A stretch of DNA of 46,318 nt from Catajapyx aquilonaris (taxonomy: Eukaryota): contig JYFJ02003112.1 in the NCBI GenBank assembly GCA_000934665.2, forward strand, positions 1-46,318, in the 5' to 3' direction. Positions 1-46,318 of this stretch are shown here, piece by piece. The number at the start of each line of letters is the position of its first letter. Position 1 is the stretch's first letter. Both the position numbers and the translations under genes were made by a program. Below the pieces are notes generated by a model. It was not told where the DNA came from, ran no database searches, and saw only the letters and a program-made list of their open reading frames with translations.

Positions 1-186
1 ACCATCCTGGTGAGTCAAAGGACCACCCCTCCCCGAACTCATCAGTCGACCCGCCAGGATAGTCAGAGCAGTTCGGGGAGGGGTTGTCCTTTGACTCACC
101 AGGATGGTCGAGGGACTCCCCAGGGTCATCAGTGGACCCGCCAGGATAGTCATAGCAGTTCGGGGAGGGGTGGTCCTTTGACTCCC
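1..186. repeat. Inverted plus direct repeat at window start
   Basis: 1-39 is the reverse complement of 70-108 (1 mismatch); ~39-99 is repeated directly at ~126-186. Confidence 0.8.
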
Positions 187-989
187 CTGAGGTGTCAGGC
201 AACATGTTTGGAGAGTGAACTGACTCTGCTTGGCGAGTCAAACTGGATATCGGCACCTGACTACCATAGGGTGTCACCTGACGCGGCCATTTTTCTGTGT
301 GTACCACCCTATCGAGTAGAAAGCATGCACAATTTTCTAATCGTTGCCTATAGTCAGGTCTCAAACTGAGTGATAATATCCCGATATGTATCGACACCAA
401 CGCTACGAAATATTATTTGTAAAGGTTGCACCATGTAAGGATGAAAAGTGACCCAAGTTTTCCAGCTTGGAATTGTTACATGCGATCATTTAATTTTTAT
501 TGTAGGCCTACTTGGTAATGCAGTTGACTCTGGATATAACAGACTTCAAGGGACTGACGAAAACGGTCTCTTATAGCCACATCACCATTCCTGCAACGAA
601 TACACAAATTTCCTGCTTTCTGTAGCTTACAATGCACATTACTGCATTTGTTAATATTTTTTCGTGGATAGTTTAATATTATTATATTAAACTATCCACA
701 AAACTTAGCCAACCCGTAAATTAGGCAGGATTTTTTTAAAATATGTAATTTTCTTTTGCCATCTCCTTGTTGCCAAATCTACCAGGAAAATATGGTTTTG
801 AGTAACTTAGATCAGTGACAGATGCGAAAATCACCCCCCTCCATATTCTCTGCCTTCCTGCGTGTGGGAAAGGAAGTTGAACATCAAAAATAGCATATTT
901 TCCCGCCGATGGGCCAAAAATAGCCGAAGTGAGGTGAAAATGAGTGTTTATATCAGGAGTAAAATTACCCGGGGCCTTATGGAAGCATT

Positions 990-1443
990 TTATTTATTTA
1001 TTTTTACCCCGTGATGTCCCTTTACGGGAGCTATAGGGGGGGTGGCATACCACCATCAGTTTTCTGTATGTATATTTTCACTTCATTCTCCGGTGCAAGG
1101 AAACAGGGACAATGGGAAAGGATAGGGATTTTTGGGGAGGGAACATGAGGGCAAGGTTGTCAGGACCCTTGACCTGACCCCTGACCTACCTAGGTCGTAG
1201 GGCGTGGGAATAAGAGTCCGGTAGGAGGTTAAATCAGTGTATTGCTGGAGTGAACAGGTACAGGAGAGAGTGTCTCTCTCGAGGGCAGGCGCGCCCTATT
1301 TATCCCCTACAAAGGTCTCGCCACCAGGCGGCACTCCACATCAGCCAAGGGGGATAAATGCCCCCTCATATGGTCCCGACAAGGTGCAATGTCGTATCTA
1401 TGGGTCATGTGCTGTTCCCTAGGAGGTTAGGTTGCCAGACACA
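990..1443 (-). mobile_element. 5'-truncated non-LTR retroelement (LINE 3' end or SINE)
   Basis: 12-bp target-site duplication TATGGAAGCATT at 978-989 and 1444-1455; (TAAA)n tail at the minus-strand 3' end. Confidence 0.7.
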
Positions 1444-1465
1444 TATGGAAGCATTCCGTGACTGG

Positions 1466-1689
1466 TAGGGCTGTGCGATATCCGAAATTTCCTATCGACT
1501 TTCGATACTCAAGAAATATCGAAAATCGAAAAACCGACATCGATAACCGACATAGAAAAATATCGAAACCCGACATCGAGAAATTGCGATTTTCGATACA
1601 TCGCACATGCCAAGCGTCGGATATCCCAACTTCGATAGTAGGAAAATATCGTATCGACAGTCGATGTATTGAAATATCCCACAGCCCTA
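1466..1689. mobile_element. hAT-type MITE, copy 1
   Basis: TIRs TAGGGCTGTGCGATAT / ATATCCCACAGCCCTA; perfect 8-bp TSD GTGACTGG (1458-1465, 1690-1697); TCGA-rich interior; second copy at 10205. Confidence 0.9.
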
Positions 1690-1820
1690 GTGACTGGCCT
1701 TTCGAGTCTGTTCAAGAGTCTGTTATAACCGAAAGTCCGTTATATCCGGAGTGAACAGTATTAGACTGGACAATCCGCCTTGAGAGCAATGGACCTCTCC
1801 TCCATATTTCATACCTCAAA

Positions 1821-1996
1821 ATGTTGGTTACCCACCCAGTGGTTCACCACTAGACCATTGCACCAACTTATCAGATCTCACCACTTTTTACGGCCAAGCA
1901 GTCAGGAGAACTTGGCCTTTTTTTTACTGAAAGGTTTTTGGTGGGATGTTGGTTACCCACCCAGTGGTCCACCACTAGACCATTGCACCAACTTAT
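1821..1996. repeat. 51-bp direct duplication enclosing a 74-bp inverted copy of 4308-4383
   Basis: 1821-1871 matches 1946-1996 (1 mismatch); 1871-1947 is the reverse complement of 4308-4383 (2 substitutions, 1-nt T-run difference). Confidence 0.85.
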
Positions 1997-4900
1997 GCCA
2001 CCCCAGCCGTTGCATTCCCAAAATAAACGTTACCACTTACCAAATATCCGAAAATGCGGTTACAACAATTGATTCTGCTCCTAAAATTTATGCTCCCACA
2101 ATACCCTTAGAGATCCTTCATATTTCTGCCAAGAAGTTACTCCAAGGAGAGAAGTAGGAAAACGAGCGCGCCACTGCACTGCCAGCAATTACCTTCCTGC
2201 AAAATTTATTCAAAAAAAAAAAAAAAAAGTCAGAAGAACCCAACTCCCTTTCCGTATACCCCCCACAAAATTGCTTTCCGATTTATGCATCGCAGGGCGT
2301 GGCAGAACTGCAGAATATTGGGTCATTTTTTTTTGGTAGGGCTTCCTTCGGACCTTAAGAAATTTTCGCTTTGAAGTTGCCACCAAAAGGCAATTTTATT
2401 TTCCTTGGAAAATCATTTTCAAAAAAAAATTAATTTCACAAAATTCACTATAGGTATTCTTTGAAGCTTTTATGGCCAAAAAAAATGGGCATCTGGGCAT
2501 GGGCGATACACAAAAATCCGATACATTAATCCGACCGTGAATATTCCTCACTTTGGACCCATTCTGACATTTTGCGGGCCCAGGAAACCAGCCAGTTGGT
2601 AGAAAGTGCGATAAAGTTCTTAATTCCAAAGCCGGCCTTTCCCGCTTTACTTTCCTATCAGCACGGCCCAGATCCCAGGGTCCCCAAAAACTTTGAAGGA
2701 TAGGTTAATTTTCTCAAAGTAGATTATGCCGACTGTAGATGGGTCCTTCTTCCACTTCCTTGGTCCTTGGCATGTCAAGAGATGAGGCTCTGGCTAAGTG
2801 CACGATGGGAAAAAGAGACGTCATTTTTGCATAGGGAAACTTGTGAAAGGGGTGAAAAGTACAAAGTCGAAAAATCAATGTCAGCCAACTTAATTTGCAT
2901 ATAACCCCATGATAGTTTGTCATATCAGATCAATCCTGTAGCACAATACTATTTTGACAGGATGGAGAAAAAAAAATGGGTGAACTTATTCGTTCCATTG
3001 CGTGATGAAGGTCCATTCACGGAATTGAATGGGAAGGAAATTCAGTAGAATCATGACAGGGGACAGTAATGTTAATAAATGTGAAGGAAAGGTGGTCAGC
3101 TACGTGAAAATCGTGCTATTGCTAGAGAAATGGTCATGCACCACAATGAAAAATGTACATTTGCGTGTGGCAATTTGGCAAAGAATCTTCTCAATACGAA
3201 ATATCTATTTCGCAAATCCTTTGAAAATGATAATTATATCAACCATAGTTTTAACAATTAGCAATTTTAAATATAAATATTTGCATATATTTGTCTGTAA
3301 AACGCCTCTTTTCCCTTTATACTAAATTAGTACATTGTTATATAGTGTAGTTTTGTCCCACTTTTAGTGATTGTCAACAAATTCAGCTTTTACCTGTTAA
3401 TTAGCTAATGATATGCAAAATCCCTCCCATATCGTAAACACCCGCAGCCCTTTCAACATTTCTGCATTTTTGCAAGCTTATGTTGCTGATTATTTTGCCA
3501 CTCTCGACCAACAAAATATGTTCAGGTAGCTGCATGAAAATTGCCTGTAATTAATTTACTGCTTTGACATCGCATTCTAGCCCCCGCTGTTTTCAACACC
3601 GTTATAATGAAAATTATGCATCAGTTGATAATGATGCATACGATTAAAACAAATTACTATGTATGCAGATTGATGAATGTAAACATGAAATTCAACACTC
3701 CCAACTGCATGTAATCGTCAGCAAAAAAACCGACCAACTGGCAAAGAATTAAGCCAGTTTCATTCTTGATAAGCTAGGGCTGAGAAATATCGTTTCCTAC
3801 ACTGTCTCTCGTGTAGCTCATCCACAGATGCTAGGATCCCAAGCATTTCACTTGCCTATACCTCCTTCTAAGGCCCGATCGAAACTCATGATTTACGAGT
3901 CTTCTCGTTTCCACTTTCATTTCCCATTTCCCTCCTCCCCGGTACGATCTGGTTTCTAACATTGTTACCCAACATGTACTACTTCCCACATTTTATAGGT
4001 TTCTAATGCCTTCTGAATTGCCCGCACGTGAACGGTTTCTTCCACTTCCAGAAGTTCAATCAGTTCTAGGACTTTATAGGATAATACTGCGTATAGGTTA
4101 TATACTGCGGTGATCGGTGTCAAGTGGTTGAATTATGGGCAGTGAAACAAAGAACTACATCTGTTTGGTTTTGTGGATGGTGTTCAGTAAATCCAGCACA
4201 TCCACAAGATGGTGTTAGTTTCGAGTTGGAAGTTTGGCCAACAGATGGCGTTGATGCGGGAGGACGCCTGCTTTGTAGCCAGTCGTGAGTCAGACGGAGA
4301 CAAGGCTATCCCACCAAAAACCTTTCTGTAAAAAAAGGCCAAGTTCTCCTGACTGCTTGGCCGTCAAAAGTGGTGAGATCTGAAAAACGGCCAAGTTCAA
4401 CGTCGTAGTCAATTACTGGCATTCTGAACTTCTTCAACCTAAACCACTAACTTTATTTTTCCAGGTCGACCTTAGGTTTAATCATCAAAAAATTTTAAGA
4501 GCAACGGAATGCACTATTTCCATGCAATTCCGGAGTCCACTAGTGAAATGTCAATAGCTCCTGTCCTCCCATGTGACATGTGGCAGAACATTTGGCAGCT
4601 GTGCACTTGCAGGCTTCGTCAATGAGACGTGCTCTCCTCGCTGATAGCAGGATGTGATTGCTGCAGTTTGAGAGTTTCAATATCCCCCATACTGTACACT
4701 GCAGATATTGCAAGCTGTGCGGTTTTTGCTCTTTTACCACAGCATTGCCATCCAATAAAAGCATTATAAATTGCTCCCGTGCGTATTCAGTTGACTGCCG
4801 AAGAAATTGGCTGAACTGCAATTCTCTATGATTGACCCGTGAGTCAACAATGTTTTTTCAAATTCCCTACTCTTCCGCCCCCTTTCCAAAAAAGGAAAAA

Positions 4901-5778
4901 AAGGGCTTGAATGGCACTATGTCAACAACCTACCCTTTCAAACCAACATGAAAGTATGGGGACTCAGACCTTTTCTCATCACATTTTTTTGAACTAGAAT
5001 CAGTTTAAAAGTAAATCTTTCTTTGCTACAAGTACTTGCAGCTTAATCCTCACTGTCAATTTGAACTACACGCCAATCCTCTTCACAAACTACAACCCTG
5101 CAATTTCCAGCGATTAGCCCCAGAGAACATCGATCTAAACAACCGTTGGAATCGACTAGCTTTGTCCCGGTTTTTTCTTCCTTGGTCTCGTCAACCAATC
5201 GGTTAATCCCCCGAAATGCCCAATCTGACAAGTAAGAAACAGATTGGCTTGTGGGCAACCAGAAGGGTGAGTTAGAAAAATAATTCTAGCCAGACATTAG
5301 TTGGAGGACGTAACTATGTTCGGATAGATAGACAGCCCATAAACATCGGACCAAAGGATGGGGTCGATTCATTTCCGTAGGGTCCATGTTTAAGCCTGGG
5401 GATGCCAGAGTGGTCAATGAAATGGCGCCATTAATTTAGAGGCTGAGCTCCGGTTATCATTATTCCAAAAAAATGTTACCCACCTCGTCACAGGGTCAAA
5501 TTTAAACGGCTGTAAATCTTTGAGATGTAGGAAATAAATTCTGGGACTGGAAATTAAAAGCAAAAAAAAGGTCGGGAGAATTTATTGACTTGCAAATGAC
5601 GAATAACCTAACTCATTATCCAGCAATGGTTATTGTGATACTTGCATAGGGGGATTTATGGTCACAAAGCAATCGTTAAGATCTTAACTGTTGAACACAC
5701 AATGAATAAAGATACAGATCGCGGTTATATCGTGGCTGTTAGACGAGTTAGCAGGATGGCTTGGAAAAGTCAGGATAA

Positions 5779-5884
5779 ATGCCCATAATTGTCAGTATTT
5801 TCAAAACTGCGAGATCCATAAATAATATATAGTCTATATTTATGGATCTCGCAGTTTTGAAAATATTGACAATATTATGGGCAT
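5779..5884. repeat. Near-perfect palindrome / fold-back with ~46-bp arms
   Basis: ATGCCCATAATTGTCAGTATTTTCAAAACTGCGAGATCCATAAATA ... TATTTATGGATCTCGCAGTTTTGAAAATATTGACAATATTATGGGCAT. Confidence 0.85.
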
Positions 5885-5899
5885 GTAGTGATTAACATC

Positions 5900-6400
5900 G
5901 AGGGTATAGCATCTTGATCACTTGGTAAACATTGATAATTTAATTCGTGAAGAACAGATTAACACCACTTTGTTATTTAACCTCAGGGAGTTCAACTTAT
6001 TGTCTACACAGGCATACCCTGAGTGTAAATCAATTATGCCAAACTTTCGCAGTTCAGCAAACATATGAAACAAGTTCATAAAACTCCCTAAGGCTAAGAT
6101 TTCAGTCATAAGTTACATGACATAACTGTTCAACTCGACCCCGTAGCGCCTAAAGTATTTGTTGAAATTCCCTACCTGATATTCCCAACCTCTGACATAT
6201 TCTGCAATATTGAGATTAGAAACCTGTCATGACCCATTTGGCACACTCTAAAAACACGCGTAACCAACGCTTTTTGACTAATAACAGTGCAAGTACCGCA
6301 TCCCCCGGAGTGTTTGAACCCTAGCAAAGGCCATCCAATAAACCTAAGTACTACATGACTGGTTTTACCAATCTCCAAAAGCTCTCTCCCGGTTTTTGTG
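5900..6400 (-). mobile_element. Possible highly decayed LINE APE-endonuclease fragment
   Basis: Frame-broken motifs in the expected order: GDAVLALLLVKK (~GGGVAILVKK), GNFN (~GDFN), CVDN (~IDY), LPSDQ (~SDH). Weak resemblance only. Confidence 0.3.
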
Positions 6401-7460
6401 CCTATACCTGAGTAGTACAAAAGCAGCCTACTGGGGTATGGGTGTTAGAATCCAGGTCCCAGAGTCCCCGGAACCATCCACCCTACCAAAAGTCCCCATC
6501 CGGGAGAGGCTCAAGTGCCAGAGAGAATTCCCCGTGTGAAAACAATTGCCTGGGGTGGTTTGAATTCCAAAAGCGAAGGCGGAAAAGAGACGGAAATTCG
6601 GCATGGGGAAGGTGAGCGCACATTTCACCTCTGGAGTCATCTAGAAGCAAGGTTTAGGCCAACTTTCAATGAGCCAATAGGCTGCTTTTGGCACATTTAG
6701 TTTCTCCCCCCCTCCCCCCCAACTGACAAAGTTTGCAACTCGATGTCGTATACTCCTAGCTCCACAGACTCGAAAGTTGCTTTGCCCTGACTTGTTGCGG
6801 TTTTGCCAACTTCCTACTCAATTCCTCAAATGGAAGCTACCATTCATTTCCCTTCGACTCTGCTTCAACTCACACGGAGCTAAGAGACATTAAATCCTTA
6901 AAAAGTGCGTAAGCAATAGACGCATATAATTTATCACACATAAGTTTAAACGGGTCAAAAGTCGCCTAGAATCTATTCAGTAATTAGCAGCGTTCTAGCT
7001 TAGGTAATTTCGCACGTGTCGCTCCTCAGACGTAAATGTGAGCGTTCGTATGCTACTGAAAGCGCCTGTGGGACACTCAGCCTCCAACTTTGAGGATACT
7101 TCGCGAATGTGACGACGCATAGGTGACGCTTTAACGCTTCAAGGGGGGCCCCAAACATAACCCGCTATTATGCACGGAAGCTACCCAGGCTTAATGGCTC
7201 CTACTCTACGTGTTCAACCAATGTCGTGATTGCTCAAACGCAGTTATCGCCCTAAAGGCAACCGTATGCTGAACGTATCATCGTCAGAATGTAAACAGCC
7301 GTAGGGTTTTTCTTGACAAAGGCAGACACTGTTTCTACTGTAGTAAGCAACAAGATTTTGGCGAATTTTGGCTTCAGGCATACTGTTGCTAATCTTGTGT
7401 CGAACAATGTTCTGCAGGTAAAGCACAAGCCAAAACTGACTACCCTAAATCAAAGACCTT

Positions 7461-7727
7461 AAGTCAATGACCTTAAAAGTCACTGACATTAAAGTCACTG
7501 ACTGTAAAAAGTCGCTGACCGTAAAAAAAGTCACTGACCTTAAAGTCACTGACCGTAAACGTCACTGACCTTAAAGTCACTGACCTTAAAAGTCACTGAC
7601 CTTAAAGTCACTGATCTTAAAGTCACTGACCTTAAAGTCACTGACCGTAAACGTCACTGACCGTAAACGTCACTGACCTTAAAGTCACTGATCTTAAAGT
7701 CACTGACCTTAAAAGTCACTGACCTTA
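7461..7727. repeat. Minisatellite, 17 units of ~15-16 bp, consensus AAAGTCACTGACCTT
   Basis: Tandem units counted directly; variants have GACCGTAAAC or GATCTT. Confidence 0.95.
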
Positions 7728-9927
7728 AGTCAAAGAAATTAAATCAACGTTGGTGCGTAGTACGATGGATCGCAACGTAATTAGGTACGTAATTCGACAT
7801 GATATTTCCCCCATTTTAGCGCCATATGAGAGGTCCTTACAATAGCGACACGTGGAGAGGCAGGCCGAGAAAAACCCGGTTATATTTTGGCAGATATGAC
7901 CATATTTTTCCACCTGCAGAAAACTAAATAAGCTCTGCCTCTGTAAACATCCACGTTTGTTCGTAAGGACCCTAGCACTAGCATCAAGAGAATGTTCCTA
8001 GGCTGATAAACACAGAGCAATGAAGAGAATGAATGGGATGCCAGAGGTCGCCAGAATCTCCACGCTCGGCCTGGCACTTGCAGAATCCGGGCCCTCGCCA
8101 TCATGGCACAAATGCAACGACCAGGCAAACAAAATGAAACTTTCTTTTCCTCATGCCCACAGTACTGTACTTCCTGCGGACAAAGGAAGACCGTTATTTA
8201 TCCGCGAAAAGGGACGAGGTTCAAATTGCGGCTGGTATAAATTTTAGGCGACAAAAGAACGACATTGCCCATTGGTAGAGACCCGTCTTGCATGCATGAT
8301 TGGGTCCGGAGGCACGCTTGCATTATTATAGGCGGGAATTGTTAGGATGCTTGTTAAAATGCTCAAATTGTCAGAAGTTTGGGAAACTTCGGACAACTGT
8401 ATTCATTAGTTTAGAAAATTCCAATAGATGGAGGTGATGTGCACCGGTAGAGGGCGCTATAGTTGCAAAGTTGCCGATTGGCCTTGGGAGAGGCTAGAAT
8501 ATTTGTAATACATTATTCCTGGCAGCATTATTGAGGCTAGCGGAATCTTCTAGCTTATTGTTCGCAGTAAGCTGTACAATTAGCTTAATTACTAAAAATA
8601 ATGGCATAAGCCATAGTAACGCCATATAAAGTTCTATAAACGAACATATGGCGACAAGTATCATTAACTGTACAGCCATACCCAGTTAAATAAGGGAATA
8701 GAACAGAGCTAAAAATAAAGATCACTGCAGCGAAACTCTCTGAGTGTGACATTTTAAATGAAGCGATAACGCATTTTAACTATGTAAAGCTGTCATGTAT
8801 GGCAGGCTTTTTCCAGTACACTGCTCTCATTATGGCCGAAGGAATAGCATTAAAGGGAGGTTCGAGCTGATGAATGCAAAAATTAAATAGTAGCTCCAAC
8901 ATCTATTACCACTTTGCAAAACGGTAAAATTCTGCTGACGGGTAAATGGATCGACAAATATTGGTTCTGCCGCGCATATGTTCCATAAGCTCTTCTAATC
9001 CCAGCCCCATACGTAAAACCCATTTTTATTCGTCCCTCTCTCTTTTGATGTTCAATATCCCGACAGACACATGGCTTACATAAGCAGATTCCAAGTGCCT
9101 TGTGGAACCCAATTTTCAACCATTTCAAGCTTAGAACACAAACTTTCCACTGGTGCACATGTAATAATAATTAGGCCCAGCTAAAAGTAGCTTCTAAAAT
9201 TGCGCCCGACAGTATTTCACTAGGATGAGTACAATTATCCAGCTATTGTGATACACATGAATCCACATAGAGCTTAAAAAGCGTAAAGAGGAGGCGAAAT
9301 TACTGCATCATTTTAATCACAGCTAATATTGCACTACCGCAACTATTCCTAGAAAATGGAAATAAAATGGGTGCGAAATTAAATGAAACGGCCCCTTACC
9401 CAAAAACATTAGGCTCTGAACTTGGGTCCAAAAAACTAGGTCAAATAGCCTCTCTTTTCAGTCATGAAATTTTTTAAACACCTCTTTATTTCTTATTTAA
9501 TGACACATCGCGACTACAGAATTCATCATTAAAATTCAGAATATCTTGTCTATGTGTTGAAATATTCAGCATAGAATTGATCCGTTCCACTTAGCGCACG
9601 TGCCTAGATGTACTTTAACACCTTCAAGTTTATAGGCCTGGCTTCTATCAGTCTCCTTTACGATCCGGAAGTGCGTAAAAGTTTGATGCCGTCAGACGAA
9701 AATGATCCCTAGACCCGGCTGAAAGCTGGTTCTGAACTGCTCCTGACGGATTATTAAGGGACGCCACGTTAACTCGCGCAGTAAAGCAGGTAATGTGCCA
9801 CGTAAGTACACTGATTGGCCAGTAGACGCCGAAAAAAACATGGTTGCCATGGCGAAATTCCATGAGAAGCAATCCGCTAGATGGAGTTAAATGTGCACTA
9901 GTAGATGGCGCTGTGGACCACCCCCTT

Positions 9928-9978
9928 GCGGATACAGCCCTATCTTCAGCGGATACAGCCCTATCCTCATCGGATACA
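9928..9978. repeat. 21-bp tandem repeat, ~2.4 copies
   Basis: GCGGATACAGCCCTATC(T/C)TCA repeated. Confidence 0.8.
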
Positions 9979-10204
9979 AAAACTTATGACAGTAGGTGGG
10001 CCGGTTGCGGAGGCCTCTTGGTAGGGCCAGGGGCGGATCCAGACTTTCGATTGGGGGGGGNTGTGGGAGATTTGAATGGATGTGGACAGTATTTGATGAA
10101 ATTGGTAGCACTTTTTCCAAAAAATCATCCTAATTTGCAGATTAAAATTTAGAAAAGATTTCACTTTCCACGGTTGGGGGGGGGGGGGGTCATGCGCCCC
10201 TGGG

Positions 10205-10476
10205 TAGGGCTGTGCGATATCCGAAATTACATATCGACTTTCGATACTTAAAATATCGAATCGAAGTCGATATATCGAAAATCGAAAAACCGACATCGAA
10301 AAATATCGAAAAATGTCGAAAAATATCGAAAACTGACATCGACAAATATCGAAAACCGACGTCGAAAAATCGCGATATTCGATACATCGAACATGCCAAG
10401 CGTCGGATATCGCAACTTTCGATATTAGGCAAATATCATATCGACAGTCGATGTATCGAAATATCGCACAGCTCTA
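10205..10476. mobile_element. hAT-type MITE, copy 2
   Basis: Same TIRs and interior as 1466-1689, with an expanded ATCGAAAA array; degenerate TSD CCCCTGGG/CCTCTTGG (6/8). Appears inserted in an older element beginning CAGGGGCGGATCCAG at 10028. Confidence 0.85.
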
Positions 10477-12299
10477 CCTCTTGGGGTTTGCCTATATGCA
10501 TCCGGTGGGTCTCGGGAGAGGCTTCTATTGAGGCTAGCTGGTGTCACCAATAGGATGACCACAATATTTGGCTACATCATAACGCTAATTTGCACATACC
10601 AATATTTTCGACACGGATTGACACCAATGACATCCTAAATTGGCAGCGGGACACACAATTTTTCCGGCCATTTTTCACTCGAATGGTTACTGTCATATGT
10701 GACGTCACGTCCGACCTAGAGACTGTTATTGTCTCGGACTGGCAATAAGCTTCAGAACATTTTCTTGCCGTTTTCCAAAGTCAAACGTCAGCTCGCAGCC
10801 CCTAAAATTTGACACCGCCTGGCACGAGAAGCAACCTGTCAGACAAAGTTTATAACGCTTTTCCAAACTTCTTCCTTCCCGTGCATTTCTATACCATTTT
10901 CTACCGCAGAAAATGCCAGCAAAACTCTTCAGTCCAAACCTACGTTTTTCTGTTGTTGTTTTTTTCCTTTAACTTGATATCTACAGTAAGGGCGCACTTG
11001 CAAGTCGCAATATTTGCCTAGCATGTTTTTGGAGCTAAATTAGCATTGAAACGACTGTGCGTTGTTTTGCATTGGACCAACTCTTCTTCTGCAACCTATG
11101 TTTTTTTCCCCTATTTTGCAGATTTGCATGCGGACGTCGCTTCGTGTGATTTACTCGAATTAGGTGCGTTGTGCCTCCTAGTTGGACCGTGTTTTATAGT
11201 CTGCAGTGGAAAGTCGATTTTAAAAGGACGTCTCCTTAAAGCTTATTTTCATACAAAGTACTGCAGTACCTTGTTTCAAAGAGAGAGCGCAATAAGTGCA
11301 ATGTTTCTGGGCAATTTTAATGAGAACCTTAAAATTGACCACTTCCTAAATGTGGGCATCAATGGCCTCAAAAAGGCACATCAAAGAGTTAGTAATGAAA
11401 GCCATAAGACTTTTGGGGGTTTTGGAGAGTTCCACAGGGTTTAAGGGTGGAAAGAAACCCAACTGCAGAGAAATAATTGGACTTTGGCAGCAATTATCCA
11501 GCAGGGCATGAGGTCTGCCAACGTCCCCCCACAGTTTGCTATATGGCTGCAATTTTTCCAGCTCCAGCAGGATGGGGGTCCACTTCAACGTCAGCTTGGA
11601 ACCTCCCCCGCCTTCCCCCACCCTAGAAACGACAACAAAAAATTGGGGAGGGGGGAAAAAAACAAGAAAATTCTAGGATGGGGGTAAGGCAGCTAAATTG
11701 CCAAATGATACAGGAGACAGTGGGTGGGGCCTGGATTTCATTACAGTGTCCGTTATGGAGGGTTGAAAGGTGGGGGAAGGTGGGGAGGGGGAGGAAATAT
11801 TTTGGATCTAAGCGACGGACAGAGATTGGAAGCTTGAAATTGCGACGGATGACTGTCATCAGTTTTTCTAACTCTATACTGTACATTCGAGCTTCACAGA
11901 CAGTTAATTGTAATTAGTGGAAATTGAAACTACTAGGCCACTTGGGTCAAATCCTGCAATAAATTTGATTAATCAGCTTATTTCAAAAATGGTCGTGCTG
12001 GGCAATATAACTTATCTATATTATTAATACCAGACTGTGATGGAAACGTCTCCCGCAGAGTGGGGCCTACAACATTGCGATTGGTGTCAAAATTTTGCCC
12101 ACGTTTTCTAGATTTGCAAATCACTTTTGTTTTTTGGAAAAAGTTCCGAGGGACTTTATCAAACGCAAAAAAACCGAAAAATACTCGCGGACACTGCTCC
12201 ACGGAATTCCCAATTCTGACTCAGGGCGCCACCTCCTTGGGCGCCACTCGCTTACTTTTTTTTGTAATACCCCGTGATAGGGCGGTGCCCTCTTATTAG

Positions 12300-12540
12300 G
12301 GGGGAAGGGGAAGTTCCTCCAAGGGAGGGCGCTGTAATTTTTAGTCATTTCTGACTTTGTGAAATACACCAGACCTTTTCTCCTGGCCCTGGGCAGAGTA
12401 TGGAGTGCAATTCTTCCCCGGTATGTCGGGTGAAAAGCGGAAAAAGACCCGGCCAAGCAGAGGCGACGTGGACGGGGATTTGAACCCCGGCCTCCCGCTT
12501 GGCTGGCCAGTGGCCTCCCTCCGACTCGCTTACTTCTGCA
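12300..12540 (-). mobile_element. tRNA-derived SINE (degenerate)
   Basis: Minus-strand Pol III A-box-like TAAGCGAGTCGG (12532-12521) and B-box GGTTCAAATCC (12486-12476) at tRNA-like spacing; no cloverleaf; 3' boundary approximate. Confidence 0.5.
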
Positions 12541-13662
12541 CTTTACCGTCGGATGTCGCTTCGATGCCAAATTTTCGCAACCCCGGTGACTAGTTGTTTA
12601 TTGTTTTCTAACCTAACACACATAGCAGTACTCAGCCGCGCTATTCTCAGATGAGAATTTTGATGTCAAAGGCTCTGAAGTTTGGCTCGCCTTATTAATT
12701 AAATGTAAGCAAAAGCCTAGTTTGAAGTTTGCCTAATGAGATTTCATGTTTCATATTGCTGAATTTCTGCTTATATCAAGCATATGCACATATTCCCTCA
12801 AAAACACCCAAAAAAAGGCATTTGAAATGATCATCTTTAGTCACATCGACCACCCCAGACTCCACGTATATGTTCCAGATGCAATTTTCTCTGGACCAGG
12901 AGTTGTCGAAATTGCCGGCGAGACCCCAAGACACACGTGCAGGATTCGGGCGGTGATTAACTCGGTCATATTTACACCGCCATTTCATTCTCGCCTGGGA
13001 ATGAGGAAATGGCGAGCCAACCATGCCCACCGCAAATTGCTGCCCCCTTCCCCTTTACCCCCCCATGCCCCTATCCCTAAAGAGGCCTTGCAAGCGATTC
13101 GGATCGGGGGTTCTTTGCGGGGAGACGAGTTAGGTGTAGTAACAGAGGGGGGGCTAGAAGAGGGGGGGGATTAATAGTAAGGGGGGCCCGGGGAAGTGCA
13201 GTTTGGCGAGGTCACACCGACCAAACCGCGGCTTTTCGCTGGATATAGCTCCAGGCTAAATAAAAGGAAAGTGTAAGAGCAGACCTGAAGCTATATGTAG
13301 TTATTGGAGGAAAAGGAAATAGGTTTTTAAAAAATAAAAGGGGATGAAAAAAGTTGGGTGGGGATATTGCCGAACGGTGTTGACATTTTGGCGAGTTTGC
13401 TCCAAGATGGACGAGTTTTGAGGTTGTCAAAAGTTTTGGTCAGATTGAAGATACAGGTGAGGAAGGAAACTTTTTTTTTGAAAAGTGAAGCTCCAGGGGT
13501 TACTGGGCAGAAGTTCAGATTTTTTGTGCTTTATTATTCATATTTTTCCAGTGAATTCAACTGTTTCTGATAAGAGACGAAAGACTTTCCAAATGTGTTC
13601 TTTAAACACAATTTTCTAAATTATGTGATAATTTTCGAACAATGACAGAGCTGTGAAATAAT

Positions 13663-13970
13663 TCTATCGATAAAATTATCATAATCACTGCCAGTAATCT
13701 GTCTGTCTGTCTGTCTGTCCGCCTGGAACGCCAACCGTCATTTGCCATCTGTGGTCCGTCTCCTACACCTCTACCCTCTCCCGCCTGGAACGCCGGCCGT
13801 CATTTGCCTGCCATTTGTGGTCCGCCTCCTACACCTCCGAACCTCTCCCGTCCTTCCGACCCTGCCTTCCTTTAATTAAGATTCTTAATTACATGTAATT
13901 TTTTTTGCCTGTCCTTTTCAGCTTGCTTTCCATTCATTTCTTCCAGAGCAACGCCGGGTATCGCAGCTAG
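13663..13970 (+). mobile_element. Non-autonomous Helitron derivative
   Basis: 5' TC start, (TCTG)n near the 5' end, internal ~62-bp tandem duplication, 3' GC hairpin-like GCAACGCCGGG followed by terminal CTAG; no TSD. Confidence 0.7.
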
Positions 13971-14743
13971 CTTAATATATTCCTCAACTGCCAATCACCA
14001 TTAAAAAATCAGTACTATTACTTATTCCCACAGACCTCTGCTTAACCTGATGGTTAGTAAAACCTCCACAAAAAAGCTAATAGCTTTCAACCCCCAAAAA
14101 AGAGCTCATTCCCCTATTATTTATACCTTCCCTTCACATACACCCAAATCAACACCGTACAAATCAGTTCGACATGTTCCGCAACATTTTAAGCCCCTGA
14201 ATACAAGCGTGAGCAATCACATTTGTGATTAAAGCAAGTGCACCATTAAAATTAATAACACTTCCCGAAAGCAATACCTAATGGCACAGCCAAGGCGAAA
14301 CAATCACGTGTACCTTCTAAATGAAGTACCGCCCTTTTTCCAGCTGGTACCAAAAATTCGTCCGGAACGAGGCAAAATTACGGCGCAAATGGCTCCTGAT
14401 TATAGCCATTGTCCAAAATCATGTGCAGATAAGAGGACGCATTACGAGCCTCCCCCATAAACTCTGAATGGCGTAAATGGGGGATCGCCTTTTCTCCATG
14501 GGCCTTATAAATAAAGCATGAAATTCTGTATCGCTCATAGTCATTACGGCAAAGAAGCCATTCTAATAAAGCTTCCCCCCGGAAAAAGGCATGAAATAAA
14601 ATTATATGTACAGATCTCTTGGTCGATTAAGGCGAAACCTAGGTTCATTTACGTGCGCTAGATGGCAGCACACCCTAATGTCGGAGAGGAAATATCCGTA
14701 TTATTCAAATCGTTTGTAATAAAAAAATTGCAGAGTTACTGGG

Positions 14744-15320
14744 TGAAACATAATTTTCTGAAAAATAATGAAAATAATTTACTGAAAACAATAATTTTCT
14801 GAAAAATAATGAAAATAATTTACTGAAAACAATAATTTTCTGAAAAATAATGAAAATAATAATTTTCTGAAAAGTAATGAAAATAATTTACTGAAAACAA
14901 TAATTTTCTAAAAATAATGAAAATAAAAAATTTCTGAAAATAATGAAAATAATAATAATTTTCTGAAAAATAATGAAAATAAAATTTTTCTAAAAATAAT
15001 GAAAATAAAAATTTTCTGAAAATAATGAAAATAATAATAATTTTCTGAAAAATAATGAAAATAAAATTTTTCTGAAAATAATGAAAATAATAATAATTTT
15101 CTGAAAAATAATGAAAATAATTTACTGAAAACAATAATTTTCTAAAAATAATGAAAAGAATAATTTGATGAAAAATAATGAAAAGAATAATTTTATGAAA
15201 TATAATGAAAAGAATAATTTTATGAAAAATAATGAAAAGAATAGTTTTCTGAAAAATAATGAAAAGAATAATTTTCTGAAAACAATAATTTTCTGAAAAT
15301 AATGAAAATAATAATTTTCT
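14744..15320. repeat. AT-rich minisatellite (TGAAAAATAATGAAAATAATAATTTTC-like units)
   Basis: Tandem low-complexity array with higher-order variants. Confidence 0.95.
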
Positions 15321-16099
15321 CTCACTGATTTAAGGGATATGATAAACCTCTGAATAGATTTTCTACTAATTTGAATTGATACAATCACCTCCTGTGAGTG
15401 TCTGGAACGATTGAACAAATTCGCCTAAAAGCGTCACTCTTAGTCGCTTCCAAAAGCGGATAAACAGGTATTCATTTAGGTTGGGACATCCCCCAATTCC
15501 TTCGCCAAAATCGTTTCCGAAATGACTTCATAGTAGCTTCGCATCCCTCCTAATCCGACCTGATCCCGATCTTCCTTTACGACTGAAGAGAAACTACCAC
15601 AACTCTCGCAACTCGTAAACACTTTCGGGAAGTGGCAAGTAAAACGCTTGCCTCAGACATAATCCACAATTAAGGGGAACATGTGGTCTCATCCTGATGA
15701 AGGATATTCCGTTAATCTTCCTAACCTGAAGGTCGTTCCAATACAGGCCAAATATGGCCACTCATGTAATAAGACCACTCGAAATCTTACGGATTGCAGT
15801 GAGAGGATGTTATTGTAGTACAACTTTAACCCATCATCTTCTCACAATCCTATAGCCTCCAGTTATAAAACTTTGTGATAAAAAAAATTGGGCGTGACAG
15901 CAACCCTCGTGTCGTTAAAAATGATCCTGGGGCGCAAAAAGAGGCAATTCGAACATCAACAGTTTTAGCACCCTTTATCATCGCCCTTACGTCTTCTGTC
16001 TACACATGATGGGATATATGTCACAGCATCCGTCGGAGAAAGCAATAAATTCTAGAAGGCTATGAAAGTGTAAAAATGTTGTCAAGTACCGTCCACTCT

Positions 16100-16620
16100 T
16101 AATGGCTTCAGTTTTTAGGACAATAATAAAATGGGTGGACAGGTCAATGCGACAAATATTTAGTTGACATACCGGTACCTAGAAACCTCCAATATTCGCC
16201 TGCATGGAATAGTTGGGTACTACAAGTATATACCCAGATTAACATTTTGGAGGTTCCCCATTATTGCTCCACAACTATCCAGCAGATTCCTCCAAGTTCG
16301 TCGCATTACTGCTACTTTATTCAGTTTACTTGGCGGCAGGCAATTTAAACGCCCCCGCAATTTATTGGCGACTAAGCGATGGTGATCTGACGAAAAGCAG
16401 CAACTTGCTTATTATGTCTAGAGACGTTGGGTTCAATCCTGAGGCGTTGGACCGAAAAGCAAAAGCAGGAGAGGGAGGGGTCTAACGGCATTTGAAGCAC
16501 GCCCTGGCTGCAATTGCTGGATATTCTCTTAATTAAAGCGAATAACTTTGGAACGTAATTTGGGGATGGGTCGCGCTCAGAAATGGAGCTGGAGGCCACT
16601 TTGCCGCCTCCGTTTCGGAT
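16100..16620 (+). mobile_element. Decayed LINE APE-endonuclease fragment
   Basis: Motifs in order across frameshifts: IVGYYKYIP (~IxxxYRPP), AAGNLNAPAIYW (~AGDFNAPxIxW), LDILL (~LDLIL). Confidence 0.45.
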
Positions 16621-16949
16621 ACGAACACAAAGAGACAGGTATATGCCAGAATTGGGCTCAGGTTTCTGCAGAGTAATAAGCAGGAGCAGTACGTAGTTTC
16701 GCCAGGAGATAATAAGCAATAAGGCGCAATTATAGCACTGGCAGGAGAGGTAAAGCGACGTCAACTGAGACTCAAGAATCGCTTTTAAAACATTACTAGT
16801 TCCTCCTTCCAACCACCAGAGGCGCTGCTTCTCCCCATTCCGCAGGCGCAGAACGGAGGCCAATCGGAAGCCTCGGTCATACAACGAAGGATTTTAATAT
16901 TATAGATATATAGAAGATAGTTGCTTATTTGTAGGTGCACCCCTTTCTT

Positions 16950-17105
16950 GATCTGTAATATCTGAAAATTTTGCGCAATTTCGAAAATCTAGATTTTCGA
17001 TAAGCTTATATGGATTTTTTGATATGTTTATCAGTTTGTCAGTGTAAATTTTCGATATTATTAGATTTTTCGTATATTCATAAATTTTTCAGATCTTACA
17101 GATCA
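16950..17105. repeat. Inverted-repeat-bounded AT-rich element (MITE-like remnant)
   Basis: TGATCTGTAATATCTGAAAATTT ... AAATTTTTCAGATCTTACAGATCA. Confidence 0.55.
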
Positions 17106-18259
17106 GTATCGATTTTTGATATGCTTCTTACTGTTAGTGTAAATTTTAGATATTCTTAGTCTGTATCACCATTGGTATTAAAAGCGTCAATTGGACATCG
17201 AACAGACCTAATTACAACGTGTTAGAGTGATTTAAGCCCATAGTTTTAAGCTGTTATTGGTTGGGTCAACACTATTCATTAACAATATGGTTTGCCTACT
17301 ATTTGATTCGGATTACTTTAAGTAGTGGTAACCACCCACAATAATCTGACACCTCTCCAAAAAAACATTTGTGTAGTGTGGGTGACACCAGATATGGTGT
17401 CGATTCAGATTACACCGGATCATCCATACCATGTAGATAAACTGCCTTTTCATCTCGTTCCAAAATTCGCATATACCCAAACCAGACTATCGGTGTCCAA
17501 AATCGTCCAAATCTATAAGCCTTCAGCTTTTAGCCCCATTTTTTTCGTCCACCCTTCCTCTGACCGATTACGTGCCTATCCAAATAGATTTACACCGACT
17601 CCGGGAACATTCGCAAAAAAATAGCCGCGATTGTGCCTTCTGGCCGCCCTGGTCCCGGAATATATCATTTGCCCCGGTTAATAGAATTAGCGCTGGACTG
17701 GTCCAGATTATGTCAATATCAGGGATAAATATTTCTCCAGCTGACGGTTCCAAAATCTCCCTTTGCTTTGGTTGTGACGCACCAGCTGGTCCTAATCAGT
17801 CTGGTATGTCACGATTACGTGTTGCACATGGTAAAAGCAATACGGTTCCACCACTGTCAAAACACAAGTCGTTAATGTCCAATTTTACTTGAAGCAACAT
17901 ACGTCCAATAATTTCATTTAATCTTTCTACTAATAGGCTTAGAGTGTCCGTCAGATGTTTGTCCGACCTAATATCGCTATCTCTCGCACGTGAGGGTGCC
18001 AGTGTGCCATCTACTCGTCAAGAATAGTACCAAGTCAAGAATAAAGCTGTCTCGGACTTTTCGCCCCGGCCGTTTCGCCCCCGGCATATTGGCCCCCGTG
18101 ACATATTCGCCCCCGTGACATATTCGTCGTGGTGGTCGTGGTGGTGGGTACCGAATAAAGCCTATTAAGATATTTAAAAAATATTCCAAAATTGTAAAAC
18201 TCACAAAAAATTCTACCTTTTCCAGCAGCACACGTCCCTTCATCAAGTGCCAGTTTCCC

Positions 18260-19600
18260 TCTTCCTAGTCCTAAAAGACAATAACTAGCTAGAGCCCTGG
18301 GCCTGGATAAAGGTGAGGTGCCACATTTCCACCTCTTTTGGGCAGATCCGGCTGAAGGTAAGCCCGCAGTAAAGCAGGAGATGGCTCAAGATGGACCGTC
18401 CCCCATCTCACGACGTCTACTTGATTGAGGCTTTGGGACACATTCTCCCTCAAAATCTCCCACCTTTCCTCCGTCAAACAGCACCCTGGAGAGATGGGGC
18501 TCTACGATACCTTTCTAGGTTGCCCTACCAGGTTCATTCACCCTCTCGCCTAGGATAAAACAAAGGCGGTTTATGTCCACCTATAGTCTCATTCGTGTCG
18601 CTTCACATGAACAACGTACAGACATTTTTCTAGACGTTGTTCGGTACACCCACCTTTACTATAGATAGTCCCTTTAAATCTGAGTGACATAGGGTCTGAC
18701 CATGACATGCCTCTACTGACACGGACAACGTTCTGGTGTCAAGCCTCAAGAGCATTCCTCTGACATATTAATAGCCTCGGAGTTCCAGCCTGGACACCAA
18801 CCAAGTCTTTGTATAGTTTGAGCATGTTTGTAGAAGGGATTAGCCAATGTAATGCACGATTAGATCTGGTTGTTGCAGCTGTCCAATGCCTCTCTCACTA
18901 GACGGGTTCATTAATTTTCCAAGCTGACCGCTGCGAGTCTGACCACATGGAAGAGCCAAATTCCAGATATTTATTATTGCACTGAAGAATTTTCGGCTAA
19001 ATTCCTTGACTGGTTAAGTACACTATGCATTGCTGAGCTGGATCGACCAATTTTGCCTAGTAGCGCCCAATCAGCCATCTGGCGGCCACTAGGCTGACCA
19101 AGTTCACCGGGCAAGATGGATCGATCTGAAATTTATAAACGTCCTTCCCGGGCCTTTTCATCTCGGTGTTTATCGAGTTCATGAAGTTACGGGTAGAACG
19201 TGCAATTGACCCTCTCAGCAGGAAGCACTTTTGAAGCAGAAAATGAGGCCTGGCAGCAATACTTCTTGAAACATAAGTGCTGGCCAAAGTCGCCTGGGCT
19301 TAAATATCGGAAATCGTTTCCTATCCCCACGATACTGTAGTTCACGACCGAAATGGTAAACACATACGTGAGACTACAGCCCGAGACGCCAAGGGAAAAT
19401 CCGATATTGGTGCACTGAGGTAATGCAATTTCCTCGTCCCCTGACAAGCCGCCAGAGTCAAAATCCTTTCCCAACGCTGTGTAATTATAATTAAGCCTGT
19501 TAGGTAATTCCTTCATTTTTGCAATCTTATGTGACCACCTGCACCGTGAAATTAATGTTCGCGACAGCGTCCTTGCCAAACATGGTAAGAAGATTAACTT
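18260..19600 (-). mobile_element. Decayed LINE ORF2 (RT to C-terminal Zn-knuckle) relic
   Basis: Collinear degenerate motifs: KDFDS (~KAFDSV), GVSGCSL (~GVPQGCxLSP), KYLE (~KYLG), MLKLYKDLV..SRLE (~LYKSLVRSRLEY), SHLLLYC; many stops and frameshifts. Confidence 0.5.
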
Positions 19601-20714
19601 TGGTACTGGAGTGCACCAGACTCGCTTCCAATCAGGCCAACAAGATGTACCAACAACGTTTATGGAATAATGTTGAGTTTAGAGTCAAAAGAGGTCTGAA
19701 CTTTGCCTCAGTCAAAAATTATTTCATTACAGCCTCATAATGAGTTGACATTGTAATGAGGGTATTACATGAACATGGTTCAGGAAATTCAGTGCAAACT
19801 ATTCCATTTCCACCGTAATTTTTCGGTCATAAATTACATAATATTTAGTTTGCACCACACATGCCAAGTTTATTTAAATAATTATCAAGTTTTCATTTGC
19901 AATTTACGTTTCAAAGTTCAATTGGCCGCATAGGGATAACCTTCTACAGTATAGGCGTTAATTACCTCGCTAATCACTCAATGTAGATAAATTGTTTCTA
20001 ATGAATAAGTTGGAACGTTATTTTTATTAGAATGTATTTTACCGATTGTGTGTAAGGCTCTACAAATTCACATGCAAATTTTTTGCGGTGGTGTAATTAT
20101 AAATATGGATCACCGCACGTACGTCACTTGAACACAAAATGTTCGGCCCAAAAATTATATAAAGTATACACTTGAAAAGTAGCTTCTAGCGACAAAAATC
20201 GAGCCCAAAAACTGTCGCTAAATTTTAAAAATAGCTACATGTTGAGAATCTTTTATCCAAATTTATTGACACCGGAAATGTTTCAGATTTTAGAAAAATA
20301 GTAGGTCTATATTTGCATATATAAAATGGGACGACTTCGCGATGCATCCCAAAGCAGGTCACGTGAGGCATTTATCCTATTATTATGGGATAAATGCCTA
20401 AAAACGTATTATTTATATAATTTATATTAGATCAAAAAGTGAAGCCCAATTTTTAAATATCTGTCCGGCCTGTCCCCCAAGTAGTGCAAACCTGCCTTAA
20501 AATGGCCACAGCAGGTCCCACTCAAAATCTGCAGAAGCCCTAAAACCAGTAGTTTTTGTAGTAAAAGGTAATTAAATCTTTTTCTAGCCATTCTGGGTGT
20601 CAATGCTTCTACAAATGTTTTTAAAAAATCAACTCTCAGTCAAACCATATTTGAGTTATTATGACGGTGCATAGTATGTATGGGTAAGATTTTGGAGAAT
20701 CACCCATCACATAC

Positions 20715-20968
20715 AAAATTATTGGAAATTATTATAAAACTAGCTGCAGGGCTCATGCATAATCCGAGGTATAACTTTCCATTAAGAAATGCATACGGAT
20801 AACTTCATGAGGCATTTTTCCCACCACAAAGTTGTTTCCGTTTTACATAACCATGTAAATAAGTATAATGTATACTAATATTCCAAAATCCGAAAAAAGC
20901 CGAAATTTGAAACACGTAAGGTCGCAAGTAGAATTTCGCATAATGGATTCACAACGATGCCCAACCTG
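20715..20968. mobile_element. Pogo/Tigger-like MITE, right-end fragment
   Basis: AATATTCCAAAATCCGAAAAAAGCCGAAATTTGAAACAC...CAACCTG+TA; related to the end of 35811-36323. Confidence 0.5.
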
Positions 20969-21227
20969 TAATAAATGGCTTTCCGAATTTTAGACAGAAA
21001 AAAAACTCAAATTTTAATAGTGCGCTTCTCATTAAAGCTCTTGCTGAGTCTCACTCGAGCAAAATCAATTAAGGATATCAAACAAATTGGCCTCGAGAAC
21101 TACTCACGTGGCAGGCACGTTTATTATTGCAACCATGTTTTTAAAATAATGATTCCGAATATTTGTGTACATGTCTCGGTACAGATATTTGCATCTCTGA
21201 AATGGGCTGCTTTGGGATGAGATAAAT

Positions 21228-21285
21228 GCAGGGATGGAAAAAGAACCGCTTCCTCCCAAAGAAGCGGTTCTTTTTCCATCCCTGC
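21228..21285. repeat. Perfect hairpin, 25-bp arms and 8-nt loop, hAT-like CAGGGATGGAAA ends
   Basis: GCAGGGATGGAAAAAGAACCGCTTC-CTCCCAAA-GAAGCGGTTCTTTTTCCATCCCTGC; no 8-bp TSD. Confidence 0.85.
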
Positions 21286-22840
21286 TCAAAACTATTTTCA
21301 TTCTTGGCAGATGTTATGCATTAATCCTGTGGAGGTGTACATTTTATATAAAGCCCTATTATTATAAACGAAAGAGATTGTATGATAAGGTGTATAAAGG
21401 AGTTCCGAGACCAACAATACGGTTGATTGATATCTCTCCACAAGGCACCACGAAAACAAAACAAAAAAGGCATTTATGGTCGTGTGTTTGGACCTAAAGG
21501 TGTTCCGTGATGTCTCTGATCAGATTGTATTGTTATCGTCAGATTTTTAACAATTTTTCAATTACAATATTTTAACATGTCATTTTCAAACCGGTGTTCA
21601 TGTGAAACGGCGTAAACTGGAGAGGCGTCAAACGGGTACTACTGTACTAAATTAGTAGGTCATTATCACAACCAGTTTACCTTCGAAAATATCGAAAAAT
21701 TAGTTCGCAACGGAATTGGATAGTCCAGGTAAATACTATCGTTCCACATAAGCGCGATTTTAATTGTCTGCCAATTTATCATGTAAAATAAATGCGAAAT
21801 TTGCATGGATGTAACAAAATCACCCCGAGTATCTGAACCTGCCTTTAATAACTTCTGAAAACCAGTTTTGAAAGATAAATTAGATACTGTATTTAATAAG
21901 ACCGCTCTAGAATGGGATGAATGCCTTAACACGGTGTATCTGCGTACACTCTGACTAGAAAATGTTCATCAATAACCTGGAGGTAATTTTAAATATAAAT
22001 TTTAAAGAATAAAATTTTGTATACGGTTAGATACAGGTAATGATGCTAGTCATGTTAACTCACTGCCATGTAATATAACCTCCTTAGTTTGCAGACATAT
22101 CAGAATGTCACAAAGTGTCTCGTGAAACAAAGTAAATATGGATTTTAAGAATTACATTTTATTAGTAATGGACTTGAGGAAGCTATCCCGGCACTGTAAC
22201 AATATTTCAAGTGTCTGGCAGCACTAGTGTCAAATCACAATCATCGCAAACATATCAGAAGCATACCGGAAGATACTATGCCATCAATGTGCAATCCCTT
22301 GATGTTAATACCATTTGAGCTACAAAAGTCCTTCTACAGTGAAGCCTGTTTGGAGCAAACCAAAAGTACAGCAGAAGGTTGTCTAGCGCAAAAGATTTTG
22401 CACTCCCTGTAGCTAAGCCGGATTTCCAACATAATTTGTCGCGAATATACCCATAGACTCATAGAGGAACCCATCTAATGCAAAAATGGTGTGCATTTAA
22501 TTTCCCTCAATAGAAAATCTCTGTGAAAAGTGAAATTGATATGACATTATTTATTTTCATCTTTCTGCGTATTCTGATTATTAAGACCCAGTCAAGTATT
22601 ACAAACACTGTTGCAGTCCTGCATCAAGAAGATAATCTGAATAGATATCATAGAGCCAAAAGTAGTTGGTGTTAAAGCACTGCTACTCATACAACTACAC
22701 TTCATTATTTTTATTCTTAAACCATTTTGATTCACACACATTTCATTGACAGTTAACAAAACAAAACAGGCTGAGTTGATAACTCATTCACAAAAAATTC
22801 TTGAATACTTATGCTATTTCTGATACAATGACATGAAACC

Positions 22841-25261
22841 TTAGAGCTCAGTGTATCTACGAAGTACTCGATTCGTTTTGTCACTCAAAAGGTCTGCATT
22901 TCTTAGAACTCTATAATAAAAATGTATTATCTTCATGTAGTTTTCTATGGAAACCCTCTCATTAAAGCCATGGTACCGCCCAAGATCCACAGGTTTCGTC
23001 ACAAGTGCACAAGAACGGTACACATCATGGGTGAGATTCAGGTACCACTTTGTATCTGTGTTCCCAACAAGAATTCCTGAAAAGAAAAAACATAAATGAC
23101 ATTGTACTGTACAATGTTTCTACTGGTACCAGTATAACACTTTGTATACCTGGTGCAACCACAGCCTCTGGAAACACCTGATTGAAGCTGGACGCAACAA
23201 CTTTATAGCCAGAGGAATCCATCCTTGCAACTGGACTGGGTGGTATGTAACTCTTGACCTCCATCTGTACTCTTGGGTCGCCTATTACCCATCTGTTATG
23301 TTGCAGCACCTCCTCTAGTGACTGGGCAGGATGGACTCTGTGGTTCACAGTCGCAGTGGCCAATGATGGTACCACATTAACTTTTGTACCAGAATTGAAA
23401 ATAGTCACAGCTGTGGTGGTTCTGATAAAAACTGCACTGAGGGGATTACGACCCATAACGAATCCCACAAGGGGACGGAAGAGCCACATGTTGGCTAGGA
23501 CAAGTCGATATAGGAAGGGAGAATGTGGGGCTAGGTGATCCAACATGGCCTCAGAATCTCCAGCTTGTAGCATCGGTGGCTGAGGATTTGATTCCAAGCG
23601 TCCCACTGCAGTGGCTAATATTCCTAGAGCAGATTCCTTTTGGGGTATACTGGAATGACCTGGATTCAGCTCCACTTTGAGCTCCAATTCCACCCAACCT
23701 TTTTCACTTGTTCCAATCCTGTTCACATAAAGATAATGAAAAATGTAGCAAATGCGGCAAAACAGATTACCTGACTCGTCGAGATACTCTCCTATCAAAG
23801 AGACAATTGTTGAATAGTATTAACGGCAGGAATGGTAGTCAATGAATGGAAATGATTGACAAACAGAGAAAAGGCATTGATAAAGTCAGACATGAGAGTG
23901 TCAATAATTCTTACAGTGCCACAGGTTTATCCACCAGCTTAATGATACCATCAGTAACAGTAAATCCTTCATCCAAAATAAATTCCAGCTTGACTCCTCT
24001 CTCTTCTAGCAGATTCGCAATATGCCATGCTCCATCCATTCCTTTTACCTCCTCGTCATGGCCAAAAGCAACATACAAGGTGCGCCTGGGTTGCATCCCA
24101 GACTTCAGGTAATATTCTAGTGCCTCCATGATGCCCTTGGAGAATGACCTCAAATAGCATCAGTGCTTCAAGTGAGACTCTCAAAATCAGTTACCAAGAC
24201 AGCCTGTTTGTCATCCATGGAGCCCCGTCCATAGATGAACTTCCCATCAACGACTTCCCCACTAAAGGGAGGATGTTCCCACTTCTCAGGCTCTTCTGCA
24301 GGAACTACATCCAAGTGAGCCATCAACAAGTATGGCTTCATGGACAGATCACTGCCTTTGACTGTGTAAAGAAGGCTGTACTTGTTGACCACTTCTTGAG
24401 TTACAAAGGGGGAGCTAGCTATTATTGGAAAACCTGAAAATAATCCAGGGTTGTTACAAAATACATAGTTGCAGCATTTTAATTGTAGCCTCCACCTCAG
24501 ATTTGTCCTCGTTATTGCTTGGTACAGCCTGCGGTTCCCACAACAAATAACAATAAAAAATCCAGGCTTAAGGCTGCAACTGGCCTTATTAGTCTAAGGG
24601 CCTTAGTCCAGGCATCAGAGATTAATTATTAATCCTTGGGATAATTGGTTGTATACTTCTCACATGTTAGATACCGTATGTTACCGTGACAGTTTCCCAA
24701 TAGGCAAGTAAGCTCCACTACCCAAACTACATCCTTAGGGCCGGTTTCACCGAGCTCAGTATATGATAAAACCAGGGTATTTCTCAAAATCCCTATCTAT
24801 TTGTATGGATTTTCCTAAAGAAACCTGGTTTTATCATATACCAAGCTCGGTGAAACCGGCCCTTAATCCTGCTACATGCAGGCTAAGATTTTCATACAAC
24901 TCACTGTCCTCTAACAGGGTGTGCATCCTCAGTAAAGCATCGGTGTTAAATACTCCTGGTGCTGAGGACACTGTGGGGATGCGCACAGCTCTGACAAGCT
25001 TCTCAATCATTCTTTTCCGATCATCAGGTGAAGACAAATCTATTGTATCCGTCTCTTCTGAGGCAAAAGCAGGAAAAATCAGAGCTTCCTCCAAACTCAG
25101 TGCCTGCATCACAGTAATTACGGCCAACACAGCCACCAGGATGCCTGCAAGACTGCATGCTATCCTTGCACCTTGGGTGAAATATAAGGAGATTAGCATT
25201 CTCTCCATTAAAAATCGCAGTTTAACTCACCTTTCATAACGGGTACTGCCACTGCCTTCAT
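22841..25261 (-). CDS. PM20D1: PM20D1-like M20 metallopeptidase / N-fatty-acyl-amino acid synthase-hydrolase, copy B (520 aa)
   Basis: Exons 25261-25231, 25171-24905, 24433-24195, 24135-23915, 23718-23150, 23076-22841; all GT-AG and phase-compatible, 1563 nt. Motifs [40 protein letters not shown]; hydrophobic N-terminus. Confidence 0.93.
24738..24862. mobile_element. PIF/Harbinger-type MITE in intron 2 of PM20D1 copy B
   Basis: Almost fully palindromic (GGGCCGGTTTCACCGAGCT...AGCTCGGTGAAACCGGCCC) with 3-bp TTA TSD. Confidence 0.85.
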
Positions 25262-26238
25262 GACTGAATGGTTTTAATTGGCATACCCTGATTCGAGAGC
25301 AGATCTCAAGCACTGGAACATTGCCAGCAACCTGTGAGATACCCTCTCACAACTGCTTATCAAAGCATGATAAAAGCAGAGGTGTACTACATAAGCTTGA
25401 TCATGGTAGTGAAGTTCCTAGATTCATCAGGTGATCTGTGACATTTTAATAAAAAATTATATCTATCACGATACAGAGTTTGGCACATAATAGAAGAAGT
25501 TGTTCAACTCAAATGAATATTTATCATTCATTTTAATGTGCTGTTTATCAAGCTCTTCAACATATTGCAGTATTCATACCAAAATAATTTATTATTACAC
25601 AACTCACAAAATACTGTAATATGCAATATAGTCAATAATTATGTAATCAACAATTTGAAGTAATTTACATGCTAGCTAAATTGTACAATGAAACCTCTCT
25701 ATATCAGACACTCTGATCTGTACTGACTCGATTTCTGCACATATGAAAGAGAAAATAATGCATTAAAAATTCTGCAATGGGACCAAACAAAAGTTTTTGC
25801 TCTGTTCAGTGTCTGTTACAGACACGTTTCACTCCACATCCAATATAAACTAGGCTTACTGATCAGTTATCGATACACACAACAGTGCAAATTCTTATGC
25901 TCTAAAACAGCAGTTATGAACATATGTAAAGAGAGAAAAAGTATAATGAAACAACCACAAAGGAAAATTAGAAAATCAGTTTCCCATCAAATAATAATTG
26001 AACAAGATTCATGCACTGTACTAACACTATCCCGAGGTTATATTATAGTGTCTTTCCATCTGACCCCATCACAATACACAGGCCAACAACACAGACAGAA
26101 AGCAATAAAACAGTGACAAGGAGAAAGCCAAATGCCCACTACCTCATAGATGTGATAACATCATTGATTTACTGATTCAAAGGTGATAATGTGGCAGCTT
26201 CAAAATGTATAATTATGTATTGAGCAAATTGATAAATA

Positions 26239-26955
26239 CAGTAAAACGTCTATAACCTCCTGAAGCCCAGATTTTTTTAAAAAATTTTAATTTTTTTTTT
26301 AATTTTTAGAGATTTTTTTTTTTTTTCTAAAAATATTTTTTTCAAAACTTTTAAACCCCAATGGCTAGAGGGCTGTACGCTGGGCGTCAGGAGGATAAGT
26401 CGAACTTCCCTAAGTCGAAGTCGAAGAAAATGATGAGCTTGGTTGGTCATGCAATGTAAAATAATAGGAGACAAACTTCCCTAACTCGAATTTCTATAAC
26501 TCGAAGTGCAGGCAGGGTCTTACAATGGGATATCAATGCATTTTCAGTCTCCCTAAGTCGAAGTTCATGTTGGGCAGTACGAAAATTTTTCGCATTTCCC
26601 AGCTGAAGGGTCGAGAGTAGCCCACATGTACAAAAAGGATCAATTTTCTGATCTCCGTCTACCATATGTACCAAAAAAAGTGTTTGACTCAATTGTGACA
26701 ATTGAATCCTTGAATCTAAGAGTAGGCAAATGTCCATAACAGACATTTTTTTTACAGCTAAATAACGAGGAACATTGTAAGTGTGATAGTGACAGTTATT
26801 TTTAAGTTTTGACCACTTTTCGTTGCTGGATATAAAGGTAGGCTTCCTCACAGAGTTATGTGCTTTAAAAAATGCAAACTTCTCTAACTCGAATCTTCTG
26901 TAACTCGAAATTTTTTTCCAGTCCCATGGAGATTTAACTTATAGAAGTTTTACTG
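26239..26955. mobile_element. Pogo/Tigger-like MITE between the PM20D1 paralogues
   Basis: TA|CAGTAAAACGTCTATAA ... TTATAGAAGTTTTACTG|TA; internal TAACTCGAA/TAAGTCGAA repeats. Confidence 0.8.
26256..26394. mobile_element. piggyBac-like MITE nested in the left TIR of the Tigger-like element
   Basis: TIRs CCTCCTGAAGCCCAG / CTGGGCGTCAGGAGG; 4-bp ATAA duplication; removing it restores the host TIR. Confidence 0.7.
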
Positions 26956-27272
26956 TATGTCAACAAAACAATGGTATTTCTCCATGACAGAGGTAGTCAA
27001 CGATGAAGAAAAAGAGACAAGTTTTAAAAATAAGCGAAAAACATGATGCACATTAATATACAACATTTAGTGCAACAACATACAACATGGTGATATCATG
27101 TTTTCCTACATCATCACAATTATAAAGCATGGTTTGGTGAAAGGCAACATTTCTGCATTCTGAAATTCACTGGACTAAAAGAGAGCTTCTTGGATCACAG
27201 GTAAAGTTGGCTTAAGCACATTATTGTACTTAGCACAGAGGTAATCATCCCATATAAACAGTCACACAGCCA

Positions 27273-29551
27273 CTAGAGTTCAGTATACCTGCGGAGCATC
27301 CTGTCCCTCCCATCTGACAGAAGGTCTGCGTTTCTAAGGACTCTGTAGTAGAAGTTTATGATTTGCATGTAATTGTCCACTGAGATTCTCTCATTAAAGC
27401 CATGGTATCTCCCAACATCTTCTTCTTTTGATACCAATCCACAGAAACGGTACACGTTGTGAGTGAGATTGAGGTACCACTTGGAGTCGGTGTTAGCAAA
27501 GAGTATTCCTGGTGAAAAAATGTAAATGCCTCCCATATTACGCCTGTTTATGGATATCCTACTATATTCCCCTATGTGTAAACATTAATACTTGTGCAAT
27601 TCATATGAAGTAATCAAACACCACCCCACAATACAGGGGGAAGTTCAAACATAAGTACTCACATCCATATTTTCGAATCTATGGATGTGAAAATGTGGAC
27701 ATGCAAAGCTCATTTCTAGACTTCACGTCAGAATGCAATCAGTTATAAAGGAAATTTGACAGAAGTTATTTTAGATGATACTGCACCTGGTACAACTATT
27801 GCCTCTGGATACACATGGTTGATACTGGATGCAACCACCCTGTAGCCAATGGAATCAATCTTTGCAACAGGACTGGGAGGCATGTAACTCTTGACTTGCA
27901 TCTGGACCCTTGGATCAGCTATCACCTTCCTATCATGCTCCAACACTTCAGCTAATGGCTGTGCAGGGTGTATTCTATGGTTCAGGGATGCCGTAGCCAC
28001 TGATGGCACCACGTTAATCTTTGATCCGGAGTTGAAAATCGTCACTGCTGTGCTGGTTCGTATAAAGGTGGAGGAGCGTGGTTCTGCTGCCATTGCTAAG
28101 GACACTAGTGGACGAAACAGCCACATGTTGCTTAAGGCTAGCCGAAAGTGAAAAGGGACATGAGGTGCTAGATGGTCCAGCATGGCCTCATATTCTCCAG
28201 CTTGCAACATGGAGGGCTGTGGATGTAATTCCAGGCGGCCTACTGCTCGAGCAAGGATCCCCAAAGCAGATTCCTTCTTAGGCATGCTGGAGTGACCTGG
28301 ATCAGTCTCAACTTTAAGCTGCACTTCCAACCAGCCCTTCTCACTTGTACAAATCCTGGAAAGCAACAAAGTTTCTTCCATACCACACATAACTTTTACA
28401 ACTAAGAGTTGTAAGAGAAACCATGAAATAGACATTTCAGTGAGTAATGAGCAAGACTTACACAGCAACAGGCTTATCAACAACCTTGACAATCCCTTTG
28501 GTGACAGTTGTCCCTTCGTCCAGGAGGAATTCAAGTTTAACTCCTCTGTCTTCCAACAGCTTTGCAATATGCCATGCTCCATCCTTTCCCAGAACTTCTT
28601 CATCATGACCAAAAGCAATGTACAAGGTACGCTTGGGCTGCATCCCAGACTTGAGGTAATATGTCAATGCCTCCATTATGCCCTAAGGGAGAAATTCCAA
28701 AGTGAGACCTGTCTGTAGCAAACCCTGAGTACTGTGGGAACGAACAACATTTTTCTGTCACAAACAACTTTCACGGAGCAGAGCAATTCCATTACATGCA
28801 TGTTTCACTGTATCATCAATATGATTCAATTCACACTCTCCAAATGACTTACCATAACAGCCTGCTTGTCATCCATTGAGCCCCGTCCATAAATAAACTT
28901 GCCTTCAACCACTTCCCCACTAAAAGGGGGATATTCCCACTTCTCAGGCTCTTCAGCAGGAACCACATCCAAGTGAGCAGTCAACAAGTATGGCTTCAAT
29001 GTGAGGTCACTGCCATTGACTGTGTAAAGCAGGCTATAATTGTTCACCACTTCTCGAGTCACTAAGGATGAACTGGCCACCACTGGGAAGCCTAAAAAAA
29101 CATCCAAAGTATATTTATGAAGAAACAACAACTTAACAGGTTGAAAGAGGCAACTGTGGAATGGCATACGAGCAAACTCGAACCATACTTACTCTCCTGC
29201 AAAAATGAGTGCATCTGCAGCAGCGCATCATTCTCATAAACATGGGGTGTGTACGACACGGTGGGAATGCGCACGGCTCTGACAAACTTATCCACAAGAC
29301 TCTGTCGAAGTTCAGGCGAGGTCAGATTCATCTGGTCCATCTCCTCCGGTGAAAAAGTAGGGTAAATAAGTGCTTCCTCCACTCCCAACGCCCGTACCAG
29401 AATCACAGTTCCAAACACCAGTAAGGTCACTCCAAGGAGTCCACATACTATCTGTGCACCTGTAAATGATCTCATTAATCAACAACATCTTGAGCATTGC
29501 GTACACTACCGGCATCGGCATACCTCTCAGGTACTTTCCAACCATGGCCAT
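27273..29551 (-). CDS. PM20D1: PM20D1-like M20 metallopeptidase / N-fatty-acyl-amino acid synthase-hydrolase, copy A (519 aa)
   Basis: Exons 29551-29524, 29459-29193, 29091-28853, 28682-28462, 28355-27787, 27508-27273; exons 2-6 have the same lengths as copy B (267/239/221/569/236); all metal-binding motifs intact. Confidence 0.93.
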
Positions 29552-30040
29552 ATCTGCTCTCACACAGGTCAGGATATATCCTGCACTTAATTACGGCCAA
29601 TCAGGCAGTTGGCCGTACCCGGTGGGGCCCTCGGAGGTCATCCCAGAATCAGGCAAGGTCACAGCTCATCCAGTGCATGTGCTCTCTACATTGAATGAAA
29701 AGTGACCCATTCATTGCTGTTGGCAACACTGGCATGTTGGCTCCCATGAATAGTCACTGTTTCGATACTTGTACCTGATGATTGTGGTAGTATCAGTAAT
29801 CAGTGTGCGATGGTATCGTCTTAGTGCCGTCTTGCAGGAGACGACGACGTGACACTCCCTGATCGACGAAGGTGACCTGGTTTCCTCAGTGTAGATTAGA
29901 GATATTGTGATGCTTGTTCAGACACGGTAAAAAGTGCATTGCACTTCCAGTTGTAACTGTGGTGTTGTAACCAGATGTAACATAAGCATGTATACATATG
30001 TGAAGTAACTGCTGACTTGTCCCAACAGACTGGCTGTACG
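29552..30040. promoter_or_regulatory. Probable compact bidirectional promoter / 5' UTR region (PM20D1-A and eIF2D)
   Basis: Divergent start codons 490 bp apart; DRE-like TTTCGATA at 29760-29767; acceptor-like CCCAACAG ending at 30028, just before the eIF2D ATG. Confidence 0.55.
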
Positions 30041-31964
30041 ATGTTTGTGAAGCCATTCCGTGTGAAGAGCAACAGCCAGGTGAAGGGGTCTGAAAAGAAG
30101 AAGTTCCGTGCCGAGATCCGGAAGGCCTTTCCGCATCTCACGGAGGAGGACTGTCTGGTGCTGGTCCCAAACAAGGAGGAGTTGTCTATTGCCAAGGTTC
30201 TCACCCACTCGGAGGAGTCCACCATGGTGTACAGCGTTAACAAAACTCCTGTCATATTTGAACATGATCGCTCGCTCTATCCAACGGTGCATGCCCTTTG
30301 GCAAGTACCACACATCCTTCCGGTTACTTTTGTCACGATGGCCAACGTGATCGAAAAGCTGCAGAATGGGGCTGACCTTATGATACCTGGGATTGTACTT
30401 TCTGATGGGGATAACTTGGGCCCGAGATCTTATGGGAAGTTCGAACGAGGCGAGAAGATTACTATTTGTATTGAGGAGAATTCGGCAGCTATTGCAGTGG
30501 GAAAGGCAGCGCTCAGTTCGTTTGACATGTACATGGCAGCCCGGAGAGGGAAGGGTGTGCAGGTTCTCCATGTGTATGGGGATTTGCTCTGGGCATTTGG
30601 AGGGGGGAAGGCAAAAGTGCCCAACTTTGGACCACCTGGACAGAAAGTAGAGGAGGTAACTAAGAGTACACCTAAGTCAGAACAAACTCCAGTTGAAGTG
30701 TCTGAAAATTCACCTGAAACAGCAAGTCCACTTGAACAAGCCAATGGAATGACTCAAGTTGTATCCAACGTGCAAGAAGATACTACTACAACTTCCGAGT
30801 CAGAATCAGAAGACGAAAGCCCATCGGACATCTTGAACAATGCTCTTGCCTCCCTCAATGCTCCAGAACCCATGCCTGATCCAGGGGAGTCTACATCAAG
30901 TGGACCTCCTCCGGAAGACCACACTGAAATGGATGCCCTCATCCTCTATTGTTTCATCAAGTCTTGGAAAACTACAGCCAAAAAGGCAACGTTGCCTATT
31001 CTCAATAGCCAGTTTTACGCATTACATATGCTACCAGCAGTACCACGTGGGTACACTATAGACCTGAAAAAATCAGGGTACAAGAAATTCTCACGTTTCC
31101 TGGATGAAATGCAGGCGAGAGGTGCAATACGTGTTGAGGAATTAAGCAAAGGAGTAGCAAGCATTGTGCATGTAGATCCTGCCAATATGCTGTTTCGTCA
31201 TTTCCAAGAGGATGAATTTGTCGACACCGAACCTGCACCGACAGATACCACTGATGATGAATATCAACCTCCACAGATACAAGAGGTCCACATAGTGACA
31301 GCAAATGTCTTGCAAATATTTAAGCCTTGTGGGTATAGTAAAGGTGACGGGCTAACAATGGTAGATATACGTAAAGGCATAACAGAATATGTTAAACGTG
31401 AGGACCTGCAGTGCAAGGAGGACAAAGCCTACGTTATGATGAATCCCCTGCTGACTGACTGCTGCCTGTCAAAGGCCGAGTATCATGTCAAAACTAAGCT
31501 TAAATGGGAAGAGGTGAGCAGCCGCTGTGCATCACGGATGACCCCTGCGTTCAAGGTGAGCTTCAAGGGCAGGCCTCCTGTGATGGTGCGAGGAAAGCTG
31601 GAGCCAATTGACCTCCAGGTCATGACCCGCTCAGGCAACAAGAAGGTAACCCTAGTACACAACCTGGATGTGTACGGGATTGACCACCACGACTTCGCCC
31701 GGCGGTGCAGAGTTGGAGTGCAGGCCAGCACCACAATAGGAACAGCGCCAGACAAAAAGGGGCTTCACGTGCTAGTGCAAGGGAACCAGGTCAACTTCAT
31801 CGCCAAACTCATCACAGGTCAGGTTCATGTCATTGCATGCTCCTAATTTTGAAAGAAAATAATCCATGTCAATTAATGTGAAAATTTTTATTACAGAAGA
31901 ATATAAGCTAAACAAGAAGTATCTTAGAGGACTGGAAAATGCACCTAAGAAGAAGAAAAGATAA
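30041..31964 (+). CDS. EIF2D: Eukaryotic translation initiation factor 2D (ligatin), 614 aa
   Basis: Exons 30041-31817 and 31897-31964 (phase-1 GT-AG intron). N-terminus MFVKPFRVKSN, PUA region (YPTVHALW, GADLMIPG), DLKKSGYKK, SWIB-like region, SUI1 domain (RSGNKKVT..NLDVYGID..VQGNQ), C-terminus EEYKLNKKYLRGLENAPKKKKR. Confidence 0.95.
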
Positions 31965-33857
31965 AAATTGCTCATTTTAAATTGCAATGTAATTCAAATT
32001 TAAAAATACAGAGGAATGTCTTGTTTTTTTGGTTTTTAATATGAATCCAGTAGATTTAGGATTCCCAAACTGCACAACTACGTCCTCCATGTCCGGGTGC
32101 TGTCATCAAAGGTATCTGAGGACCTGCTGCAATGGGTTATCCTACATAAAAATATTCATGCAGAAGAAACCAAAAAAAAAAATTAACATTAGGTTGTGTT
32201 GGGGGGACAAGCCGCAGCTTTTGACGTGAATATGTCATTAAAATCGGATCAGTATTGGGGGGAGTGAATTGATTGTTTATAATCAATAATGAAGTCTGGA
32301 CACATGCATGGTGACCCTAAGCACCTTGCATGCCCCCGCTATGGGGCCCTGACTGTAACGCTTTTTCGTTACTAATATGATTTTAAAGACGTGTTCACGT
32401 CAATAGGTCAAAGAAACAGACATAATTCGACATTATGTTAACAAATTATTATTTCACATTCATCCAGAAGAAAAAATTACATTAAAATCCGAAACAAAAT
32501 AATTACTTTCACAGATTCCACGTAACACAGACTCAAAAATACCTCTTCAAGAGGCTACATAAATTCATGTGACAAAGAAACGTTTCACAGGCATTAAAAA
32601 AACAACGTGCAAAGTCCTGCTCACGATAAATGTGAGAAAGGGGGAGGGCAACTTCTCCTCGTCCTGTCAAACTACCCTCATGTCCTCGATTTGCTGCCTT
32701 GTCATCCTGTTGGCACAAGTTGACAAAGGGTCACTCACTCTGTAACTCCCCCCAAAAAATACTAAAACCACAGTAATGCGAGGTGGGGAATAACCAAAAT
32801 AATGGGAGAAAAAAACAGGTGATCACAACTCAAAAGCTATCCACAATCCAGGACATGGTGGTACTTTTTGGGTTTGTTTTCTGTATCTTGCATGCAGGTT
32901 AGTAATCGTAGAATTCACTGAAAGGAATGAAACGGGATGAATGAGGGAAAGTATAAAAACTGCATCCAGAAAAATGAAGCAATTGGTCATAATAGGTACT
33001 ACTGCAAATAATGATAAAACACAACAATGCTGTTCTAGTTTGGAAGGGGACAAACGTAATGTTTACCACCGTGCAAAAATAAGGGGCCTAATGGCCTATT
33101 CTTATGTCGGCAGGAACCAACCTGCTATGCTGCCAGTGAGCTTATTTGCAACAGGAAGCCATTGTTGGACTCGGATTTTTGACAACAATGGATCCCGGTC
33201 ACAAGTAAGCTGGCCCTGAGCGCACAGGTCACAACCCACAGACATACCAGTAGGCCATCACACTGCAAAAATTGAGCATGCATGAAATAAGTCATTTCAA
33301 GTAGGCCTACAACTGTAATCTCATGCATAAATAACAGCAAAGGTAAGTGGTCAAAATATACAAAACTTATGTAGGTCAGTGTGTAATCCCATAGCCCACA
33401 GAAAATCAAGGTTTTGTTAGCATTACTAGAATAAATTACAACTTGTCAATATTTTTTATGCACTAATCATTGCAATTTTGCATAATGTGGGTTATGGTTA
33501 TTGCACAGAGGGCTACTGAATGTTGCCTTAACACTAATATTTTGTGCAGTGGTGATCGTGAAGTTAAAGCTTAATTGCGTTTCAAATTTGTTCGAATGTG
33601 CTCTTCGCAATATTTTGCAAAATGTAGTCATACAATACCTTACTTCAATTCCAATTGATAATGGATCTAGTGGAGAAAAAACTTCCTCGTTACCATTTAT
33701 CATATATCACCACACTAAAATCAGCAGCTTGCATCCAATAGCATCGTATTCCTTGAGTGGTTTCCTTCTCACTTATTGCTTATTTTACCAATGTGTTTCA
33801 CAAAACCCCTCTAGAAGCATGTGATCAACATTATGATTTTATTATCATCCCTCTAAC

Positions 33858-36800
33858 TCACCTAGTTCCGGGATTCATTCCTACTCTTCGGGCGGTTGCA
33901 AGCCTTTGTCTGGAGAGGAAGGACTGTGCAGATGGGTTGCTACTCATTAGCCGCTGCTCCGCTGCCTGGCGGTTCATCTGGTAGGTCTGCACAATACATC
34001 ATTGACACGTTAAGTCAGTAAAAGCTGTAAAATTTGGAACACTGTCTTACATAGTTGTAAAATGCAGTGGTAATGAGCTGCTCTTCTGTCTCTTTGATCC
34101 GCCTGCTCTTCTCCGTCTCCCTCTCCAGGTGGTCAATGCGCCGGTCTTTGTCTGCTAGCTGGGCCTTCAGAACTGCCACATCTGCTGCTGCTCCACCCCC
34201 CGCACCCTGCTGGAGGTCAAAGCTTGCATTGATGCTCTTCAGTTTCTCCATGTATTTCTTGTAACGCTCATCAACTTCTTTCATCTCTCCATCCTTGTGT
34301 GAAACCACATCCTCTAAAGAGCTCACCCGACTCCCTGGAAAATAAAGCCACCATTCAAGTTACTAGATGACCTAAAAATCCCTTTTACTGTTGAAAGTTC
34401 AACATTAAAGCAGTTCAGCATTAGGCCATGAAATTGTTCATGACAAACACTGCCTTTTTACATAACATAGTATAAACATGCAGTAAAGCAGATGATTGGT
34501 AGACTCAACAGATGTAAGGCAGTATTTTCCACTAGTGTACTCACGGCTGTCCTGCAGCTTCGCCTCAAGCTCCTCGATATACGCCCTCTGTGTATCCTTG
34601 TCCTTCTCCAGATCCTTCACCTTCCCAGACAGATGGCTCAGCTTCTGCCTCACCTCGCTGCTCTGCTGACCTGTAGTTGCTTGCGTACCTAGCTTTTCCT
34701 GCAGCTCCTCCACTTGGTTCTCCAGCTCCAAGACACGTTGGTTGGCCAACCTAGAAGATTGTCCATAAGGTCGTTGCATCCTTTCAATCTCAGTCGGGCA
34801 GCAAACACTTTCATGCAGGAAATAGAAACATATTTAAGCAGGGGGTCCAAGATTGAATTCAAAACATTTTGAAAAACATTATGAAAACAATAACCCTAAC
34901 CCTGATGATTAAATGACACTGCTGGCTTGATGGGTAATTTTCGGATGCGCAAGAGCACAAGTCAAAAAGAAAAAATTTCCGCATATGCGCTTTTTCCCCG
35001 GAATCCGAGCGTTGACCTTGATTAATCCACCTCCTTCCTCGGATTTGCGGGAAAAAGCGCATTAATCAAACAAATTTTCTTTTACCCACGCATCCGAGAA
35101 TTAATGAGTCCTCTGACCTGTTCTGACTCCTTCTGGCCAGTAATGAGTCTCTGAGATTGATTTAAATACTAGCTCCAGATGGCAAACCTGGGGTGGCATC
35201 CAGACACTGACAGCAGTAATTTTTGTGACGTGAACAAGGTCAATGATTTTGCATAACCATCTCTGAAGGCCCATCCCACTGAGAGCACCAAAGAGATAGT
35301 CGAATTGGAATGGTGGTGTGTCAGCCCACTTCTGCTGGAGGGATCAGAGACAATCCATAGAATTTGCTATCCATGCAAATTCTGATTGAGGTCATTAAAA
35401 TAATGACCTCAATCAGAATTTGCGATTTGAGTGGTCAGCTGAGTTGTTGTTGTTATTGTAACATTTACTGAACTTTTCAGACACACCACCTATATCTTGA
35501 AGTTCTCCATATCTCAAACTGTTGACTATAGTCTATTCTGGTTTACTATACGGATTTATAATTTTTTTTTCCATAAGCCATAAGTCGTAGTTTGTGCCAG
35601 ATTCAGGCAGATATTCCCATCACACTGCCTAAGAGCTAAGGCAAACAAAACCTTGTGAATTGAATCATCTATGGGAGAACAAAGTACTACTTTTGCGTTG
35701 CTTGTGACAATTAAAATCACATACTCACGAGCCAGTGTGAAAATCATTGTGTATGTGTCACCAGAGTTCTATTTCTATCACAATCTTTGTTCTCCAAAAA
35801 TGATGTGATAAGGTTGGGAATCCTTCATCCAATAATCCAACAACCTAAAACCTCCAAAATCTGTATGTTGACATGACGCGCCCCAAATGAAAAATTCCAT
35901 GCGAGTGTAGCAAGACAAGCATCATTACCTGTATGGCTATCTATACTCATACAGAATTACTAAAAATTTACGTAAAACTACTTCCAGGGTTAATGCAGAA
36001 ATCACTGTTTACATGTGAGCGATTTGACAAGTGAAGCGGAGCGAAGCCATCGCCGAGTGATGTATCCAATATTGTTTGAGTCGAAAGTAACAATCAATTT
36101 TCGCCTCAAACAATACTGGTTACACAGGTTACTCAGCATTGTTATCGGCGGCAATGACATCGCTCACATGTAAACGCACCTGACCTTCTATTAAGAAATG
36201 TATATGGATATCGCTGTTAAGGTTTTTATCCCATCCCGAAAAGTCCCATTTTATCAATGCAAATCTTCCGAAATCCTAAATACTTCCCGTCCCAAGCTTT
36301 ACGAATAAAGGATTCTCAACCTGTAATACTTGATGACCTAATGAATGACCTCAACGCACTGATGTTTAAGGACACGAATTCCTGTTGTGCAACAGTAAAT
36401 AATGCAGATCCAGTGTATCCTTCTGCACCGATAATGTTTGCTGATTGAGTTTGAGCAATTCATGAGTTTCCTCCTTTTTTCACACAGGAGCACACCACCT
36501 CCACTTGCTCTCCATCTGCCAGTGTAATCCATACTGATACCTACCACTATACCACGGTGTATACCATGAGAAGTTTGTACTCTGCCGTGTAGTCGTCAGT
36601 GCTGTAAAAATTGTACACCCTAATCCCAATTACACTCACACCACTGTTTCAAACCTGTGATGGAGCATTATATACAAACACAGTACCAAGCATATAACCA
36701 AACACTAACTCCTGCCAGCCTTTTGCTTGCCAACAATCCACAAGGACTTAATTCTACGATAACATCACAAGAAAATCCCCAAGAACCGAAGGGATAGAAA

Positions 36801-39800
36801 ACTACATCCGGAGGAAATAACTAAGTGCACTCTTGCGTAGTGCACACCTACAACTGACAAACCTGCCATGACCTGAGTGCTGTGGCATAGGCCCTACCTC
36901 CTGGAACAAGATACTTGTCCACCTGCAGCATGAGTGCACAAACATGCCCCATTCCGCATGCATTTTGGATTAGTAAGCAAAACGTAACATGCAAAAGTGC
37001 ATACCAAAACACTGCAAGATTAGTTTCGCATCAAGCCCAAGCAAGAGGGGAGGGTGAATAATACAAAATCATCACACCAGCCAAGTAAAATAAAATACAA
37101 CAATGCAAAATAAAAAAGACAGCAATATTTCTTACAAATATATTTGTATATTTCCACTCTTTTGACAAATACAAAAAAAAAATTATATTTTATTGTATAC
37201 CAGATGAATGGGCATTGACACATCTGAATAATCTCACACACGACACATGGCCTCGAGTATTTAATACTGCTGAACTGTGTCACCGGACATGACACCTTTC
37301 GCTATTTGTCTTTATCCTCCTTGGTTGGGCTTGAATGCTACTTTACACTTGCGATGATAAAATAACAACAGCGTCAACTTGCAGAGCCACAGATATTGTG
37401 AACGGGTCATTGGCAAATAAAAACATATGGCACTGCATTTTTCCCGCCATAAATGTCTGTTTCTGACTAGATTGAAAGAGAAGGAAAAATTTTAAAACAT
37501 CACCGGTGATGACACCTCGCAAAAAGAGAGGATGAAGTAAATCACAACCACAGATCACAACAAATGGAGGTGTAAAATGTTTCAAAAACACGAAAACGTG
37601 CACAGCTGGCTCATACGTTGAGTATTTCCCTGTTTGTAATGAGAATAGAGGGAACACGCTGAGTCCAGCTGGCAGTTGAGGCCAGTGGCCAGAGAACAAT
37701 ACCCTTCTACATAAAAATTGTAACTAATATACTCATGACGATGCTCCAGTGCCTCAAGTTTTCAGATCTTCACAAATTTGTGCACTTCCATCCACACATT
37801 TTCACACTGAAATAAACTGCAGTGCAAAAATCGAACATCCTCCTAGTGCTAGTTGCAACAGTTATGTATCGAGGCATTTGAGTGAAGCCACTACCTCCAT
37901 ATGATTTAGTAAATATGGCCAATTCTAAGTCTCTGATATGTAAATATGAGTCAGATACAAAGTGCAAAACATTAAAAATACATGCCAAGTGCTGTGTTAG
38001 GGTGCACAGAATGACAATATGGCATTAACAGTGTCAGCCAAAAATACCCGCGCCTTCTTTTTGCTCTTCTTGGTCTTGACCTTAGGTAGCCTCAGCAACG
38101 GTCGCCTTTCCCTGACCTCACTATTTCCAAATGAAACTTCTCCGTTCTCATGCCCGACTTTATACATGGAGGCGTTATACCCATCCTCAAACTCTGGATC
38201 TGACTTTGATGCAAACTCAACATCCGAATCAATCCCATGTGTGGAGCCCTCAGGACTTGCTAATGCCACTTGAACCACAGGTGCAAGGTCCTTTTCCTCA
38301 ATGTCAGTGTTGCCCTCACTAGACACGCTTAACACGGCCGTAAGATCATTGTAATCACATAATAAACCACTACTTGATGATGAGGACGTCAAAGTTGATG
38401 GACTGTCAAGGACCTTAATATCAGGTTCTACATATTCGCAATGTGGTAATGAATCATCTGAGTGCTTCCTGTTATTGACATAGTCGGATCGTGGCAGTGA
38501 ATCGTCTGAGTGTTTCCCGCTACTGCCGTCAGGACTGCGACTCAGCTTGACATCACCACACCAGCATGGCAGTGGAGTTGACGTTGTGCCACCCCCCCAC
38601 CCATTTGTGACCCGATGCGTGTCAGCATGCATCGTGTCACCCATGCCATTTGGCACCCTACCACGCGCCAGTGTCGCCAGCACCTCATGCGACAACTCCC
38701 TACATGTGCAACAATTTGCGGGTGCAGAATCGACTTCCGAAGAGCACAGCTTGATCTCGTGCACGTGCTTGATTGTGGCAGAGGCAAATGGCAAGGTTGA
38801 GGCACAGTGTCGAACGCTGTTGTTGTTGTTGTTATTGTTGTGGTAGTGATAGTGATGATGGTGGCTGTTGGGAACGAGGTAAGGAGGAGAGGTGCGTTGC
38901 AGGTTGGATTCAGAAGCCCACCTGTTTTCAGTTTGCAGCTCGCTCTGTCGTTGGCGGAGATCATCAGCCACAGCTTGCAGAATAGGCACTTGGTCTTCAT
39001 CAGTTGGTGAAAGCTGGCTTAGGCGTAGCATTTTGTTCTCGTGCTGCAGCCGGAGAAGCTTCTCTCTGAGGAATAGTGGCTTGCAATGTAAATTTGAATT
39101 TAACTACAGTTGCAAAATGTGGAATATGAAGTGGAGGTAACAACTTGGGGAAAGGTATGAAACAGATTAATCAATCTCCTTTTCACTTTACACACAACAA
39201 CGAAAGCAGATTCACTGCCACGTTTAATTCCCCTCCAGAAGAGTTACTTCCAAGTCACAGGCCTTACTGCAGCAACTATGACTACATTCTCCCACCATTA
39301 GTAAAAAGAAGGCTAAAGAAACTAGGAACACAAATTAACCAAGGTCATGGTTGCCGAAGTAAAATGACTCCCCCTTCCCAGAGCAAATACTACAACTTCA
39401 TTTTCTGTGCAAATATCTTTCTGTTAGGACCCCAGTAGCTCACTTGATTTCAGGTGGAATCATCTCAAGAGTGTCAGTTTCCGAGAGGGAGCTGGCATTT
39501 CTGGTTCCTGATTCTGGGCTCATCACAGAAGACAGGTTGGACGTTCCTAGCTGTAGCTGAGTGCATTTCAACTCTTCGTTAGATTCCCTCAGAGAATCCC
39601 GCTCAGCTATTAGACGCTGAAAATAAGTTTCAATTAGTAATCATCCTCTTTTAATCTGTAATAGGGCTCCGCAAAGCTTATCAGAAAATGTAGCAATGCA
39701 CACTAGAAGCTCAATGTATTTTGTAACATCTGTGCCTTCTTTCCTATTTTTAACTATCCTTTGGCACTTCTTGAAGAGTTACAATATATGACTAGACTAT

Positions 39801-42800
39801 TGCTGTTCACAAAGGACAGATTCAGCCTTGAAATAGGAGAACAAACCTCAAGAATTAAACACAAGATACAAAGACATGACACATTTAAAAGAAAGAAAGA
39901 GAGGTACTCAAGAATGGAGACTGGCAGTCACAGTGTCCGCCACCATACCACCTGATTGGACACAAAGCCTGCTCTGGCAACAACAAAACTCGCTAAGCAG
40001 TTGGAGCCATTCATGTGCTAAAAAGCATGACTTATGTTGAACATGACTACCGCATTAACGTAATTACCATTACAAAAGGCTGATTACAGACAACAAGGGG
40101 CAATTAAAAATGCAGGCACATATTATCACGTGCTAAGAAAGACATCGGTACACTTGCCCATGTATTTTTATTACCAGTCTCTCTGGCGGTAAAGTAAGGT
40201 CTGATATGATTTCCTTCAATTTCAGCCTCCCAATTGAACAAGGTTGCAGTAATCATCTCATGAATACAGGGTGAAGGGAAACTCGCGCCCAATCGCCAGG
40301 TAGACTTACAGTACTCGTAAAACTAATATAGGAATGTGCAGTTAGTTTTGGGCACCGTTGCATAGTTAATGTGTACGGCGCCGTCAAAGTTTCGTGACGT
40401 CACATCAGTTACGCCAACTCTAAAGAAGCTCTGAACAATCCAGCCTTGGGTCCGTAACACATCGTCCACGTGCAATAGGTGATCAAATCCCGTCAAAGTA
40501 AGAATCCAGGTACGACACCTGTGCACTTGTCATTTTTAGCTAATATTTTACCATCCACGCATTAACTACGCGCAGGCGCCCAAAACTAATTTCACATCCC
40601 TATATTAGTTTTGCAAGTACTATTAGTCTACCTGTCGATTGGGCGCGATGTTTCTCTTCACCTTGTATAAATAACTTGTTGAATTTTGAGTCACCAATTA
40701 CGTTAAGTAAGACTGCTATTAAAATCACACTGCAGTGAACAGTACATAAAAAGACAGGGGCTGCGAGACCTATGCATCACAAAACGCAGCCCCTGCAAGG
40801 TTACCTGGTTGCGCGCATGTAAGGCCTGAAAGGAAGTGAGCCATCCAACATTTCTAATCATTCTGCCACATCAATTGCAAACACCTCCTATTTTATTCGC
40901 TTTATTGCAAAACAAGGAAACACTTACTTCCTTCTCCCTCTGAATAGCGAGCAGCTTTTCTTGTGTCTTCTTGTTCTCAAATTCGGCCTTGTCTGCCTTC
41001 TTGGTTTCCTCTCCAAGCTTCTTATGCAATTCAGACACCTGCTTCTTGTACATTTCGAGCTGAGGCTTCCATGTTCCACTTTTCTTGAGCTCCTGTAATG
41101 ACAAGTTGGTTCAATTTTGTTTTGGCATCATAAGGATTTTCAATTCACATTTGCTACCTACCTTTAATTGAAAAATTCATTTGTCATGCGTGAAAATTTC
41201 AGATGATCATGCAATCTAATCCAAATCACAAGAAATAGCTCCATACCTCTTCTAGCTCCATGTTTTGCTGCATGTAGTCGGTATTCTTCTCTTCAAGGAT
41301 GCGCACCTGCCTTTTCAAGTCAGCGTAATCTTCCAGCTTTTTCTTGTAGCCTTCGACAGCAAGTTCACATTTGGACAGCTGCTCCACCCTCTCCCGAAGA
41401 ACATCCACTTCATCTTTCAGAACATGTGCCTCTTCAGCAGCCTTTTGGAGCTCATCCTGCTTGCCCTGCAGTTCTAGCAGCTCCCTCTCAAGTTGCTCTA
41501 CCTTCACGCGGTAGTCATCTCGAGCTGATGCCACAAGAAAAAAAATTATCAGATCATTTACAGCACAAGCATTTGCACCAAAATTCAGAATTTACATTGT
41601 AATGGAACAGTTCAAGCTTCAGTGACTGATTTTATTTTTCTAATAAATCAACTGGTGGCATTACTGATTAATTCCATCAACTCTTGAGCTTCTAAGTGTT
41701 GGAGGTAAATAACACTTTTCTGATTTAACAAGGATGACAGTTCCAATAAGTGATATATTAATCAATAAAATCAATTACAAGTCTCATATGCCAAGTGGGT
41801 CAACAGATTTGCATTCAAGCCAATTATAACAAGTGATAAGTATTGTTTATAATAATATTTCATTCTTAGAAGCAGTCACATTAAATGTCTTCTCACAATT
41901 ATGAAAGTGTCACATTACAATCACCCAGAAGTTCTCCGGCCTTGACAAAATGTAGGCCCTACATTGCACTATAAAGATTGAAAAGGTAATCACTTCTGGA
42001 ATGACAACTCAGCTCGTAAAACCCATTAGTGTTGACTCACAGGTTTCAAGTTTGTACATCTCCTCCTGGACACTTTCCAACTGCTTCTTGACCTCCTTGT
42101 AGCGCTGCCCACTGCCACCCATGGAGGCATCCTCTACTACCTCCATCTCCCGTAGTCGCTCCTGCAAGCGCTCATTCTCACCATGTAGATTGGCCTTCTC
42201 CTCTTGGAGAAGGGCCACCTGCAACAGGGCACATTCGAGGTTATGCACTGGACAATTTCCAACCACAAAAGCCATCTTTGTTGCACAACTTTGTTTTCAT
42301 CTAAATAATATGCTGGTATCCATGACAACTTCAAGGTTGGGAATTTTAGTGACATCCCGAGCTTTTATCGGGCTCAGCTATTCCCATTAAAATTCCTGCC
42401 GATAAAGCAATGACCTGTGGTCGCTTGTTTACACTAAGCCACTTCTTTTTCCTTACTCTCCGATACCATGCAACGTGAAAATCACAGCACCTCACCTTCA
42501 TGTCTAATTCATGACACCTCTGTGCCATGTGCTCCTTGGCTACATTCGCAGCTTCCAGATCATCTAGAACCTTTTTCAAAGGTGCATCTACATCAGGTAA
42601 ACTCTCCAGTCCTCCAGTCTCCTTAGTCATAAGCTCTTGGATGGCTTTCATTATCATCTGCTGGACAGACTCCTCCATTCCCATAATAGTTTCTATGTAC
42701 TCTACAAAACAATACAGGGAGTGAAAATTCATTTGACCATGATCCGCAAGGTTGAGTTCAAGCCGGTCTCATGCAGCGGCATTTATTGTGCACATTAGGC

Positions 42801-44221
42801 ATGGTTTCGTCAATTATCTCCCAGTAAATGCATTGTCACTGAGATGTTATCTCGATGACAGTAGCTGCAATCAGGAAACGCCAGAAACTTACCTTGCTTC
42901 ATTTCACAGTTAATTGCACAGCCCAGTATCAACTGGAGCATCCGGCCCAACTCTGCAGGATTGTTGTGTTCGCCTGAAAGATACAAATTACACCACTGAA
43001 GAGTAGCAATTACAAGGATTTTTCAAAACAGTTCAGTGCCACACATTAATTAGGCTGCAATAACAAATTGGCGGAAACAGTTGTCGCCAACCCATTATTT
43101 TTGAATGCATAATTCCCAAGTACAGTAACTGCATTGTCATGAAAACAATACGCCACAAATTTGCTTTTTTTGCGTTACCGCATTTATCACGGTGTTGCAC
43201 ATTAGTCTGCATGTTCCGGGCCAGAACTTATTACAAATTGTATTTTATCTTTTCCTCTCCTGCTGGCCAGTGGTCCTTTAGCACCAAGGTCACCTTCCAG
43301 ATTTTTCTTTCTCAGCTCAAGATGTGCTCCCTTCACCTCCCATCCACCTCATCCCCCCCACCTGCATTCCTTTGGCCCCCAGAATATAAAGAGTGCTTGT
43401 GTCTAATGACCAGACACGCAACTTGCAAGCAGATTAAAGACCTCGCGAGTTTTCTCCCGGGCCATTGGACACAAAAAGGCGTGGCCAACCAAGATCTATC
43501 GCTGGAAAAAAAAACGAACACAATAAACACATCAGAAACATCGTATTTCCTCTGTCTATTTCTGTAACCCTTACTGTCCCAGAAACCCACAAACAGTTCC
43601 TGATACCGTATCGTAAAGGTCACCAAGGTCCAACCTACGAATAATAAAAAAAAGCACTCCAATTTGCTCAGGTCAACAACATCTCAACACGAACCAGTTC
43701 TCCATTCGCAGGAACAATGTGCCAAAAACCATTGACTCTTAAAGTTCCTTCAGGCAACGACATGAAGATGCTCGAAAATCCTGCCCCTTACCACGCCTTC
43801 ATAAAACATATTAAATCTGGGTCGACCTTCCTTCAAGTGTCGATCCCTATCAATCACACCCTAATTTCAATATGTCGCAACAATCTCTCCTGCCGAGTTG
43901 TTCCAAGGATGGGAAAGAGAAAGGACTACAACAAGGTGGCAGAGGGCACCTTGTAAAAAAAATATATTGGATTGAAAGGTTAGCCGAATATGTGCCACAC
44001 AATGCCATGCGTTACGTCAGCGACATACCAATTTTGTTGTCGTTGCCGTTGATGTCATGTGTGTCCCCACAAACGGGGTAATGCAAATAAAAATTAATAA
44101 TAATAAAAAAATACTTACCAATTTTGTTCACGTCCGGCATGTTGAAGTCTGTAATGTGCTGCCCCAGCATCTCCTGGTAATACTCCAAGATGCCTTTGAG
44201 TAGCTTCTTCAAGTTGCTCAC
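33858..44221 (-). CDS. HOOK: Hook microtubule-tethering / dynein adaptor protein (partial; N-terminal exons beyond the window)
   Basis: Exons 44221-44119, 42973-42893, 42701-42496, 42218-42041, 41524-41247, 41092-40928, 39616-39444, 39065-38922, 34750-34545, 34334-34051, 33986-33858; phase-compatible, 648 aa. Motifs VSNLKKLL, ELGRMLQLILGCAINC, MEESVQ, RLQHENKML, EEQLITTAFYN, QSFLSRQR. Confidence 0.93.
34936..35103. mobile_element. Imperfect fold-back MITE-like element in Hook intron
   Basis: Arms TAATTTTCGGATGCG...ATGCGCTTTTTCCC.GGAATCCGAG / CTCGGATTTGCGGGAAAAAGCGCAT...CGCATCCGAGAATTA. Confidence 0.65.
35375..35423. repeat. Perfect hairpin, 23-bp arms and 3-nt loop
   Basis: GCAAATTCTGATTGAGGTCATTA-AAA-TAATGACCTCAATCAGAATTTGC. 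Confidence 0.9.
35811..36323. mobile_element. Pogo/Tigger-like MITE (resembles Tigger4a/MER46 from memory) in Hook intron
   Basis: TA|AGGTTGGGAATCCTTCATCC ... GAATAAAGGATTCTCAACCTG|TA; internal GACATGACGC..AAATGAAAAATTCCA and CCCATCCC..ATGCAAATCTTCC blocks. Confidence 0.6.
36007..36181. mobile_element. Harbinger-like MITE nested in the Tigger-like element
   Basis: 17-bp inverted repeat GTTTACATGTGAGCGAT / ATCGCTCACATGTAAAC plus inner hairpin ATTGTTTGAG.CGAAA / TTTCG.CTCAAACAAT. Confidence 0.7.
37997..38921 (-). CDS. Putative alternative terminal coding extension of Hook (donor read-through, 307 aa)
   Basis: Frame of exon 39065-38922 stays open for 925 nt past the AG|GTGGGC donor; in-frame 48-nt duplication with mainly synonymous differences; AATAAA on the minus strand at 37194-37189. 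Confidence 0.7.
40267..40665. mobile_element. Tc1/mariner-type MITE with ~90-bp TIRs in Hook intron
   Basis: TA|CAGGGTGAAGGGAAACTCGCGCCCAATCG... and ...CGATTGGGCGCGATGTTTCTCTTCACCTTG|TA. Confidence 0.85.
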
Positions 44222-46318
44222 CTGGAAAAGATATCCATGTAATAACCCAATGAAAGTCGTGACCAGTCGCTCATAATTTTTTTTCAAAGCGGCCTTGTTG
44301 CATAATGTTCCTGACATGCTCCATTACTAACTCGGTTATTGAATTAAGTGCTGTTTCTCTTATGGGTTCGCATCCGGTACTATTTGTGCCATCTTCCTCC
44401 AACCGGCCTTGGACCAGGGTTATGCATAGTCAATTGACATTTGACGCCACTTAGACGCCACCATAAAAATCGCGACAACTTCCAAAATTCGCGCAGGAAA
44501 TCACAAGCAATTTTGACACCCTAATGCGATTTACATCGGACAAAAAATTCGCAATATTTATTACCATTTTAGGAAAATCCGCGCGTCACGCTTAATCTGG
44601 TCCCATAAACATCAGCAAAAGGCAATACCTGAACTCACACGACCCTTCAACGACCACCCAATAAAAAAACGTGACCTAGGACTAGTTTTCCGTTAATTCC
44701 CCCCCCCCCTCCCCCCAATAAAACGAGATATGCCAATTCCCCTGCCAATTTGCATGAAAATGACGAAAAACGGCTAGCCTTGTCCATATATCCGTGACCT
44801 GCCGAATCATGACCAGTGCACACATAGCGCTACCTACTGGTGGTCACCATAAGAGATTCGCCGACCGTTATGTGTTCCACATACGAGGCAAGGCTAAGTG
44901 TATATGGGTGCCAATTTATCTTGTCGCAACTGGGTAACAGGTTACAGAATAATCCTAATTTACTTCATTACACGCTCTCATTTCGCCTCATATGTTAGTC
45001 ACTTCCTGTTGAACCGTACGCAGAATTCGCACTGCAAAAAAAAACCGGTAAATGGGAAGCCGTTACACCTCAAGACACCTGGATGGACCCCTCCCTGGTT
45101 TACCGGCCAGATGTTGCAACAAAGACGAAATGAAAATGTGCAAGGTCAAACCACTTTAACCACGAAAAACTGAAAACAAAGACTGAAACAACAGGGTGTA
45201 CTGAATGCTCTTTTGATCGGGATGAGCAGCCAGCCGGTTTGGCGAAGGGCTTCTTACTTGAGCCAATTTATTGCAACCAATTGCGATGGGAGGTCACATA
45301 CATCTTCCAATGAGTAGGATGCACCAGGAAATCGCCTACACTTTTTGCTACAATCAAATTTCCGCGTTCTGATCGGCTTATCCAGCCAGGTGCAAGCAAG
45401 TTCGTATATTACAGACAGATAGCGCTCCCCGCCCATAGTGACATCTACCTCCAATTTTCCAACCAGATTGCACCTGGCTCGACTGCTCGATTGAGTTGAT
45501 CGAAAGGGCCATATTTGCACATTGCAATTTTTTTTTTAAAAGGGTATTGTTGCCTGCCATACTCCGAAACATGCATGCCCCGGGGCAAGGAGCGGAAGAA
45601 TGCCACTCCTCGATATGAGGAAGCGTGACGTCTTATACATATCAGGCCGATACAGACACCCTTGAACTTACCCAAAGCCACTGAATATTTTCTGCACTAC
45701 TCATACATATTTGTAAGCAACAATGTCATCCAGTACACAAATCTCATGACTGCCGTATTTCTAATCGCAGTTTCATGATAAATCACAGTAAATGTACCAA
45801 ACAGTTGAGATACATTTCGTCTGCTGCCGGTAGCAATTTAGCCGCAATCTTGTGGCAGGATCCATAAAATTACTCCGTTTTTTTGCCAGAAACGCCGCGA
45901 AATATTGGCGAAAGTGGACCTCTAATGACCATGCGGTCGCGATTTCAAAAATTGCGGACAGATCCAAAACGGCCGTACAAAACTTGTGAAATTCACGTCA
46001 CATTTTTGGTCCTGACCTGATGCCTCCCATAAATCTTCAGCCACAAATTGAAACAACTTAATGCTACAGGTGGGAAAAATCGCTCGATTCGTGAGACCCC
46101 CACTATAATATGCGACCTCTATAATTGATTTTATCTGCAATATCTGACACTAACGCAAGAAAATCGGTTCCCATGCCCCTTATAACAGCCCCCTAATTAT
46201 AGATCCCCATTCAACTGGTGTGTATCCCAAGATTTCGCCAGTCCAAATGGTCCTAACAAGGAGGTCATTCAGGCCAGTGACCCTCATCACTGTTGTTCCT
46301 CACTTGAGCATATGTGAC

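Follow-up and report, generated by a model that had tools for sequence, protein, structure and literature searches.

The Hook gene on the minus strand of the window (the whole stretch of DNA analysed here, 46,318 nucleotides) encodes a HOOK3-like dynein adaptor of a pancrustacean arthropod and very probably carries a composite alternative last exon. Splicing of the donor at 38921 would give an mRNA with three further exons encoding the FTS/FHIP-binding end, and leaving the same donor unspliced would let translation continue to the TAA at 37999-37997, with the unspliced RNA most likely cleaved and polyadenylated just past an AATAAA at 37194-37189. The predicted product would retain the Hook domain and coiled coils to approximately residue 500-530 (in full-length Hook numbering), exchange the remainder for a new tail, and may use its C-terminal peptide to link the N-terminal part of Hook to a different target.

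Gene identity and structure

The gene is assigned to the Hook family by several comparisons. Residues 8-65 of the query protein P0001 match Pfam HOOK (PF05622) at 36.6 bits (cut-off 35, E = 3.1e-9), and the spliced model is 54-55% identical to insect Hooks over approximately 650 residues. In a tblastn comparison, exons 44114-44239 and 42939-42974 align to residues 61-110 of three Hooks, the first ~60 residues lying outside the window. A tree from a quick search (59 of the 176 database proteins, hand-picked across groups, with SH-aLRT support and midpoint drawing) puts the Hook of the window with the pancrustaceans at a split supported at 100%; the insects sampled do not include it (98%).

The alternative end belongs to a stop-to-stop frame of 368 aa at 37997..39103 (minus strand, ORF listing of the window). 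The sole longer open frame in the window is that of a 621-aa eIF2D gene. Both isoforms have in common the upstream Hook exons (39444..44239, from X1 joints, the gene model and tblastn) and the coiled-coil exon at 38922..39065 (EKLLRLQHENKML...QTEN plus the first two bases of an Arg codon), which is supported by the PF05622 match and by the joints 39065/39444 and 34748/38920 (+2) in contigs of the public run X1. The alternatively used donor, CAG / GTGGGC (38916..38924), follows; reading through it completes the codon AGG (Arg) and continues with TGG (Trp). As the initial annotation had proposed, the exon ending in QTENR continues in frame into a 4.2-kb intron, with 307 codons and a TAA at 38920..37997 (protein P0002) supported by the open frame, codon usage and X1 contigs. 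The intron of the canonical isoform that contains this end measures 4171 nt (34751..38921), starting with the GT at 38921-38920 and closing with the acceptor ...TCTAG / G, as established by the X1 joint 34748->38920 (cut +2) with GT..AG borders. The canonical ending lies in three 3' exons at 33858..34750 on the same strand (34545-34750, 34051-34334 and 33858-33986, the last with the stop codon), known from X1 joints and the gene model; together they code for the 205 residues whose place is taken by the tail. In the gene model, 9 of the 10 Hook introns have donors starting GTAAG, GTGAG or GTATG, and GTGGGC is the sole donor of the 10 without A or T at +4. CAG / GTGGGC at 38921 is a weak donor.

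Transcript evidence and the 3' end

All ten GT..AG splices of the Hook gene are present in contigs of X1, indicating that these contigs are RNA-derived, and the canonical joint 34748->38920 is likewise among them. Over the tail and the 3'UTR, the X1 contigs span 38595-38949, 37918-38595 and 37174-37697, the second of which passes through the stop codon. Within 37918-38949, X1 and the window differ in the coding tail at a single position, a synonymous ACT->ACC, and by zero indels. This evidence consists of contigs from one run of unspecified library type, which may belong to the project that produced the assembly. The intervals with no X1 contig (34968-35701, 36436-37169, 37698-37917, 39739-40105, 41574-41940 and 43042-43775) were left out of the evidence.

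The predicted 3'UTR of the alternative mRNA (37174..37996, minus strand) is delimited by the same contigs, 37698-37917 being uncovered. The AATAAA signal (37189..37194), previously placed at about 800 nt downstream, lies 802 nt past the stop, and the X1 contig ending at 37174, 15 nt further on, is in itself no proof of an RNA end. A second poly(A)-like signal, ATTAAA, occurs at 37265-37260. Unspliced coverage had been predicted over 38921-37997 toward approximately 37170; this holds in part, as contigs run down to 37174, with the gap noted above and a donor-crossing contig that has 28 letters on the exon side (threshold 31). The broader claim that read-through creates a second coding 3' end agrees both with the X1 cover as far as AATAAA and with the crustacean counterparts described below.

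Coding character of the tail

We show that the open frame of the tail is beyond chance. The probability of 307 open codons is 1.6e-7 at the stop-trinucleotide frequency of the same strand of the window (0.0497) and 1.0e-9 when the stop frequency is taken from the two other frames of the tail. None of 3000 mononucleotide shuffles of the tail stayed open, and its five other frames hold 6 to 34 stops. Scored by codon usage, the tail has a log-ratio per codon of -0.139 in its own frame vs -0.452 and -0.795 out of frame; the maximum among 45 intron control windows, -0.551, is below the in-frame value.

The initial annotation had also read coding selection into a 48-nt in-frame duplication. By direct sequence comparison, KHSDDSLP... 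does occur twice, 16 codons apart, at 38429..38515 (38515-38477 and 38467-38429, minus strand), and the 4 nucleotide differences across KHSDDSLP are all synonymous. As coding evidence, however, the duplication is weak, because 3 of the 7 codon changes over the 13 similar codons are non-synonymous (4 synonymous), bases agree at 31 of 48 positions over the full 48 nt, and Tandem Repeats Finder (minimum score 30) did not report it.

The tail is mostly unstructured and rich in Ser, Asp, Asn and His, with few short conserved motifs. AlphaFold2 run on the single sequence gave a mean pLDDT of 31.5 and no confident fold, with helices at tail residues 78-85 and 287-305 alone, at low confidence. A PDB search with P0003 found no match. 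The PDB search with P0001 returned only His-tag look-alikes of its HHHHYHYH run. A candidate FFAT-like stretch, EFEDGYN, occurs at 38174-38194.

Conservation of the tail in crustaceans

Judged from sequence comparison, the long-tail Hook isoform shared by Malacostraca and Branchiopoda is real and old. A regular expression for the C-terminal motif fits the window and, among the 176 database Hooks listed, 7 (3 decapods, 2 Daphnia and 2 Daphnia-like) and no others. In all 7 complete database tails, as well as in a partial isopod model that ends 17 residues past ENRW, departure from the canonical protein falls right after ENR, and the tail opens with W or C, G / TGN coding only for W, C or stop. 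The same break and end motif as in the window are found in the Daphnia carinata 'protein Hook homolog 3-like isoform X1' (885 aa), the Daphnia magna 'putative Golgi-associated microtubule-binding protein hook3' (798 aa), the Homarus americanus 'Hook 3-like' (1276 aa), the Halocaridina rubra 'Protein Hook 3, partial' (1289 aa) and a Petrolisthes cinctipes hypothetical protein (1344 aa), with the proviso that some of the long decapod models are possibly ab initio predictions. The isoform was initially regarded as hidden, which does not hold for the family: this isoform class is already in public gene models of other species, among them the D. carinata isoform X1. A literature search, thin on subscription journals, found no paper on an alternative Hook tail or a crustacean Hook isoform, and no published function for the long crustacean Hook models. 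The same arrangement is seen in genomic DNA. In the Daphnia-like genomic contig L001, which holds Hook exons with short introns, ...GAGAACAG / GTGCAC... stays open beyond ENR for 276 codons, at which point the contig ends; AG / GTGCAC there has the same donor place and the same phase, phase 2, as in the window, and read-through gives R-C vs R-W in the window.

Three short motifs connect the tails. Where the window has WASESNL (38900..38920, minus strand), three decapod tails have WASESDL (hhalign E = 0.078, an alignment collinear with the two other matches), and IKHVHEIKL...CC (38705..38773, minus strand) corresponds to I[HR]HIHEFK[ML]...CC in decapods (hhalign E = 0.02), so that decapods and the window have WASES[DN]L and I-x-H-[IV]-H-E-[FI]-K in common, whereas the Daphnia tails are without the IxHxHExK block. 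The motif at the C-terminus, KKSKKKARVFLADTVNAILSFCAP (38000..38071, minus strand), is conserved in 8 of 8 tails and consists of a basic cluster, a short hydrophobic stretch, Asn-Ala, Cys at -3 and Pro at -1; translation reproduces the C-terminal sequence quoted earlier for the window. With hhalign it scores E = 0.001 against the decapods and 0.016 against the Daphnia-like tails, each alignment ending at the last residue, and it is the top match in all three pairwise comparisons; BLASTP gives E = 0.044 and 0.016. The consensus is a basic cluster followed by A-[DE/A]-[TA]-x-N-A-[IM]-[LF]-x-[FL]-C-x-P-COOH. When a profile of five crustacean tails, built with the window excluded, was run against the 1557 open frames of the window, the tail ranked 1st (E = 8e-4; runner-up 2.7).

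Counted against this, the tails resemble each other weakly outside the short motifs; their lengths are 307 residues in the window vs 373-917 in the others, and most of that length is unalignable. The His/Asn run and the 16-codon duplication occur in the window only, unlike the other crustacean tails. Among cluster representatives (best 120 of 328 matches), the tail is absent from insect, chelicerate, myriapod, spiralian and deuterostome Hooks. Nothing came from searches that used only the tail: in 1.84 billion representatives phmmer found no match at E <= 0.001, a metagenome scan with P0002 gave 582 pattern matches of which none was confirmed, Pfam had no family on the tail, and the best score in the ESM Atlas (0.76; recognition 1175) was for a low-complexity arthropod cluster below lead level. 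These blanks are attributable to low sensitivity for a mostly disordered tail, the relatives having been found later via the Hook part. A word-index search with P0001 for longer proteins yielded 0 of 6289 candidates.

Two readings would deny the tail to the Hook protein. Non-functional intron retention ending at a cryptic poly(A) site, with the frame an accident or a decaying relic, would suit the weak donor and the blank tail-only searches, but it is very unlikely given the low probability of the open frame (P = 1.6e-7), coding-like codon use that is specific to one frame, and the same architecture and end motif in distant crustaceans. Alternatively, the Hook intron could house an independent gene whose frame agrees with that of the upstream exon by coincidence. 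This has nothing specific in its favour, although the donor-crossing X1 contig has only 28 exon letters; no stop lies between exon and tail, the first tail Met does not come before residue 93 of 307, the Hook N-terminal part is joined to the tail in database proteins from 7 sources, and L001 is contiguous too, which makes this the least credible of all the explanations considered. A composite alternative last exon remains by far the better account.

What the isoform would lose and retain

The segment that the tail replaces contains the exon stretch 34051-34332 (minus strand), which matches positions 13-101 of the HOOK3 chain 8qat_A (E = 1.3e-16). The HOOK3 construct of PDB 8qat is described as containing the FTS- and FHIP1B-binding CC4 and C-terminal helix, with CC4 (653-688) binding FTS and helix 694-702 binding FHIP1B, and autoinhibition is described as CC3/CC4 folding back onto CC2 (PMC11996680). 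The loss of the FTS/FHIP-binding part claimed in the initial annotation is supported by the position of the 8qat_A-matching exon. Without this part, the alternative isoform should lack both FHF assembly and the autoinhibitory fold-back, and it would be predicted to be incapable of forming an FTS-Hook-FHIP complex. If it cannot join FTS and FHIP, another coupling, through the C-terminal peptide, would be expected.

Toward the other end of the protein, the N-terminal domain of Hook (PF19047) is calponin-homology-like and binds the dynein light intermediate chain. In alignments the break corresponds to residue 531 in a frog HOOK3 of 701 aa and to 502-512 in arthropod Hooks; provided that frog and human numbering are similar, it probably falls inside the 441-552 stretch of HOOK3. 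In a motility study, few motile events were seen with Hook3 1-440, whereas motility was robust with 1-552 (PMC4970328). With the break probably within this stretch, full dynein activation is not assured, and activation of dynein by the isoform appears plausible but not given.

The C-terminal peptide and its possible roles

The polybasic patch and the Cys proposed as a membrane anchor in the initial annotation are both conserved in 8 of 8 tails, with the Cys at -3, and to that extent the proposal stands, as a sequence pattern only; together they fit a membrane anchor. Positions -40..-15 hold 12 Lys and Arg in the window, 5 in decapods and 9 in the Daphnia-like tails. The last 16 residues are weakly amphipathic (hydrophobic moment 0.11-0.36), with a mean Kyte-Doolittle value of 0.55-1.49. 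No transmembrane segment of ~18 or more hydrophobic residues was found, the stretch being of at most 16 residues and holding Asp/Glu or Lys plus Asn. None of the 8 tails has a CaaX prenylation box, because the Cys is third from the end, not fourth. The acidic dileucine signal recognised by AP adaptors has the form [DE]xxxL[LI]. It occurs once in the window tail, as ERRPLL (38093-38110), and is not conserved: no homologous counterpart exists in the 7 other tails, the pattern being absent from 2 and at unrelated positions in 5.

How this peptide would act is a matter on which we hold two main readings. We tentatively prefer membrane attachment via the basic cluster and an acylated Cys. Almost as likely, and just as tentative, the peptide may be a short linear motif on which a protein partner docks, linking dynein or the Hook N-terminus alone to the cargo or site of that partner. 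Docking is suggested by Asn, Ala, Cys and the terminal Pro, which are invariant and equally spaced in all 8 tails while the hydrophobic residues around them vary, as well as by the low hydrophobic moment and the two further short motifs conserved with decapods; it is disfavoured by the absence of a Pfam family match and by the adjoining basic cluster, which is typical of membrane-binding ends. The fuller model of the initial annotation, in which a dynein adaptor independent of FHF is anchored to membranes through the polybasic patch and a palmitoylated Cys and sorted to endolysosomes through ERRPLL and AP adaptors, draws on the conserved cluster and Cys and on the loss of the FTS-binding segment. 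We consider it improbable as a whole, since [DE]xxxL[LI] is expected ~0.3 times per 307 residues at the composition of the tail and, where found in other tails, stands 203 to 845 residues from the end, and since N-A, C and P, being strictly conserved, would also fit a peptide ligand. Less doubtful, though still unlikely, is a truncated Hook acting as a regulator that dimerises with the canonical form or competes against it for the dynein light intermediate chain and dynactin, the tail being largely spacer. The mostly unalignable tail, varying from 307 to 917 residues, would accord with such a role, as would a break probably within HOOK3 441-552, given the poor movement reported for constructs ending at 440 (PMC4970328); a mere spacer, however, would not be expected to have the same invariant C-terminal peptide in both Malacostraca and Branchiopoda. 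Membrane attachment stays our preferred reading, as a possibility.

Significance and comparison with known systems

In Hook-adaptor work, the FTS-Hook-FHIP complex is taken as the route of Hook to cargo (PMC11996680). A conserved isoform that drops exactly the FHF part and ends in a Cys peptide points to FHF-independent use of the Hook N-terminus in a large animal group, and its C-terminal sequence of ~25 residues offers a short testable target. For annotation, the 'intronic' frame in the window would count as a coding alternative last exon, and the long decapod and Daphnia models would not be read-through artefacts. As a speculation that we regard as rather doubtful, a second Hook cargo route bypassing FTS-FHIP-Rab may have existed since the ancestor of Malacostraca and Branchiopoda, in which a lipid-modified or partner-docking peptide on a long flexible tether, free of the C-terminal fold-back, would place Hook directly on a membrane or structure; such a Hook would parallel the ZYG-12 KASH isoforms but have no transmembrane segment, and in insects it would since have been lost or have so far escaped notice.

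Anchors that combine a basic cluster with an acylated C-terminal Cys are known from R7BP and palmitoylated small GTPases. The window tail resembles them in having a Lys/Arg cluster followed by a Cys near the C-terminus within ~20 residues, and differs in that its single Cys always stands before x-Pro-COOH, with an invariant Asn-Ala six residues upstream. Compared with human HOOK3 in the FHF complex, the canonical isoform of the window has the Hook coiled coil and the 8qat-matching C-terminal exon, whereas the alternative isoform is without the FTS/FHIP1B-binding part. Within the Hook family, C. elegans ZYG-12 has three isoforms, two with a transmembrane KASH at the nuclear envelope and a third without it that is centrosomal (PMC2717649). 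The likeness is one of isoform architecture: in both cases Hook-family isoforms differ at the C-terminus, and in ZYG-12 that end sets localisation, although the window tail is without a transmembrane segment.

Gene structure and placement of Hook

Transcript evidence came from one public run, X1, of unspecified library type, the sole run listed by the run search and possibly not independent of the assembly; its contigs are RNA-derived because they are spliced. Across 33500-44500 they show ten joints, all reading CT..AC on the plus strand, that is, GT..AG on the minus strand, where Hook lies. Exons joined at these positions yield an uninterrupted Hook protein with 682 codons readable in the window, of which the first ~30 are upstream read-in, the true first ~60 residues lying outside the window. 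Sequence identity of this protein is 54-55% with insect Hooks and 49-52% with those of nemerteans, horseshoe crabs, myriapods and decapods. A quick maximum-likelihood tree of 60 rows (the window and 59 hand-picked from 176 stored database proteins, with SH-aLRT as the sole support measure) placed the window Hook on the pancrustacean side, split at 100% from myriapods, chelicerates, spiralians and deuterostomes, and outside the 15 insect rows (98%), leaving its branching order relative to the 15 crustacean rows unsettled.

Most X1 records over 33500-44500 were just 90-95% alike to the window. Two stretches within Hook introns, 35702-36435 and 40106-40839, drew X1 contigs in large numbers, with joints, loose ends and a summed depth of 26-65; they resemble transposon fragments or dispersed repeats whose transcripts come from other copies. 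Elsewhere, an uninterrupted 621-aa open frame at 29981-31846 (+) carries the complete eIF2D/ligatin set of domains (Pre-PUA, PUA, WH_eIF2D and SUI1), all above Pfam cut-offs, and looks like an intronless eIF2D gene; it is convergent with Hook, which itself has at least 10 introns, and lies ~2 kb from the Hook 3' end. Long open frames at 27746-28663 (-) and 23028-23819 (-) match the M20 peptidase dimerisation domain (E = 2.3e-11 and 6.3e-12); each is probably a large exon of one of two M20-family peptidase genes in tandem.

The open frame past the Hook donor

We show that a stop-to-stop frame of 368 codons runs from 39103 to 37997 on the minus strand. Its first 61 codons hold a 48-codon Hook exon (EKLLRLQHENKML...QTENR), and Pfam HOOK PF05622 matches residues 8-65 (E = 3.1e-9, 36.6 bits, cut-off 35); the other 307 codons (37997..38920, hereafter the tail) are removed as intron from the canonical mRNA. 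The tail is open far beyond chance: with stop trinucleotides at a frequency of 0.0497 on this strand, a run of 307 open codons has P = 1.6e-7, none of 3000 shuffles of the tail remained open, and 6 to 34 stops occur in each of the five other frames. In a codon-usage log-ratio trained on the exons of the Hook gene against its introns, the tail scored -0.139 per codon in frame and -0.452 and -0.795 out of frame, with a maximum of -0.551 among 45 intron control windows.

These results bear out the initial annotation, which had observed this read-through and had correctly placed an internal KHSDDSLP... duplication, the C-terminal sequence and an AATAAA. The duplication had been offered as evidence of coding; its 4 differences within KHSDDSLP are indeed synonymous, but across its 13 similar codons 4 codon changes are synonymous and 3 non-synonymous, making it modest evidence overall, and it was absent from Tandem Repeats Finder output. 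That a frame of this length and codon usage is noise is unlikely.

X1 contigs, each with at most one difference, cover 38595-38949, 37918-38595 and 37174-37697; the single base that differs in the coding tail is ACT to ACC, both Thr. Contig 38595-38949 passes the GT and reaches 28 letters into the exon, under the bridging threshold of 31. A spliced contig at the same donor has 30 letters on the exon side, and we infer that both end where a 31-letter-word assembly graph would branch between the two forms. Contig 37174-37697 ends 15 nt past AATAAA (37194-37189), a contig end that does not prove an RNA end.

Conservation of the tail and its donor

Sequence searches that used the tail as query found nothing. 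A search with an upstream Hook exon recovered 86 Hook proteins, five of which stand out for their length: Homarus americanus (1276 aa), Halocaridina rubra (1289), Petrolisthes cinctipes (1344), Daphnia carinata 'isoform X1' (885) and Daphnia magna (798). Each of the five departs from the canonical protein right after ENR and continues with W or C, because AG and the donor G make up the Arg codon and the next codon is T-G-N. They end ...KTKNKTAKHMVAETFSAMFTLCTP or ...KSLKKRKMFKAAANAMFSLCGP, and the window tail ends ...KVKTKKSKKKARVFLADTVNAILSFCAP. A profile search with these five added two Daphnia-like proteins with the same end (120 of 328 matches listed). Among the matches listed, the end motif occurs in 7 of 176 database Hooks and in none from insects, chelicerates, myriapods, spiralians or deuterostomes. 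A partial isopod model ends 17 residues past ENRW. One database protein of 287 aa (P0081) ends ...LEAENRYYVY, a short read-through beyond that ENR whose initial residue, Tyr, is what a GTA donor would produce; it may come from a species lacking the long tail, as a fragment left unspliced.

A profile was built from the five tails with the window left out, and against it the window tail ranked first of 1557 open frames (E = 8e-4; next 2.7). Against the decapod tails, hhalign gave three collinear matches, at the C-terminus (E = 0.001), IKHVHEIKL (0.02) and WASESNL (0.078). The C-terminal match was also top for window versus Daphnia-like tails (0.016) and for decapod versus Daphnia-like tails (0.0064), ending at the last residue every time.

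A 2582-nt genomic contig (L001), found with one Daphnia-like protein, carries Hook exons separated by short introns; its homologous exon reads in frame across ...GAGAACAG|GTGCAC... for 276 further codons, to the contig end. The donor and phase are those of the window, and a nested gene is an unlikely reading of a frame shared in this way. The window donor, CAG|GTGGGC, is the sole one of ten Hook donors not beginning GTAAG, GTGAG or GTATG, and the alternatively used donor departs from GTRAGT in both genomes (GTGGGC, window 38916-38924; GTGCAC, L001 1740-1760). It may be a conserved weak site permitting a choice between splicing and read-through.

Composition and end of the tail

Ser, Asp, Asn and His abound in the tail, which has a net charge of -9 and contains 10 Cys. 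Pfam returned no family for it, and AlphaFold2 on the single sequence gave no confident structure (mean pLDDT 31.5). A basic cluster at -40 to -15 (K+R 12 in the window, 5 in decapods, 9 in Daphnia-like tails) is followed by a 16-residue, moderately hydrophobic, weakly amphipathic stretch (mean Kyte-Doolittle 0.55-1.49; moment 0.11-0.36), neither long nor apolar enough to span a membrane. Asn-Ala, a Cys at -3 and a Pro at -1 do not vary among the tails; the Cys is not at a CaaX position.

At 38819-38863 (-), a His/Tyr run precedes seven Asn (HHHHYHYHNNNNNNN), partly encoded by an (AAC)n array; decapod and Daphnia tails have no such run, and PDB matches to its His/Tyr part were spurious His-tag look-alikes. 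At 38174-38194 (-), EFEDGYN, with an acidic/Ser stretch ahead, may resemble an FFAT-like (VAP-binding) core; the aligned region of the Daphnia tails reads ...DVSFHDGRAS...

What the isoform would lose and keep

The tail replaces 205 canonical residues. Of the canonical exons, the last but one matches the HOOK3 chain in PDB 8qat (E = 1.3e-16). In that HOOK3 fragment (571-718), CC4 (653-688) is reported to bind FTS and a C-terminal helix (694-702) to bind FHIP1B, and CC3/CC4 to cross-link to CC2 in the autoinhibited fold-back (PMC11996680); mutating a conserved C-terminal helix of Hook1 is described as abolishing FTS and FHIP binding (PMC8730729). Because the segment matching this FTS/FHIP-binding part is replaced, the alternative isoform is predicted to be unable to assemble with FTS and FHIP into FHF (FTS-Hook-FHIP) and to lack the CC3/CC4-CC2 fold-back. 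In alignments the break point falls at residue 531 of a frog HOOK3 of 701 aa and, in arthropod Hooks, at residues 502-512. Hook3 1-552 is reported to show robust motility, and 1-402 and 1-440 few motile events (PMC4970328). Should human and frog numbering nearly agree, the break falls inside 441-552, which would make dynein activation by the isoform plausible, not given.

Mechanism and relation to known systems

On the best-supported account, a weak donor is either spliced or left unspliced with cleavage and polyadenylation inside the intron, a choice that would be conserved; the products would be an FHF-forming Hook in the first case and, in the second, a Hook with a C-terminal peptide that sets a different attachment. 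The initial interpretation stands in part: an alternative 3' end is supported, and the proposed ERRPLL 'dileucine' signal is not, having no positional counterpart in other tails. The initial annotation also took the peptide for an acylated, basic membrane anchor, a tentative reading of an end with a basic cluster and an invariant Cys. A docking motif for a protein is possible to a similar degree. That the peptide belongs to a mainly regulatory truncated Hook appears rather improbable.

We found no description of the tail in a literature search whose coverage left out most subscription journals. Whether related isoforms were annotated had been asked, and they are: long Daphnia and decapod Hook models stand in public databases. 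The isoform class is already annotated but uncharacterised, and the window adds a further member. These orthologous models are the closest known things to the window isoform. In kind, it has a parallel in ZYG-12 of C. elegans, a member of the Hook family with isoforms that are reported to differ by a C-terminal KASH domain setting localisation (PMC2717649); unlike ZYG-12, the window isoform is without a transmembrane segment.
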